64,000 nt of DNA. Source: an uncultured Paludibacter sp. GTDB lineage: Bacteria; Bacteroidota; Bacteroidia; Bacteroidales; Paludibacteraceae. The notes under the pieces were generated by a model. That model saw nothing but the letters and a program-made list of their open reading frames with translations. It had not been told where the DNA came from and did no database searches. Of the stretch, positions 1-64,000 are shown in pieces (within the stretch, counting starts at the first letter, position 1; the number at the start of each line of letters is the position of its first letter). The translations under genes were made by a program, and so were the position numbers. The stretch covers positions 21,305-85,304 of the forward strand of contig CAXXUM010000002.1 of assembly GCA_963664445.2 (NCBI GenBank). Direction: 5' to 3'.

Positions 1-486
1 AAGTTATCAAAAGAAGAAACACCGATTTATGGAACGTTGACTTGTTGGTTAATGTACCTGATACCACTGCTTATATCACTGATTCTATTTATATTCTTCC
101 GCAAACAAGCTATGGAAAATGCAGATATGGATTTAGTGAAAAATAAAAAGGCCAATAAAGTAGCACTAAAACGCTTGAAATTTGCTCAACGATTATTGAA
201 AGAAGGCAAGAAGGACTCTTTCTACGAAGAAATTCTGAAAGCTGTATGGGACTATTTGAGTGATAAATTGTCAATACCAGTGGCTTCGCTTACGAAAGAA
301 AAGGTAGCTGATGAATTATCGAAAAAAGCTGTTGAAGCACCTGTTTTAAATCAATTGAATCAAATTCTAAATACTTGCGAATTTGCACGCTATGCTCCAA
401 ATTCGGGACAGCAAGAGATGGGAAATCTTTATGATGACACCATTCGGGTGATAAGTGAATTAGAAGAAATCATCAAAAAATCATAA
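1..486 (+). CDS. C-terminal part of a BatD-like (aerotolerance operon) membrane protein; the 5' end lies upstream of the window
   Basis: Frame 1 is open from nt 1 to the stop at 484-486. It has a TM segment (LMYLIPLLISLILFIFF) then a helical tail. A TPR/SH3 BatE-like gene follows directly, the usual batD-batE order. Confidence 0.5.
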   Translation, partial: KLSKEETPIYGTLTCWLMYLIPLLISLILFIFFRKQAMENADMDLVKNKKANKVALKRLKFAQRLLKEGKKDSFYEEILKAVWDYLSDKLSIPVASLTKEKVADELSKKAVEAPVLNQLNQILNTCEFARYAPNSGQQEMGNLYDDTIRVISELEEIIKKS

Positions 487-508
487 ACACAATATTTAGT
501 CAAAATAT

Positions 509-1261
509 ATGAAACGTATAGCATTGTTTTTATTTTTAGTTTTGTGTTTTTTTACTTCTACTTTTGCTCAATCTGGCACATTAAAAACGGCCAATGATTT
601 ATATGTGAAGGGCAATTTTGCAGAAGCCGCAAAACAATACGAAAAGATTCTTTCGACGGAAGGTGTTGCGCCAGAGTTATATTACAATTTAGGTAATTCA
701 TATTTCAAATCGAACGAATTGGGAATGTCTATTTTGAATTATGAGCGTGCGTTACGCTTAGCCCCGGGGTTCGATGATGCCCGATTTAATCTGGAAATGG
801 CACAGCTAAAAGTTGTTGATAATATTGTACAAACACCGACGTTCTTTTTGGGTCGCTGGATTACTAATTTTATTAAGCTTCTGACCTCAAATGGCTGGAT
901 AATTATGAGTGTAATCTCATTTGTTATTTGTCTGATAGCCGGTTTTTTGTTTATTTTAGGCTCTACACGATATGTGCGCAAAAACTCCTTTTATTTGGGT
1001 ACCATACTCTTTGGAATTAGTTTAGTAACCTTAGTTTTTGCGGGAATTAGGAATGACCAAATGAAAAAACACAACGAAGCGATTATTATGACCGGAGTTG
1101 TGACTGCTAAAGGTTCGCCGGATAAAAGCGGTACAGACTTATTCCAACTGCATGAAGGAACCAAAGTAAGCCTGAAGAGTACGTTGGGTAACTGGATTGA
1201 AATAAAGTTGGGAAATGGAAGTGTCGGTTGGGTAGAAAAGGATAATATTGTAAAGATATAA
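509..1261 (+). CDS. TPR-repeat membrane protein with C-terminal SH3-like domain (BatE-like)
   Basis: Signal peptide, TPR-like repeats (AEAAKQYEKIL, YYNLGNSYFK, NYERALRLAP), two TM helices and a C-terminal SH3b-like segment (GNWIEIKLGNGSVGWVEKDNI). Confidence 0.6.
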   Translation: MKRIALFLFLVLCFFTSTFAQSGTLKTANDLYVKGNFAEAAKQYEKILSTEGVAPELYYNLGNSYFKSNELGMSILNYERALRLAPGFDDARFNLEMAQLKVVDNIVQTPTFFLGRWITNFIKLLTSNGWIIMSVISFVICLIAGFLFILGSTRYVRKNSFYLGTILFGISLVTLVFAGIRNDQMKKHNEAIIMTGVVTAKGSPDKSGTDLFQLHEGTKVSLKSTLGNWIEIKLGNGSVGWVEKDNIVKI

Positions 1262-1315
1262 GTCTCGTCTATTGTCTTAAACTCATTTTATATCAAACAA
1301 TTATACACTGCCTTA

Positions 1316-1990
1316 ATGAATCTATTTGAATCGCTTCTACTTTTGGACAAGAACTTGTTCATACTCATCAATGGATTGCATTCTTCATTTTGGGACGGAG
1401 TTATGTTCGCCATAAGTGCTAAATACACTTGGATTCCGCTCTATATTGCGGTTTTGGCTGTTATAATAAAAAACTGGAAGCGTGAGTCTATTTGGTTGGT
1501 AATAGCGCTTGTTGGGTGTATTATTATTTCAGACCAGATTTCTTCCGGCTTAATAAAAGAGTTGGTACAAAGACTCCGCCCTTCTCATACTCCCGAACTC
1601 AGGAATATGGTTCATTTAGTGAATGGATATAGTGGAGGTCAGTTTGGATTTGTGTCATCGCATGCTGCCAACTCATTTGGATTTGCATTCCTTTCTTCCG
1701 CTCTTTTAAGAAATAGAAAATACACAAGTATTATTTTTTGTTGGGCAGTTTTAGTATCTTATTCGCGGATGTATTTGGGTGTACATTATCCGTTGGATAT
1801 CCTTGGTGGTGCATTAGTAGGCGTTCTGGCTGCATTAGCGTGTTATTACGCTATTATTAAACTACGTCCCTCACTACTTTTCCCTCACAATGATTATTCG
1901 GTAGTTGGAAGGCCTAAAATTGTTCTTCCGTTGTGTGTTTTCGGACTTTCTATTGTTGGGATCGTAATTTATAGCCTAGCTGTTTTTTAG
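1316..1990 (+). CDS. PAP2-family phosphatase (undecaprenyl-diphosphatase / lipid phosphatase-like)
   Basis: The three PAP2 motifs are present: KELVQRLRP, FVSSHAANSF and SRMYLGVHYPLD. The protein is a multi-TM type. Confidence 0.8.
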   Translation: MNLFESLLLLDKNLFILINGLHSSFWDGVMFAISAKYTWIPLYIAVLAVIIKNWKRESIWLVIALVGCIIISDQISSGLIKELVQRLRPSHTPELRNMVHLVNGYSGGQFGFVSSHAANSFGFAFLSSALLRNRKYTSIIFCWAVLVSYSRMYLGVHYPLDILGGALVGVLAALACYYAIIKLRPSLLFPHNDYSVVGRPKIVLPLCVFGLSIVGIVIYSLAVF

Positions 1991-2973
1991 GGTTGAAAGC
2001 TCCAAAAATCGTTCAACACATTGGTGTCATTATCCCCAAAACCAATGTAGCCTTTGCCGTTGATAGTAAATGAAATGGAATTTTCACGCCCTTCGGCAGG
2101 CAGATTTCCTCTTTCATACCACACATTTCGGATAATGTCATATTCCAGTATATCCGATTTTACATTTCCGCCTGTTTCCGGACCTCCGAAATGTCTGCCT
2201 GTAGCAACGAATATCCGTTTATTTATAGCTAAACTTACAGCATTTTCGCGACCATCATCCGGCATCGATTTCAACTTTTTCCACGAATCGTTTATTGGAA
2301 AGTATTCCCACCAATCTGTTTCGCTCAGCGTTCTGTAACCTGTACCAAAGAATATATGCTCACCGTTTGAGCATGCAACGGCGCAAGCTCTGTGTGCACC
2401 TTCAAAATCCTTTAATGCCACCCATTTGTCCTGAGATGGGATATACTTCCAGAATTCTCTTGAGAAATAAGAATTGTCAAAGCCAGAGCCGACATAAACG
2501 CAATTGTTATAGGTGAAACTAACACAGGCATTTGCTGCTTTGCTGGGTAAGTCTGCTTTTCTTGTCCAACTATCGTTTTTTGCATCGTACATCCAAAAAT
2601 CAGTTAAGACTCCACCAGTGTAAGCACCTTGGTTTCTTCTGAATCCAAGACCCACGTATGCCGTGTCGTTGAGTACTGTAGCCATTGCTTTTACGCGTCC
2701 AATACCTGGGAAGGGTGCTTTTTTCGTCCAACTATCGTAGTTGGGATCATATTGCCAGCAATCCTTTAGTGAGTCTGTATATTCGGCGTTTCTACCCAAC
2801 GTTACGTACGCTTTTCCATCAATAACAAAAGCTACTGATGATGCTCTGCCAATTCCCGGCATGGGAGTTTTTTTTTCGAAAGTAATGGTTGGGTAGGGTG
2901 AATCAACGGCATTATTGCAGCTGATTAAGACTAATAGAAGAGATAGAAAGGCAATAGGTTTTGTGAAATGCAT
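1987..2973 (-). CDS. Kelch-type beta-propeller lipoprotein
   Basis: Signal peptide with lipobox (LLVLISC). Repeated blades have the pattern DxW.Y....D.W..K. Confidence 0.6.
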   Translation of the reverse strand: MHFTKPIAFLSLLLVLISCNNAVDSPYPTITFEKKTPMPGIGRASSVAFVIDGKAYVTLGRNAEYTDSLKDCWQYDPNYDSWTKKAPFPGIGRVKAMATVLNDTAYVGLGFRRNQGAYTGGVLTDFWMYDAKNDSWTRKADLPSKAANACVSFTYNNCVYVGSGFDNSYFSREFWKYIPSQDKWVALKDFEGAHRACAVACSNGEHIFFGTGYRTLSETDWWEYFPINDSWKKLKSMPDDGRENAVSLAINKRIFVATGRHFGGPETGGNVKSDILEYDIIRNVWYERGNLPAEGRENSISFTINGKGYIGFGDNDTNVLNDFWSFQP

Positions 2974-3009
2974 ATGATTCTGTGTGAAGTTGCAGGACGA
3001 TTGGTTATC

Positions 3010-3765
3010 TTAAATTCTCACTTCTACACCTTTTTCCTTCAAAAAAGACTTTAATTCGGGAATTCCAATTTCTTTGTAGTGAAAAATACTTGCAGCTAAT
3101 GCCGCATCAGCTTTACCTTCGCCAAACACATCTACAAAATGTTCCATCGTTCCTGCACCACCACTGGCAATAACGGGGACGTTTACTGCTTCGGAAACAG
3201 CACGGGTAATATCCAACGCGAATCCATCCTTTGTACCATCGTTATTCATGGAGGTTAGCAGAATTTCTCCTGCACCTAGCGAAACGGCTTGTTTAGCCCA
3301 TTCTACAGTACGAATATCTGTTGGGATGCGGCCGCCATTGAGGAATACAAACCATTCACCATTCATAAATTTGGTATCGATAGCTAAAACAACACACTGA
3401 CTTCCAAACTGGTTGGCCAGGTCGCTGATAAGTTGTGGGTTGCGAACCGCTGAAGTGTTTACTGAAATTTTATCAGCACCACAAGCCAGTAAAACCGACA
3501 CATCCTCCACACTCGAAATTCCACCACCAACAGTAAATGGAATATTGATATGTTTTGCAATGCGCGTAACCAGTTCTGACAAGGTTTTACGCTTTTCGTT
3601 GGTAGCAGTGATGTCGAGGAAAACCAGTTCATCAGCACCCATTTGTGCGTACAATGCTCCAAGTTCTACGGGATCACCCACATCAGTGATATTCTCGAAA
3701 TTAATTCCTTTTACAGTTTGTCCGTTTTTGATATCCAAACAGGGTATGATTCGTTTAGCTAACAT
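3010..3765 (-). CDS. hisF: Imidazole glycerol phosphate synthase cyclase subunit HisF
   Basis: Full-length 251 aa with canonical HisF blocks: [40 protein letters not shown]. Confidence 0.95.
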
Positions 3766-3794
3766 CTTATTTATAGAATTTTATTTGTTGAAAT

Positions 3795-5110
3795 TTAGAG
3801 GTTTGACGCTTTTAAAGCTGATTGGTCTTCGTTCCACTCTCCAAACGACACAGATTGTATTGTGTTGACCAATGATTTTTCAAAAGGTCTTTCAACCCGT
3901 ATGTAATTGTTCGTAAAGCCTACCATGTTATCGTCCTTTTGTCTGCTTTCCCAAAGTACAAGTCCGGTTTTACCCATTTGTTGCTCGTAAAACAGTTTCG
4001 TTTTTTCATCGGATAGAACATGTAACACATCGCTTCTTCGTTTGCGTTCGGGAATTGAAACAGTATGTTCGATTTCAAGCATTTTTGTGCCCGCGCGTTC
4101 GGAATAACTAAAAACATGAAGCTGAGATATATCTAAGCTTTGAATAAATGTTTTTGCCTGTTCAAATAATTCGTCGGTTTCACCCTTCACACCCACAATC
4201 ACATCCACGCCTATAAATGCATCGGCATTTGGTTTTTGATAGTGGATACTTTATTGGCAAAAAGTTCGGTAGTATAACGGCGTTTCATCAGTTGCAACAC
4301 TTCGTTTGATCCGGATTGTAACGGAATATGGAAATGCGGCATAAAATGATTACTTTTCGACACAAATTCAATCAATTCATTTGTCAATAGATTTGGTTCG
4401 ATGGAAGAAATGCGAAAACGAATTTCGTGAGGAAGTGCATCCAGTACTTTTACCAGATCGAAGAATGTTTCGCCGGTTGATTTACCGAAATCTCCTGTAT
4501 TTATACCGGTTAGAACAATCTCTTTTGCACCTTCTTCTATGGCTTGAACGGCCATTGCTACCGTGTCTTTAACTGTTGCGTTACGACTCCGACCGCGTGC
4601 AAAAGGAATGGTGCAATAGGTGCAATAATAATCGCAACCGTCTTGCACTTTTAAGAAATAGCGCGTTCTATCATCACGAGAACACGAAGGCTTAAAATCT
4701 TTTACGTCCTGAATGCGTATACGATGTATTTCGCCATTCTTTTCGTTATCTAATTTAGTCAGATATTCGAGAATACTGAATTTTTCGTTTGCTCCGAGCA
4801 CTAAGTCAACGCCTTGTATCGCAGCAATTTCATCAGGTTTTAGTTGTGCGTAACAACCCGTAACTACCATTATGGCGTTGGGGTGCTGACGATTAAGTCT
4901 GTTGATGGCCTGACGACATTTATGGTCGGCAGTGTCGGTTACCGAGCAGGTATTTATTATGCAAACATCGGCTTGCTCGCCGGCTTTAGCTTTTACAAAT
5001 CCTTCATCACTCAATTGTTTGCCAATAGCCGACGTTTCGGCAAAATTCAGCTTACAACCCAGAGTGTGAAAGGCTACTTTTTTATTGTTAAATAATGTAT
5101 TATCAATCAT
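3795..5110 (-). pseudogene. mtaB: tRNA methylthiotransferase MtaB (MiaB-like radical SAM enzyme) interrupted by a 1-nt frameshift
   Basis: ORF 4211..5191 carries the MTTase N-domain and the radical-SAM CDYYCTYC motif. ORF 3795..4208 carries the rest plus a TRAM-like end. The frames differ by one base at about 4223. The likely true start is ATG 5110 (MIDNTLF), because a TACCTTTG -7 box lies at 5136-5143. Confidence 0.8.
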
Positions 5111-5135
5111 TTTAGAGGGGACAAATTTACTTGTA

Positions 5136-5143
5136 CAAAGGTA
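5136..5143 (-). promoter_or_regulatory. Bacteroidota-type -7 box (TACCTTTG) for mtaB
   Basis: Matches TAnnTTTG about 26 nt upstream of ATG 5110. Confidence 0.5.
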
Positions 5144-5331
5144 GTAAAAAAAAAGAATAACCGATTTAATGGTATTTTTTGTTGCAGCCATAAACGCATA
5201 GCAATGAGTAGTTGTTTATTTTACACCTAAATTTATGTGTTTTAAAATTGGATGCAGTCTTAAAGAGTTTTTATTTTGATGAAGAATGCAACTTATTTGG
5301 GAGAAATGATTGGAAATGTAAAACAATTAAC

Positions 5332-5339
5332 TATTTTTG
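5332..5339 (+). promoter_or_regulatory. -7 box (TATTTTTG) for the OMP/PagL-like gene
   Basis: Matches TAnnTTTG 80 nt upstream of 5419. Confidence 0.45.
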
Positions 5340-5418
5340 TAGGCGCAAATCATTTGTGTCTACTTAAACATAAAATCAACACATTGCGACTGAAATACAT
5401 ATTATATAAACTGAATAA

Positions 5419-6663
5419 ATGATGAGAACCTGCTTTTTAAAAATTTACATTTCACTTTTCTTTTTCCTTGTTTCCATATCTGTTTTTGCTCAGGACGAAC
5501 GAGCACAAATTCCGTCTATTTTACAAAAAGCCTATTTCGAAGTAAATATAGGTTCCATTGATTATGATTTTACGCAGTTTCAACCCGAAGCCGGCTTTTC
5601 ATTTCAGTCGTTGAAAGTGCCGCATCCCGCAGTACGTCTGGTTTTGTTTGGTTATGAGTTTAATAAATATTTGTCTGCACAACTAACTTATATGCGTCCG
5701 GTTACCTGGGTGAAATATCAATACAAAACGGATGCCACCGGTGCAATTGGACAAAGAACGATATGGATGAATGTGGGAGGTTTAACCCTGAAACCTCAAT
5801 TGCCTATCACTGATCGGTTTTCTGTTTATGGAGAAGCGGGTTTAGGAATCGTTACCCGAAGTGGATTTAATGATGATATTACGAAGAAACCGGTAATTAC
5901 CGACGCCAATTATGCTACATTTCTTTTTGGTGGAGGATTAAAATATAATGTAAGTAAAAGTATGTCTTTGCAACTGACAACTGCTTATTCTCCGGCGCAA
6001 CCGTCCGAAAAGCAACCTTCTACATCCTTCGTGGCTGCCGGTTTTTCATACCGACTCCAAAAAGTGTCGGATAAAAAGATTGAAAAAGCAGCTGAAGTTG
6101 GGTATATTCACCCGAAACACATGTTACAAATCGGATATTCGAGTAATGTATTGGGTTATGGAGTGAATAATTTTGTGTCGAGCGATAAATTCCCGATTTT
6201 TTGGGGTGGTGATGTGGAAGTGTTTCAAGGGGTGTCACTTACTTATCAGCAGAATATATTTCACACGGCTAAGGTGTTTTCACTTGATTGGGGCGTGAGT
6301 ACATCTTATTGGCAAAGTAAGGGTAGGGGCACTGGTTTAAGCAATTCAAACAAGCAGGATTTCTTTACATTGTCTGTTTTTCCGGTTGCTCGTTTCACTG
6401 TATTGCATACCAAACCTTTCGATGCTTATTTCTATTATTCGGTTGCTGGGCCAACGTATATATCTAAAGTAATGATTGATGGACAAAATACAGGTAAACA
6501 CTTTACATTTCAGGATAATATGGGTGCCGGAATCTACTTTGGCGAAAAACGAAATCTGAATGCAGAACTTATGATCGGACACTATTCGAACGGAAATTTA
6601 TTTCCCCATAATGATGCTGTAAAAGTTCCATTAACCTTAAAAGTCGGATATAATTTGAATTGA
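5419..6663 (+). CDS. Outer-membrane protein: N-terminal OMP beta-barrel region fused to a PagL-like (lipid A deacylase / acyloxyacyl hydrolase family) C-terminal barrel
   Basis: Signal peptide with alternating beta-strand pattern. The C-terminal part contains HYSNG, matching the PagL His-x-Ser-Asn catalytic motif. Confidence 0.5.
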   Translation: MMRTCFLKIYISLFFFLVSISVFAQDERAQIPSILQKAYFEVNIGSIDYDFTQFQPEAGFSFQSLKVPHPAVRLVLFGYEFNKYLSAQLTYMRPVTWVKYQYKTDATGAIGQRTIWMNVGGLTLKPQLPITDRFSVYGEAGLGIVTRSGFNDDITKKPVITDANYATFLFGGGLKYNVSKSMSLQLTTAYSPAQPSEKQPSTSFVAAGFSYRLQKVSDKKIEKAAEVGYIHPKHMLQIGYSSNVLGYGVNNFVSSDKFPIFWGGDVEVFQGVSLTYQQNIFHTAKVFSLDWGVSTSYWQSKGRGTGLSNSNKQDFFTLSVFPVARFTVLHTKPFDAYFYYSVAGPTYISKVMIDGQNTGKHFTFQDNMGAGIYFGEKRNLNAELMIGHYSNGNLFPHNDAVKVPLTLKVGYNLN

Positions 6664-6706
6664 CCGACGCGAAAATAGATCTTTCTTCAACTTAAATCGC
6701 AAAACT

Positions 6707-8245
6707 ATGCTAGTAAAAACCTTTGGAGCGGCAGTTCAAGGAATTAACGCTACTATTGTTACCATCGAAGTTAATGTAAGTCAGGGAATACGGTTTATGC
6801 ATGTGGGATTGCCCGACAATGCTGTGAAAGAGAGCCACGAGCGTATTGCTTCTGCACTTGAATATACAGGGAATAAGTTGCCCCGAAAACAAATTGTTAT
6901 CAATATGGCACCTGCCGATATCCGCAAAGAAGGTTCGGCATACGATTTGGCATTGGCTATTGGCATAATGGCTGCTTCGGACAGTTTGAAGTCGGATGAG
7001 TTGGAGAACTATGTGATTATGGGCGAATTGTCGCTGGATGGAGGGTTGCAGCCCATTAAAGGCGTTTTGCCCATTGCCATCAAGGCACGTGAGGAAGGTT
7101 TTAAAGGATTCATTCTCCCCAAACAGAATGCTCGTGAAGCAGCGGTTGTGAATAATCTTGATGTATATGGAGTTGAAAGTATTACGGAAGTTATAGATTT
7201 TTTTAATGGTCAGTCAACACTTGAACCTACCATTGTAAATACCCGCGAAGAGTTTTTCAGTAATCTCAATCATTTGGAAATAAATTTTTCGGATGTAAAA
7301 GGACAGGAAAGTGTAAAACGTGCGCTGGAAGTATCGGCTGCCGGCGGACATAACATTATTATGGTTGGTCCTCCCGGAGCCGGAAAGTCTATGCTGGCCA
7401 AACGATTACCGACTATTCTACCACCATTATCGCTGCAAGAAGCATTGGAAACTACTAAAATCCATTCTGTGGCCGGTAATATCGATAGTAATACATCGCT
7501 TATTTCGCAACGTCCGTTTCGGAGCCCCCATCATACAATTTCTGATGTAGCCCTCGTAGGTGGTGGGGCATTTCCTCAGCCCGGTGAAATATCATTGGCA
7601 CATAATGGAGTACTGTTTCTGGATGAACTTCCAGAGTTTAAAAGAACGGTATTGGAAGTGATGCGTCAACCGCTCGAAGACCGTAAAATATGCATTTCGC
7701 GTGCTAAATTCTCAATTGAATATCCTGCTAGTTTTATGTTGGTGGCTTCAATGAATCCCTGTCCGTGTGGTTATTACAATCACCCCGACCGTGAATGCGT
7801 GTGCGGTCCCGGAATGGTTCAAAAATATCTGAGTCGCATATCAGGTCCATTGCTCGATCGGATTGATATTCATATTGAGATTGTGCCTGTTCCTTTCGAA
7901 AAACTGGCAGAAATGAAAGACTCTGAAACCAGTGAAGCGGTTCGTGAACGGGTTATCCGTGCCAGAGAGATTCAAGAGCAACGTTTTAAAGATATCGATG
8001 GGGTGTATTGCAATGCTCAAATGTCCTCTAAACAACAACGAACCTTTGCGTTACCCGATAAAGCAGGTTCTGAATTGCTCAAAAATGCCATGCAAAGGCT
8101 CAATTTATCGGCACGTGCCTATGATCGTATCATTAAAGTGGCTCGTACGATTGCTGATTTAGACGATTCTGAACATGTACTCTCCAACCATATTGCTGAA
8201 GCCATCAATTATAGAAATCTCGATAGAGAAGGATGGGCCGGTTGA
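6707..8245 (+). CDS. comM: YifB/ComM family Mg-chelatase-like AAA+ ATPase
   Basis: 512 aa with an N-terminal Lon-protease-like ChlI domain, Walker A GPPGAGKS, the block GVLFLDELPEF and a Cys-rich insert CPCGYY..C.CG. Confidence 0.85.
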   Translation: MLVKTFGAAVQGINATIVTIEVNVSQGIRFMHVGLPDNAVKESHERIASALEYTGNKLPRKQIVINMAPADIRKEGSAYDLALAIGIMAASDSLKSDELENYVIMGELSLDGGLQPIKGVLPIAIKAREEGFKGFILPKQNAREAAVVNNLDVYGVESITEVIDFFNGQSTLEPTIVNTREEFFSNLNHLEINFSDVKGQESVKRALEVSAAGGHNIIMVGPPGAGKSMLAKRLPTILPPLSLQEALETTKIHSVAGNIDSNTSLISQRPFRSPHHTISDVALVGGGAFPQPGEISLAHNGVLFLDELPEFKRTVLEVMRQPLEDRKICISRAKFSIEYPASFMLVASMNPCPCGYYNHPDRECVCGPGMVQKYLSRISGPLLDRIDIHIEIVPVPFEKLAEMKDSETSEAVRERVIRAREIQEQRFKDIDGVYCNAQMSSKQQRTFALPDKAGSELLKNAMQRLNLSARAYDRIIKVARTIADLDDSEHVLSNHIAEAINYRNLDREGWAG

Positions 8246-8413
8246 TATTTTAGGTTTGATATGACTGTTCTGAATATAAATACTATTGAGGAAGATTGGA
8301 AATTTAATATCGTCAGAGCGAGTTCCGGATCCGTGGTTAATAAAATCGTAAAAAATGAAAATTTACTTTTTTTGTGACAATTGAATATTATTTTATAATC
8401 TGTTATTGATTTA

Positions 8414-8453
8414 AAAAGGCTATCTCAACTAGATTGAAATAGCCTTTTTTTTT
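8414..8453 (+). terminator. Rho-independent terminator after comM/yifB
   Basis: AAGGCTAT ... ATAGCCTT followed by a T9 run. Confidence 0.7.
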
Positions 8454-8580
8454 ATAAATTTTGCTTTTTCAATCTTCTTTTTTATACAGGTAAATCGTAT
8501 TCAGTAGTTAAATGCAATCGATTTCTATACACTTGCCTATTATTTTAGCACAAATAAATCAAATTTATTGTTTATTTAAT

Positions 8581-8588
8581 TATATTTG
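8581..8588 (+). promoter_or_regulatory. -7 box (TATATTTG) upstream of the OmpA/TSP3 gene, implying a leader of about 240 nt
   Basis: It is the only TAnnTTTG match in the 586-nt gap. Confidence 0.4.
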
Positions 8589-8831
8589 CGGGGTAGTATT
8601 TAACGCGTTGTAACATAATATGGAGTCATATTTGATGATTTGTAGTAATTATTGCTACAAATCAAAAAAAATGGCACAGCTTTTGTAAAGAACGTAAACA
8701 AAATTAACCCACTGTTGTTTTATTTTCATTATTCAACTAAATTATGTCACTAAATGTGATTATACGGTATTGTTACTAAAATAATATTGGAACAGTTTAT
8801 CTCAATTAATTAATATTTAAATTAAAAACAA

Positions 8832-10395
8832 ATGAAAAAAAAGAGTCTATTATTAGTTGGCTTATTGTCAATGGTCTTGTTTGTTGGTGCTCAAACGGCT
8901 GATCAGAAAGTTGCCGTTGGTTTGTACGTCGGAAAAAATGAATACAAAGGAGATTTAGGAAACGCAATCTTTAATTATTCTCAAGTACCGTATGTTTTTG
9001 GTGGTCTGTCTGTCGCTACTTACATTTCTCCTTCTTTCGATTTAAGTCTTCAAGCTAACTCAGGTGATTATGGGTTTTTCCGCAATAATCTGGCTAACGG
9101 TAGTCTTAGTAGTCAGGGTAATCTTAGTGGAAGACTGTTTGGAACAAAGTCTGACGCGACTTTGTCTTTGCACTACAAGTTTAATAATGGCTACTTCTTA
9201 AGTAAAGATGCTAAGCTTTCTCCATTTCTAGAAGCCGGCTTTGGTTTAGCCTGGTATGGAGTTAAAGACCAAGGTGGCGTCTCTAACGCAACAAGAATGA
9301 ATACTACAGGAACTGATTTTATTGTGCCACTGGGTGCAGGTTTGAAATATCAGTTTACTAAGAGTTTTGCGTTGCAATATAAATTCGTTTATAATATCAC
9401 CAATCAAGATAAACGTGATTTCATTATTAAAAATGAAAATAATGAAGCGTTTGTTGAACATTCACTTGGTGTAATCTTCTCTTTTGGATCACCTAAAGAT
9501 TCAGACCACGATGGTGTGTCTGATAAATTGGATAAATGTCCTGATACCCCAAAAGGTGTAGCTGTTGATGCATTGGGCTGCCCAATCGATACTGATGGTG
9601 ATGGTGTAGCTGATTATTTGGATAAATGTCCTGATACTCCTGCCGGTGCAAAAGTTGATGCAATGGGTTGTCCTGTTGATACCGGACGGTGACGGTGTTG
9701 CTGACTATTTAGATAAATGTCCTTCTACTCCTGCTGGTGTAAAAGTTGATGCAAAGGGTTGCCCAATCGATTCAGATGGTGATGGCGTTGCTGATTACCT
9801 TGATAAATGTCCGGGTACTGCTAAAGGAATAAAAGTTGATGCAAAGGGTTGTCCACTAGATTCAGATGGTGATGGTGTTGCTGATAATTTAGATAAATGT
9901 CCTTCTACTCCAGCTGGTGTAAAAGTAGATGCAAACGGTTGCCCACTTGATAAAGACGGTGATGGTGTTGCTGATTATTTAGATAAATGTCCTGATGTAG
10001 CCGGTATAGCTGCAAATAAAGGATGTCCTGAAGTGAAAGCAGAAACAAAGAAAATCTTTGCTCAGGCTTTGCAAGGTATTCAATTTGAATCAGGAAAGAA
10101 TGTTATTAAGAAATCTTCTTATTCTATCCTTGATAAAGTTGTGAAGGTAATGAAAGAAAATCCTTCTTACAATTTGGAAATCAACGGACATACCGACAGT
10201 CAAGGTGCTGCCGCAACAAATCTTGAATTGTCTCAAAAACGTTCGGATGCAGTTCAGGCTTATTTGACTAAAGGTGGTATTGAAGCTTCAAGACTTACTG
10301 CAAAAGGATTTGGTGAAACTATGCCGGTTGCAGATAATGCAACTGCTGCTGGAAAAGCTAAAAACAGAAGAGTAGAGTTTAAAGTAAACTTCTAA
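8832..10395 (+). pseudogene. OmpA-family outer-membrane protein with thrombospondin type-3 (DxDxDGxxDxxD) repeats, split by a +1-nt frameshift
   Basis: ORF 8832..9692 has the signal peptide, barrel and first TSP3 repeats. ORF 9646..10395 has more TSP3 repeats and the OmpA C-terminal domain (NGHTDSQG, NRRVEF). An extra G at 9684/9685 inside a repeat unit shifts the frame. Confidence 0.8.
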
Positions 10396-10416
10396 TCTTT
10401 ATTTCATAAATTTGAG

Positions 10417-10455
10417 TCCCCATTCATTCAACAGAATGAATGGGGACTTTTTTTG
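10417..10455 (+). terminator. Rho-independent terminator after the OmpA/TSP3 gene
   Basis: TCCCCATTCATTC aaca GAATGAATGGGGA followed by CTTTTTTT. Confidence 0.8.
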
Positions 10456-10475
10456 TGCTTATATACGCTGTTTGT

Positions 10476-10519
10476 AGAAAAAAATAAAGGCTATTTCATT
10501 TTGTTGAAATAGCCTTTAT
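10476..10519 (-). terminator. Rho-independent terminator after gcvP
   Basis: TAAAGGCTATTTCA / TGAAATAGCCTTTA stem, with a T7 run on the minus strand. Confidence 0.7.
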
Positions 10520-10542
10520 TACGTCATGTATCGAATGTATGT

Positions 10543-13393
10543 TTATTCCCAGTCGCTTGTTGGTTGGCAAGTGCATACCAGGTTGCGATCACCAAAGGCA
10601 TTGTCAACACGTGCCACATTTACCCAGAACTTGTTTTCAGCTACCCATTTCGTTGGATAAACTGCTTTGGCTCTGCTGTAAGGATGATTCCAATCGTCAG
10701 ATACAATTGAATATTCAGGGTGTGGAGCGTTTAATAATACATTGTCAGTGGCATCAGCAGTTCCTGTTTCAATTTCTTTTATCTCGGCAAAAATTTGCAG
10801 CATTGCTTCTGCAAATCTATCCAATTCAGCCAGCGACTCACTCTCGGTCGGTTCAATCATTAGCGTGCCATGCACAGGGAATGATAGAGTAGGAGCGTGG
10901 AAGCCATAATCCATCAATCGTTTGGCGATATCGCCTTCTGTTACGCCCGATGTGGCTTTAAAGTTGCGCGCTTCCAAAATTAATTCGTGTCCGACACGTC
11001 CGTTTTCGCCGGTGTAAAGTATGCCGTAACTATCTTTTAGTTTTGCAGCCAGGTAATTGGCATTTAAGATAGCAATTTTTGTAGCCTGAGTCAACCCTTT
11101 TTCGCCCAACATGCGGATGTATCCGTAAGTAATCGGTAAAACGCTTGCACTGCCGTTAGGAGCAGAAGAAACGGTGTTTTCACCGTTAGTCTTGCTTGGC
11201 AAAAATGGAATTAAATGCTCAGCCACACAGATTGGCCCAACACCAGGACCACCGCCACCATGGGGAATGGCAAATGTTTTGTGTAAGTTTAAATGGCATA
11301 CATCTGCGCCTATCGTTCCCGGATTGGTCAGACCTACCTGTGCATTCATATTTGCACCATCCATATAAACCAGTCCACCATTATTGTGAATGATTTCACA
11401 CATATCTTTGATGTGCGCTTCGAAGATGCCGTGTGTAGAAGGATAGGTAATCATACAGCCGGCTAACTTATCTTTGTTAGCTTCTGCTTTTTCTTTCCAG
11501 TCGGCTAAGTCGGTGTTACCACCTTCGTCGCATTTTACCACCACTATTTCAAAACCTGCCTGATGAGCTGAAGCAGGGTTGGTTCCGTGTGCCGAAGCAG
11601 GAATCAGAACGGTGTTACGTTGTGTTTCATTGCGCGATTTGAAGTATGAACGTAAAGTCATTAATCCTGCATATTCACCGGCTGCGCCCGAGTTAGGTTG
11701 TAGGCTGCAAGCAGCAAATCCTGTTATTGCGGTCAGGTATTTTTCTAATTCTTCTATCAGTTCATTATAGCCTTCGGTTTGATCGGCCGGTGCTAATGGG
11801 TGCATGCCCCCGAATTCGGCACGACTAAGTGGAAGCAGTTCAGAAGCAGCGTTCAGCTTCATGGTACACGATCCTAATGAAATCATTGAATGGGTCAGCG
11901 AAATGTCTCTGCGCTCCAGTTTCTTGATATAGCGCATCATTTCTGTTTCGCTATGATATTTTGTAAAGACTTCGCTTGTCAGGTAGTCCGAAGTTCGTTC
12001 CAAACTTTCGTCGAACGATTTCAAATCTTCCAGGTCTTCCTCATCTGCATACACAGGAGCATTGTCAGCTGCAGTTGCAAGTATTTCAATCAATGTGTTT
12101 ACATCATCAATGTCGGTTGTTTCGTCAATGCTGAGTCCGATTTCCCCTGTTTCGAAATAGCGGAAATTTACTTCGTATTCCAATGCAATTGATTTAATTG
12201 TTTCCGCTGAAATGTCTTCGGGCAAACTGATTTTCAAGGTGTCGAAGAAGTTATCATTTTCTTGCGAATAACCGTATACCGGCAAAATTTCATTAATATA
12301 AGTGGCAATGGCGTGGATACGTTGCGTGATTGCTTTTATGCCCTGAGCGCCGTGGTAAACGGTATAACAACCGGCCATTGAAGCTAATAAAGCCTGTGCG
12401 GTACAGATATTTGAAGTTGCTTTTTCGCGTTTGATATGTTGTTCGCGGGTTTGTAGAGCCATGCGCAGTGCAGGTTTACCGTTCACATCCTTGCTGATAC
12501 CAATAATCCTGCCGGGTAAGTCGCGTTTAAATTCTTCGCGTGTGGCAAAATAAGCTGCCGACGGACCGCCAAATCCCATTGGAATTCCCCAGCGTTGTGT
12601 TGATCCGAATACAATGTCAGCTCCCCATTCGCCCGGAGGTGTGAGTAGCGCCAGACTAAGAATATCAGCTGCCACAGCCACTTTACAACCTGCTGCGTGA
12701 GCTTCGGTTACAAATTCGGCGTAATCTTCGATGTTACCGTTTGAGTTCGGATATTGAACAATGGCACCATAATGTTTCTCGGTAAAACGAAGCGTTGAGT
12801 AGTCGCCAATTTCCAATTGAATACCTTGCGCTTCGGCGCGTGTATGAAGTACAGCCAATGTTGATGGCAAATACATTTTTATCAACAAAAAGAATGTTGG
12901 CAGTAGCTTTTACCTGGTCACGACTGCGAAGGTTAAGCATCATGGTAGCGGCTTCAGCAGCTGCAGTAGCTTCGTCCAGCAGTGATGCGTTGGCTAGTGG
13001 TAATCCTGTGAAATCGCTTACTGCTGTTTGGAAATTCAATAAAGCTTCCAACCGGCCCTGAGAAATCTCGGCCTGGTAAGGTGTGTAAGAAGTATACCAT
13101 GATGGGTTTTCGAACACGTTGCGTAGGATAACCGCAGGTGTGCAGGTATCGTACCAACCCTGACCAATATATGTAGTGAATAATTGATTTTTAGAGGCAA
13201 TTTCTGCAATATGCTCGGCATATTGTCGCTCGGTAAGTGCTTCGGGTAATTCGATATTGTTCGTTAAGCGAATGGCTGACGGAATGGTTTGTTCTATTAG
13301 TTCATCCAGCGTATTAACGCCAATAATTTGAAGCATTTGGGCTTCGTCTTGTTCTGAAATGCCGATGTGGCGGGCTTGCAGCAAGTTTTTCAT
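10543..13393 (-). pseudogene. gcvP: Glycine dehydrogenase (decarboxylating), glycine cleavage system P protein, split by a frameshift
   Basis: ORF 12734..13393 matches the GcvP N-terminus up to NILFVDKNVF. ORF 10543..12888 continues from PSTLAVLHTRAEAQG to the C-terminus. The two pieces overlap in different frames and the break is at about 12866-12871. Confidence 0.9.
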
Positions 13394-13422
13394 GTCGAAA
13401 ATTGTTTTGTTTTTTTGTGCCC

Positions 13423-13430
13423 CAAAAGTA
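13423..13430 (-). promoter_or_regulatory. -7 box (TACTTTTG) for gcvP
   Basis: 30 nt upstream of ATG 13393. Confidence 0.5.
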
Positions 13431-13638
13431 CTGCAATCTTTTGTAAAATGACTAATAATCAGCGAAAAGATATCAACAAATAGTTGGTTTTTTTTGTCGG
13501 TTTCAACCTGTTACTTTTCAATGAAATAAGTGATAATTAATTGCCAAAAGCACACGTATATAATCAGTTTTTAAAACTTTTTTAAACCAATTGAATACTG
13601 GATTGTTTATAACGATATAAATTTTTAAACCAATCACT

Positions 13639-14269
13639 ATGCTTCGTGATATTCGTAAACAATATGAATTCTCTGCTTTGAATGAAGAAAACAGTCATTT
13701 GAATCCTTTCGACCAATTTAAAATATGGATGCAGGAAGTCCTGGAAAGTGACCAATCGGAACCTACCGCCATGATTCTTTCTACCGTTGACAGTCAGCTA
13801 CATGTACATTCGCGAGTGGTGCTGCTTAAAGAATTCAGTGCGGTTGGGTTTACTTTTTATACTAATTACGAAGGGCATAAGGCACAGCAAATAGAACAAA
13901 ACAAGAGCGTTTCATTGTTGTTCTTTTGGCCGGCTCTGGAGCGTCAGATACGGATTGAGGGAGTGGTTGAAAAAATAGATGAAAAATCATCCAGCGACTA
14001 TTTTAAGTCGCGTCCGCTGGATAGTCAACTGGGGGGCGTGGGCTTCGCCTCAGAGTAAAGTGATTCCGTCGCACGATTTTTTAGACGAACAATTTCAGGC
14101 TTATCAGTTGAAATTTGGAAACGATGTTCCTAAACCACCACATTGGGGAGGTTTTATTGTGAAACCAACTAGTTTTGAGTTTTGGCAGGGACGCACTAAT
14201 CGTTTGCACGACAGGTTGTTTTATCATTTTGAAGAAGGTGCCTGGATAATTTCAAGATTAGCGCCCTGA
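13639..14269 (+). pseudogene. pdxH: Pyridoxamine 5'-phosphate oxidase PdxH, split by a frameshift in a G6 run
   Basis: ORF 13639..14058 ends in ...SRPLDSQLGG. ORF 13979..14269 continues with GAWASPQSKVIP...RLHDR. The frames join at the G run 14031-14036. Confidence 0.9.
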
Positions 14270-14356
14270 CTTCATTGATAACAGTCAGAACCAGTGGTCA
14301 ATAGGCGGGCAATTTAGAATGAAAATGTAGTTTAATGTTTATTGGCAATTAAAGAG

Positions 14357-14364
14357 TATCTTTG
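14357..14364 (+). promoter_or_regulatory. -7 box (TATCTTTG) for the DEAD-box helicase
   Basis: 27 nt upstream of ATG 14391. Confidence 0.55.
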
Positions 14365-14390
14365 CACCGCTTATTAAACAGATAATAAAA

Positions 14391-15725
14391 ATGAATTTTA
14401 CGGAATTAAATCTCAATGCACCTTTAGTTAATGCATTGAACGACTTAGGAATAACAAAAACTACAACCATACAGGAAAAAGCTTATCCCGTTATTATGTC
14501 CGGTAAAGATGTGGTTGGTATAGCTCAAACAGGTACCGGTAAAACCATTGCCTATCTTTTGCCCTGCTTGCGTCAATGGAAATTTACAAAAGAAAGACAT
14601 CCCCAAATTTTAGTTGTTGTTCCTACCCGCGAACTTGTAGTTCAGGTAGTGGAACAGGTTGAGAAACTTACTGTCTACATGAATGTACGCGTAGTAGGTG
14701 TTTTTGGTGGTGTGAACATGATTCGCCAAACTCCCTTACTTATGGAAGGTGTTGACGTATTGGTTGCCACTCCCGGTCGCTTGTTGGATTTTGCGTTGAA
14801 CGGTACATTGAAATTGAAATCGATTAAACGGTTTATTATCGATGAGGTTGATGAGATGTTGAACCTCGGTTTTCGTCCTCAACTAATTCGCGTTATCGAT
14901 TTATTGCCTACAAAACGTCAAAATCTGATGTTTTCGGCTACCATTTCCGAAGAATTAAAAGATTTGGTTCACGATTTCTTTGTGGAACCTGTTGAAATAG
15001 AAGCTGCTCCAACGGGAACTCCCCTGGAAAAGATCAAACAAATTGGTTTTAAAGTGCCTAACTTCTTTACGAAAGTAAACCTGTTAGAATTTTTGATGGA
15101 GACTACTCCGGAATTCTCTAAGGTACTTGTTTTTACCTCCACAAAGAAACTGGCCGATGCGCTTTACGAGCAATTGGAGCCTAAGTTTGTTGGTCAGATT
15201 GGATTAATTCACTCCAACAAGTCACAGAATAATCGTTTCGAGTCCCTGAATAATTTCAAGGCCGGATTAAACAGAATGCTTATTGCTACGGACATTGTAG
15301 CGCGTGGACTGGATATCTCTGATGTGTCGCACGTGCTCAATTTTGACGTGCCCGAAGTGGCCGAAAACTATATGCACCGTATCGGTCGTACCGGTAGAGC
15401 GGATAAGAATGGTGTAGCTATCACCTTTATCACCAAGGCGGATACCGAATTCAGAGCCAGCATTGAGGCATTGATGAACAAGAAGATTCCAATCGTGAAG
15501 ATGCCTTTGGAGGTTGAAGTTTCAGCCGTATTGACGGATGATGAATTGCCACAGGTAAAAATGAAAAATACACTTGTAACCCTACCTAAGAAAGAAGAAG
15601 GCGGTGCTGCATTTCACGAGAAAAAAGGCAAAAACCTAAAAGTAAATATGAAGGTCAGACGTCCGGAAGCCATGAAGCTGAAATACAAGAAACCTAAAAC
15701 AAGGGGACAAAAGAAAACAAAATAA
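14391..15725 (+). CDS. DEAD-box ATP-dependent RNA helicase (RhlE-like) with a basic C-terminal tail
   Basis: Motifs AQTGTGKT, PTRELV, DEVDEM, SAT and HRIGRTGRA are present, followed by a Lys-rich tail. Confidence 0.9.
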   Translation: MNFTELNLNAPLVNALNDLGITKTTTIQEKAYPVIMSGKDVVGIAQTGTGKTIAYLLPCLRQWKFTKERHPQILVVVPTRELVVQVVEQVEKLTVYMNVRVVGVFGGVNMIRQTPLLMEGVDVLVATPGRLLDFALNGTLKLKSIKRFIIDEVDEMLNLGFRPQLIRVIDLLPTKRQNLMFSATISEELKDLVHDFFVEPVEIEAAPTGTPLEKIKQIGFKVPNFFTKVNLLEFLMETTPEFSKVLVFTSTKKLADALYEQLEPKFVGQIGLIHSNKSQNNRFESLNNFKAGLNRMLIATDIVARGLDISDVSHVLNFDVPEVAENYMHRIGRTGRADKNGVAITFITKADTEFRASIEALMNKKIPIVKMPLEVEVSAVLTDDELPQVKMKNTLVTLPKKEEGGAAFHEKKGKNLKVNMKVRRPEAMKLKYKKPKTRGQKKTK

Positions 15726-15750
15726 TTTACGCATTGCTTTCTAAGCAAAA

Positions 15751-15797
15751 CAGGGGGAAATACACATTTAAATGTATTTTTCCCTGTTTTGTTTTTA
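15751..15797 (+). terminator. Terminator after the DEAD-box helicase gene
   Basis: CAGGGGGAAATACA...TGTATTTTTCCCTG followed by TTTTGTTTTT. Confidence 0.7.
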
Positions 15798-15941
15798 CTA
15801 AATGATACCGGGTGCCTGTTTACGTTTTTGAACATTTATTTATATCTATTGTTTTATAAGTTGAATTCCTGTTTGCCCATACAGCCTAACTATTAGATGT
15901 TTGGCCTGGAAGATAGAAACTATAATATCAACTTAAAAGCA

Positions 15942-17408
15942 ATGAATATGAAAAAAAAATTACTTAGTTTTATACTGGTTTTTTGTACAGTAATATTTGT
16001 CTCTGCTCAGGATGCGGTCTCGAAAGTGCCTGTACAAGGTGAAGTGATTCCCAATACGCATTGGTCTGTTTCTCTAAAAGCCGGAGGGAGTTATTTCCGA
16101 ACCGGGGGCATGCAGTATAATTATGCCCGTCCTTTTTTTACCAGAAGCCGACTCGATTTTACAAGTGTGGTAGGTGGTACTGTTGAGTACACCTTTACAC
16201 CGGTCTTCGGACTCGGTCTCGATTTGACCTATACCGGATATAGCCGGTGGAATGATCTGAACGAAGACAGAGTCAGAGACAATTATTTAAACGGTAACAC
16301 CAAGGATGTTGCCTTGTTCGGATCGTTTAATCTTTCCAACATTATTACTCCCAAAAGAACCGGTTTTTGGGAAAAGCTCAGCCTCTATGCCAATCTGGGT
16401 ACTGGAATCGCCTTTTACAAGTATGATGTTTCAGGACATCTTGCCCATCCGAGTTCTTTTTTGGCTCTCGGAGGGTTGAATCTGGAGTACAATATCAGTA
16501 AATCGTTTGCTATCGGAGGAGAAGTGCAGTACCGCTACTATGCCAAAGATGATATGGGGTATTATCCCAATTATCAGCCTACTGGCTTCTGCGATGCAGC
16601 TCTTGTCACGCTGAATGTGCGATATAAAATCAATGCTACCGGTGCGAAGAAGCACGTGCGAAATATTAATGCACTCGAATATGTTCCTCTGGATGCTGAT
16701 AACGATGGAATAAGCGACTTAAAGGATAAATGCCCCGATACTCCTGCAGGAGTGAAGGTCGATTCGGTGGGTTGTCCGGTTGACTCGGATGGCGATGGTG
16801 TGGCCGATTATCTGGATAAGTGTCTGGATACTCCTGCCGGCGTAAGCGTCGATTCAGTGGGTTGTCCTGTCGATACCGATGGTGACGGAGTAGCCGATTA
16901 TCTCGACAAATGCCCTGCAACACCTGCAGGCGTTAATGTAAATGTGCAGGGTTGTCCGATTGATACGGATGGTGACGGTATTCCCGATTACCTCGACAAA
17001 TGTCCGACAGTGGCAGGAGTAGTAGCTAATCATGGTTGTCCCGAAGAAGTGGTTGCTTTACCACCATTCCCAACAATAATGGGAGTTTCGAACTTTAAAA
17101 TCGGATCGGCAACGATTAAACCGGTTTTTGTTCCAATTCTGAACGGTCTGGTTGATTATTTAAAAGCAAATACAAATGCAGTGGTCGATTTACAGGGCAA
17201 TACCGATAGTACCGGTAGCGATGATCTGAATCAACGATTATCCGTTAAGCGTGCCAAATCATGTGCCGGCTATTTGGTGAAGAAAGGTGTACCTGAAAAT
17301 CAAATAACGACTCAGGGATTCGGTGAGAAAAAACCGATTGCCACCAATGCCACTGTTGCAGGCAGAGATAAGAACAGACGTTGTGACTTTGTTATCAGTC
17401 GTAAATAA
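15942..17408 (+). CDS. OmpA-family outer-membrane protein with thrombospondin type-3 repeats (intact paralog of 8832..10395)
   Basis: Signal peptide from MNMKKKLL, an N-terminal barrel, four or more [15 protein letters not shown]-type repeats and an OmpA C-domain (NTDSTG...NRRCDF). The start at ATG 15942 was chosen because of the signal peptide. Confidence 0.85.
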   Translation: MNMKKKLLSFILVFCTVIFVSAQDAVSKVPVQGEVIPNTHWSVSLKAGGSYFRTGGMQYNYARPFFTRSRLDFTSVVGGTVEYTFTPVFGLGLDLTYTGYSRWNDLNEDRVRDNYLNGNTKDVALFGSFNLSNIITPKRTGFWEKLSLYANLGTGIAFYKYDVSGHLAHPSSFLALGGLNLEYNISKSFAIGGEVQYRYYAKDDMGYYPNYQPTGFCDAALVTLNVRYKINATGAKKHVRNINALEYVPLDADNDGISDLKDKCPDTPAGVKVDSVGCPVDSDGDGVADYLDKCLDTPAGVSVDSVGCPVDTDGDGVADYLDKCPATPAGVNVNVQGCPIDTDGDGIPDYLDKCPTVAGVVANHGCPEEVVALPPFPTIMGVSNFKIGSATIKPVFVPILNGLVDYLKANTNAVVDLQGNTDSTGSDDLNQRLSVKRAKSCAGYLVKKGVPENQITTQGFGEKKPIATNATVAGRDKNRRCDFVISRK

Positions 17409-17409
17409 T

Positions 17410-17669
17410 TTACTAACCTGAATTCGGGATAAGTTATGTTTCAAATAGTTGGTTTTCAACTTTCATTGCCGTCACTTTTAAGTGACGGTAATGAATTTTT
17501 ATTTCCGGGTCGGCTTTAGCCAAAATGCATAGCTGAAATGTTTGGCTAAAGCCAGCTATTTATTATTATTCTTTACCGCCCTTTAAAAAGGACGGCAATG
17601 AATAGCTTTGACAATCAGCTTATTTGAAAATGTAACAACCATTTTCTTATCCCGAACTCAGGTTACTAA
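17410..17669 (+). repeat. About 260-nt degenerate palindrome directly after the OmpA/TSP3 stop codon
   Basis: Outer arms 17410-17433 and 17646-17669 match at 22 of 24 positions. Inner hairpins lie at 17462-17495 and 17511-17553. Segment 17571-17602 is a degenerate inverted copy of 17462-17495. Confidence 0.7.
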
Positions 17670-17670
17670 G

Positions 17671-17725
17671 TATTCACACAAAGAAGAGGATGTCCGTATT
17701 GGACATCCTCTTCTTTGTGTGAATA
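17671..17725 (+). terminator. Perfect 25-bp stem / 5-nt loop hairpin
   Basis: TATTCACACAAAGAAGAGGATGTCC gtatt GGACATCCTCTTCTTTGTGTGAATA, followed by CATTTTAT. Confidence 0.55.
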
Positions 17726-17736
17726 CATTTTATAAC

Positions 17737-17990
17737 TATCTGTTTTGTCACCTAAGTGTAATGGTTCGGTATCGGTCGACCTCGTCTGGTGAACCGAAAA
17801 ACAAGTGAAGTTGGCGGTTAAAAATCGTCCTGTTTGAGTCCCGACGTATTTCGTCGGGGCGAGTTTGGACGATTTGAGCCAACGAGCGTAAGTTTTTCGA
17901 GTGAGGCAGGCGGAGTCTTGACTTTTTTTGCTTCCTTTTTTGCGTCAAGGCAAAAAAGGAAGTGGGGTTTTAGGGGCAAAGCCCCTGATT
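17737..17990 (+). repeat. Structured repeat family, copy A (candidate ncRNA / RNA-structured mobile element)
   Basis: Aligns with copies at 20929-21190, 21588-21808 and 61624-61836 (reverse). Nested stems and a pseudoknot-capable 3' part; see findings. Confidence 0.8.
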
Positions 17991-18053
17991 AACAAAAGTG
18001 AATACAACAACAGCAATATACTAAATAATCATGTAATGCTAGTTTCTATTCAT

Positions 18054-18335
18054 TTAAATCGACAATTTATCCTTCCCAATAATGGTGTTGCGGACTTTCA
18101 TTATAAATATATACGTGATAGGGAAGAGCGATAATAAATTGGCCCAGATAAGCGGACCGTCGTGCAGAAGTATTCCATAAACCATCCAAAGTGTAATACA
18201 AACTACCACTATACAATACATTATAAGTGAAATGCTGTGCGTGTCTTTCGACCGAAATACTTTTATTGCTTGAGGAAATTGATTTAATACCGATAATAAA
18301 GAAGCCATGAAACCTACGGATTCAACTACAGTCAT
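18054..18335 (-). CDS. SemiSWEET / PQ-loop family small membrane transporter
   Basis: About 93 aa with three TM helices and a PQ motif (LNQFPQAIKVFRSKDT). The internal ATG 18335 is preferred over the ORF-track start. Confidence 0.6.
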   Translation of the reverse strand: MTVVESVGFMASLLSVLNQFPQAIKVFRSKDTHSISLIMYCIVVVCITLWMVYGILLHDGPLIWANLLSLFPITYIFIMKVRNTIIGKDKLSI

Positions 18336-18425
18336 ACGTGTGATTTTTTTAGGTGAATGATTAGGCCGTAAAAATACAAAAGATATTTGATAAAACAACT
18401 TAGTGTCACTCTGCCAATAACAATA

Positions 18426-18507
18426 AATTCACAATTCACAATTCATAATTCATAATCGTTGATGGGGAGTTCAATAATTATGAATTATGAATTACAAATT
18501 ATGAATT
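18426..18507 (-). terminator. 31-bp AT-rich hairpin (AATTCATAAT-type) one nt after the stop of 18509..18880
   Basis: Arms are 18426-18456 and 18477-18507. All four non-Watson-Crick positions become G:U pairs only on the minus-strand transcript. Confidence 0.6.
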
Positions 18508-18508
18508 A

Positions 18509-18880
18509 TTAGCTGTTAATCGTGTCCGTAATCTTCTCCGTTCTAATCATAAAATACCGGGCGAAATTCTCATCCGTCATATGTTCAATCAAGTCTTTTT
18601 GCCAGCCCTTAGCATCTTCTGACAGTGCCATCAATTTCTTGTTGTTTTCCAAATGGTCAGGGTCTTTTTTCTGAAACTTAGCCATATCGTGAAAAGCTTC
18701 CAGCCACTTCTCGTACTCATCCAAAAAAGCCGATTGCTCCTTTGTAAGTACAATATCTTCCACTTTATCTTCAATTATTTCTGTTAGTTTTACAGCACCG
18801 CTTGCTGTAAGTACCGTTGCACTCGCTATCAGTCCCAGCTTTTTTAAAAAATCGCGACGCTTATATTCATATCCATCCAT
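18509..18880 (-). CDS. Small hypothetical protein with a twin-arginine (Tat) signal
   Basis: The N-terminus has KRRDFLKKLGLIASATVL. No recognisable catalytic domain. Confidence 0.5.
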   Translation of the reverse strand: MDGYEYKRRDFLKKLGLIASATVLTASGAVKLTEIIEDKVEDIVLTKEQSAFLDEYEKWLEAFHDMAKFQKKDPDHLENNKKLMALSEDAKGWQKDLIEHMTDENFARYFMIRTEKITDTINS

Positions 18881-18997
18881 GCTTTCTCTGTTTTTTTGTG
18901 TCAGACTTTTCTACAGCAGCTGTATCGTCCGGTTATTTATTAATTGCTATTATTATAATTCTAAATTGTTAACTATCAACTGTCAATTGTCAACTGA

Positions 18998-19576
18998 CTA
19001 AAGTCCACTTGCCGGCGAAATTGTTTCCTTCACATCCTCCATATAGAATGCTTCCAGACCCTCAATTTCCAGTATCGACGCAGCTATCTGCTCGCTATTG
19101 TATTGCTTTTCTATGGAGCCAAATTTATTGAGCAATTCCAGTTGTTCATCACTGCTCAGTGCCTTATCGGCCAGCTTGAAAAGTACATTGTTTTCCTTGC
19201 TGATATGATCGCGCAGCAAATCTACATAGCCCTGCATATAATGGTAAATTTCGGGCAAGGCCGATACGTTACCTGCTTTATATACATCTATTCGCTGGCT
19301 GATTCCTTTCACAAATTCCCGACCTTCCACATGCTCGTGAAGCATCACTGCCACTGGTCCGTGCACTTTCGAGAAACCCTTTTCTTCCAATAGCGGAAAT
19401 AATACCTGTTCCTCTTTGGCATGATGAAAACCATCGGCATAGGTTTCTATCAGGTTTACCACCAGTTCCATATGTGCCGTGTCGGTAGCACAATTCAGTA
19501 CCATTTTCCCCATCACATCTATCAACCTGAGGATGTAGACATGATCGTTTTCCAAATTTTGTGTTGCTGTGTTCAT
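18998..19576 (-). CDS. Hemerythrin-like (HHE cation-binding) domain protein
   Basis: Spaced His/Glu ligand motifs are present: ENDHV, FHHAKEE, MLHEHVEGRE, DHISKEN. Confidence 0.65.
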   Translation of the reverse strand: MNTATQNLENDHVYILRLIDVMGKMVLNCATDTAHMELVVNLIETYADGFHHAKEEQVLFPLLEEKGFSKVHGPVAVMLHEHVEGREFVKGISQRIDVYKAGNVSALPEIYHYMQGYVDLLRDHISKENNVLFKLADKALSSDEQLELLNKFGSIEKQYNSEQIAASILEIEGLEAFYMEDVKETISPASGL

Positions 19577-19670
19577 TTCAAGTAGATTTATCTAAATTGT
19601 TCCAATCTTATAACTTTAATCAGCATTTTTTGTTCAATAAAAATTCATATTTTTGAAGATATATCTAACT

Positions 19671-19707
19671 AAAAAGCATCTCATGACATGTATCACGAGA
19701 TGCTTTG
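19671..19707 (-). terminator. Terminator after ald
   Basis: AAAGCATCTC / GAGATGCTTT stem, followed by TTTTTA on the minus strand. Confidence 0.65.
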
Positions 19708-19738
19708 GGGTTAGAGCTGAAGAAAATAAATATATTTC

Positions 19739-20824
19739 TTACAGTCCAAAAGTATCAGCCACTGCCTTACAAACCACTTTACCATCAACAATATTCAAAC
19801 CTTTGCGGAGATCTTCGTTTTCTTCGCAGGCTTTTTCCCAACCCAGGTTCGCCAACTTCAACGCGTAAGGCAAAGTAGCATTGGTGAGTGCAAGGGTAGA
19901 GGTAAACGGTACTGCACCGGGAATATTCGCCACACAGTAGTGCAAAATACCATCCACGGTATACACAGGTTCGGCATGAGTGGTAGGGTGTGAGGTTTCG
20001 AAACATCCGCCCTGGTCGATAGCCACATCCACCAATACCGAGCCGGGTTGCATCAGTTTCAGCATGTCGCGGGTAATAAGGTGTGGCGCTTTAGCACCTG
20101 GTATCAGCACTGCACCAATCACCAAATCGGTATGAGGCAGCAATTCTTCAATATTGTAGGAAGTAGACATAAGGGTATCCACATTGGCCGGCATAATTTC
20201 GGCAAGGTAACGCAAGCGCGGCAACGAGATATCGGCTATGGTAACATGTGCGCCCAATCCGGCAGCCATCAGAGCAGCCTGTGTACCTACCACACCACCA
20301 CCCAATACCAATACATGAGCTGGTTTCACACCCGGTACGCCACCGAGCAAAATGCCTTTACCACCTTTGGGTTTCTCCAGGCAGCGTGCGCCATCCTGAA
20401 TAGACATGCGTCCTGCCACTTCCGACATAGGAATAAGCAGGGGTAAGGTGTGGTCGGCTTTTTCCACCGTTTCATAGGCCAGGCACACGGCTTTGCTTTC
20501 TATCATGGCCATGGTCAGTTCCTTGCCCGAGGCAAAGTGGAAATAGGTAAATACCAGTTGGTTGGGACGGATCAGTTTATATTCGCAGGCGATAGGTTCT
20601 TTCACCTTCATAATCATTTCGGCAGCAGCGTACACTTCGGCTGCGGTGGGGATAATCTCCGCACCTGCTTTGATGTATTGCAGGTCGGTAAAACCACTGT
20701 TCTCGCCGGCATGTGTTTCTACCATTACCGTATGTCCATGTTGAACCAATGTTTTAGCTCCCGATGGTGTCAAGGCAACGCGGCTCTCGTTGTTCTTGAT
20801 TTCTTTTGGAATTCCAATTTTCAT
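19739..20824 (-). CDS. ald: Alanine dehydrogenase
   Basis: 361 aa. The N-terminus is MKIGIPKEIKNNESRVALTP and the NAD-binding site is VLVLGGGVVG. Typical AlaDH/PNT architecture without the PntA membrane part. Confidence 0.85.
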   Translation of the reverse strand: MKIGIPKEIKNNESRVALTPSGAKTLVQHGHTVMVETHAGENSGFTDLQYIKAGAEIIPTAAEVYAAAEMIMKVKEPIACEYKLIRPNQLVFTYFHFASGKELTMAMIESKAVCLAYETVEKADHTLPLLIPMSEVAGRMSIQDGARCLEKPKGGKGILLGGVPGVKPAHVLVLGGGVVGTQAALMAAGLGAHVTIADISLPRLRYLAEIMPANVDTLMSTSYNIEELLPHTDLVIGAVLIPGAKAPHLITRDMLKLMQPGSVLVDVAIDQGGCFETSHPTTHAEPVYTVDGILHYCVANIPGAVPFTSTLALTNATLPYALKLANLGWEKACEENEDLRKGLNIVDGKVVCKAVADTFGL

Positions 20825-20928
20825 ATGCTTGTTTTTTTTATAGGTAAATAAAGTGAATGTATGTGTTGGTAAGTTTGATAAAGTGATTGTCCGAATCTAA
20901 TGTTGTACTTTTTATCTGTTCTATGTGA

Positions 20929-21190
20929 ATATCTGTTTTGTTACTTGATTGCTTTTACAATCGTTCGGGTATCGATTGACCTCGTCCGCTGAACCGAAAA
21001 ATGGAGTGAAGTAGGCGTAGAAAACTTTTCTGTTTGAGTCCCGACGTATTCCGTCGGGGCGAGTTAAAAAGTTTTCAGCCTACAAGCGACTAATTTTTCG
21101 AGTGAAGCGGGTGGAGTCTTGAACTTTTTTGCTTCGTTTTTTGGTTCAAGCCAAAAAATGAAGTGGGGTTTTAGGGGCAACGCCCCTGAT
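20929..21190 (+). repeat. Structured repeat family, copy B (most divergent, carries the compensatory changes)
   Basis: Same architecture as copy A, with both sides of several stems changed (for example CGAAAAAT/ATTTTTCG and GTAGGC/GCCTAC). Confidence 0.8.
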
Positions 21191-21587
21191 TATTCGAATT
21201 GAATATGAAATAGCTAATACTCTTCCCAAATACTTATTTCTGCATAAATACGCTGTAAAAATACAAGATTAATTTCAATTTGGAACATGAAATTAAATTT
21301 ATTTGCATCAGGACGCAAATAAATTTGATAAAGGCTTATTTGTAAGGACTTAGAGCCGGTTTTGAATCGTTTTCTGTAGGTGCGTATAAGTAGCAAAATG
21401 CTTGATTCTTACTATTTATTTACATAAAATACTGCTGATATACTACGAAAAATGCAGGTGTACTTACAGATTGAAATCAATCCGATACGTACACCTGCAT
21501 CCAGTGGGATGAGGGGTGATTTGTAGGTCTAAGCAGTTCAGATAATATTATTGATCCAATCAAGACTCAGATTCTTATGCTAAGTCG

Positions 21588-21808
21588 TCGGTTTCAAATC
21601 GACCTCGTCTGGTGAACCGAAAAACAAGTGAAGTTGGCGGTTAAAAATCGTCCTGTTTGAGTTCCGACGTATTTCGTCGGAGCGAGTTTGGACGATTTCA
21701 GCCAACTGAGCGTAAGTTTTTCGAGTGAGGCAGGCGTAGTCTTGACTTTTTTGCTTACTTTTTGTGTTAAGACAAAAAGTAAGTTAGGGTTTGGGGCGGA
21801 AGCCCCGA
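21588..21808 (+). repeat. Structured repeat family, copy C
   Basis: Nearly identical to copy A in the 5' two thirds and to copy D in the 3' third. Confidence 0.8.
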
Positions 21809-21846
21809 CAGAATTGCCGCTTTGTGGCAAAAATACCTTTTCCTTC

Positions 21847-21874
21847 GCCTCAGCCTCAGCCTCAGCCTCAGCCT
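21847..21874. repeat. (GCCTCA)4.7 hexanucleotide microsatellite
   Basis: GCCTCAGCCTCAGCCTCAGCCTCAGCCT ends 4 nt before the stop codon (21879-21881) of the minus-strand DUF4249 gene. Confidence 0.9.
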
Positions 21875-21878
21875 TCTC

Positions 21879-22847
21879 CTATAACCTTATTATCTTCACT
21901 GTGCTCGAATAACTTCCAAACACACCCAATCCATTTTTTATGTTGCAATGAATCTGAACCGGCTCGGAGAATACATTATCCTCGTTGGCCACTGCCCGGG
22001 TGCGCAGGTAGAGATAATAATCTTTGCTGATTTGCTGAAGAGCAATGATAAGTTCTTGTTTAGTCTCTTTAGGTCGATTGTAGAATGTAATCACATTTTG
22101 ACTCAACTTAAACTTAAGTGTATATTCTTTTCCATTGATAATGTCATCCGAAAACACACAAAACGGATTACTGTCATCCTCAGTTTGTAGCGGATCGGAT
22201 GAGTAAGCTTCCGGATCAATATTGTCAGTAATATGTACGAATTCATAACCGCTTTCGCCTTCAAAAGTGGATTTTCTCACGACAGCCAATCTGTAATAAT
22301 TTTTTTCGCTGCCTTTATCCTTCATTTTTATTTTGAATTCACAATCATAGTTTCTACTTTTGCCAATGGTATCATAAACCTGAGTGTCATTGGAATTTAG
22401 CTTGGTATGATAGTCCAGGAGGTAACCGCCTGTTGACGAAGTCACAGTAGTATCTACCGATACTATTTCCGGTCGGGTAAGTACCTTATCCTGGCAGCTC
22501 ACGTCCGTTTTGTTAGGAACGGTTACAACCAGTTTTATTATTTCGCCAATCGTCGGGATGTAGGTGCCTGTGTAGTTTCCTTTATCGGTATGAATCATTT
22601 TTTCTTTAAACACATCATTCACATAGACCGATACGGTGGCATTTTCTATGCCGGTGATCGTGCTTTCCTCTTCCAGAAAGAACTTGCTTTCGGATACGTT
22701 GGCCGATACTACCGAGTCGGGCGATACAAAACTGTTGACCACCAATACGGATTTGGTCATTGTTCCTTTAAACTCCACATCTTTCTCGCAAGATGCGAAC
22801 AAAACGAGGCTTATTATCAGGCTTAAATATATTTTTACAGATTTCAT
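21879..22847 (-). CDS. DUF4249-like lipoprotein, partner of the upstream TonB-dependent receptor
   Basis: Lipobox LFASC. Paralogous to 25956..26945 (shared SCEK, FSEP.QI, G.G.FGSY.S). Lies 27 nt downstream of the receptor gene. Confidence 0.6.
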   Translation of the reverse strand: MKSVKIYLSLIISLVLFASCEKDVEFKGTMTKSVLVVNSFVSPDSVVSANVSESKFFLEEESTITGIENATVSVYVNDVFKEKMIHTDKGNYTGTYIPTIGEIIKLVVTVPNKTDVSCQDKVLTRPEIVSVDTTVTSSTGGYLLDYHTKLNSNDTQVYDTIGKSRNYDCEFKIKMKDKGSEKNYYRLAVVRKSTFEGESGYEFVHITDNIDPEAYSSDPLQTEDDSNPFCVFSDDIINGKEYTLKFKLSQNVITFYNRPKETKQELIIALQQISKDYYLYLRTRAVANEDNVFSEPVQIHCNIKNGLGVFGSYSSTVKIIRL

Positions 22848-22874
22848 TGTTGTATTTTTTTTAATGGAAAAGGA

Positions 22875-25376
22875 TTAAAATTTATAGCTATAACTTACTG
22901 ATGGTATGATAGGAAAAATAGAATACTGAGTCAGTTTTTTGGTTGTTTTGCTCGTATTTGTTGCCGGGTCGTAGGTGTATTTGTCGTTCTGCATCGTGAT
23001 GAAAGGGTTCTTCTGATTGTAGGCGTTGTACACGCTGATATTCCAGGTTCTGATACCATGTTTGCGTTGCTTGTGAAAGTTCATGCCAATGTCCAGACGA
23101 TGATAAGGCGCGTAGCGGTAATTGTTGCGCGATCCCACGTAGGGCAAATAGACATTGTATTGAGATGATGAAGAAGAGTAGCCATAACTGTATTCCGATG
23201 AAGTTTGATAATTGCCGGGCAGTGTTGTACCGGCAAAGTTCTGCAGTGCCAATGTCCCGCAGCTACCGGTGCTGTAGGTCCAGGTGGTAGCTATGTCGAA
23301 TTTTTCGGAGAACTTATGCGACAGCACGATATTGATATTGTGTCTGCGGTCGTATTTTGCGGGGAAAGCTACTCCGTTGTTCAATTCTTCCCCCTCGCGG
23401 TCAAACAGTCGCTCTGTTTTCGACCAGGTATACCCAACCCAACCGGTAGTTTTTCCTACTGTTTTTTGTGCCAGAAATTCTATGCCATAAGCCCATCCGC
23501 GACCCATGCTCACCTTATCTTCCCATCCGGTACTCGACCCCAGAAAGCTTGCACCGTCTTTGTACTCAATCAGATTATCCATTGACTTGTAATATCCCTC
23601 TACCGACAGATCGAATAAATTCAGCAGGTTATAGAAAGCACCCAGCGAGTATTGACTGGACTTCATAGGGGCGATGCGTTTGGTAACCGGTACCCACAAG
23701 TCGGTAGGCAGGCTGATATTACTGTTCGAAAGCAAGTGAATATATTGACTCATGTAAGCATAGCCGGCTTTCAACGATAGTTTGTCGTTAAGCAAAATAC
23801 GTGCACCCAGCCGGGGTTGTAATGAATTGTAAAATTGGTTTTGCACAATAAAATTGGAGTAATGTAGTCCGGCATTTAGTTTAAATATCCGGTTGATACT
23901 GATATTATCTTCGGCATATATCATCGTTTCGTGCGCACTTACATTTTTATCGCCAACGGTAGTATCATTACGTTCGGTGCTACTGTCTTCTATCGTTTTA
24001 GACTTTGCCACCAACACACCGGGACGAAAAGTGTGGAAGGTGTAGTTGGCTCCGAATTTTATATCATGATTGGAATTAGGGGTGTAGTCAAAATCTACCT
24101 TTCCCGAATAGTCAACAATACCCGATTTATATCTGACACTTGTCGTTTCTTTCGAGTAGTTTGCCGGCGAAGTGGTACTCCATTCGTAATCCGTGCCAAT
24201 ACCCATGTCGAAACGATAACGGGTAAAGGCTGCTGTGGTATTCATAAACAGCTTATTGTTTATCAGATGATTCCAACGCAAGGCACTGATGATATTTCCC
24301 CATTTCCAGTCCACTTTGTCAATATCTGTTCTTTTATAGGTGTTGGTTGAGCCGGAATTATAATTATCAGAGCCACTATTGTAAGTGTACTGATCATTTA
24401 CATTAATCACATCGTCTCCCATATATGTGCTCAGAAATAGCTTGTCTCTGTCTGAGATGCGATGAGATATTTTAGCGTTCAAATCATAAAAATAATATCC
24501 TCCGGTGGTTTTATCCGATGTGCTTTTAGAATTGGCCATTGCCATAAAGGGTTTTGCCAACAAATCGGCATAGGTTCTGCGGGCAGATATATTGAAGGTG
24601 GTTTTATCGCTGAAAAGTGGTCCTTCAAGGTTGATCTTTGAGGATATAAGTCCAATGGTAAAGTTTCCATGTAGTTTCTTGTTATTACCATCCTTCATTT
24701 GTATGTCCACTACCGACGAAAGTCTCCCTCCAAACCTTGCCGGGAAACTGCCCTTGTAAAGGGTTACATTTTTAATAGCATCGGCATTGAAAACCGAGAA
24801 GAAACCAAACAGGTGATTCACATTGTACACCGGAACGCCATCGAGCAATAGCAGGTTCTCATCCGGTCCGCCACCACGTACGTGAAATCCTGCTGATCCT
24901 TCTGTTCCTGCTTTAACACCGGGCAACAACTGCAATGCTTTCAGTACATCTGTTTCGCCAAACAGGGCAGGAATCGTTTTTATCTGTGTTATAGGTATGT
25001 CTATAGCACTCATTTGTGAGCCCTTTACACCCAGTTCCTTGCGGTTAGCTATAACCACTACTTCTTTCAGTTCAGTGGCTTCTTGTAGCTGAATGTTTAT
25101 AACCGTGTCTTTCGATAGTTTGAATACGCGCTGCTCACCACGATACCCAACGTAAGAGTAGGAGAGAGACACCTCGCTCTTAGGCAGCGTAAGTGAGTAA
25201 AAACCGTATGCATTGCTTACCGTTCCTTTGCCCGATTTTGCTTCGAATACCGAAGAACTAATAAGTGTTTCACTACTTTTAGCATCGCTGATATAGCCGC
25301 TTACTGTATAGCTTTGCGCCTGACCAACCACTGTAACAAACAGAAAAATGTAACATAATAGAAAGTTTCTTTTCAT
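22875..25376 (-). CDS. TonB-dependent receptor with N-terminal CarboxypepD_reg-like domain
   Basis: Signal peptide, YTVSGYISDAKSSETLI (carboxypeptidase-regulatory-like), a plug region (LLLLDGVPVYNVNH) and a barrel ending in the aromatic SYSYKF. Confidence 0.85.
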   Translation of the reverse strand: MKRNFLLCYIFLFVTVVGQAQSYTVSGYISDAKSSETLISSSVFEAKSGKGTVSNAYGFYSLTLPKSEVSLSYSYVGYRGEQRVFKLSKDTVINIQLQEATELKEVVVIANRKELGVKGSQMSAIDIPITQIKTIPALFGETDVLKALQLLPGVKAGTEGSAGFHVRGGGPDENLLLLDGVPVYNVNHLFGFFSVFNADAIKNVTLYKGSFPARFGGRLSSVVDIQMKDGNNKKLHGNFTIGLISSKINLEGPLFSDKTTFNISARRTYADLLAKPFMAMANSKSTSDKTTGGYYFYDLNAKISHRISDRDKLFLSTYMGDDVINVNDQYTYNSGSDNYNSGSTNTYKRTDIDKVDWKWGNIISALRWNHLINNKLFMNTTAAFTRYRFDMGIGTDYEWSTTSPANYSKETTSVRYKSGIVDYSGKVDFDYTPNSNHDIKFGANYTFHTFRPGVLVAKSKTIEDSSTERNDTTVGDKNVSAHETMIYAEDNISINRIFKLNAGLHYSNFIVQNQFYNSLQPRLGARILLNDKLSLKAGYAYMSQYIHLLSNSNISLPTDLWVPVTKRIAPMKSSQYSLGAFYNLLNLFDLSVEGYYKSMDNLIEYKDGASFLGSSTGWEDKVSMGRGWAYGIEFLAQKTVGKTTGWVGYTWSKTERLFDREGEELNNGVAFPAKYDRRHNINIVLSHKFSEKFDIATTWTYSTGSCGTLALQNFAGTTLPGNYQTSSEYSYGYSSSSSQYNVYLPYVGSRNNYRYAPYHRLDIGMNFHKQRKHGIRTWNISVYNAYNQKNPFITMQNDKYTYDPATNTSKTTKKLTQYSIFPIIPSVSYSYKF

Positions 25377-25406
25377 AAATAAATAGTTGTTGAGTTAAAT
25401 TAGGCG

Positions 25407-25414
25407 CAAAGATA
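25407..25414 (-). promoter_or_regulatory. -7 box (TATCTTTG) for TBDR cassette 1
   Basis: 31 nt upstream of ATG 25376. Confidence 0.55.
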
Positions 25415-25557
25415 GTTAATGACAATTGTCGGTTAACAATGGCTGCGTCAAATTTAAAGTTAATTATATAAATTTATGAACTTTGTTAATGTTGTGTTGG
25501 ATGCATAGATCTAAATAGATATGATTTAAACAAATATATTTTTCCGCTCTTTTCTCA

Positions 25558-25699
25558 GGTTCGGTGCTACGCACCTTATAAATAGTCTTTTCTTATAATT
25601 CTACAAATGGTTCGCAACTACTTTGCTTTTAGGTGCATAGCACCGTACTATTTGTAGAAAAATTAAACGCAGAAAACAAAGGTGCGTAGCACCGAACCT
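25558..25699. repeat. Nested inverted repeat between the two TBDR-DUF4249 cassettes
   Basis: A perfect 21-nt inverted repeat, AGGTTCGGTGCTACGCACCTT (25558-25578) and AAGGTGCGTAGCACCGAACCT (25679-25699). An inner 13-bp stem lies at about 25599-25659. There are three GGTGC-nnn-GCACC mini-palindromes. Confidence 0.7.
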
Positions 25700-25865
25700 A
25701 AAATGTAGATTGAAATAAGAACGTGTTTTTTTAAAGGTAATCCTTGTTTTTTTTGCACCTCACATTTCAGGATTCTATGATCTACTTTTAATAGATTATG
25801 CGCTTTTTGCTTATATCGAACTCATGTTAATCTATTAGATGGTAATCTAAGATAGATCTGCAATG

Positions 25866-25903
25866 AAAAAGCCCTCCTGTTCGATTTCGAATAGGAGGGC
25901 TTT
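25866..25903 (-). terminator. Terminator after the second DUF4249 gene
   Basis: AAGCCCTCCT / AGGAGGGCTT stem, followed by a T5 run on the minus strand. Confidence 0.7.
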
Positions 25904-25955
25904 GGTAAACAAAACAACCTGATTTTGTTTGCAATATGCTTATGTATGAAGGTTT

Positions 25956-26945
25956 TTACAAATTTACTTTTAGTACATTGCTTGCGTAACTTCCTACCAG
26001 ACCAATTCCTCCATTTATATTGTTGAATATCTGGATCGGTTCAGAGAAGAGCTGATTAGCTGTTTTCTGATCAGATCGGGTTTTTAAAAACAAATAGAAG
26101 TTATTGCAAACCGACTGCAAATCAATCTCTACTGTCTTCTTTGGTAACGGTCTTTGATATTCGGGTAGGTAGATACTTGCTGTGTCGTTGATGGTAAACG
26201 AAAGCGGATATGTTTTTCCATTGATAAGATCGTCGGTGAAAACATGAAATTGATTTTTGGTTTCATTGATAGCCGGAATGCCGGGTAATAAATCTTTCGT
26301 GTTGCCGGAAACGATGTCATCCAGTGTATAATCATAGTTCACCTTTTTTTGACCGTTGAAAGTGCTTGTTTGGTTTACTACCAGGCGGTAATAGTTTTTC
26401 ATGTTTGCGGCATCTGTAAAAGTAAGGATGTACCGAATGGTTCTGAACCTGTATTTACCCACTACTATCGTTTCTGTCTTCGATAATCCATTATCAACGG
26501 TGTTTACAGTTTCAATGATGGGTTTTGCTCCTGTCCAGGTAACGGTAGAGTCAAGTTTCAGAATATTCGCTTGAGGATAAATAGTTGTTTCGCCGCTGAT
26601 TTCTTCTTTTTCAGGAACCTTCACCACTAATTTTACGATATCTCCAACCGCCGGTTTAGTGCTGGAAATGTATTTCCCGTTTGTAGTATATTGCATTGTT
26701 TCTTTCAAAGTGCCATTGCAATAGATGGATACTTCGGCATTTTCCACTGCTTTGAAAAGATAATCGTTGTTTAGAAAAAACTGACTTTCCGACACATTTG
26801 CCACGATGGTGGAGTCAGGTGTGATAAAACTATTGAGTACAATTTGCGATTCGGTAGATTGTCCATCAAAGTCGATTTCTTTTTCACAAGATGTAAAAAT
26901 TGAAATGCTCAGCAAAACAAACCATATGATATGTAGTGTTTTCAT
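25956..26945 (-). CDS. DUF4249-like lipoprotein (second copy)
   Basis: Lipobox IFTSC. Same architecture and C-terminal FSEPIQIFNNINGGIGLVGSYAS block as 21879..22847. Confidence 0.6.
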   Translation of the reverse strand: MKTLHIIWFVLLSISIFTSCEKEIDFDGQSTESQIVLNSFITPDSTIVANVSESQFFLNNDYLFKAVENAEVSIYCNGTLKETMQYTTNGKYISSTKPAVGDIVKLVVKVPEKEEISGETTIYPQANILKLDSTVTWTGAKPIIETVNTVDNGLSKTETIVVGKYRFRTIRYILTFTDAANMKNYYRLVVNQTSTFNGQKKVNYDYTLDDIVSGNTKDLLPGIPAINETKNQFHVFTDDLINGKTYPLSFTINDTASIYLPEYQRPLPKKTVEIDLQSVCNNFYLFLKTRSDQKTANQLFSEPIQIFNNINGGIGLVGSYASNVLKVNL

Positions 26946-26956
26946 ATTCCAATTTT

Positions 26957-29431
26957 TTAAAATTTATAAGTATAACTTACTGACGGAATAATCGGGAAAA
27001 TAGAAGTCTGTATAAGCGTATTCTTTTTTGTGTAAACTTTTGTCGATTCGTTGTAGGTGGAATTAGATTTTACAGTGACTAAGAAAGGATTCATTTGATT
27101 GTATACATTGTAAATGCTTATATTCCAAGTTCTGATGCCATGTTTCCGCTTCTTGTTGAAGTTGATACTCACATCCAGTCGGTGATAAGGTTCGTAACGA
27201 TAATTGTTTCGTGAACTGATATAGGGTATTGAATTCGTAACATCTACCGAAGTGGCATCACTGGGAACGGACGTTGTCGGACTGGTTCCCGGTATGTCGG
27301 TGGCAAGGTAATTTTGCATGGATAATGTACCTGCGCTCCCCGAACTGTAAACCCATGTTGCCGAGACATCAATCTTTTCGCTGAATTTATGTGAAACCAC
27401 TATGCTCAGGTCGTGTCTTCTGTCGTATTTCGTTGGAAACGTTTTTCCGCTGTTCAATACTTCACCGGGTCTGTCGAAAAGACGTTCGGATTTTGCCCAG
27501 GTGTATCCAATCCAACCGGTGGTTTTACCCACTGATTTTTGCGCCAGAAACTCAACTCCATACGCCCAACCACGCCCAACACTTACTTTGTCTTCCCAAC
27601 CGGTGCTCGATCCGAAAAATGATGCTCCATCTTTATATTCAATCAGATTATCCATTGACTTGTAGTATCCTTCTACCGACAATTCAATCAGATGATTCAA
27701 ATTATAGAAAGTACCAATAGTCACTTGCCGCGATTTCATTGGTTCAATTCTTTTGGTAACCGGCACCCATAAATCGGTAGGCAACGAAACATTATTGTTT
27801 GATAATAAGTGGATATACTGGCTCATGGAAGCATATCCGGCTTTTAATGATAGTTTTTCATTCAGCAAATAGCGTATTCCCAAACGCGGTTGCACTGAGT
27901 TGTAAAAATGATTTTGTACCAAAAACGAGGAATAATGTACGCCAATATTTGCTTTAATGGCATGACTGATACTTATGTTATCTTCTACATAGGCTATGGC
28001 TTCGTGCGAAACTATATTATGATCACCAATCACAGTATCAGAAGTGCCGGAAGTATTGCTTTCCATTTCGGCAACCGTTACTCCGGGTCTGAAGCGGTGA
28101 AACGTGTAGTTGGTGCCAAATTTAATATCATTGTTTGCGTTCAGAGAATAATCAAAATCTATTTTTGCCGAGATATCTTCAATGCCCGAATCGTAGTCTA
28201 ATGTTGTGTTTTTAAATGTTTCTTTTGCAGGGGAGTATCTAACGGTTTGGTTTTCATTTCCAACGGCTAAGTCGAAACTATAGTGCGTATAGGAGCCGGT
28301 TGCATTCATAAAAAGCTTGTTGGAAATAATATGATTCCAACGCAATGCACTTATAACATTTCCCCAGTTCCAATCCATCTTTAACCAGTTTGTTTCATAC
28401 CCGTTTACACCACCACTAGCGTTTGTGTATTTTACTTCACTTTGTTTGATATTTGTATATATCACATCATTGCCCACATAGGCGCTTAAATAAATGCGAT
28501 CTTTGTCCGAGAACTTGTGCGTTATCTTTGCATTCACATCGTAAAAATAATACCCGGCTCTGGTCTTCTTCAGGCTCTCCTCACCAATGGCCGACTTTAA
28601 GAACGGTTGTGCCAGCAGGTCGGCATAGGTGCGACGGGCTGAGACATTGAACGTAGTGTTTTCACTTCCTAACGGACCTTCAAGATTCATTTTAGCCGAA
28701 ATTAATCCGAGTGAGAAGCTGCCATGTAATTTTTTATTGTCGCCATCTTTCATTCTTATATCTACCACCGATGAAAGTCTTCCTCCGAATCGTGCCGGGA
28801 AACTGCCTTTGTACAATGTCACGTTTTTAATGGCGTCCGCGTTGAATATGGAGAAAAACCCAAACATGTGATTTACGTTATAAACGGGTACTCCGTCAAG
28901 CAACAACAGGTTTTCGTCGGCACCACCACCGCGAATATACAAACCGGCCGAACCTTCGACACCAGCCTTAACACCAGGCAACAATTGTAATGCTTTAATC
29001 ACGTCTTTTTCACCAAAAAGCGACGGCACTGTTTTTATCAAACTGATAGGAACATCGATAGTGCTCATTTGAGAGCCTTGCACTCCTATATTTTTTTGAT
29101 TGCCAATTACAACCAGTTCTTTCAGTTCAACAGATTCATTTATACGGACATTGATAATTGTATCTTTCGTAAGATCAAATGATTGATGATTTAATGTGTA
29201 ACCGGTAAAAAAATAGCTTAGATTCACTACGCCCTTAGGGATAGTCAGTGAATAAAAACCATACGCATTACTTAAACTTCCTTTTTTTGAATTTGCGTCA
29301 TAAATCGACGCTCCTATCAATGTTTCCCCACTTTTAGCATCTGTAATGTGTCCACTAATGGTAACACTTTGAGCATGAGTGAACAAAGAAAAAAATGTAA
29401 ACACTATGAATGTGAGGATGAATTTCGTCAT
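26957..29431 (-). CDS. TonB-dependent receptor with CarboxypepD_reg-like domain (second copy)
   Basis: Long blocks are identical to 22875..25376, for example LLLLDGVPVYNVNH.FGFFS.FNADAIKNVTLYKGSFPARFGGRLSSVVDI. It ends in SYTYKF. Confidence 0.85.
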   Translation of the reverse strand: MTKFILTFIVFTFFSLFTHAQSVTISGHITDAKSGETLIGASIYDANSKKGSLSNAYGFYSLTIPKGVVNLSYFFTGYTLNHQSFDLTKDTIINVRINESVELKELVVIGNQKNIGVQGSQMSTIDVPISLIKTVPSLFGEKDVIKALQLLPGVKAGVEGSAGLYIRGGGADENLLLLDGVPVYNVNHMFGFFSIFNADAIKNVTLYKGSFPARFGGRLSSVVDIRMKDGDNKKLHGSFSLGLISAKMNLEGPLGSENTTFNVSARRTYADLLAQPFLKSAIGEESLKKTRAGYYFYDVNAKITHKFSDKDRIYLSAYVGNDVIYTNIKQSEVKYTNASGGVNGYETNWLKMDWNWGNVISALRWNHIISNKLFMNATGSYTHYSFDLAVGNENQTVRYSPAKETFKNTTLDYDSGIEDISAKIDFDYSLNANNDIKFGTNYTFHRFRPGVTVAEMESNTSGTSDTVIGDHNIVSHEAIAYVEDNISISHAIKANIGVHYSSFLVQNHFYNSVQPRLGIRYLLNEKLSLKAGYASMSQYIHLLSNNNVSLPTDLWVPVTKRIEPMKSRQVTIGTFYNLNHLIELSVEGYYKSMDNLIEYKDGASFFGSSTGWEDKVSVGRGWAYGVEFLAQKSVGKTTGWIGYTWAKSERLFDRPGEVLNSGKTFPTKYDRRHDLSIVVSHKFSEKIDVSATWVYSSGSAGTLSMQNYLATDIPGTSPTTSVPSDATSVDVTNSIPYISSRNNYRYEPYHRLDVSINFNKKRKHGIRTWNISIYNVYNQMNPFLVTVKSNSTYNESTKVYTKKNTLIQTSIFPIIPSVSYTYKF

Positions 29432-29459
29432 AGAAACGCATTCTTGTTAAAGTGATATG

Positions 29460-29467
29460 CAAATATA
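29460..29467 (-). promoter_or_regulatory. -7 box (TATATTTG) for TBDR cassette 2
   Basis: 29 nt upstream of ATG 29431. Confidence 0.55.
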
Positions 29468-29590
29468 TTTAGAACTTTTGTTTTGTAATGTAGTAAAACG
29501 TTTATAATGCTAAAAAAGTTTGTAGATTATAGAATGATAATTTTTTTAAGTGTTGTAGTAATTAATTCATATTTCATTGATAATGAATGA

Positions 29591-29627
29591 TAAAAAATCC
29601 CCACAGCTCAATAAAGAGTGCGGGGAT
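29591..29627 (-). terminator. Terminator after NAD(P)-binding paralog 1
   Basis: ATCCCCAC / GTGCGGGGAT stem with a T6 run on the minus strand. Homologous to the hairpin at 30541-30580. Confidence 0.6.
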
Positions 29628-29652
29628 AGTAGATGTGGTGGGCGTTTCGGGT

Positions 29653-30300
29653 TTATTTGGCCAATTGATACACCTCATCGAGCGTGTAAATAGTGGAATG
29701 ATATTTTCGTGCTGCGTGTATCATTGCCTTTGCCACTATTTTTTCCTTGATAGGTTTGAATTGTTTCAAAAGTCCGATTTTATTCAAGCGGCGTAGCATA
29801 GATAATTTGATCCTGTCGCTAATTTGTGTTTTGGTTCTGTTTCCATAGAGTTTACCCGGACGTAGAATATTTATATATTCAAATGGTAAGTGTTGAACAG
29901 CTTTGTCAAGTCTGCCTTTTATTTTTCTATAAAATGCACCGGAATTAATATCAGCGTCGGCCGATGAAACTAATACATAGGCTGTAACGCCATTTTGTGC
30001 AGCTACCTCAGCCACCTTGTACTGGTAACTGTAATCTACCTTGTATTGCTCGTCTTTTGTTTTGGCTTGCTCAGCAGTGCCCCATGTGGAGAACAGCACA
30101 TCGCCTTGTACGGTATCTTTCCATGTTTCAGGAGTGTTGATGTCAATTATGTGCTCGGTTAGTTTTGAATTACTTAAGCCACAGGGCTTGAGTCCCAGAG
30201 AAATGATTTCAGTAAAATTCTCGTTTTCAATAAGTTTTTCGATTAGTTCTTTGCCTACCGTTCCGGTAGCTCCAAGAACAATTGCTTTGTGGATACTCAT
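29653..30300 (-). CDS. NAD(P)H-binding atypical SDR / NmrA-like oxidoreductase
   Basis: Rossmann motif KAIVLGATGTVGKEL. Start taken at ATG 30300 by comparison with the paralog. Confidence 0.65.
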   Translation of the reverse strand: MSIHKAIVLGATGTVGKELIEKLIENENFTEIISLGLKPCGLSNSKLTEHIIDINTPETWKDTVQGDVLFSTWGTAEQAKTKDEQYKVDYSYQYKVAEVAAQNGVTAYVLVSSADADINSGAFYRKIKGRLDKAVQHLPFEYINILRPGKLYGNRTKTQISDRIKLSMLRRLNKIGLLKQFKPIKEKIVAKAMIHAARKYHSTIYTLDEVYQLAK

Positions 30301-30540
30301 AAGATACAATTTAGTTACAGGTTCTGCTATTTAGTGAAATATTATTTATTGATGAGGGTATTATCAATACTATAAAATTTATGCATGTTCCAACTAGGGT
30401 ACTTTTATCCGAATGTAGCTTGCAAAAATAATGAATGGTTTTAGAATGGAATGTAGTGAAATAAATTTATTTTAAATTTATTTGTAGTTTTCTAAGTGGC
30501 AATTGCTTTATGGCGCAGTAGTAAAATAGCATAAATGTCC

Positions 30541-30580
30541 AAAAAACAATCCCCACAAACCCATTGGGAATGTGGGGATT
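30541..30580 (-). terminator. Terminator after NAD(P)-binding paralog 2
   Basis: AATCCCCACA / TGTGGGGATT stem with a T6 run on the minus strand. Confidence 0.65.
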
Positions 30581-30600
30581 ATGGATGGGGATATTGGACC

Positions 30601-31251
30601 TTATTTTGCAAGTTCGTGAACTTCGTCGAGGGTATAAATGGTGGAATGTGTTTTCCGGGCAGCATGAATCATTGCCTTAGCCACTTTTATGTCCTTAATG
30701 GGCTTGTAGCGCTTGAATAAACCTATTTTATTCAGGCTGTGCATTACAGATAATCCAACTTTTTCGCCAATACGTTTTTCGCTTCGTCTACCATAGAGCT
30801 GACCCGGGCGCAAAATGTTGATGTATTCAAACGGCAGACTTTGAACTGCTTCGTCCAGCTTGCCTTTTGTGCTCATATAGAAAGCTTTTGAATTGGCATT
30901 GGCTCCTGCCGATGATATCAGCACATAACTCGTAGCTCCGTTTTCCACAGCTATTTTGGCAACATTGTATTGGTACGTGAAGTCAACCTTAAACTGCTCT
31001 TCTTTGCTTTTTGCTTTGGCAATAGTTGTTCCTAAAGCAGAAAATAGGACATCTCCCTTTACAAGGTCTTTCCAGGTTTCAGGATGGTCAAAATCAATAA
31101 CATGTTCGTCGAGTTTTGGATTTGAAACTCCACTCGGACGGCGAACCAGAGAGATAATTTCAGAATAATGTTCGTTTTCAATCAGTTTTTTTACAAGTTC
31201 TTTTCCTACCATACCGGTAGAGCCTATCACAATAGCTTTTTGATTGTTCAT
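30601..31251 (-). CDS. NAD(P)H-binding atypical SDR / NmrA-like oxidoreductase (tandem paralog)
   Basis: Motif KAIVIGSTGMVGKEL. The C-terminus KAMIHAARKTHSTIYTLDEVHELAK is nearly identical to the neighbouring gene. Confidence 0.65.
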   Translation of the reverse strand: MNNQKAIVIGSTGMVGKELVKKLIENEHYSEIISLVRRPSGVSNPKLDEHVIDFDHPETWKDLVKGDVLFSALGTTIAKAKSKEEQFKVDFTYQYNVAKIAVENGATSYVLISSAGANANSKAFYMSTKGKLDEAVQSLPFEYINILRPGQLYGRRSEKRIGEKVGLSVMHSLNKIGLFKRYKPIKDIKVAKAMIHAARKTHSTIYTLDEVHELAK

Positions 31252-31422
31252 AATAAGTTAGTTACAGGTTGTTTTTGTTGCGTTATATATGTAGTACTAT
31301 TACTTTTCATTACAAATGCATACGCTGAATTACATTTTAGTACAGCGAAATAAATTGTAATAATCAAATCATTCATGTAATTGAATGGGAGTAATGCTTA
31401 CAATTAGCAACAACCCCATCTA

Positions 31423-32646
31423 TCAACTATCTATATGTATATCTCTGAATCCTAAGAAATACAATACGCCATCCAATCCAATAGTAGAAATAGATTGTTG
31501 CGCATTGGCTTTAACCTTTGGTTTAGCATGAAATGCAATTCCAAGTCCGGCGAGGTTCAACATTGGTAAATCGTTGGCTCCGTCGCCTACAGCTATTACT
31601 TGCTCCAAATCAATTTTCTCTACCTGAGCAATCAGTTTCAGCAATTCAGCTTTTCGTTTACCGTCAACAATATCACCCACATGATTTCCGGTAAGTTTAC
31701 CATCGATAATTTCCAATTCGTTGGCGTAAACATAATCCACATCGAACAGTTTTTTCAGATGATTACCAAAATACGTGAAACCGCCCGAAAGTATAGCAAT
31801 TTTAAAGCCACATTTTTTTAAGATGTGCATCAAGCGTTCGGCGCCATCCATAATGGGTAGGTTTTTTGCTACTTCTTCCATCACGCTTTCGTCCAATCCC
31901 TCGAGTAATGCTACCCGTTGTTTGAAACTCTCATTAAAATCAATTTCGCCACGCATGGCTGCTTCGGTAATCGCTCTCACCTTTTCGCCCACTCCTGCAC
32001 GATCGGCCAATTCGTCTATCACCTCTGTTTTGATAAGTGTTGAATCCATATCAAAGCATATCAACCGGCGGTTGCGGCGGAACATATCATCTTTTTGGAA
32101 TGAAATGTCGATACCCAGTTCGGCCGAATAAGCAAGAAACTGCGCTGAAAGTATACTTTTATCAACCAACTCACCACGAACGGAAAGCTCTATACATGCC
32201 CGAATCGAATTTTCATCCTCTGTTTGTAAGCTCGGGCGACCGGTTAACCGTCGGATAGAATCGATATTCAAATTCTGGTCTGAGATAGCCTTAGTTACTT
32301 TCGATAATTGCCTGGCAGTAATTATTTTACCAAGAATAGTTACAATGTATCTGCCTTTACCCTGACGACCAACCCAATTGGTGTATCTTTCTTCGCTTAC
32401 CGTTGTAAAGCGAACGTTTACGCTCAATTCAGAGCATTTAAAAAGCACTTCCTTTAAAATATGTCCCGAAGCTGCATTGTCGGACATTTTGAACAGTATT
32501 CCCAGCGACAGCGTGTGATGAATATCCGCCTGACCTATGTCTAAAATTGTGGCATCGTATTTTCCTAAAATTTCTGTAATTGCTGATGTTACTCCGGGTT
32601 TGTCATCGCCCGATATACTGATTAAAATAATTTCACTGTTTGGCAT
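31423..32646 (-). CDS. serB: Phosphoserine phosphatase SerB with N-terminal ACT-like domains
   Basis: HAD motif I FDMDSTLI. The later motifs SGGF and GDGANDLPM are also present. The N-terminal half is ACT-like. Confidence 0.85.
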   Translation of the reverse strand: MPNSEIILISISGDDKPGVTSAITEILGKYDATILDIGQADIHHTLSLGILFKMSDNAASGHILKEVLFKCSELSVNVRFTTVSEERYTNWVGRQGKGRYIVTILGKIITARQLSKVTKAISDQNLNIDSIRRLTGRPSLQTEDENSIRACIELSVRGELVDKSILSAQFLAYSAELGIDISFQKDDMFRRNRRLICFDMDSTLIKTEVIDELADRAGVGEKVRAITEAAMRGEIDFNESFKQRVALLEGLDESVMEEVAKNLPIMDGAERLMHILKKCGFKIAILSGGFTYFGNHLKKLFDVDYVYANELEIIDGKLTGNHVGDIVDGKRKAELLKLIAQVEKIDLEQVIAVGDGANDLPMLNLAGLGIAFHAKPKVKANAQQSISTIGLDGVLYFLGFRDIHIDS

Positions 32647-32729
32647 AAAATTGATAACTGTATTATTAGATGAGATATTGAGATCTAACGTTGCAGCACT
32701 TTTGTACTTTTAACGCTAAAATTAAGTAT

Positions 32730-34106
32730 TTATTTCCGGCGCATGTATTTTTCTCTTGTTTCGAGTACATCATGCACATATCTTGCGGTTATTTTGCCTC
32801 TGTAGAAACCGTATTTTACCACTTTATCCTGATAAAATTCGGGTTCGCTTTTTTTGAGGAGATAATATTCTACATTATTGAACCAAACCTGGGGGTTCTT
32901 CCCATATTTCTTTGCCAGGGCCATGGCATCAAGCACGTGTGCAGGGCCGGAGTTATAGCCGGCTAATATAAATTTGATTCGCTCATTTTTGTCAGCCACT
33001 GCTCTGAAAGTCATGCTCAAACTTTTGATATACTGAACCCCTGCTTCTATATTCATTTCGGGGTCTAATTTAGTAGTACTGTTTAGGCCAAAATTTGATG
33101 CTGTGTGTGGCATCAGTTGCATCAATCCTACAGCACCCGCCCACGATCTTTCCGAAGCATCAAATCGAGACTCGTGAAATGCCACTGCAGCCAATAATTG
33201 CCAGTCCCACCCAATTAAAGGAGCATATTTTTTAAATAAATGATCAAAAGGTGATATAGCCCCTTTCGGAATTCTTATTCTTTTGAGTGCAAAGTACGGA
33301 CTTTCGTCCCAATATTTATCAAAAAGTGAAGATTGTAAATCTACAATCTCCGGTAGTTTTTCCCATGTTTCGATGGCTTTTTGCAAGTTCGGATTTCCTT
33401 TTCTGATCAACCAACCATTGTGCTGCCCGAAACTCACCGGCATTCGGCAATCAATATCCCTGTAAAACGATTTATGAAGCAAAGCCATGTTATGATATGC
33501 GAACGTGTAATCAATCTTTTTTTCACCCACCATGTCGATCAGATCTTCATTTGAGAGCGAGTCGGCAGCAAGAACGATATTAATTGTTCCACCAATTTCG
33601 TCGTTTATAGCTTGCAATCGTTGATGAAAAACGCTGTTGGCTTTTACGTAAACGCTTTTACCCGCCAACTCAGAAATATCGGATAGGGGATTGGCACTTA
33701 AATTCTGAACCAACACCTGGTAAGACTCCGACTGAGGTAACACGAACTGGAAATGCTCCTTCAATGCTTTTGTTTCAATAAAATTATAACAGGCTATATC
33801 TACTTTGTCTTCGCGGAGCCACTGCGTCATCTCTTCTTCGTCTTTGGCAATGTTGATTTTGAGATTTACATTCAGGTTGTTAGCCAGATTACCCACCATT
33901 TCGTAGTCAAATCCCATCATCTCGTCGCGATACAAAAAATAAGATGTTGATCCGTACATGGTTGCTACTCTTAGCGTGTCAGATTGAATAATCTCTTTCA
34001 GATCGGTAGTTTGCGCAACTAACCCCACCTCCTTTTTCTTTGCTCCGCACGATGCCAGCAAAAAAACGGAAAATAAAAGGAACGTGATGTGGTTTGTGAT
34101 TCGCAT
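32730..34106 (-). CDS. mltF: Membrane-bound lytic murein transglycosylase F-like (solute-binding domain plus SLT domain)
   Basis: Lipobox LLASC, an SBP_bac_3-like N-domain and SLT motifs AFHESRFD, GLMQLMP and AGYNSGPAHV. Confidence 0.8.
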   Translation of the reverse strand: MRITNHITFLLFSVFLLASCGAKKKEVGLVAQTTDLKEIIQSDTLRVATMYGSTSYFLYRDEMMGFDYEMVGNLANNLNVNLKINIAKDEEEMTQWLREDKVDIACYNFIETKALKEHFQFVLPQSESYQVLVQNLSANPLSDISELAGKSVYVKANSVFHQRLQAINDEIGGTINIVLAADSLSNEDLIDMVGEKKIDYTFAYHNMALLHKSFYRDIDCRMPVSFGQHNGWLIRKGNPNLQKAIETWEKLPEIVDLQSSLFDKYWDESPYFALKRIRIPKGAISPFDHLFKKYAPLIGWDWQLLAAVAFHESRFDASERSWAGAVGLMQLMPHTASNFGLNSTTKLDPEMNIEAGVQYIKSLSMTFRAVADKNERIKFILAGYNSGPAHVLDAMALAKKYGKNPQVWFNNVEYYLLKKSEPEFYQDKVVKYGFYRGKITARYVHDVLETREKYMRRK

Positions 34107-34115
34107 AGATAGATT

Positions 34116-34190
34116 TAATTCATAATTTGCAATGCATAATTCAGAATAAGAATAATTTTAATTATGAATTATGCATTTTGAATTATACAT
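34116..34190 (-). terminator. AATTCATAAT-type AT-rich hairpin overlapping the stop codon of the exonuclease gene
   Basis: AATTCATAATTTGCAATGCATAATTC ... AATTATGAATTATGCATTTTGAATTAT form imperfect inverted arms. Confidence 0.45.
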
Positions 34191-34932
34191 TATTTGGAAT
34201 GTGCTCAATATTTTGTTCTTTAATGACTTCGAACCCATTCATTCGCAGAAAAACCTGCGCTGTGGCGAGTACATCTTTCTGGCAATAAGTAGCTATTCTA
34301 TCAAGGTTTTTCTCTTTGTAATAGACCTCTGCCACCTGACTTCCATCAATATCATCTTTAGGTGTTGGGATGTTAAACACAGCCGTAAGCAGTTTGAGCG
34401 AGGTGTAATTTTTATAGTCGCCAAACTTCCACAATTCCAATGTGTCGATAAAATTTATTTCCCATGGTTTTTTACCGGCAATTTGAAAAATGGCGGGCAA
34501 AGCCAGCCCATTTATCAACATGCGTCTGCAAATATACGGAATATCAAACTCTTTTACGTTATGTCCGCAGAGTGTGTGCTCTTTAGTGGTGCAAAATTTG
34601 GCAATAAGATGTGTAAATTCAATGAGTAATTGTCGTTCATCATCATTGGCAAATGACTTGGTGCGAAAGTGCATTTCCACACCCTGAAAATGGATAAATC
34701 CAACGGATATACACACGATTTTTCCAAATTCGGAATAGATGCCTGCACTCGAATTAAAGGCTTCGCCTGTTGTAGTCTCGTCGGTGTATTTCTCGGGCAT
34801 GCGTGCCTGAATGAGTTTGAACTTATCGTCCCAACAGTGAGCCAATGCTTCCGGCAATTGCGAATAATCGGCAGTTTGTGGCACTGTCTCGATGTCTAGA
34901 AACATGATTTTTTGTAAGTCGCTTTTCAACAT
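34183..34932 (-). CDS. Predicted 3'-5' exonuclease of the PolB-exonuclease-like (RNase H fold) family
   Basis: The first acidic motif is MFLDIETVP. Later conserved motifs are GHN..FDIPY and YCQKDV. Confidence 0.65.
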   Translation of the reverse strand: MLKSDLQKIMFLDIETVPQTADYSQLPEALAHCWDDKFKLIQARMPEKYTDETTTGEAFNSSAGIYSEFGKIVCISVGFIHFQGVEMHFRTKSFANDDERQLLIEFTHLIAKFCTTKEHTLCGHNVKEFDIPYICRRMLINGLALPAIFQIAGKKPWEINFIDTLELWKFGDYKNYTSLKLLTAVFNIPTPKDDIDGSQVAEVYYKEKNLDRIATYCQKDVLATAQVFLRMNGFEVIKEQNIEHIPNNV

Positions 34933-34940
34933 AAGCTTTT

Positions 34941-35076
34941 CAGTTATCAGTTAGTAGCAATCAGTTAATAGTTATCAGTTATCAGTTATCAATAGGCAGC
35001 AAGTCGATAACTATCAACTATCAACTATCCACTATCCACTATCGATTATCAACTATTAACTGATGACTGCTAACTG
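34941..35076 (-). repeat. About 135-nt imperfect palindrome built from AGTTATC-like heptamers, overlapping the udk 3' end
   Basis: The left arm CAGTTATCAGTTAGTAGCAATCAGTTAATAGTTATCAGTTATCAGTTATC pairs with the right arm GATAACTATCAACTATCAACTATCC...AACTATTAACTGATGACTGCTAACTG. Confidence 0.65.
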
Positions 35077-35676
35077 TCTACTGAGTATATACTTGGTTAA
35101 GATATCAATGGCAATATGGTTGTTGCCGCCTTGCGGAATGATCAGGTCGGCAAAGCGCTTGGAAGGTTCTATAAATTGTAAATGCATGGGTTTTACAGTA
35201 CATTCGTAGCGTTCCATAACCTTGTTTACCGATCGTCCACGTTCCACAATATCGCGATTAATGACCCGAATCAGACGATCATCGGCATCGGCATCGACAA
35301 ATACTTTCAGGTCCATCATCTCGCGCAACTCGGGATTGGTAAGTACCAAAATTCCCTCTACAATGATTACATGGCAGGGTGCGATGGGAATAGTTTCGGT
35401 GGCGCGGGTGCAAGTGAGATAGGAGTAGATGGGCTGTTCAATAGTCTTGCCCTTTTTAAGCGCTTTCAAATGTTTCACTAATAACTCAAATTCAATCGAA
35501 TCGGGATGATCGAAGTTGATCTCCAAACGATCTTCCAATGGGAGATGACTGCTGTCGCGATAATACGAATCCTGTGGAAGAATAACTACTTCGCCCTGAG
35601 GTAAGCGTTCTAAAATTTTACGAACAACAGTTGATTTACCCGATCCTGTTCCGCCCGCAATTCCAATTATTAGCAT
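35056..35676 (-). CDS. udk: Uridine kinase
   Basis: 206 aa. P-loop GIAGGTGSGKST and typical Udk blocks (DSYY, FDHPD, EGIL). Confidence 0.9.
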   Translation of the reverse strand: MLIIGIAGGTGSGKSTVVRKILERLPQGEVVILPQDSYYRDSSHLPLEDRLEINFDHPDSIEFELLVKHLKALKKGKTIEQPIYSYLTCTRATETIPIAPCHVIIVEGILVLTNPELREMMDLKVFVDADADDRLIRVINRDIVERGRSVNKVMERYECTVKPMHLQFIEPSKRFADLIIPQGGNNHIAIDILTKYILSRQLAVIS

Positions 35677-35900
35677 ACTGTTTTTATGTTAGTTTTCAGA
35701 CCACTAAAGTAAGAAATTATTCTTTTTTGACCGACTTTGTCGAATGTTTTTTTTTACATGTGAATGCTCGGTTTTTATATTGCTGATATTTAGTCAGATA
35801 TAAATGGGCGTTAATTGCATTGTTATTACAAAATAGTTAATCTATATCTGCATGTGTAAATAATGAGCTTGTATTTTAAGATAAACTATTAAAAATATCG

Positions 35901-35908
35901 TATATTTG
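35901..35908 (+). promoter_or_regulatory. -7 box (TATATTTG) for the GH20 gene
   Basis: 31 nt upstream of ATG 35939. Confidence 0.55.
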
Positions 35909-35938
35909 TGCAAGCAAAATACAAAAATAAATAGTGAT

Positions 35939-38293
35939 ATGATAAAATTACCTTCATCTTTACAACGCATCTTTGTCGGTTTTTTCTTTCTAATGGGTGC
36001 TACCGGTTTTAGCCATCTTGTTGCAAACGAATATAATATTATTCCTTATCCCCAAAAATTGATACCTCAAAACGGGATGTTTACCTTCAATAAAAAAACC
36101 GTAATTCTTTGCCCCAACAAACCCGAAGTATTGAAACTGGCGCAGCAGTTTGCCACGCAGTTTGCATTGGTAACGGGCATTAAACTGGATGTTCAGCACA
36201 ATAGTAAAACAGGCGCTTCTAATGCTGTTATTTTTCAACTGATAACCAGTCCTGATGTGAATGCAGAGGCCTATGACTTGCAGATTTCGCCACAAAATAT
36301 AAAATTAAGTGCTCAGGCCGGCAATGGTTTTTTCTATGGATTACAGTCGCTTTATCAGCTGTTGCCAACCGATATTTACGTACCGAAACGATCGATACTA
36401 AAGCGTTGGGTGGTGCCGTGTGTGTTGATAAGTGATGCGCCGCGGTTTGCATACCGTGGATTGCACCTTGATGTTTGTCGTCACTTCTTCCCGCTATCGT
36501 TTATCAAAAAATATATCGATGCAATGGCCATTCATAAGCTCAATACTTTTCATTGGCATCTCACCGATGATCAGGGATGGCGCCTTGAGATAAAAAAATA
36601 CCCACGTCTGACGGAGGTGGGTTCAAAGCGTAGCGAAACGCTCGAAGGATATTATTTCGATCGTTATCCACAGCAATTTGATGGAAAACCCTATGGTGGA
36701 TTCTACACTCAGGCCGAAGCCCGCGAGGTGGTGGCTTATGCGAAGGCGCGTTTCATCACAGTGATTCCTGAGATAGAACTGCCGGGACATGCGCAAGCGG
36801 CTATCGCTGCCTACCCCTATCTGTCGTGTACGCAGGATTCGACCACAAAAGTGGCTACCAAGTGGGGTATTTTTCCCGAGGTGTATTGCCCGCGCGAAAA
36901 GACTTTTGAATTTTTAGAAAACGTATTGACGGAGGTAATGGATATTTTTCCCGGTAAATATCTACACATTGGCGGCGACGAATGCTTGAAAGATCGTTGG
37001 AAAGCATGCCCCGACTGTCAGGAACTTATCAAGCGCCTTAATTTAAAAAATGAAGAAGGTTTACAAAGCTATTTCGTAGAACGTATTGAGCAATTTGCCA
37101 ATTCAAAAGGCCGTCAAATTATTGGTTGGGACGAGATATTGGATGGTGGATTGGCACCTAACGCCACTGTGATGTCGTGGCGCGGGATACAGGGCGGTGT
37201 GGCAGCAGCTAAAAGTGGTCATGATGTTATTATGACACCGGGTACGCATTGCTATGTTGATAAATACCAGGCCGAACCGGTGAACGAACCAACCACTATC
37301 GGTGGTTATTTGCCCCTAAAGATGGTGTACGAATATGAACCGATACCGGCTGAACTGACTGCCGACGAGGCAAAGCATGTGCTAGGGGCACAGGCCAATG
37401 TGTGGACAGAATATATGCCTACCCCCGAGCGTGTGGAATATATGGCTTATCCGCGTGTGTCGGCTATGGCGGAGGTGGTGTGGGGAAGTAAAGAAAATCG
37501 TAACTGGGATAGCTTTCGCAGTCGCATGCCGGCCGATTTTGAACGGTTGAACAAGTTGAAAATACACCCTTGCCGTGCGTTTTTCGATGTGCAGTTTCAA
37601 TCTACACCTACTGCTAACAAGCAATTACAAATTACCTTGCTGTGCGATCAGCCCGACGTACAAATTCATTATAATACCACCGGCAAAACACCCGCTGTAA
37701 CCGATGCATTGTACATACGACCGTTCGCAATTGATGCCTCTGTCAGAATTACAGCTGCGGCTTTTGTAAACGGTAGAATGATAGGAAAAACCACTTCAAA
37801 CTCCTTTGTTGTGAGTAAACTCACGGGACTGAGTTATACCAAAAATGTAGCTACCGGTTGGTACGATGGTGGTAATGCCAATGCGCTGACTGATGGGAGG
37901 GAAGGCAATGCCAAAGTTACCAATCAGTGGGTGGCGTTGGGCAAAGGTGCCGACCGCGAGATTATTTTTGAGTGTACTTATGCCTTGAACTCTGTTACTA
38001 TTGAGAAGTTCTCGATAGGTATGCTTCACGCAACAGCCCTTGGAGTAGCCATTTCGCCCGAAATACAATTGTATGGGTCGCTCGACGGCAAGCAATATAA
38101 TCTTATTGCCGATAATAAAACAACCTACCCCACTGCTCCCATTTGGGAAGTGTATCGTCCGTTGATGATTTTCCCACCGGTGCGTGTTCGCTTCCTGAAG
38201 GTAGTGTTGAAAAAAGCCCCCGACAGTCCACTCGATTTCCCTAAAGTGGGTGGCAGCAGCACCCTGTTTGTGGACGAAATAGGAGCGTGGTAA
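35939..38293 (+). CDS. Beta-N-acetylhexosaminidase (GH20) with C-terminal discoidin/F5-8-type-C-like domain
   Basis: GH20 blocks RGLHLDVCRHF, HWHLTDDQGWR and HIGGDEC. Start ATG 35939 lies about 30 nt after a TATATTTG -7 box. Confidence 0.85.
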   Translation: MIKLPSSLQRIFVGFFFLMGATGFSHLVANEYNIIPYPQKLIPQNGMFTFNKKTVILCPNKPEVLKLAQQFATQFALVTGIKLDVQHNSKTGASNAVIFQLITSPDVNAEAYDLQISPQNIKLSAQAGNGFFYGLQSLYQLLPTDIYVPKRSILKRWVVPCVLISDAPRFAYRGLHLDVCRHFFPLSFIKKYIDAMAIHKLNTFHWHLTDDQGWRLEIKKYPRLTEVGSKRSETLEGYYFDRYPQQFDGKPYGGFYTQAEAREVVAYAKARFITVIPEIELPGHAQAAIAAYPYLSCTQDSTTKVATKWGIFPEVYCPREKTFEFLENVLTEVMDIFPGKYLHIGGDECLKDRWKACPDCQELIKRLNLKNEEGLQSYFVERIEQFANSKGRQIIGWDEILDGGLAPNATVMSWRGIQGGVAAAKSGHDVIMTPGTHCYVDKYQAEPVNEPTTIGGYLPLKMVYEYEPIPAELTADEAKHVLGAQANVWTEYMPTPERVEYMAYPRVSAMAEVVWGSKENRNWDSFRSRMPADFERLNKLKIHPCRAFFDVQFQSTPTANKQLQITLLCDQPDVQIHYNTTGKTPAVTDALYIRPFAIDASVRITAAAFVNGRMIGKTTSNSFVVSKLTGLSYTKNVATGWYDGGNANALTDGREGNAKVTNQWVALGKGADREIIFECTYALNSVTIEKFSIGMLHATALGVAISPEIQLYGSLDGKQYNLIADNKTTYPTAPIWEVYRPLMIFPPVRVRFLKVVLKKAPDSPLDFPKVGGSSTLFVDEIGAW

Positions 38294-38319
38294 TATAAAA
38301 TCCTTTCGAATAACTAACC

Positions 38320-38357
38320 AAACCCCCTTGTCACTTTCTAGTGGCGAGGGGGTTTTT
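38320..38357 (+). terminator. Terminator after the GH20 gene
   Basis: AACCCCCTTGTCACT / AGTGGCGAGGGGGTT (with G:U pairs on the plus strand), followed by TTTCGTTT. Confidence 0.65.
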
Positions 38358-38511
38358 CGTTTATTTAGGAGCACTTGCAGGTGCAAGCACACTGTCAGGT
38401 TGCTTAATTTCATCAAGTTCTGCTTTTTTTCTCTCTGATAACAGTCTCGTATTTTATAAAAAATATTTTAAAAAAATATCAATATTTGTTGACAGTGTCA
38501 AATTAACTCAC

Positions 38512-38519
38512 TATATTTG
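38512..38519 (+). promoter_or_regulatory. -7 box (TATATTTG) for the lipoprotein gene
   Basis: About 140 nt upstream of ATG 38663. Confidence 0.4.
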
Positions 38520-38662
38520 TAGCGAAATATAACTAAATAGGAGCATGACTTTCTTTAGTCGCGCTACTATGGTTTATAAAGTAAACGGAGTAACCTGAAA
38601 ATCCAATGTAGAGTAGGGAAATACAGCCTGTGAATAGGCGAAAAAAAATCAACGTTTTAATT

Positions 38663-39346
38663 ATGAAAACATTTTTCAAAGTAGTTTTATTTGTATTTGT
38701 TTCAGTTTTTTATAGCTGTGGAAAAGATGAGGTTTCAAGTGCCTCAAGTTCAATTACCAGTGCCGGAGTGATAAGTGGTACTATTTCAAATTACGGTGTA
38801 AGTCCCGTTGATTCAATACATTTTAATGGTAGTAATACAATAGTATCGACAGATGGAAAATTTACATGTGCATTAGCAATTCCAAAGTCAGCGGATTTAC
38901 ATAAATATTCTGCGCCTATTGGAGTTCAAACTAGTGATATAAATGCATTAATTTGTGAACTTAAGATTGTTCCATACAGCAATACTGGAGTGGGAGAACT
39001 GATGAAAACAAATTTTTCTGAAAATATAACTTCTCTTGACGGTTTAGCTTTTTCAGATTTTATATATTGCGATAGAGATGTCGCTATAAAAGGAAGTTAC
39101 AGTGGGGGTATTGACATTATGAGTGGAGGAGTTAGTGTAAGTGGAATGATTACTTTAGATTTTAAACTAAAAAAAGGATGGAATGAAGTGATTTTTACGA
39201 TTGAAAAAGGATCATTAACTACTGGAGATGCAACTGTGAGTGTCTCGAACACAATTCCGTCGGGTTTAAAATGGATATATATGGGGGTGGAAGATTCTGC
39301 AGGAACTGCAAGCAAAGTTAAAACATTGAAGAGTTTCTTGAAGTAG
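38663..39346 (+). CDS. Hypothetical lipoprotein
   Basis: Signal peptide with lipobox (VFYSCGK). No recognisable domain. The region is visibly AT-rich. Confidence 0.5.
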   Translation: MKTFFKVVLFVFVSVFYSCGKDEVSSASSSITSAGVISGTISNYGVSPVDSIHFNGSNTIVSTDGKFTCALAIPKSADLHKYSAPIGVQTSDINALICELKIVPYSNTGVGELMKTNFSENITSLDGLAFSDFIYCDRDVAIKGSYSGGIDIMSGGVSVSGMITLDFKLKKGWNEVIFTIEKGSLTTGDATVSVSNTIPSGLKWIYMGVEDSAGTASKVKTLKSFLK

Positions 39347-39427
39347 CAATAAACTATAAAATAACCTCCAATCCGGCTGAATTTCTATAAAGATGTTCAG
39401 TCGTTTTTTTATTAGTAAAATTCTACC

Positions 39428-39465
39428 AAAAACCCCTTGTCACTCGAGAGCGACAAGGGGTTTGG
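39428..39465 (+). terminator. Hairpin after the lipoprotein gene
   Basis: AAACCCCTTGTC / GACAAGGGGTTT. The T-run is weak. Confidence 0.5.
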
Positions 39466-39525
39466 CTTATATATAGTATCCACAGGGTTGCGCCTGCGGG
39501 AAGATAGTTCTTCTTTAATTCATAA

Positions 39526-39586
39526 TTATCAATTCACAATTCATAATTGAAAATGCATTATGAATTATACATTATGAATTATGCAT
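39526..39586 (-). terminator. AATTCATAAT-type AT-rich hairpin just downstream of groEL
   Basis: AATTCATAATTATCAATTCACAATTCATAATT ... GCATTATGAATTATACATTATGAATTATGCATT form imperfect inverted arms. Confidence 0.45.
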
Positions 39587-39590
39587 TGAT

Positions 39591-41234
<1,644 letters not shown>

Positions 41235-41238
41235 TTAC

Positions 41239-41351
41239 AATAACCCCTAGCCCCTAAAGGGGAAAGAGTTACCATTGTTTGTTATTTTTTTTGATAATTG
41301 TATTTCTGAGGCTGTACTAATCTAGTTCCCCTTTAGGGGTTAGGGGTTATT
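41239..41351. repeat. MITE-like inverted-repeat element in the groES-groEL spacer
   Basis: Arms AATAACCCCTAGCCCCTAAAGGGGAA (41239-41264) and TTCCCCTTTAGGGGTTAGGGGTTATT (41326-41351) match at 25 of 26 positions as an inverted repeat, around a 61-nt spacer. Confidence 0.75.
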
Positions 41352-41619
41352 AGATAATGGCTAAAATATCCGATTGTTTCATAATCAAATACTTCACGCC
41401 TTCCCATTCCAGTTCTTGTCCGGCATATTTACCATACAACACAGTATTACCAACGGCAACCACCATTTCTTCATCTTTTGTTCCGTTACCTACTGCCATT
41501 ACTTCACCTTTCAAAGGTTTTTCTTTTGCTGAATCGGGAATAATGATTCCACTGATTGTTTTTTCTTCTGCCGCTACGGGTTTTACCAACACTCGGTCGG
41601 CTAAAGGTTTAATATTCAT
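41350..41619 (-). CDS. groS: Co-chaperonin GroES
   Basis: 89 aa starting [14 protein letters not shown]. Lies directly upstream of groEL. Confidence 0.97.
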
Positions 41620-41824
41620 GTTTTCAGTTTTTAATTGATTAATATATTTTACTATTGAGTTTTACTGTCAAAGGAAACAATTGCTCCTGTAAATTGTCGA
41701 CGAACATTGTGTAAATCGCGCGAAGTCTGTCTTTGCTAATTTTGTGCCAATGCGTAATCGTGTCAATTATGACATAAATAACTATTTTCAGCCCTAAAAG
41801 TTTAGCCGTTTCACTGCCAACTTG

Positions 41825-42721
41825 TCATTTTGCCAATGAAGTTTTGCAGATAAAAAGGAGTTTGTAAATATCATAGAGGCGGAGGGAAGGTGATGGGCTG
41901 AATAAATTGCGAAGCAAATAACGTTTGGATATATCAAATGCTGCTGCACCTACTCGTGCAAGTCCTGCTTTCTTTAGTTTTACAAAGCTGTGAAGCAATT
42001 TAGATTCGTGTGTCAAAAACGGATAGTTCCCGTTTTGATAGAGTAGAAAAAGATTACGGGTGCCTTCTTCTGTTTTACGAATAAAGGTCTCGTTGTCGTC
42101 CAATCCTTTATGTAGAAGCGGATTTTCGATGTGTATAAATTCGCAACCCAGTTCATGTAGTTGATGCCCGAAAAGTGTATCCTCATGACCATAACCGCGA
42201 ATACTTTCATCGAAACGAATACGGTTGAAAAGTGATGTGGAAATAAGAAAATTGAACGTAGAAAAGTTGTGATAAGTGCTTTGTTTTGATCGTTCTATTG
42301 CCGATTTGGCTTCCCGTTCACGGCCATACTTCAACCGAAGGCAATAACGGGGATCATGCTCATTGACATCGTAAGTTGTTCCGCCCATTACCACGCATTC
42401 CTCTTTGCAAAACGACACATATTTCGCCACGAAATACTCCGAACAAACTTCGGCATCGCCATCAATAAACAACAGATGATTGTAACGGGCCTCGTCGGCT
42501 AACTTATTCCGTACAGCCGACCGACCAATATTTTTATCGAGAATAATATACCGACAAAATTCAACATCAGCAATTGTTTTGTTCTCTTCAATAAACAGAG
42601 TAGACCCATCTTCCACCACGATAATTTCAAAATCGACATAGGTTTCCAGTGCCTGTTGGTGAAGATCTGCCACCAAACGGGTAACGTTGTGATTGTATGT
42701 GGGGATGAGAATGGAGAGCAT
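41825..42721 (-). CDS. Family 2 glycosyltransferase
   Basis: N-terminal LSILIPTYN and a DxD-type motif (FIDGDAE). Confidence 0.75.
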   Translation of the reverse strand: MLSILIPTYNHNVTRLVADLHQQALETYVDFEIIVVEDGSTLFIEENKTIADVEFCRYIILDKNIGRSAVRNKLADEARYNHLLFIDGDAEVCSEYFVAKYVSFCKEECVVMGGTTYDVNEHDPRYCLRLKYGREREAKSAIERSKQSTYHNFSTFNFLISTSLFNRIRFDESIRGYGHEDTLFGHQLHELGCEFIHIENPLLHKGLDDNETFIRKTEEGTRNLFLLYQNGNYPFLTHESKLLHSFVKLKKAGLARVGAAAFDISKRYLLRNLFSPSPSLRLYDIYKLLFICKTSLAK

Positions 42722-42726
42722 GAGAT

Positions 42727-43275
42727 TTATTCTTTAAGATTCAATTCATAATATTCTAAATCAAACCAATCTATTTTGATATTTTGGAAATGGAATTTCT
42801 CTAAAATTTTTATTGAGGCTACATTTCTTTTATCGCAAATAGCTCCTACTTTATTAATTTTACCTTTTAGATAACAAAGAATCATTTCCAAGATTTGGCT
42901 CATTATGCCATGATCCCAATAATGAGAATCTAGGATATATTGTATAAACCAAACGTTTTCAATTTCATATGTGTCTTTAACTATTTTTGGAGGAATTAAT
43001 ATGAATTCTCCAATAATTGAGTTAGTCTTAATTCTTTTGATGAAGTATGTATATTGAACATTATCTTTGATATGTTTTTTAAAACCAGTTACATACTTCT
43101 CTATTTCTTCGCTAGAGTCGATTTTTAATTCGTGGATGTATTTCAAATTATTATCATCAGATAATAATTTGTACAATTCATTTCTTGTCTGATTCTTATT
43201 ATACATTTCAAGAATCTCAAATGTGGCAATTTCAAATTCATTGTTCTTAAGTTGAAGAAATAGTAACTCTATCAT
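42727..43275 (-). CDS. GNAT-like N-acetyltransferase (tentative)
   Basis: The C-terminal half resembles the GNAT acetyl-CoA binding core (WDHGIMSQILEMILCY...NVASIKILEKFHFQ). The ORF is strongly AT-rich. Confidence 0.4.
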   Translation of the reverse strand: MIELLFLQLKNNEFEIATFEILEMYNKNQTRNELYKLLSDDNNLKYIHELKIDSSEEIEKYVTGFKKHIKDNVQYTYFIKRIKTNSIIGEFILIPPKIVKDTYEIENVWFIQYILDSHYWDHGIMSQILEMILCYLKGKINKVGAICDKRNVASIKILEKFHFQNIKIDWFDLEYYELNLKE

Positions 43276-43387
43276 GATATTATAGATGATAAATTTTTAC
43301 TGATTAATTCAGGTCACTCTATACGTTCGATTAAATCCATATTATTTATGGGTTGAAAGAAGAAAGGTTACAGTAATATCTTATTTC

Positions 43388-43900
43388 GACCTCCCCAACC
43401 CCTCCAAAGGAGGGGCTTTGAGTTAGTTTATTTGATTGTTACTTTCTAAAGTCTTTCGACTATCCAAGATTTCTTTTATTTTCGTTGCTACTAATGCCGG
43501 ATTGGCAAAGACTTCCGCATTCATGAAACGTATTACTTTATAGCCTTTCTCATTCAATGTATTGGTTCGATAAGCATCGTATTCTTTTTGTTGGATATGG
43601 ATTTCACCATCTATCTCTATTATTACTTTTTGGGGAAGACAAACAAAGTCAGCTATAAAATTATCTATTACATGCTGTCTGCGAATTTTATGTCCTGTCT
43701 TCTTATTTCGCAAGTATTCCCATATCAATTTTTCTGCTTCTGTTGGATTCTCTTTTAGATTTTCTCTACCATCTTTGATAAATCTATAGTTTTGAAGATT
43801 TGCAGTAATGTACCCAGGAAGTTGTTTCTCATTTTCAATATTCTCCACAAAATCTTTTGATTCCGCAGGTTCCCCTCCTTTGGAGGGGTTAGGGGAGGTC
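43388..43900. mobile_element. Inverted-repeat-bounded cassette enclosing the DUF559 endonuclease ORF (putative; mobility not shown)
   Basis: The arm GACCTCCCCAACCCCTCCAAAGGAGGGG (43388-43415) and the reverse complement of 43872-43900 (GACCTCCCCTAACCCCTCCAAAGGAGGGG) differ by one indel. Confidence 0.55.
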
Positions 43901-43914
43901 AGTTTAGTGTTCAT
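43423..43914 (-). CDS. DUF559 (Vsr/restriction-endonuclease-like fold) endonuclease domain protein
   Basis: Typical DUF559 core PTEAEKLIWEYLRNKK...FIADFVC...IIEIDGEIH...D..R...L...GY.V.RF. The N-terminal TSPNPSKGGEP is encoded by the flanking inverted repeat. Confidence 0.75.
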   Translation of the reverse strand: MNTKLTSPNPSKGGEPAESKDFVENIENEKQLPGYITANLQNYRFIKDGRENLKENPTEAEKLIWEYLRNKKTGHKIRRQHVIDNFIADFVCLPQKVIIEIDGEIHIQQKEYDAYRTNTLNEKGYKVIRFMNAEVFANPALVATKIKEILDSRKTLESNNQIN

Positions 43915-43917
43915 CGG

Positions 43918-45033
43918 TCAAATAATATTGTTGATCACTGATACAAGTGCTTTTTCTTCTTTTTCCCAACAAAGCTCCTCTTTAGCTTTAGCTGTGTTTT
44001 GTTTTAGGAGCTTGTACCTCGTTTCGTCATCAAAAATTCCTTTGATGACCGTTGCAATATGTTTTGGGTCATGGTTTTGAATGTAATAGCCAACGTCATA
44101 TTTGTCGATGATTTGTTTAAGTTCTACTAATCCGGACGAAAGTGTTGGAATGCCGGAATGTATGAAATCAAATAACTTATTGGGAAGCGAAAAACGATAA
44201 TTCAAGTTGCTGTCTTTATCTATTGCCAGTCCTAAGTCGCTGTTCATCGTGTATTGCCGCAGTTCTTCGAAAGACATTTTAGGCTTGATAATGACTTTAT
44301 CCTGCAAGCTGTATTGCTCTATCATTTTCTTCAAAATCGGAAAAACATCCCCATTTCCTATAATCAATAACACCGTATCTTCAAGATATTGCATCGCCAA
44401 AACCGCTTCTTCAGCTCCACGTTGCACATTAATACCTGTTCCTTGCAGAATTACAATTCTCTTGTTTTCAGGTAAATCTAGTTCTATGCGGGTTTTTAAA
44501 ATCTCAGGTGTAAATGTTAGTGGAATGTTACGACTGACATGTACCGTTTTATTGAATTTATCGCCATAAAGCTTGGCAATAGACTCATTTACAGTAATAA
44601 TGTCTGTGAGACGCGGAAATATAAAGTTCTCAATCGTTCTCCAAATAGCTTGCGTTATCGGGCGATGAACGAGTTCGGGTGTTTCTGTATAATATTCGTG
44701 AGTGTCGTAAATCAATCTTTTGTTGCGGAGCTTTGCAGCTAAAAATGCAGCCGGTAGCGTATCCAGATCGTTGGAGAAAATTAAATCGACTTCCGCAAAC
44801 AGCAAATACAAGAAAAAACGGATGTTTAGTTCGGCATAAAACAATGGTCCACCGCGGAACCTCAGTTTTTTTCTTAACACGAAATAGGGGCGTTCCAACG
44901 GCTGACTGTCCGGGAGCAACCGACCCACTTCCACCACCCAGTAACCGCACTTTTGAAGTGTAAGGCAGGTTTTATGAACGCGTTGGTCATTGCTCAAATC
45001 ATTGCTAACACATACGATAGCCGTTTTTTGCAT
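43918..45033 (-). CDS. Family 4 (GT-B) glycosyltransferase
   Basis: 371 aa with a two-Rossmann GT-B layout. Lies in the same cluster as the GT2 gene. Confidence 0.65.
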   Translation of the reverse strand: MQKTAIVCVSNDLSNDQRVHKTCLTLQKCGYWVVEVGRLLPDSQPLERPYFVLRKKLRFRGGPLFYAELNIRFFLYLLFAEVDLIFSNDLDTLPAAFLAAKLRNKRLIYDTHEYYTETPELVHRPITQAIWRTIENFIFPRLTDIITVNESIAKLYGDKFNKTVHVSRNIPLTFTPEILKTRIELDLPENKRIVILQGTGINVQRGAEEAVLAMQYLEDTVLLIIGNGDVFPILKKMIEQYSLQDKVIIKPKMSFEELRQYTMNSDLGLAIDKDSNLNYRFSLPNKLFDFIHSGIPTLSSGLVELKQIIDKYDVGYYIQNHDPKHIATVIKGIFDDETRYKLLKQNTAKAKEELCWEKEEKALVSVINNII

Positions 45034-45034
45034 A

Positions 45035-46348
45035 TTACTTGGTTTTCAAATGATCGATAACATCTTTGTATAACTTTCGGTGATACGATTTTGGAGTGTC
45101 CTCTACCGATGTGTTGTGCCAAAGCAATACCAATTCGCCGTTCCAGTTTTCTACCATATTAATCAATCGCACACAATATTCATATGCTTCATGTGCATTC
45201 ATAAACATGTATCGTTTGTCAGTCAAACTGCCGTCCATTATGGTTAGCGGATGTAATGTCAGCGATGTGAGTTGCTGTGTTTTAGGATTTATCCAACGAA
45301 CTGCTCTGCAGGTTCCTAAACGGAATCCGGCTATGCCTGCATACCCCAGTGTGAAATCGTCTGTTATACCGGCATCAATTAATGCCTGCATATCTTCCGG
45401 TTCACGTGTGGTTAAAAAGTGACTGCGATTATAATAACTTTTCTTTTTTGCAATTTTATCTAAATGCTTCTTTTCGTCTGTGATTCTTGAAGGAGTAATG
45501 CCGGCTTCGTAGCTCGAATGGAGCCCAAAAACAACGTTCTTTTTCCTGCAATGTTTCATAAATGTTTGAAAATCGGGTGTGTGAAACAGCATGATGGGCT
45601 GGTCTTCTTTGCGTAAACCTCCACCGGCTCTGATAAATACTACCGATTCGCACCTGTCGGCTCCCAAAGCCCGTTTTGCAGAATTGTCAACATTGAATAA
45701 CCAGGGGAAAGTGTACCACGGGTCATATTTCAATCCTCCAAAAAAGCTTCTGATGGCCTTGTTGCCTTCTTTTGGTAAGCGTATACCTCGTAACAGTCCG
45801 CCTAAAAAACCACGTATATTCCGGAAATGAGCCAGTTGGTCTAAATCGTGTGTCAGATAAACTTTCTTAATGGTTTTAGGAGGTTCAATAATATCACAAC
45901 CGGTAAGCCGTAGCTGATCGCGCAATAGTTTCCCGTATTCTTCAACCAAAGGTGAATCGATAAATCCCGCTCTGAAGGGTAATGATTCTTTACCATTAAA
46001 CCTGCCATGTTCATCTCTTACATTTCGCCTAACTATTTCCTCATAGCGCGAAATGAGAAAATAGGTACCTGCCACCAAATCAGCATGCAGTACCAATGTT
46101 TCTCCAATCGTTTCGGTACTGGCCTGACCAAAAAGAATGGGCGTTTCTTCCCATATTTTTAATGGCAATACAGGTAGCGATTGCTCCGTACCATATATTT
46201 CCTTATCAAAGAAATGAGAGGGTACAATCACAAGTTTATAGTTGCTAAACTCGCTTGGATCGGCGGTGTAACCTATTTGTTTGATTATTTCGGGCGAGAT
46301 ATGCTCCCCTAATAAAAACCCGATAATATAGTGTATAATTTCAGTCAT
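45035..46348 (-). CDS. Hypothetical protein, possibly polysaccharide-deacetylase-like
   Basis: 437 aa, translationally coupled to the GT4 gene (1-nt gap). The call rests only on weak resemblance (YLTHDLD, GLHSSY), so the function is uncertain. Confidence 0.35.
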   Translation of the reverse strand: MTEIIHYIIGFLLGEHISPEIIKQIGYTADPSEFSNYKLVIVPSHFFDKEIYGTEQSLPVLPLKIWEETPILFGQASTETIGETLVLHADLVAGTYFLISRYEEIVRRNVRDEHGRFNGKESLPFRAGFIDSPLVEEYGKLLRDQLRLTGCDIIEPPKTIKKVYLTHDLDQLAHFRNIRGFLGGLLRGIRLPKEGNKAIRSFFGGLKYDPWYTFPWLFNVDNSAKRALGADRCESVVFIRAGGGLRKEDQPIMLFHTPDFQTFMKHCRKKNVVFGLHSSYEAGITPSRITDEKKHLDKIAKKKSYYNRSHFLTTREPEDMQALIDAGITDDFTLGYAGIAGFRLGTCRAVRWINPKTQQLTSLTLHPLTIMDGSLTDKRYMFMNAHEAYEYCVRLINMVENWNGELVLLWHNTSVEDTPKSYHRKLYKDVIDHLKTK

Positions 46349-46388
46349 TAATGTATAATTCCAGTTTTAATAAGATCATTGAAATGAT

Positions 46389-46598
46389 TCAATGTTTCGA
46401 ATTCTTCTTTCGTTCATGATTAAATGTAACTACCAAAGCCACAATCAATCCCAATAGAATATCTTTTTTTGAGATAATCCCAAAATACTCTAAACTTTGA
46501 GGTGCGCTACTTGTAAAGTATCTTAATGAAACTGCAAAAGTAGTAAATACGGCAAATACGCCAAGTCCAAATAATAATGTTTGTAATTTCGGGTGCAT
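46389..46598 (-). CDS. Small two-TM membrane protein (hypothetical)
   Basis: 69 aa with two hydrophobic helices and a basic C-terminus. Coding status not proven. Confidence 0.35.
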   Translation of the reverse strand: MHPKLQTLLFGLGVFAVFTTFAVSLRYFTSSAPQSLEYFGIISKKDILLGLIVALVVTFNHERKKNSKH

Positions 46599-46702
46599 AT
46601 GTCAGTTAATTAGATGCGATCGTTTAAAAGCAATCAAAGAATTCAAAGAGATAAATAATAGTCAGCAAAACTCAACTCAGTTTTCATTCCTTATTCCGAA
46701 CT

Positions 46703-49507
46703 TTAAGCGTTCAACTCCATTTTTAGAAATTTTCCGGTTTCACTCTTTTTGTTCTTAGCAACTTCTTGAGGAGTTCCCGTACAAATGACATAGCCACCTG
46801 CACTTCCTCCTTCGGGCCCAATGTCAATGATATGATCGGCAACTTTGATAACATCCATATTATGTTCAATGATAATCACTGAGTTGCCTTTGTCTACCAG
46901 TCTGTTTAATACGCCTAACAACACTCTGATATCTTCAAAATGCAGTCCGGTAGTGGGTTCATCTAAAATATACAAGGTTTTGCCGGTATCTCGTTTTGAG
47001 AGTTCAGTAGCTAATTTTACACGTTGGCTTTCACCGCCCGACAGCGTTGTACTCGACTGTCCGAGTTTGATATATCCCAATCCAACGTCTTGCAAGGTCT
47101 TTATTTTATTGAGAATTGACGGTTGATTTTCGAAGAATTCCACAGCTTGATTGATGGTCATTGCCAACACATCGGCTATTGATTTTCCTTTGAAACGTAC
47201 CTCCAGAGTCTCTTTGTTGTACCGTTTGCCATCGCAACTCTCGCAAGGCACGTAAACATCCGGCAAAAAATTCATTTCTATGGTTTTATATCCATTTCCA
47301 CCACATGCTTCGCAGCGACCTCCCGCTGTGTTGAACGAAAAACGCCCGGGTTTGTAGCCACGTATTTTTGCCTCAGGTAAAGTTACAAATACGTTGCGGA
47401 TATCCGAAAAAACACCAGTGTAAGTAGCCGGGTTGGATCGTGGTGTACGTCCGATAGGCGACTGATCCACTTCCACCACTTTGTCGATATTATCTATTCC
47501 GTCAAAACTTTTGTATTCCAATGGGTCTTGCAGCGAACGATAAAAATACTGGCTCAGTATGGGTTGAAGAGTTTCATTGATCAAAGTCGATTTTCCACTT
47601 CCCGAAACACCGGTCACACAAACCATTTTTCCTAGTGGAAAAGTAACATTTATATTTTTTAGATTGTTCCCTTTAGCACCTTTTATGGTCAGACTCAAAC
47701 CGTTTCCGGGACGAACTTTATCCGGAATTTCAATGGTTTTTGTTCCATTCAAATAGGCCGAAGTCAGTGTGTCAGCCTTTAGCATCTCTTGTGGCGTTCC
47801 TGCAAACACTACCTCACCACCATGTCGTCCGGCATGAGGGCCAAGGTCAACCACATAATCGGCAGCCATCATCATGTCTTTATCGTGTTCAACCACTATC
47901 ACCGAGTTACCCGTATCACGCAGTTGCTTCAGCGAGCGAATCAAACGTTGATTGTCGCGCTGATGCAGTCCGATACTTGGCTCATCGAGAATGTAGAGCA
48001 CGTTAACCAGTTGCGAGCCGATTTGAGTAGCCAACCGGATACGCTGACTTTCACCACCCGAAAGTGACTGAGAACTGCGATTCAATGACAGATAGGTCAA
48101 TCCGACATCAAGCAGGAACTGCAATCGGGTGCGAATCTCTTTCAAAATTTCAACCGCAATCGCTTTTTGTTTCTCCGATAAAAACTGCTCTACATTTTCC
48201 AACCATTTCGACAATTCGACAATGTCCATAGCCGACAATTCGGCTATATTTTTGTCGTGCATGCGGAAATGCAAAGATTCTTTGCGAAGTTTAGCACCCT
48301 TGCATTCGGGACAGGCAATTGATTTAGAGTATTGATTGGCCCATTTCTGCTCGGTAGCCGATGCGCCTGTATCGGCCTGCATTTCGATGTATTTCAGAAT
48401 GCCATCGTAATTCAAAAAGTAATTGGTACCCAGCGAATGATTTTTTATTTGTAATCGTTCATCGGTACCATTCATTATTTCATCTATCGCTTCGTCGGGA
48501 ATGTCGGCTATGGGCGATTTGAGTGTGCATTCATATTTTTCAAGAATGGCTTCAATTTGCCAAAAAATAGTACTGCTTTTATGTTTTCCAAGGGGTGCAA
48601 TACCTCCCTGATAGATACTGAGTTTTTTGTCCGGAACAATCTTGTCCATGTCAATCTCGTTCACAAATCCAAGTCCCTTACAACGTGGACAGGCACCGTG
48701 AGGCGAGTTGAACGAAAAATTGTGAGGAGCTGGTTCGTCGTACGAAATACCACTGGTAGGGCACATCAACATTTTACTGAAGAAACGCGCTTTATCCGTG
48801 TCTTTTTCCAACAGCATAACAATGCCATTTCCTTGTTGCATGGCTTTTTGCATCGATTCCTTGAGACGCTTGCGGTCTTTTTCGCTCACTTCCAGTTTGT
48901 CAATAACCACTTCGATATCATGGTTTTTATATCGGTCGAGTTTTAGGCCGTGCGTCGCTTCTCGTATTTCACCATCAATACGCACGTGCAAATATCCTTT
49001 TTTGCGTACCTGCTCAAATAATTCTTTGTAATGCCCTTTCCGACCGCGAACCAATGGCGCCAGTAAATACGTTTTTTTGCCTTCATAATCTTGTAAGATT
49101 AAATCAACAATTTGATCTTCGGAATATTTTACCATTTTCTCGCCGGTAACGTAGGAGTATGCTTCGCCGGCCCGGGCATAAAGCAACCGTAAAAAATCGT
49201 AAATCTCAGTTGTTGTTCCAACAGTTGAGCGTGGATTTTTGTTAGTGGTTTTTTGCTCGATGGAGATGACAGGGCTTAAGCCGGTAATTTTGTCGACGTC
49301 AGGTCGCTCCATAGTTCCTAAAAAACTACGTGCGTAGGCCGAAAACGTTTCAATATAACGGCGTTGTCCTTCTGCAAAAATGGTATCGAAAGCCAATGAC
49401 GATTTACCACTGCCACTCAAACCGGTAATTACGGTCAAAGCATCACGTGGAATAGAAACGTCAATGTTTTTTAAGTTGTGAACCCGAGCTCCGATAACTT
49501 CTACCAT
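46703..49507 (-). CDS. uvrA: Excinuclease ABC subunit A
   Basis: Two ABC modules (GLSGSGKSSLAFDT and GVSGSGKSTLINE) plus CxxC zinc modules. The ORF-track start at 49594 overlaps a TATCTTTG -7 box (49584-49591), so ATG 49507 (MVEVIGARVHNLKNI) or a nearby alternative start is more likely. Confidence 0.9.
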   Translation of the reverse strand: MVEVIGARVHNLKNIDVSIPRDALTVITGLSGSGKSSLAFDTIFAEGQRRYIETFSAYARSFLGTMERPDVDKITGLSPVISIEQKTTNKNPRSTVGTTTEIYDFLRLLYARAGEAYSYVTGEKMVKYSEDQIVDLILQDYEGKKTYLLAPLVRGRKGHYKELFEQVRKKGYLHVRIDGEIREATHGLKLDRYKNHDIEVVIDKLEVSEKDRKRLKESMQKAMQQGNGIVMLLEKDTDKARFFSKMLMCPTSGISYDEPAPHNFSFNSPHGACPRCKGLGFVNEIDMDKIVPDKKLSIYQGGIAPLGKHKSSTIFWQIEAILEKYECTLKSPIADIPDEAIDEIMNGTDERLQIKNHSLGTNYFLNYDGILKYIEMQADTGASATEQKWANQYSKSIACPECKGAKLRKESLHFRMHDKNIAELSAMDIVELSKWLENVEQFLSEKQKAIAVEILKEIRTRLQFLLDVGLTYLSLNRSSQSLSGGESQRIRLATQIGSQLVNVLYILDEPSIGLHQRDNQRLIRSLKQLRDTGNSVIVVEHDKDMMMAADYVVDLGPHAGRHGGEVVFAGTPQEMLKADTLTSAYLNGTKTIEIPDKVRPGNGLSLTIKGAKGNNLKNINVTFPLGKMVCVTGVSGSGKSTLINETLQPILSQYFYRSLQDPLEYKSFDGIDNIDKVVEVDQSPIGRTPRSNPATYTGVFSDIRNVFVTLPEAKIRGYKPGRFSFNTAGGRCEACGGNGYKTIEMNFLPDVYVPCESCDGKRYNKETLEVRFKGKSIADVLAMTINQAVEFFENQPSILNKIKTLQDVGLGYIKLGQSSTTLSGGESQRVKLATELSKRDTGKTLYILDEPTTGLHFEDIRVLLGVLNRLVDKGNSVIIIEHNMDVIKVADHIIDIGPEGGSAGGYVICTGTPQEVAKNKKSETGKFLKMELNA

Positions 49508-49583
49508 TTCTGATGTTTCGGGTGGGTGTATGTTGTTATTTTTAGTCAAAGCTGATAAGTCTGATTCGTAATTAATGAACTCG

Positions 49584-49591
49584 CAAAGATA
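49584..49591 (-). promoter_or_regulatory. -7 box (TATCTTTG) for uvrA
   Basis: Lies inside the 5' end of the ORF-track uvrA ORF, which argues for a downstream start. Confidence 0.5.
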
Positions 49592-49684
49592 CAAAAATGA
49601 ACCAGTGAAACAACATAAAGCCTTCTAAAAAAATCTTTACTGAATAAAATTGCATTTTTTTTGTGATGTTATTATGTAAATCTT

Positions 49685-49692
49685 TATCTTTG
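49685..49692 (+). promoter_or_regulatory. -7 box (TATCTTTG) for the aminopeptidase P gene
   Basis: 33 nt upstream of ATG 49725. Confidence 0.55.
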
Positions 49693-49724
49693 CGTATCAA
49701 AATTATTCTCTTTTTTAATATATA

Positions 49725-51518
49725 ATGGAAAAAATACTGAAACATCTCTCAAGTTTGCGTGAAGCCATGATTCAACATGGTGTCTCGGCCTGCATAATCC
49801 CTGGTACTGACCCGCATGCAAGTGAATATATAGCTGATTATTGGAAAGAACGTGAATGGATATCGGGTTTCGACGGTTCTGCCGGAACGGCGGTTGTAAC
49901 ACTTACTGCAGCGGGGTTGTGGACAGATTCCCGTTATTTTCTTCATGCAGCCGAACAACTCGAAGGTACCGGCATAGAACTAATGAAGCAGGGTTTACCG
50001 GAAACATTGGAGATTTTGCCCTGGTTGGCAACCCAACTGAAAGCGGGCGAAAAAGTAGGGGTGAACCCTCAGGTGTTTTCGTTGAATAGTTATGCTTCAA
50101 TGAAAAATGAGTTGAAAATGAATGGGTTGGAGCTGCTGTCTGTCGATTTGCCCGGTGAAGTTTGGACTGATCGACCTTCAATACCGTTGAATCCATTCTA
50201 CGCATTTAATGTAAAATATGCCGGAAAATCAACTGTTGACAAGCTAGCTTTGGTGCGCGCCGAACTTAAAAAAGCGTATGCTGATGTATTTGTTATGTCG
50301 GCTCTGGATGATATTGCATGGCTGTTTAATATTCGGGGAAATGATGTTGATTATAATCCGGTAGTAATATCGTATGCTTTGATTGAAAACGACAAGGCAA
50401 CCTTATTTATAGCTCCTGAGAAGTTGACCCCCGAAACAAGCTCTTATTTCAAAAATGAAGGAGTTGTCGTTGAAAGTTACGAAGCAATTTATGGTCGTTT
50501 AAAACAACTTAAGCCTTCGGAATCTGTGCTTGTTGATGGTTCAAAATTAAATCAGGCTTTGTATGAGTCTATTCCTTCTACTTGTGTTATTCGTAATGCT
50601 ATGTCGCCTGTTTTTAAATTGAAAAGTATTAAAAATGAGGTTGAAATGGCTGGTATTCGTTCAGCAATGGTGAAAGATGGCGTGGCATTAACTCGTTTTT
50701 TCATGTGGTTGGAAGCTAACTTGGAAAGTGGAAAATTGACTGAAATCTCTATTTCTGAAAAATTGTGCGAATTCCGTAGTGAACAAGAAAATTTCATGGG
50801 CGAAAGCTTTGGAACTATAGCAGGATATGATGCTCATGGTGCAATCGTGCATTATAGCGCACAACCTGAAACAGAATCGACCCTTAAAGCCGAGAGCATT
50901 TTACTTCTTGACTCCGGAGGACAGTATTTAGATGGAACTACAGATATAACACGCACTGTTACACTTGGGAAAGCAACAAGTCAGCAGCAAATTGATTTTA
51001 CACTTGTTTTGAAAGGGCATATTGCTTTAGCAACAGCGATGTTTCCGGCAGGTACTCGCGGTTCTCAACTCGATATTCTCGCACGTAAAGCATTGTGGGA
51101 TTTGGGTTTGAATTATGGACACGGAACTGGACATGGTGTAGGTCATTTCTTAAATGTACATGAAGGACCTCAGAGTATTCGTGCAGAAGAGAATCCTGTT
51201 GTGCTGCAAGCCGGTATGTTTATGTCGAATGAGCCAGGTTTATATCGTACGAATGAATATGGCATTAGAATAGAAAATTTAGTGCATGTAGTGCCTGCTC
51301 AAAAAACTGAGTTTGGGCAATTTCTTCAGTTCGAGACAGTGACTCTTTTTCCAATCGACAGAGAATTGATTGATATTACTTTACTTAATGAAGACGAGGA
51401 AATATGGATTGATGAATATCACGCTGAGGTTGTTCGAAAGCTCTCACCAAGTCTGAGTGATGAAGAAGTTATTTGGCTTGAAAATAAATGTAGACCAATA
51501 TTTGATCTGGTATTCTAA
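49725..51518 (+). CDS. Xaa-Pro aminopeptidase (M24B, aminopeptidase P family)
   Basis: 597 aa with creatinase-like N-domains and M24 metal-ligand blocks DITRT, HGTGHGVG, SNEPG and IRIEN. Confidence 0.85.
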   Translation: MEKILKHLSSLREAMIQHGVSACIIPGTDPHASEYIADYWKEREWISGFDGSAGTAVVTLTAAGLWTDSRYFLHAAEQLEGTGIELMKQGLPETLEILPWLATQLKAGEKVGVNPQVFSLNSYASMKNELKMNGLELLSVDLPGEVWTDRPSIPLNPFYAFNVKYAGKSTVDKLALVRAELKKAYADVFVMSALDDIAWLFNIRGNDVDYNPVVISYALIENDKATLFIAPEKLTPETSSYFKNEGVVVESYEAIYGRLKQLKPSESVLVDGSKLNQALYESIPSTCVIRNAMSPVFKLKSIKNEVEMAGIRSAMVKDGVALTRFFMWLEANLESGKLTEISISEKLCEFRSEQENFMGESFGTIAGYDAHGAIVHYSAQPETESTLKAESILLLDSGGQYLDGTTDITRTVTLGKATSQQQIDFTLVLKGHIALATAMFPAGTRGSQLDILARKALWDLGLNYGHGTGHGVGHFLNVHEGPQSIRAEENPVVLQAGMFMSNEPGLYRTNEYGIRIENLVHVVPAQKTEFGQFLQFETVTLFPIDRELIDITLLNEDEEIWIDEYHAEVVRKLSPSLSDEEVIWLENKCRPIFDLVF

Positions 51519-51532
51519 TTTATAATACAAAG

Positions 51533-51570
51533 AAACTTTTCTTGAGTAGAAACTCATGGAAAGTTTTTTT
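51533..51570 (+). terminator. Terminator after the aminopeptidase P gene
   Basis: GAAACTTTTC ... GGAAAGTTT stem followed by a T7 run. Confidence 0.55.
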
Positions 51571-51585
51571 TATAAATAAAACAGC

Positions 51586-52482
51586 ATGAAGTTTAATATA
51601 AACGACACTATTCTTGGAAAAACAGCTTCCACGCCGGAGCATTACGATGCACAACTCTTGTTTCGTATTCCACGATCCGAAAATAGAGAGCAATACGGTA
51701 TTTCGGATGCAAATCTACCTTTTGTAGGCTTTGATGTGTGGAATTGCTACGAACTTTCGTTTCTAACTGACAATGGCTTACCGGTTTCTCGGGTGATGAA
51801 GTTGATCTATCCGGCTGATAGTAGATATTTAGTGGAATCGAAATCGCTGAAGCTTTACCTCAATGCTTTCAATATGGATAGTTTTGGACAGACGATTGCC
51901 CAAGCCGAGAAAAAGGTGGCGGAGATTATCGCTAAAGACTTAAGCGCCTTGTTGGAAATCGAAGTACACGTTACATTGTTTGGTGTTGATGTACCCGTTC
52001 AACAGGCATTTCCTCAGTTGCAAAAAAGGCATCTTTCCGATTTGGTGCCGGCTGAGATGCAAGAATCTATTCAATTTAAACGTTTTACCGAGTCGCCAGA
52101 GTTGCTTCGAAGCATAGAAACTGATACTTCACATTCATATGCGTTTTGTTCCGATTTACTGCGTTCCAATTGCCGGGTTACCAATCAGCCCGACTGGGGT
52201 GATTTGTTTGTAGAAATGACTACCAAACACGAAATAGAGCTTGGTTCAGTCATGGAATATCTCGTTTCTTTCCGCAAAGAGAACCATTTTCATGAGGAAG
52301 TGGTAGAAATGATTTATAAACGTTTCTCAGATGTTTTTAATCCCGAGAAACTGATGGTTGCTGCCATGTATACCCGCCGTGGTGGAATTGACATTAACCC
52401 GATACGAGCCTCGCATTTAGAATTGCTTGATACTGTGTTGTTAAGCCCGGAAGTGAGAGTGGATAAGACATTGAGGCAATAA
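51586..52482 (+). CDS. queF: NADPH-dependent 7-cyano-7-deazaguanine (preQ0) reductase, bimodular type
   Basis: QueF motif ESKSLKLYLNAF and the catalytic-Cys region LRSNCRVTNQPDWG. The size fits the two-domain subfamily. Confidence 0.85.
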   Translation: MKFNINDTILGKTASTPEHYDAQLLFRIPRSENREQYGISDANLPFVGFDVWNCYELSFLTDNGLPVSRVMKLIYPADSRYLVESKSLKLYLNAFNMDSFGQTIAQAEKKVAEIIAKDLSALLEIEVHVTLFGVDVPVQQAFPQLQKRHLSDLVPAEMQESIQFKRFTESPELLRSIETDTSHSYAFCSDLLRSNCRVTNQPDWGDLFVEMTTKHEIELGSVMEYLVSFRKENHFHEEVVEMIYKRFSDVFNPEKLMVAAMYTRRGGIDINPIRASHLELLDTVLLSPEVRVDKTLRQ

Positions 52483-52587
52483 TCGAATTCGGCTGGGTTT
52501 GAAATTCGTGGACTGAACGTAAATAGAAAATTACGATATTTACATTGAAAAAATGCCTTCAACGCTTGTGGATACGAAAAAAGATAG

Positions 52588-52595
52588 TATCTTTG
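52588..52595 (+). promoter_or_regulatory. -7 box (TATCTTTG) for tRNA-Leu
   Basis: 20 nt upstream of the tRNA 5' end. Confidence 0.55.
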
Positions 52596-52614
52596 CACTC
52601 GAATTACACAGCAT

Positions 52615-52696
52615 GCGGCTGTGGCGTAATTGGTAGCCGCGCCAGACTTAGGATCTGGTGCCGAGAGGCGTGGGGGTTCGAGTCCCTTCAGCCGCA
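52615..52696 (+). tRNA. tRNA-Leu (anticodon TAG)
   Basis: Acceptor stem GCGGCTG/CAGCCGC, anticodon stem CCAGA/TCTGG with loop CTTAGGA, a long variable arm (TGCCGAGAGGCGT) and T-loop TTCGAGT. A TATCTTTG box lies 20 nt upstream and a hairpin with a T-run lies downstream. Confidence 0.85.
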
Positions 52697-52698
52697 CT

Positions 52699-52735
52699 GA
52701 AAATCCCGATAATCTAACGATTGTCGGGATTTTTT
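52699..52735 (+). terminator. Terminator after tRNA-Leu
   Basis: AAAATCCCGA(T/C)AA stem: AATCCCGAT...TTGTCGGGATT followed by TTTT. Confidence 0.75.
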
Positions 52736-52789
52736 CAATACAACACTTTGTAGGAAACACACGATTTATAACTTTTAAATTAATTCTTT

Positions 52790-53098
52790 ATGGAACTTCA
52801 AGACAATCAATTAAACATTGAACTATCGGAAGAAATAGCCGAAGGTATTTATTCTAATCTGGCCATAATATCGCATTCTACATCTGAGTTTGTAGTCGAT
52901 TTTATTCGCATTATGCCGGGTACTCCCAAAGCCAATGTGAAATCGCGGATTATCTTAACGCCCGAACATGCAAAACGCTTGCTTTTTGCATTGCAGGAAA
53001 ATATTACTAAGTTCGAAAAGCAAAATGGAAAGATTAAAATAGCTGACAATGGTTTTCTTCCTCCGGTGCCAATGGGTTTTGGTGGAGGTGAAGCTTGA
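52790..53098 (+). CDS. DUF3467 family protein
   Basis: 102 aa starting MELQDNQLNIELSEEIAEGIYSNLAIISHSTSEFVVDFI, which matches the conserved DUF3467 N-terminus as I recall it. Confidence 0.6.
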   Translation: MELQDNQLNIELSEEIAEGIYSNLAIISHSTSEFVVDFIRIMPGTPKANVKSRIILTPEHAKRLLFALQENITKFEKQNGKIKIADNGFLPPVPMGFGGGEA

Positions 53099-53120
53099 TG
53101 AATAGTCAATGATATAATGA

Positions 53121-53161
53121 AGAAGGCCGGTTTGTATACACAAACCGGCCTTCTTTTTTTA
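53121..53161 (+). terminator. Terminator after the DUF3467 gene
   Basis: GAAGGCCGGTTTGT ataca CAAACCGGCCTTC followed by a T8 run. Confidence 0.8.
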
Positions 53162-53177
53162 TAATATTGAGATTTAC

Positions 53178-54146
53178 TTAGGATTTGATTGCTTTCGACA
53201 ATTCATATTCTATTTCTTTGAGTATCTCTGTTTGTTGTTGTAGGGTTTTGTTCCCACTGTTTTTTGAAATTGACTCAATAACTGGTCGAATTGACTCAAG
53301 CAATCCCTGAATGTTATGTAAAATCTCATTCTCGTCTACTTCAGGAGCACTTGATACCGCTGGCTGGAATTCCACATGCTTGTAGTTCGTTTCGAGCTTT
53401 TCGGCCATGTCATTGATTGCTTCTGATAATTCCTTGAACTCATCGTTTGTAGATATTCTTATTCTACTGCTAAAATTATTATCAGCAATTTCCTTGACGT
53501 TTTCTGTAATTTGTTTAATCGGTCCGGCAATATAGTTGGGGAAATTAAACAGAAACGAAGCAGTTATCAGCAAGCAAAATGTAAGTAGAATAGATAGCGT
53601 TTTGTAGATGTGACTCACCATTTCGCTCAATTTCTCATTTTTCTGAACAATAGAATGCATGTTAAGCGTTGAAACCGAGAACATCTGTGCTTTTAGATCA
53701 TTGACAAGTGGCAAAATATTGAAAGTGTAAAAATTCACCTTTTCGGATTCGGGTATAGAATTTATATTTTGTCCTAAAACTAATGATTTGTATCTGGTAT
53801 ACTTCTCCTTGATGGATTGTACCAATTCTCTTTCGCCTAATTCGGTAATGTTTTTCTCTTCCAGCTGAAGATTTTTTTCAAATTTATCGAAAGAACCGGC
53901 CACCAATTCTTTGTCGTATTGATAGTGTTTGTTTAAAAACAATGAGTTGACAATAGTGTTGGTTTCATCAAGCGATTGAATCATATTCTCTGAATACTCA
54001 ACCGATCGGTAATTGTTCTTGATCATTAGTTCCGAACCGTATTTCAGGGTGGAGACATAATACATACTCAAGAATCCAATGATAACAAATTCCACAAAAA
54101 CAAAGAGAATCCCAAGAAGAACTTTTGTTCTGATTTTTAGTTTCAT
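53178..54146 (-). CDS. Membrane sensor-like protein: periplasmic four-helix-bundle-like region, TM, HAMP domain, short coiled tail; no output domain
   Basis: Two TM helices. HAMP signature GPIKQITENVKEIADNNFSSRIRISTNDEFKELSEAINDMAEKLE. The protein ends about 70 aa after HAMP. Confidence 0.6.
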   Translation of the reverse strand: MKLKIRTKVLLGILFVFVEFVIIGFLSMYYVSTLKYGSELMIKNNYRSVEYSENMIQSLDETNTIVNSLFLNKHYQYDKELVAGSFDKFEKNLQLEEKNITELGERELVQSIKEKYTRYKSLVLGQNINSIPESEKVNFYTFNILPLVNDLKAQMFSVSTLNMHSIVQKNEKLSEMVSHIYKTLSILLTFCLLITASFLFNFPNYIAGPIKQITENVKEIADNNFSSRIRISTNDEFKELSEAINDMAEKLETNYKHVEFQPAVSSAPEVDENEILHNIQGLLESIRPVIESISKNSGNKTLQQQTEILKEIEYELSKAIKS

Positions 54147-54157
54147 GATGTTGATTT

Positions 54158-56149
54158 TTAGCTGAGTTTTATAATTGAATTATTGTTAATTCTCTGTAAA
54201 TCGATATTGTTTACCGGATGATAGATAAGTGGAATATGCTCTACTTCAACATCGTTTTTATCCAACCCAAATGCTTGAATATCCCTTAGTCCCATGTGTT
54301 TTAAATAGACATATCCTTTGAGCAACATTCCTTCGCGCAGACCAAATTCATTTTCGACCGATAGGAATTTTTCGATAACCACAAATTTGAAATCCGGCTC
54401 ATTATTATACTTGCAGGCCGCATCTGTTCTGGTATGTAAATTCAATTCTTTGTTGGCTATAAGTTCCTGAACTATTTTTTTGAAATACAATTCAGTACGT
54501 GGTTGTACCCTGAATCCAACATTAATGTCAATTTTAATCAATTTATCTTCTATTAGTTCCGATACAGAATAATCTAAAGTGTAAGGGTGCTCAGTGCGAT
54601 TAATGTGTACAAACCAGTATACATCAGCGCGTTTTGGTTTTTTAGCAAAAATTGAATTAAAGATTTTCTCTTCAATTTCGTGACGTTTGTTTGCTTTAGT
54701 AAGATAAATTAAATGTGTTGAGAATTTCGGAATTGAGGTGTCGTCGCTTAACTCTTTAAGCTTGCTACTGAACTGTCCGATTTCAACGAATTTAGTGAAA
54801 CTATTGGATATTCTACGGGCGTTAAACCAGATATACATAACCAAAAATATAAATAATTCGAAGAACAAGAACATCCAACGTTCTTTAATTTTGGCCACGT
54901 TGGCTATAAAAAATGCAATCTCTATAGTACTAAATACCATTAGAATGGAGACAATGTAGATTTTTTTCCATTGTAATTTAAATATCAGGAAGTAGCTCAA
55001 AAGAACTGTTGTCATTAACATGGTGATAGAGATGGAAAATCCATAGGCTGCCTCCATGTGTGCACTTTCTTTGAAATATAAAATCATTAATATACAACCA
55101 AACCAAAGTATGGTGTTTACGCTTGGGATATATATCTGACCTTTGCTCTCCGTTGGTTGTCGTACGGTGATACGTGGCCAGAAGTTTAAGTTCATAGCCT
55201 CGCTTATCAGTGTGTAACTTCCACTAATTAACGCTTGAGAAGCGATAATTGTTGCTACAGTAGCAATTAAAATACTTGGCAATAGGAACCAGTGAGGAAT
55301 GATTTCGAAAAATGGATTACGACCGTTCAAAAATGGTTGTCCGAGATGCATTAACCAGGCTGCCTGACCAAGGTAGCAGGTCACCAAACTTATTTTTACA
55401 AAGACCCATGTGATTCTGATATTGCGAATTCCGCAGTGTCCAAGGTCTGAGTATAAAGCCTCGGCACCAGTTGTACATAGAAAGACGGCACCCAATAACC
55501 AAAAACCGTTCGGATAATTGACCAGTAAATTATACCCATAATATGGGTTTAGTGCTTTTAGTACATCCGGATGAACTGCGATTTGATGAATTCCAAAAAC
55601 CAAAAGCATGGTAAACCAAATAGCCATCATTGGTCCGAAAAATTTTCCAATTATTTCTGTTCCAAATCGTTGAACGAAAAATAAAATAGAAAGTATCGCT
55701 ATTACAATACCAATAGTTAGTCCATTTCCAGGTACTATGACGTTTTCTAAACCGTGAACCAAATTTAAACCTTCGATGGCCGAAGCAACAGAAATAGGAG
55801 GGGTGATAATACCGTCGGCCAATAGAGTTGTGGCACCCAATATGGCTACCATTACGAGTTTTTTGTTGTATTTTCCAACCAATGCATACAGTGAGAAAAT
55901 ACCACCTTCACCCTGGTTGTCGGCTCGGAGCGTAAGCCAAATGTACTTGATTGTTGTCTGGAATACCAGTGTCCAAAAAATACAGGATACACCTCCGTAA
56001 ACTAAATCCATATCAATCAATCTGTGTCCGATTACTGCTCTCAAAGCATACAGCGGACTTGTTCCAATATCGCCATAGATTATGCCTAGAGCAACTAATA
56101 ATGAGGCGGCTGTAACTTTACTTTTTATACCACTTTTTGTTTTTTCCAT
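54158..56149 (-). CDS. kup: KUP/HAK/KT family potassium uptake protein
   Basis: 663 aa with the KUP signature YGDIGTSPLYAL near the N-terminus, 12 or so TM helices and a cytoplasmic C-domain. Confidence 0.9.
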   Translation of the reverse strand: MEKTKSGIKSKVTAASLLVALGIIYGDIGTSPLYALRAVIGHRLIDMDLVYGGVSCIFWTLVFQTTIKYIWLTLRADNQGEGGIFSLYALVGKYNKKLVMVAILGATTLLADGIITPPISVASAIEGLNLVHGLENVIVPGNGLTIGIVIAILSILFFVQRFGTEIIGKFFGPMMAIWFTMLLVFGIHQIAVHPDVLKALNPYYGYNLLVNYPNGFWLLGAVFLCTTGAEALYSDLGHCGIRNIRITWVFVKISLVTCYLGQAAWLMHLGQPFLNGRNPFFEIIPHWFLLPSILIATVATIIASQALISGSYTLISEAMNLNFWPRITVRQPTESKGQIYIPSVNTILWFGCILMILYFKESAHMEAAYGFSISITMLMTTVLLSYFLIFKLQWKKIYIVSILMVFSTIEIAFFIANVAKIKERWMFLFFELFIFLVMYIWFNARRISNSFTKFVEIGQFSSKLKELSDDTSIPKFSTHLIYLTKANKRHEIEEKIFNSIFAKKPKRADVYWFVHINRTEHPYTLDYSVSELIEDKLIKIDINVGFRVQPRTELYFKKIVQELIANKELNLHTRTDAACKYNNEPDFKFVVIEKFLSVENEFGLREGMLLKGYVYLKHMGLRDIQAFGLDKNDVEVEHIPLIYHPVNNIDLQRINNNSIIKLS

Positions 56150-56242
56150 TTTTGCTATATTTTATGCGGCAAAAGTAGCCACAAGGATATTGGCAAAAAG
56201 TAAAATAATTGGTGAGTTATATAAAGATTTTATAAAGATTGA

Positions 56243-56920
56243 TCAGGTAAAACGATATCCGACACCATTTTCGGTAATGATATGCTTTGGTTGATTGGGT
56301 ATTAGCTCTATTTTTTTTCGGAGTGTGCCTATAAATACACGTAAATATTGTGTCTCGGTTTGATAGTTAAAACCCCATATTTCGCGCAAAATAAATTGAT
56401 GCGTCAATACACGTCCTTCGTTTTTAGCAAACAAAGCCATTAAGTTGTATTCTGTGGAAGTCAGTTTGACGATTTCATCGTTTTGTTTTACGATTCTGGC
56501 TACCAGGTCAATTTGCAATTCACCACAGGTAATCAGGTTGTTGTTTTCTTCTGACATATGCCTGCGTATCGATGAGCGAATGCGTGCAAGTAGTTCGCCG
56601 GTGCGGAATGGTTTGGTCAGATAATCGGTAGCACCATTGTCCAGTGCTGTAATAATATCATTTTCGGTATTTTGCACCGAAAGGATAATGATCGATTTAT
56701 TGTACCACGTTCTGAGTTCCTTCAATACCTCGTGTCCGCTTTTGTCGGGCAATCCAAGGTCGAGAAGAATCAGTTCGGGCGTATGATTGGCGGCCATTAA
56801 AATACCTTCCTTGCCTGTGGCAGCTTGCCATACTCTGTAGTCGTTACTCTCGAGAGTAATTTCCAGTAGTTTGCGTATTTGTGGCTCGTCGTCGATAATT
56901 AAAATTTCAGCGTTATTCAT
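56243..56920 (-). CDS. OmpR-family response regulator, KdpE-like
   Basis: Receiver domain (ILIIDDE, LLDLGLPD, KPF) and a winged-helix output domain. The block SVQNTENDIITALDNGATDYLTKPF closely parallels E. coli KdpE. Confidence 0.8.
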   Translation of the reverse strand: MNNAEILIIDDEPQIRKLLEITLESNDYRVWQAATGKEGILMAANHTPELILLDLGLPDKSGHEVLKELRTWYNKSIIILSVQNTENDIITALDNGATDYLTKPFRTGELLARIRSSIRRHMSEENNNLITCGELQIDLVARIVKQNDEIVKLTSTEYNLMALFAKNEGRVLTHQFILREIWGFNYQTETQYLRVFIGTLRKKIELIPNQPKHIITENGVGYRFT

Positions 56921-57995
56921 TCTTTAAATTATTTATAAATGAACTTTCAACAGGGATGTTCATGGTGAATTTTGCACCCGTCGGTATATTATTTTCGGCC
57001 ACAATGGTGCCGTTATGTGCTTCTATATAACCTTTTGAAATAGATAGCCCCAAGCCACTGCCACCCGTTTTGGTGTGAGGAAGCCGGTAAAATTTTTCAA
57101 ATAAAAATGGAATTTCAGATGTAGGGAAACCATTGCCATCATCGGAGATTGCAATTCTGAGCATATCATTATGATAGGAAACTTCAATCGTTATGGTTGA
57201 ATATTCAGGTGTATAAAGGATGGCATTGTTGAGTATATTGTAAAATACGTGCTCCATCAATCCGCTGTCAAGCTTAACTAACGGTAACTGATCGTTGTCC
57301 TTAAATTTTAAGTTGTTTTTTTTTGTGGTCAGGTCAAGCTTCTGAATGACGGAATAGATTAATTCATTTATATCACACCAATCGAGTTTCAGTTTTAGCA
57401 TTCCGGTTTCCAATCGGTTCATGTTAAGCAGGTTGTCGACCTGATGGTTCAGTCTGATACTAGCTGTTCCGATTTCGGTCAATAGCTCGTCGCGTTGCTT
57501 TACGCTCAGTTTTTCTCTGTTTTCCTTTATAATGTCTACAGCGCCCAGAATGGTGGAGATAGGTGTTCTCAGTTCGTGCGACAGAGAGTTTAAAAGTGTG
57601 TTGTACAGTCTGATTGAATTTTCTTTTTCTTCTTTGTCTCTGGCAATCTTTTCCACTTTCCTAATTCTGTTTGTAAGTACCGCATTTATCAATGCAATGA
57701 CGATAAACATTAGAAAAAGGAGTATATCTTCAGAATTATCGATATGAAACGTGTAGAGTGGCGGTATAAAAAAGAAATTAAGTACCAATGCGCTTAAAAT
57801 TGCAGCGAGTAGTACAGGCATAATTTCGAATGTTATTGCCAGTAAGGAGACCACCACCAGTAACATTAGTGCTGTGCCAATGTAGCCCACCACCTTTTGG
57901 GTGAGGAAAGCGACAAACGCAACAATCAAAACGAGCAAAAAGCTGCTTTTATATTGTATACTCAGTGACGGTTTTTCTTTGAATATTTTTTTCAA
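56913..57995 (-). CDS. Sensor histidine kinase resembling the C-terminal (DUF4118-HisKA-HATPase) half of KdpD
   Basis: Four TM helices of DUF4118 type, an H-box LSHELRTPIS and N/G boxes (NILNNAILYT, GGSGLGLSI). Overlaps the regulator gene by 8 nt. The TTG start is uncertain. Confidence 0.75.
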   Translation of the reverse strand: MKKIFKEKPSLSIQYKSSFLLVLIVAFVAFLTQKVVGYIGTALMLLVVVSLLAITFEIMPVLLAAILSALVLNFFFIPPLYTFHIDNSEDILLFLMFIVIALINAVLTNRIRKVEKIARDKEEKENSIRLYNTLLNSLSHELRTPISTILGAVDIIKENREKLSVKQRDELLTEIGTASIRLNHQVDNLLNMNRLETGMLKLKLDWCDINELIYSVIQKLDLTTKKNNLKFKDNDQLPLVKLDSGLMEHVFYNILNNAILYTPEYSTITIEVSYHNDMLRIAISDDGNGFPTSEIPFLFEKFYRLPHTKTGGSGLGLSISKGYIEAHNGTIVAENNIPTGAKFTMNIPVESSFINNLKNE

Positions 57996-58111
57996 TGCAG
58001 GTGTGTTAGAGTGAATGTTTGAGTGAAAATAGTGTTTGGTTTTGAAATAATGTTGAAAGCACGCTCGACTATGAATTTTTCATTACTAGACACGTATAAA
58101 TTAATAATGTG

Positions 58112-58119
58112 CAAATCTA
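58112..58119 (-). promoter_or_regulatory. -7 box (TAGATTTG) possibly serving the HK-RR-kup operon
   Basis: 117 nt upstream of the putative TTG start at 57995. Confidence 0.35.
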
Positions 58120-58246
58120 AGGATTCATAATGATAAATGCTACACCATCTTGCATTTTTTTTTGAGGAATTTGCCCCCGATTTTCCGCTGAAAATATCTG
58201 TACGAAAAAAAGATGTTTAATTGTTTGGTAATCCAAAGAAAAACAG

Positions 58247-58254
58247 TATTTTTG
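58247..58254 (+). promoter_or_regulatory. -7 box (TATTTTTG) with a TTTG -33 element (58224-58227) for rplM-rpsI
   Basis: The spacing between the two elements is 19 nt. It lies 137 nt upstream of the GTG start. Confidence 0.55.
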
Positions 58255-58390
58255 CAGTCCGTTTATTATCACAGTGTAATGGTCAGTTTTGTTGTGTGTA
58301 AATATCCTATTTTGTGCCGATTAGCCTCTTCCAAAATATGATTGAAGCAAATAAAATGGCTCAATTATTAATCAAAAACATTTTAAACAA

Positions 58391-58846
58391 GTGGATACGT
58401 TAAGTTATAAAACCATTTCTGCCAACAAAGCAACGGTGCAGAAAGAATGGGTAGTTGTGGATGCTACCGATTTGGTATTGGGGCGTATGGGTTCAAAAGT
58501 TGCTAAACTTTTGCGCGGAAAATACAAACCAAGTTTCACTCCTCACGTAGACTGTGGAGATAATGTGATTATTATCAATGCAGAAAAAGTACAATTAACA
58601 GGTAACAAATGGAACGATCGCATCTACCTTAGCCACACAGGCTATCCAGGTGGACAACGTGAAATTACACCAGCTAAATTGATGGAAAAAAGTTCTGAAA
58701 AACTTATCAAGAAAGTGGTGAAAGGTATGTTACCTAAAAACCGTCTTGGAGACAAACTTTTGGGCAATTTATATGTATTCCCAGGTGCGGAACACAATAT
58801 GCAAGCTCAACAACCAAAACAATTAGATTTAAACTCACTTAAATAA
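58391..58846 (+). CDS. rplM: 50S ribosomal protein L13
   Basis: GTG start. Sequence MDTLSYKT...WVVVDA...LGR is canonical L13. Confidence 0.95.
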   Translation: MDTLSYKTISANKATVQKEWVVVDATDLVLGRMGSKVAKLLRGKYKPSFTPHVDCGDNVIIINAEKVQLTGNKWNDRIYLSHTGYPGGQREITPAKLMEKSSEKLIKKVVKGMLPKNRLGDKLLGNLYVFPGAEHNMQAQQPKQLDLNSLK

Positions 58847-58851
58847 TCAGT

Positions 58852-59238
58852 ATGGAAGTAATAAATGCCTTAGGAAGAAGAAAAGCGGCTGTTGCTCGTG
58901 TTTTCGTGAGCGAAGGAACTGGACAAATTACCATTAATAAACGCGATATAAACGTTTACTTTCCGTCACCATTATTACAATTTGTGGTTAAACAACCTCT
59001 TACCAAATTGGGAGTGACTGAAAAATACGATATTAAAGTAAATCTAAATGGTGGTGGATTTAACGGACAAGCGGGTGCTTTGCGTTTAGCAATTGCTCGT
59101 GCGTTGGTGAAAATGAACCCAGAAGACAAACCAGCACTTAAAGTTGAAGGATTTATGACTCGTGACCCTCGTGGTGTTGAGCGTAAAAAACCAGGTCAAC
59201 CAAAAGCACGTAAGAGATTCCAATTCTCGAAACGTTAA
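58852..59238 (+). CDS. rpsI: 30S ribosomal protein S9
   Basis: 128 aa ending ...KARKRFQFSKR, canonical S9. Confidence 0.95.
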   Translation: MEVINALGRRKAAVARVFVSEGTGQITINKRDINVYFPSPLLQFVVKQPLTKLGVTEKYDIKVNLNGGGFNGQAGALRLAIARALVKMNPEDKPALKVEGFMTRDPRGVERKKPGQPKARKRFQFSKR

Positions 59239-59244
59239 TATTTA

Positions 59245-59331
59245 TTTACCATTCTATCATTTACCATTTATTATTTTGCAATGCGCGTAAGCCTATTGTA
59301 AATAGTAAATGGATGAATAGTAGATGGTTTT
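59245..59331 (+). terminator. Long imperfect hairpin after rpsI
   Basis: TTTACCATTCTATCATTTACCATTTATTATTTTGCAATG / CTATTGTAAATAGTAAATGGATGAATAGTAGATGGT around the loop CGCGTAAGC, followed by TTTTGGTTT. Confidence 0.5.
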
Positions 59332-59426
59332 GGTTTAGTATCTAAATTGTTGAGACTCTAAGTAAAATTGAAGACTACTCGGCAATTGAGTTAAACAGAA
59401 TGTAAACAACTTTTTAAACAAAAAAA

Positions 59427-60260
59427 ATGTCTAGAACAAATTTTGACGAATTATTAGAAGCAGGTTGCCACTTTGGTCACTTGAAACGTAAATGGAATCC
59501 AGCAATGGCTCCTTACATTTTCATGGAGCGTAACGATATTCACATTATCGATTTGCACAAAACAGTAGTGAAAATTGACGAAGCTGCAGCAGCATTGAAA
59601 CAAATTGCAAAATCAGGACGTAAAATCCTTTTCGTTGCAACAAAAAAACAAGCTAAAGATGTGGTTTCTGAAAAAGCATTAGCTGTTGGAATGCCATACA
59701 TTACTGAGCGTTGGGCCGGTGGTATGTTAACTAACTTCCCTACTATTCGTAAAGCCGTTAAAAAAATGACCACTATCGACAAAATGGCGACTGATGGTAC
59801 ATTCGAAAATATTTCTAAACGCGAAAAACTTCAAATTACTCGTCAACGCGAGAAATTAGAAAAGAACTTAGGTTCTATCGCTGATTTGACTCGTCTTCCT
59901 TCTGCACTTTTCATTGTAGACGTGATGAAAGAACACATTGCCGTATTAGAAGCTCAACGTTTGGGTATTCCAATTTTTGCAATTGTGGATACTAACTCAA
60001 ATCCTAACGGACTTGATTTCGTAATCCCTGCAAATGATGACGCTACAAAATCGGTTGACGTAATTTTAGGCGCTATGGTTGCTGCTATCCAAGAAGGTTT
60101 GGAAGAACGCAAAGTAGAAAAAATTGATACTGAAGCTGCTGAAGCTCCTGTTTCAAAAGACAAAAAGTCAAGAATTACAAAAAAACCAAGAACTCAAAAA
60201 GAAGATGATGATGCTTTGAACGCTAACGTGATCAAAAAATTCGTCAAAGAAGAAGAATAA
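59427..60260 (+). CDS. rpsB: 30S ribosomal protein S2
   Basis: LLEAGCHFGH...RWNP... is canonical S2, with an acidic/basic C-terminal extension. Confidence 0.95.
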   Translation: MSRTNFDELLEAGCHFGHLKRKWNPAMAPYIFMERNDIHIIDLHKTVVKIDEAAAALKQIAKSGRKILFVATKKQAKDVVSEKALAVGMPYITERWAGGMLTNFPTIRKAVKKMTTIDKMATDGTFENISKREKLQITRQREKLEKNLGSIADLTRLPSALFIVDVMKEHIAVLEAQRLGIPIFAIVDTNSNPNGLDFVIPANDDATKSVDVILGAMVAAIQEGLEERKVEKIDTEAAEAPVSKDKKSRITKKPRTQKEDDDALNANVIKKFVKEEE

Positions 60261-60335
60261 GATTAATTGAAAGTTGTCAGTGACCGTTCGGCCTTAGCCG
60301 CTTGGTTCACCAAGAATTGACGATTATATATTTTT

Positions 60336-60382
60336 AAACGAGTTACCTGTTATGAATTATTGTAGCTTGTAACTCGTTTTTT
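60336..60382 (+). terminator. Terminator after rpsB
   Basis: AAACGAGTTAC ... GTAACTCGTTT followed by TTTC. Confidence 0.7.
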
Positions 60383-60487
60383 CTTGTCTTTCAATATTCT
60401 TTCAAAGAAGAAACATATCAAATATATTAATAACTCACAGCTCTCTTATTTTTATTAAGGACAGAGAGTCGTAAAATACTTATAATT

Positions 60488-61486
60488 ATGGCAGTAACAA
60501 TGGCAGAAATTTCAAAATTGCGTACCATGACTGGTGCTGGTATGATGGATTGCAAAAATGCACTCACTGAAGCCAATAGCGATTTTGACAAAGCAGTTGA
60601 AATTATTCGTAAAAAAGGTCAGGCTACAGCATCAAAAAGAAGCGATCGTGAAGCTTCTGAAGGTTGCGTTTTGGCTAAAGCTGAAGGTGGATTTGCAGCT
60701 GTATTAGCATTGAAATGTGAAACTGATTTCGTAGCTATCAATGCAGATTTCGTAGCTTTGACAAGATCAATTCTTGATGTAGCTATGGCTACAAAACCAG
60801 CTACAATCGAAGAACTTAAAGCCTTGACGATTGATGGTCGCGTTATTTCAGATGTGATTCTTGATCGTTCAGGTATTACCGGTGAAAAAATGGAATTGGA
60901 CTACTACGAATTCGTTCAGGGTGGTACTACTGCTGCTTATATTCACCCGGGAAACAAACTTGCTACATTGGTGGCGGTTGCTCAAGAAAATGCCGAATAC
61001 GATACCTTACGTGGCATGGCGATGCATATTGCAGCAATGGCGCCTGTGGCTATTGATGAATCTGAAGTGCCTCAAAAAGTAAAAGATAACGAGCTTGCAG
61101 TGGCTATCGAAAAAACTAAAACCGAACTTGTTGCAAAGGAAGTTGAAGTAGCAATAAAAAAAGCAGGCATCAATCCTGCTCACGTTGATAGCGAAAACCA
61201 CATCGAATCAAACATGGCTAAGGGCTGGATTACTGCTGAGGAAGCTGCAAAAGCACGCGAAATTAAAGCAACAGTTACTGCAGAGAAATCTGCAACTTTA
61301 CCAGAACAGAAAGTAAACAGTATTGCGGCTGGACGTATGGCAAAATTCTACAAAGAATATACTCTTTTAGAACAAAAGTACGAAGGTGGCGGTGAAGAAG
61401 CTGGAAAAATAACAGTAAAAGAACTGCTTGTGAAAAAACAGTTAACTTGTGTTGGTTTCAAACGCGTAACTTTGAATCAAGAATAA
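60488..61486 (+). CDS. tsf: Translation elongation factor Ts
   Basis: UBA-like N-terminus ISKLRTMTGAGMMDCKNAL followed by EF-Ts dimerisation domains. Confidence 0.93.
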   Translation: MAVTMAEISKLRTMTGAGMMDCKNALTEANSDFDKAVEIIRKKGQATASKRSDREASEGCVLAKAEGGFAAVLALKCETDFVAINADFVALTRSILDVAMATKPATIEELKALTIDGRVISDVILDRSGITGEKMELDYYEFVQGGTTAAYIHPGNKLATLVAVAQENAEYDTLRGMAMHIAAMAPVAIDESEVPQKVKDNELAVAIEKTKTELVAKEVEVAIKKAGINPAHVDSENHIESNMAKGWITAEEAAKAREIKATVTAEKSATLPEQKVNSIAAGRMAKFYKEYTLLEQKYEGGGEEAGKITVKELLVKKQLTCVGFKRVTLNQE

Positions 61487-61516
61487 GATTCAACTTTACT
61501 GATTGATATAAAATTT

Positions 61517-61551
61517 AAAAACCTCTTGAAGTTATTCAAGAGGTTTTTTTG
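61517..61551 (+). terminator. Terminator after tsf
   Basis: AAAACCTCTTGAA gttat TTCAAGAGGTTTT followed by TTTT. Confidence 0.85.
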
Positions 61552-61623
61552 TGTAATAGATTGTGGTGGATTGAACTCACTTTATAGTGACCCGTAGTGC
61601 TTTAAAAAAGTCATTTTGTTTTA

Positions 61624-61836
61624 TAGGGGCTTCCGCCCCAAACCCTGACTTACTTTTTGTCTTAACACAAAAAGTAAGCAAAAAAGTCAAGACTACGCCC
61701 GCTTCACTCGAAAAACTTACGCTCAGTTGGCTAAAACCGTCCAAACTCGCTCCTTCGTCGCTCAGACAGGACAGTTTCAAACGCCAACTTCACTTGTTTT
61801 TCGGTTCACCGGACGAGGTCAGTCGCTGCCAAACCG
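61624..61836 (-). repeat. Structured repeat family, copy D (reverse orientation, apical hairpin shortened)
   Basis: The reverse complement aligns with copies A-C from GACCTCGTCCGG to the GGGGCGGAAGCCCC hairpin. Confidence 0.8.
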
Positions 61837-61898
61837 TATCCAGTTTAATAACTCTTGTATTTCTATTGAAGATATCTATAAATGTACTACAGTTTATA

Positions 61899-62297
61899 TT
61901 ACTTCTTTTCCTTTGACCAAAAATATACGCTTTCAATAGCCAGCATAACACCAATCCCCATCGTGTAGGCAATTATATCCGTCCACAGAAAGCCAAAGCC
62001 CAATACTAAACCTCCTAAACGGGTGTTTCTGATAGCATCAATCCAAGGGGCGTGATAGAGTTGACTTATTTCAATGAGGTAGCAAAATGACAAGCTAAGT
62101 AATGTAATTAGCGACGGTTTCCGGTCTTTTAAAAGTAGTGCTGCAAAAAGATAGATCATTACCGCCCACAGTGCATCACCGAGGTAGGTGTTGATATATT
62201 CGGGAAGATAGCCGGCATATTTTCTCGACGAAAGTCCCAATACCATAACTATAGCTACGGAAATAAGATAGACGATTCGATTGCGTGCCGGTTTCAC
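61899..62297 (-). CDS. DUF2809 family membrane protein
   Basis: 132 aa with four TM helices. The N-terminal pattern R..Y......V.......R........YLGD.LWA is as I recall for DUF2809. Confidence 0.55.
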   Translation of the reverse strand: MKPARNRIVYLISVAIVMVLGLSSRKYAGYLPEYINTYLGDALWAVMIYLFAALLLKDRKPSLITLLSLSFCYLIEISQLYHAPWIDAIRNTRLGGLVLGFGFLWTDIIAYTMGIGVMLAIESVYFWSKEKK

Positions 62298-62298
62298 G

Positions 62299-63690
62299 TT
62301 AGTAAATGTTTCGTTTACTATTTGCGCCGTCTAAGGTGAATTTTAGATTACGGTGAGCAAGTTTAAACCCTTTCAGGTTGAGGAAAACCTGTTGCTGGTA
62401 TTTTTGTGGGATGTCAAAGTAAGAGCGATTGTCTTCCACCACTACGTTTTTAATGTCCGAGAGATTAAGTCCTGCTTCTTCCACTAAGAAATCGGAGACA
62501 TTGCCCTTCGTAAAACCTTGTCCAAAACCAATATTCATATAGATGGTTACCGGAGCACTTGGACGTTCGGGTTTGGGCTCGATGTTTAGAGCTGAAAAAT
62601 GAATTTTAAGTTCCGACTCCATATTTTTGATTTCGGGCATATCTTCTGTTTTGACCAGACATACAGAGTTCCCCGATTTACCGGCACGAGCCGTTCTACC
62701 GCTTCGGTGGGTGTACTGTTCTGTTTTTTCGGGTAAATGATAATGGATAATATAATCCAGATCCTTCACGTCGATACCTCTGGCAGCAATATCTGTAGCT
62801 ACCAGCAGGTTGATTCTACCTTTTTTGAAGCCACGCATTACTTTGTCGCGCATTTCCTGGTTTAAGTTGCCGTGCAAGGCATCAGCCACCACTTCAAAGC
62901 CGGCCAATTGTTTGGCCAGTTTTTTTGCCGCTACTTTGGTGCGACAGAACATGATGCCACGTTGATCGAGTCGTTGCGATAGATATGCTTTTAAATAATC
63001 GAGCTTATAGCCTTGTTTGTAAATAATATATTGGTGATCAATTTTTTGATTGACAAACTCTTCGGCATTAATTCTGATCTCCACAGCATTCGGACGCAGG
63101 TATTCGCGTACCAGTTGTTTTACGTCGTTAGGCATGGTAGCAGTAAACAACATGCTGGTGATATCGCGCTTACAAGACTCCAAAATCTGATCGATTTCCG
63201 ATTTGAAGCCCATGTTGATCATTTCGTCGGCTTCGTCCAGTACTAGATACTTCAAATCCTGAAGGCTTAGTGCGTTTCTGTCCAACAAATCGAGCAAACG
63301 GCCGGGAGTAGCTACCACCACATGTGTGGCGCGTTTCAATTTCTGAATTTGATCTTCGATAGGAGTGCCACCATACACCGCTTCGGCAAATACGCGTGGC
63401 ATGTGTTTGGAGAAAAGAAAGAATTCACGCGCCACCTGTTGCCCGAGCTCGCGCGTTGGAACCAATACCAGTGCTTGTATTTTTGCTAATTTAGGATCGA
63501 TGGTTTGGAGAATAGGCAGGCAAAAGGCAGCCGTTTTACCTGTCCCGGTTTGCGCTATGGCCACCAGGTCATGTTCCGAAGTGAGTATGTGCGGAATGGC
63601 CTGAAGTTGAATGTCGCTAGGTTCTGTAATTCTGTTTTCCTGAAGTGCCTGAACTATATTATCGTTAATTCCTAAGTCTGTAAAAGTCAT
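62299..63690 (-). CDS. DEAD-box RNA helicase with C-terminal DbpA-type RNA-binding domain
   Basis: Motifs AQTGTGKT, PTRELG, DEADEM, TAT and HRSGRTARAG. About 75 aa of DbpA-RBD-like C-terminus follow. Confidence 0.85.
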   Translation of the reverse strand: MTFTDLGINDNIVQALQENRITEPSDIQLQAIPHILTSEHDLVAIAQTGTGKTAAFCLPILQTIDPKLAKIQALVLVPTRELGQQVAREFFLFSKHMPRVFAEAVYGGTPIEDQIQKLKRATHVVVATPGRLLDLLDRNALSLQDLKYLVLDEADEMINMGFKSEIDQILESCKRDITSMLFTATMPNDVKQLVREYLRPNAVEIRINAEEFVNQKIDHQYIIYKQGYKLDYLKAYLSQRLDQRGIMFCRTKVAAKKLAKQLAGFEVVADALHGNLNQEMRDKVMRGFKKGRINLLVATDIAARGIDVKDLDYIIHYHLPEKTEQYTHRSGRTARAGKSGNSVCLVKTEDMPEIKNMESELKIHFSALNIEPKPERPSAPVTIYMNIGFGQGFTKGNVSDFLVEEAGLNLSDIKNVVVEDNRSYFDIPQKYQQQVFLNLKGFKLAHRNLKFTLDGANSKRNIY

Positions 63691-63736
63691 GTTTGTTCCA
63701 ATTTAGTTTAAAATGCTCGTATTGAGGATTTGACTA

Positions 63737-63744
63737 CAAAGGTA
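63737..63744 (-). promoter_or_regulatory. -7 box (TACCTTTG) for the DbpA-like helicase
   Basis: 47 nt upstream of ATG 63690. Confidence 0.5.
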
Positions 63745-63825
63745 AGTGTATTTGTTGTATAAATTCGTATGTGATAAGGTTTAAGTGGCAGAAATGAAAT
63801 AATGCCGTATAAAAAGAATTATTTA

Positions 63826-63950
63826 GACCTCTATCCCTAACCCTTTCTCCACAGGAGAAAGGGGACACAGCACCTCAAATAATGAGATTCTATTGTTAGT
63901 TCTCACTCTGTAAAGTCCCTCCCTTGTGGGGAGGGATTTAGGGAGAGGTC
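63826..63950. repeat. ORF-less inverted-repeat element of the same C/G-rich arm type
   Basis: The outer inverted repeat is GACCTCTATCCCTAA... (63826-) and ...TTTAGGGAGAGGTC (-63950). Each arm also carries its own small hairpin (CCCTTTCTCC/GAGAAAGGGG and TCCCTCCC/GGGAGGGA). Confidence 0.6.
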
Positions 63951-64000
63951 CGGATCTGGAATGCGACAAAAAACCAATTACTTAGGATATTATTCCTTTT

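Follow-up and report, generated by a model that had tools for sequence, protein, structure and literature searches.

Bacterial MITEs such as the Correia elements of Neisseria and the families of Porphyromonas gingivalis and Coxiella burnetii are small, non-coding, multi-copy intergenic elements that have terminal inverted repeats (TIRs), duplicate their target sites and differ in insertion from strain to strain, and some of them are transcribed and yield small RNAs (PMC4596501, PMC5896051, PMC10969869). Another class of intergenic repeats, the enterobacterial ERIC and RU-1, consists of long imperfect hairpins, some variants of which have extra internal modules at fixed sites, and for which compensatory changes that suggest constraint at the RNA level are reported (PMC2759123, PMC2229807, PMC3184786). 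The Paludibacter repeats described here share the size, non-coding nature, ends and distribution of bacterial MITEs and resemble ERIC and RU-1 in their intergenic imperfect hairpin and in their additional hairpin modules. They were analysed starting from one contiguous stretch of 64,000 nucleotides (hereafter the window).

Four copies of the repeat (A to D) are present in the window, each recognised by a 24-nt core signature, GACCTCGTCNGNTGAACCGAAAAA, which occurs at 17778 (+), 20978 (+), 21601 (+) and 61820 (-), compared with zero expected occurrences. Both a repeat finder and an nhmmer profile returned the identical set of four copies and no additional one, confirming the places that had been proposed in an earlier note on this DNA. 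The core common to all four copies is ~215 nt in length. The ends had been missed in that note, as the copies reach further on their flanks and at least copy D terminates in TIRs and a target-site duplication. Moreover, the view that the family has no TIRs and is not a classical TIR MITE had to be abandoned in light of the TIRs, the 7–10-bp duplications and the empty site of copy D described below; the TIRs had been overlooked because only the core was delimited.

With its 306 bp (61587–61892, minus strand), copy D represents a complete element of the D-type and is composed of a left arm, the structured core (61625–61824, minus strand; nhmmer E = 7e-67, a row in two of the copy alignments) and a right arm. 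On the element strand, its 5' TIR CTGTAGTACATTTATAG (61876–61892, minus strand) matches the D-type TIR consensus ACCCGTAGTGCATTTGAT, and its 3' TIR reads ...TTAAAGCACTACGGGTCAC (61587–61605, minus strand). The insertion is surrounded by a direct repeat of TTTATA, whose first copy is located at 61581–61586 and whose second copy, at 61893–61898, lies immediately next to the DUF2809 stop codon (61899–61901). The same duplication is alternatively readable as 7 bp with one mismatch. Three relatives with EF-Ts proteins 99% identical to that of the window (L129, L130 and L137) possess an empty site, which reads ...GAACTCACTTTATA followed directly by TTACTTC... and contains TTTATA only once. The tsf-DUF2809 spacer is 100 nt long in these strains, and the window has an additional 312 bp at 61587–61898, including one TTTATA copy. 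Copy D and its empty counterparts represent a textbook filled-versus-empty pair.

The remaining copies in the window lack a clean pair of ends, with only the left end recognised in copies A and B and no end in copy C, whereas copy D has both. Copy A (17728–17997, plus strand) consists of a degenerate L-type left end, ATAACTATCTGTTTTGTCACCT, and the core, without a recognisable right TIR, and its similarity to copy B and to the L029 copy spans positions -61 to +228, counted from the beginning of the core. A 9-bp direct repeat, GTGAATACA, found on both sides of copy A (17719–17727 and 17998–18006) is a possible target duplication. The first GTGAATACA copy additionally contributes to the right arm of a hairpin at 17664–17732. 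Copy B (20926–21207, plus strand) starts with the L-type left end TGAATATCTGTTTTGTTACTT (20926–20946), and its core (20974–21185) is followed by a left-TIR-like sequence, TGATTATTCGAATTGAATATG, in direct orientation. Copy C (21585–21815, plus strand) is a bare D-type core with missing or truncated arms, and its similarity to other copies is confined to positions -13 to +213.

Among close strains, the occupancy of the spacers that harbor copies A, B, C and D is variable. L142 and L145, in which AlaDH is 99% and 100% identical to that of the window, have neither copy B nor copy C. Copy B is missing from the orthologous spacers of L004, L142, L145 and L148, each of which contains another sequence. 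At the site orthologous to copy C, L142 and L145 have no copy and L004 has a different element. At the same time, L004 and L142 possess a copy directly downstream of AlaDH, a place that is unoccupied in the window, and these two orthologous copies are two inserted hairpin modules apart. A different structured element is located ~20 nt from the D site in LaCa_MAG_3 and in OW818663.1, and at the copy A locus there is a break of synteny with the relatives compared. A clean empty site was obtained for copy D only, since the A, B and C spacers are rearranged or otherwise occupied in every relative fetched.

Further copies were collected by genome and metagenome scans and a profile search. In a one-genome-per-species scan, the core signature was found in 30 DNA stretches (31 exact matches), all of which belong to Paludibacter or to unclassified Bacteroidales MAGs, and a metagenome scan yielded at least 120 loci. 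Profile search and de-duplication resulted in 91 unique full-length copies; about one-third of the profile hits were interrupted or truncated.

Similarity among the copies extends 50–90 nt upstream and 20–60 nt downstream of the core in the form of subfamily-specific arms. In the D-type, the arms terminate with the inverted repeats ACCCGTAGTGCATTTGAT / ATCAAATGCACTACGGGT, which are located at fixed positions of -69 and +22 from the core. When the D-type flanks are compared at a fixed offset (0 or +1), at least six out of seven bases match in 10 out of 17 copies, whereas no copy matches to this extent at other offsets; within an 8-nt window at the best offset, at least seven out of eight bases match in 13 out of 18 copies versus 13% of mismatched flank pairs. 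The same core is carried by G-type ends (consensus ..TAGTACATGACAAAAA), for which perfect 8-bp duplications were identified in five out of eight copies (e.g., TATAATCC and GAATTTTC), and by L-type ends (consensus TATGA(A/T)TATCCG....ACCT), which have duplications of 8–10 bp, such as AAAAAGTATA in L001 and TTCAATTA in L189. Besides copy D, the TIR-to-TIR spans range from 285 to 460 bp. Overall, one core is shared by at least three different inverted-repeat chassis (D, G and L) with 7–10-bp target duplications, in genomes as well as metagenomes of Paludibacter and Bacteroidales. The subtype of the core and the type of the ends are not strictly linked, as exemplified by D-like cores within G-type chassis, and L-type ends also enclose quite different structured interiors (e.g., L012:4082-4279). 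The element is small (under ~600 bp, 306 bp for copy D) and non-coding, and TIRs, target-site duplications and presence/absence polymorphism were all found. These repeats are a MITE family, neither a free-standing RNA gene nor an orphaned guide RNA.

The interior of this MITE is highly structured. The MFE of copy A is -104.7 kcal/mol on the given strand (z = -8.9) and -78.5 kcal/mol on the opposite strand, and all helix coordinates previously proposed for this copy proved correct in a base-by-base check against the sequence. The rod domain (17778–17917, plus strand) comprises a long-range stem, an A5/U5 stem and a bulged hairpin that has three parts and an apex of variable sequence, as seen in the MFE fold and by covariation of helices 1–4 in a set of 21 copies and of helices 1–7 in a set of 76 copies. 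The verified positions are 17778–17788 / 17907–17917 for the long-range stem, 17795–17802 / 17892–17899 for the inner stem, and, within the bulged hairpin, GTTGGC 17810–17815 / GCCAAC 17878–17883, 17822–17830 / 17867–17875 and the apical helix CCCGACG 17840–17846 / CGTCGGG 17852–17858. The pseudoknot domain (17917–17962, plus strand) consists of CTTGAC (17917–17922), a U7 linker and hairpin 2 (17931–17941 / 17952–17962), which has a U6/A6 tract and exposes GTCAAG (17944–17949) in its loop. This domain was assigned on the basis of covariation of pseudoknot pairs, coupling between the lengths of the linker and the A-tract, and compensatory changes in the outer stem of hairpin 2. Finally, a 3' G+C hairpin (AGGGGC / GCCCCT, 17972–17986, plus strand) is supported by the fold and by covariation; its closing C:G pairs are replaced by U:A in other copies (GGGGC..GCCCC versus GGGGT..ACCCC).

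The fold was tested by explicit pair counting, first in 21 copies and then in 76 distinct copies. With the proposed structure and a 5-bp pseudoknot, 97% of cells in the 21 copies are paired and 21 pairs show two-sided changes; the covariation score is 0.235 versus 0.112 after shuffling (reached in 0/500 shuffles) and 0.04–0.06 with the partners slid. In the 76 copies, two-sided changes occur at 28 pairs (18.4 +/- 2.0 in shuffles, 0/500) and 78 further pair types were counted (65.7 +/- 2.6 in shuffles, 0/500). The multi-helix, pseudoknot-capable fold with two-sided compensatory changes suggested by the earlier note is supported in both sets, and this support persists in the larger set, where the counts lie above all 500 shuffles. 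Single pairs covary as well, for instance, C:G 59 / U:A 13, A:U 40 / G:C 24 / G:U 9, and C:G 61 / U:A 12. In the pseudoknot, there is a strongly covarying junction pair (C:G 51 / A:U 16 / U:A 5) and one G:C/G:U pair, and the outer stem of hairpin 2 has compensatory changes at five out of six positions. The conservation of the ~215-nt core fold and its maintenance by compensatory change are thereby strongly supported.

Extra small hairpin modules are found at loop or junction positions only, namely the apex, the GGTGAACC^GAAAAAC loop, the pseudoknot 5' strand, the hairpin-2 loop and the terminal loop. In every interrupted or truncated copy that was inspected, a Y-shaped module of ~70 nt takes the place of the pseudoknot 5' strand, which means that the pseudoknot cannot be essential in all copies. 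The sequence of this module is a polypyrimidine mirror repeat adjoining a purine/pyrimidine hairpin.

The proposed polarity of the fold is borne out by two observations. The sense strand folds better than its complement in 21 out of 21 copies, by 11–30 kcal/mol (mean 21.6), and the helices of these copies contain 107 G:U cells versus 8 A:C cells. In our reading, a putative sense-strand transcript is the selected form. The copies are always intergenic and non-coding, and no reading frame is kept across subfamilies, in agreement with the earlier report of no conserved ORF. Rare variants, present in at most two of the 76 copies, occur at 0.52 per site in stems versus 0.68 in unpaired positions, and rare stem variants retain pairing 31% of the time, with a rough neutral estimate of 25–30%; differences between subfamilies are compensatory. 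The combination of near-neutral pair breaking in young variants and compensatory differences between subfamilies points to selection on propagating lineages. Selection thus seems to act on propagating (master) lineages and not on each inserted copy, and the pattern of rare variants argues against the idea that every copy is a host regulatory RNA.

The U-rich linker between TCTTGA and hairpin 2 is either 7 or 8 nt long, and its length changes together with that of the U/A tract within hairpin 2. The 7-nt linker is accompanied by an A5 tract in 12 out of 13 haplotypes and the 8-nt linker by an A6 tract in 17 out of 18, with both length states present in four loop backgrounds; linker length and U-run length are associated (Fisher test, p = 2e-4). 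This concerted change of the linker, U-run and A-run lengths lends support to the pseudoknot. It also hints at a putative U·A-U triplex formed by the linker and the A·U tract, with Watson-Crick pairs between the linker and the A-run as the alternative. U·A-U triples are known from telomerase-type pseudoknots (PMC7583470) and from ENE elements (PMC12501189).

A search of the whole window with Rfam 15 at the gathering score identified only a tRNA at 52615–52696, and the four copies analysed at E <= 1 to 10 matched only sub-threshold microRNA models on plain hairpins, with nothing relevant among them; the core is indeed not a named RNA family by these searches, as had been suspected. Rfam is expected to include the IscB-associated HEARO RNA. 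The immediate neighbors of the window copies are housekeeping genes. Among 78 ORFs flanking the copies at genome loci, the Pfam analysis revealed no recurrent transposase, reverse transcriptase, TnpB, IscB, Y1 or IS110 protein, the most frequent family being MFS with three members, and when the 604 ORFs of 200 aa or more in the full set of loci were clustered, no multi-copy protein recurred. The search for a parent IS combined TIR motifs in all loci, TIR pairs 120–6000 bp apart, ORF clustering and the literature on TIR strings. Neither a cognate transposase nor a full-length IS with matching ends was detected in the window, in the ~1.1 Mb of sequence surrounding the copies or among plasmid records, and a blastn search of the plasmid collection with the D-type left arm did not reveal a parent IS. 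Contig breaks at IS copies are common in metagenome assemblies, which bears on this result. Ends that start with AC and 7-bp duplications would fit a possible IS982-like affinity. For copy A, blastn found a single insignificant match of 48 nt in plasmids and none in phages. In viral contigs, the core signature had no match, and a 14-nt TIR pattern had 98 single matches that are attributable to chance and uninformative.

Several known types of repeats were also considered. REP/BIME sequences, which are RAYT-associated palindromes of 20–40 nt that are often clustered, were ruled out by the unit of ~300 bp with TIRs and duplications. Integron attC sites, which follow each cassette of a gene array in a single orientation and go with an integrase, were ruled out by the unrelated housekeeping neighbors in conserved synteny and by the occurrence of both orientations. 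FopS was rejected due to its different architecture.

Other explanations of the conserved fold can be weighed against these data. The copies could be paralogous, independently transcribed host sRNA genes in variable spacers, with the inverted repeats serving as an outer closing stem. A fold conserved with covariation and polarity in intergenic, multi-copy sequences would be expected of such genes, and multi-copy sRNA families do occur in Bacteroidales (PMC11697453); however, the inverted repeats are immediately flanked by target-site duplications, copy D has a clean empty counterpart, no TAnnTTTG (the promoter motif of Bacteroidetes) occurs at a fixed distance upstream of the copies, and the near-neutral breaking of pairs by rare variants implies that purifying selection on individual copies is not strong. 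Furthermore, FopS is built of a short 5' seed and a terminator and is reported by its authors to be deposited in Rfam (PMC11697453), whereas no Rfam family matched the core. We consider this explanation improbable; the novel ncRNA family envisaged by the earlier note is tenable only as the RNA cargo of a mobile element, with no fixed promoter found. The functional form could instead be a folded single-stranded DNA that acts as a priming or recombination signal in transposition or replication. The structure is conserved on one strand, with no detectable promoter, and its orientation is not significantly biased relative to co-directional neighboring genes (38 sense and 27 antisense, p = 0.21); moreover, G:T wobbles and T·A-T triplexes are possible in DNA, and propagation appears to be the level at which selection operates. 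On the other hand, TIRs with 7–10-bp duplications indicate transposition by a double-strand cut or nick, not of the IS200/IS605 or IS91 type. Single-strand transposons are known to show a marked strand bias, and no bias relative to the local GC skew was found for the copies (42 versus 33, p = 0.36), although this test is weak. A DNA role of this kind is thus also of low probability.

The fold might, alternatively, be unselected, with its helices being the inverted ends of nested small palindromic elements. Entire segments of helices have been exchanged among the subfamilies, and hairpin modules vary even between the L004 and L142 copies, as such nesting would predict, but neutral decay would produce equal numbers of G:T and A:C cells, in conflict with the excess given above, and many single pairs covary in an RNA-like manner, including the interleaved pseudoknot pair, which leaves this scenario disfavoured and very unlikely. 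In their size, multi-stem pseudoknot fold and dispersed distribution, the copies resemble omega-RNAs, and orphaned omega-RNA or reRNA scaffolds (IscB/TnpB), or bridge-RNA-like transposon-end remnants, were therefore considered. The guide scaffold of the TnpB/IscB type raised in the earlier note finds no support, with no recurrent TnpB, IscB, Y1 or IS110 genes among the 78 flanking ORFs, no recurrent protein cluster among the 604 ORFs, no Rfam match even at permissive E-values, and TIRs and duplications that are foreign to IS200/IS605 and IS110 elements; we regard it as highly improbable. Still less credible is a SINE-like element copied via RNA by a reverse transcriptase, which had also been proposed. 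Its A/T-rich targets, variable duplications of 7–10 bp and strand-specific fold would fit such an element, but TIRs are present, there is neither an A-tail nor a pattern of 5' truncation, and no reverse transcriptase is recurrent nearby. We know of no LINE-like partner in bacteria.

The whole of the data is probably best explained by a family of ~300-bp MITEs with a structured cargo that would function as an element-serving RNA. The non-autonomous element inserts into an AT-rich intergenic target and duplicates 7–10 bp of it and, since it encodes no protein, it would be mobilised in trans by a transposase encoded elsewhere. The cargo folds on one strand only and includes a rod-like hairpin of 140 nt, the U-rich linker, the A·U-tract hairpin with a loop-to-linker pseudoknot, and the G+C hairpin; a single cargo of this type is housed in the D, G and L chassis, which in turn also house other cargoes. 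As selection seems to operate on propagating lineages, the RNA would benefit the element and not the neighboring host genes, for example, by resisting decay through its structure and aiding mobilisation or persistence. A more specific version, in which the core is an RNA needed for the spread of the element in at least three chassis and its triplex pseudoknot either provides resistance to decay or acts on the transposase, is speculative and, in our estimate, rather unlikely. The main explanation is weakened by the failure to detect a cognate transposase, by the lack of both a fixed upstream TAnnTTTG promoter and a canonical terminator, by the replaced pseudoknot strand in the interrupted copies inspected and by the incomplete ends of copies A, B and C; in addition, an internal fold is not known to be required by MITEs of the DDE type.

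MITEs are commonly viewed as passive DNA defined by its ends, whereas in this family it is the fold that persists, even though single copies decay. Should the fold act as RNA, it would provide a tractable example of an ncRNA under selection on behalf of a bacterial DNA transposon. The more specific version, if true, would make the mobility or persistence of a DNA transposon dependent on an RNA fold, a situation with no known precedent among MITEs, and would possibly represent the first triple-helix stability element on a bacterial DNA transposon; a literature search revealed no bacterial MITE with such an element. In practical terms, comparative screens of Bacteroidales spacers will call these copies novel structured ncRNAs, and they should be classed as mobile-element cargo. 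The copies are also markers of recent insertion differences among closely related Paludibacter strains.

In comparison with known systems, the core is similar to omega-RNA, HEARO RNA and reRNA, which are structured RNAs of ~200 nt with pseudoknots that derive from transposon ends, but differs from them by having no associated nuclease gene and no Rfam match and by the presence of TIRs and duplications. ERIC is a single palindrome of ~127 bp, to which the core has no sequence relationship; instead, it combines a rod, a pseudoknot and a terminal hairpin in a strand-asymmetric fold, with TIRs and duplications outside this fold. Similar to FopS/GibS of Bacteroides, the element forms a multi-copy non-coding family in Bacteroidales spacers, whereas FopS has a short single-stranded seed, a terminator and canonical promoters, and shows no similarity to the core in sequence or architecture (PMC11697453). 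With ENE elements and telomerase RNA, the core shares a U-rich strand beside an A·U-tract helix in a pseudoknot and the location on a transposable element, a resemblance that is predicted from sequence in the present case; known ENEs clamp the poly(A) tail in eukaryotic or viral RNAs and in retrotransposons (PMC12501189). Typical MITE families have shared ends and a drifting interior, whereas the Paludibacter element has a conserved, covarying interior and at least three types of TIRs, with no parent IS found. The kind of element is therefore ordinary, and it is the structured cargo that makes the Paludibacter MITE unusual, with a conserved strand-specific interior that is common to at least three end types and bears signs of tertiary structure.

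In many copies of the MITE core, a Y-shaped module of about 70 nt is found in place of the 5' strand of the loop-to-linker pseudoknot. This module occupies the same position in each copy (L005:455-525, as well as L142, L022, L030 and L017, all fetched from related genomes or metagenomes), and the orthologous copies in L004 and L142 differ in it. It contains a polypyrimidine mirror repeat, CTCTCTTCC-TTTTT-CCCTCTCC, which together with the neighbouring GGAGAGGG forms a triplex-prone layout. Further highly structured MITE-like families were found in related genomes (L139/L140:2560-2880, L004:4750-5130 and L012:4082-4279). Among the relatives, a 'family-2' element (CTACAAATGGTTCG...) takes up the spacers that hold copies C (21585-21815, +) and D (61587-61892, -) in the window, and a 198-bp element from a related genome combines a different folded interior with L-type ends, one of at least three inverted-repeat end types carrying the MITE core.

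Directly 5' of copy A (17728-17997, +) and downstream of the OmpA-like gene, there is a hairpin with a perfect 27-bp stem (17664-17732). Among the loci fetched, its centre, AGAGGATGTCC..GGACATCCTCT, recurs at a single further independent one, L027:3947-3973, where it likewise lies directly 5' of a family-1 element, that is, a member of the MITE family under study; L187, which also matches, represents the locus of the window itself. This hairpin may be a site favoured for insertion, or it may belong to the element as an accessory part.

Copy C is located at the junction of a tandem duplication of a gene pair encoding a TonB-dependent receptor and a DUF4249 protein (21879-25376 and 25956-29431, ~70-73% DNA identity), which is present as a single pair in the close strain L145. 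The DUF4249 stop codon is directly followed by a short run of the hexamer (GCCTCA)n (21846-21875), which is different in the ortholog L004. Upstream of the gene for alanine dehydrogenase, the spacer contains two hairpins (21288-21332 and 21438-21510), which are kept in L004, L142 and L145, relatives without copies B (20926-21207, +) and C, and may represent a leader or regulatory structure.

Other repeats in the window include coding arrays with a 90-nt period (9498-10042 and 16692-16965), the latter corresponding to thrombospondin type-3 repeats of the OmpA-like gene (15897-17408); these arrays have no relation to the MITE finding. An AT-rich short repeat of the AATTCA(C/T)AATTCATAAT type occurs in three spacers (18417-18456, 34108-34147 and 39508-39561), and two similar G+C hairpins (AACCCCCTTGTCAC...GGGGGTT) located 1.1 kb apart (38314-38354 and 39423-39463) look like terminators.

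Finally, RteC-like genes adjoin some of the MITE copies (L006, L013, L230 and L262). Genes of this type are known to be associated with conjugative transposons, a possible route for the spread of the MITE between species.
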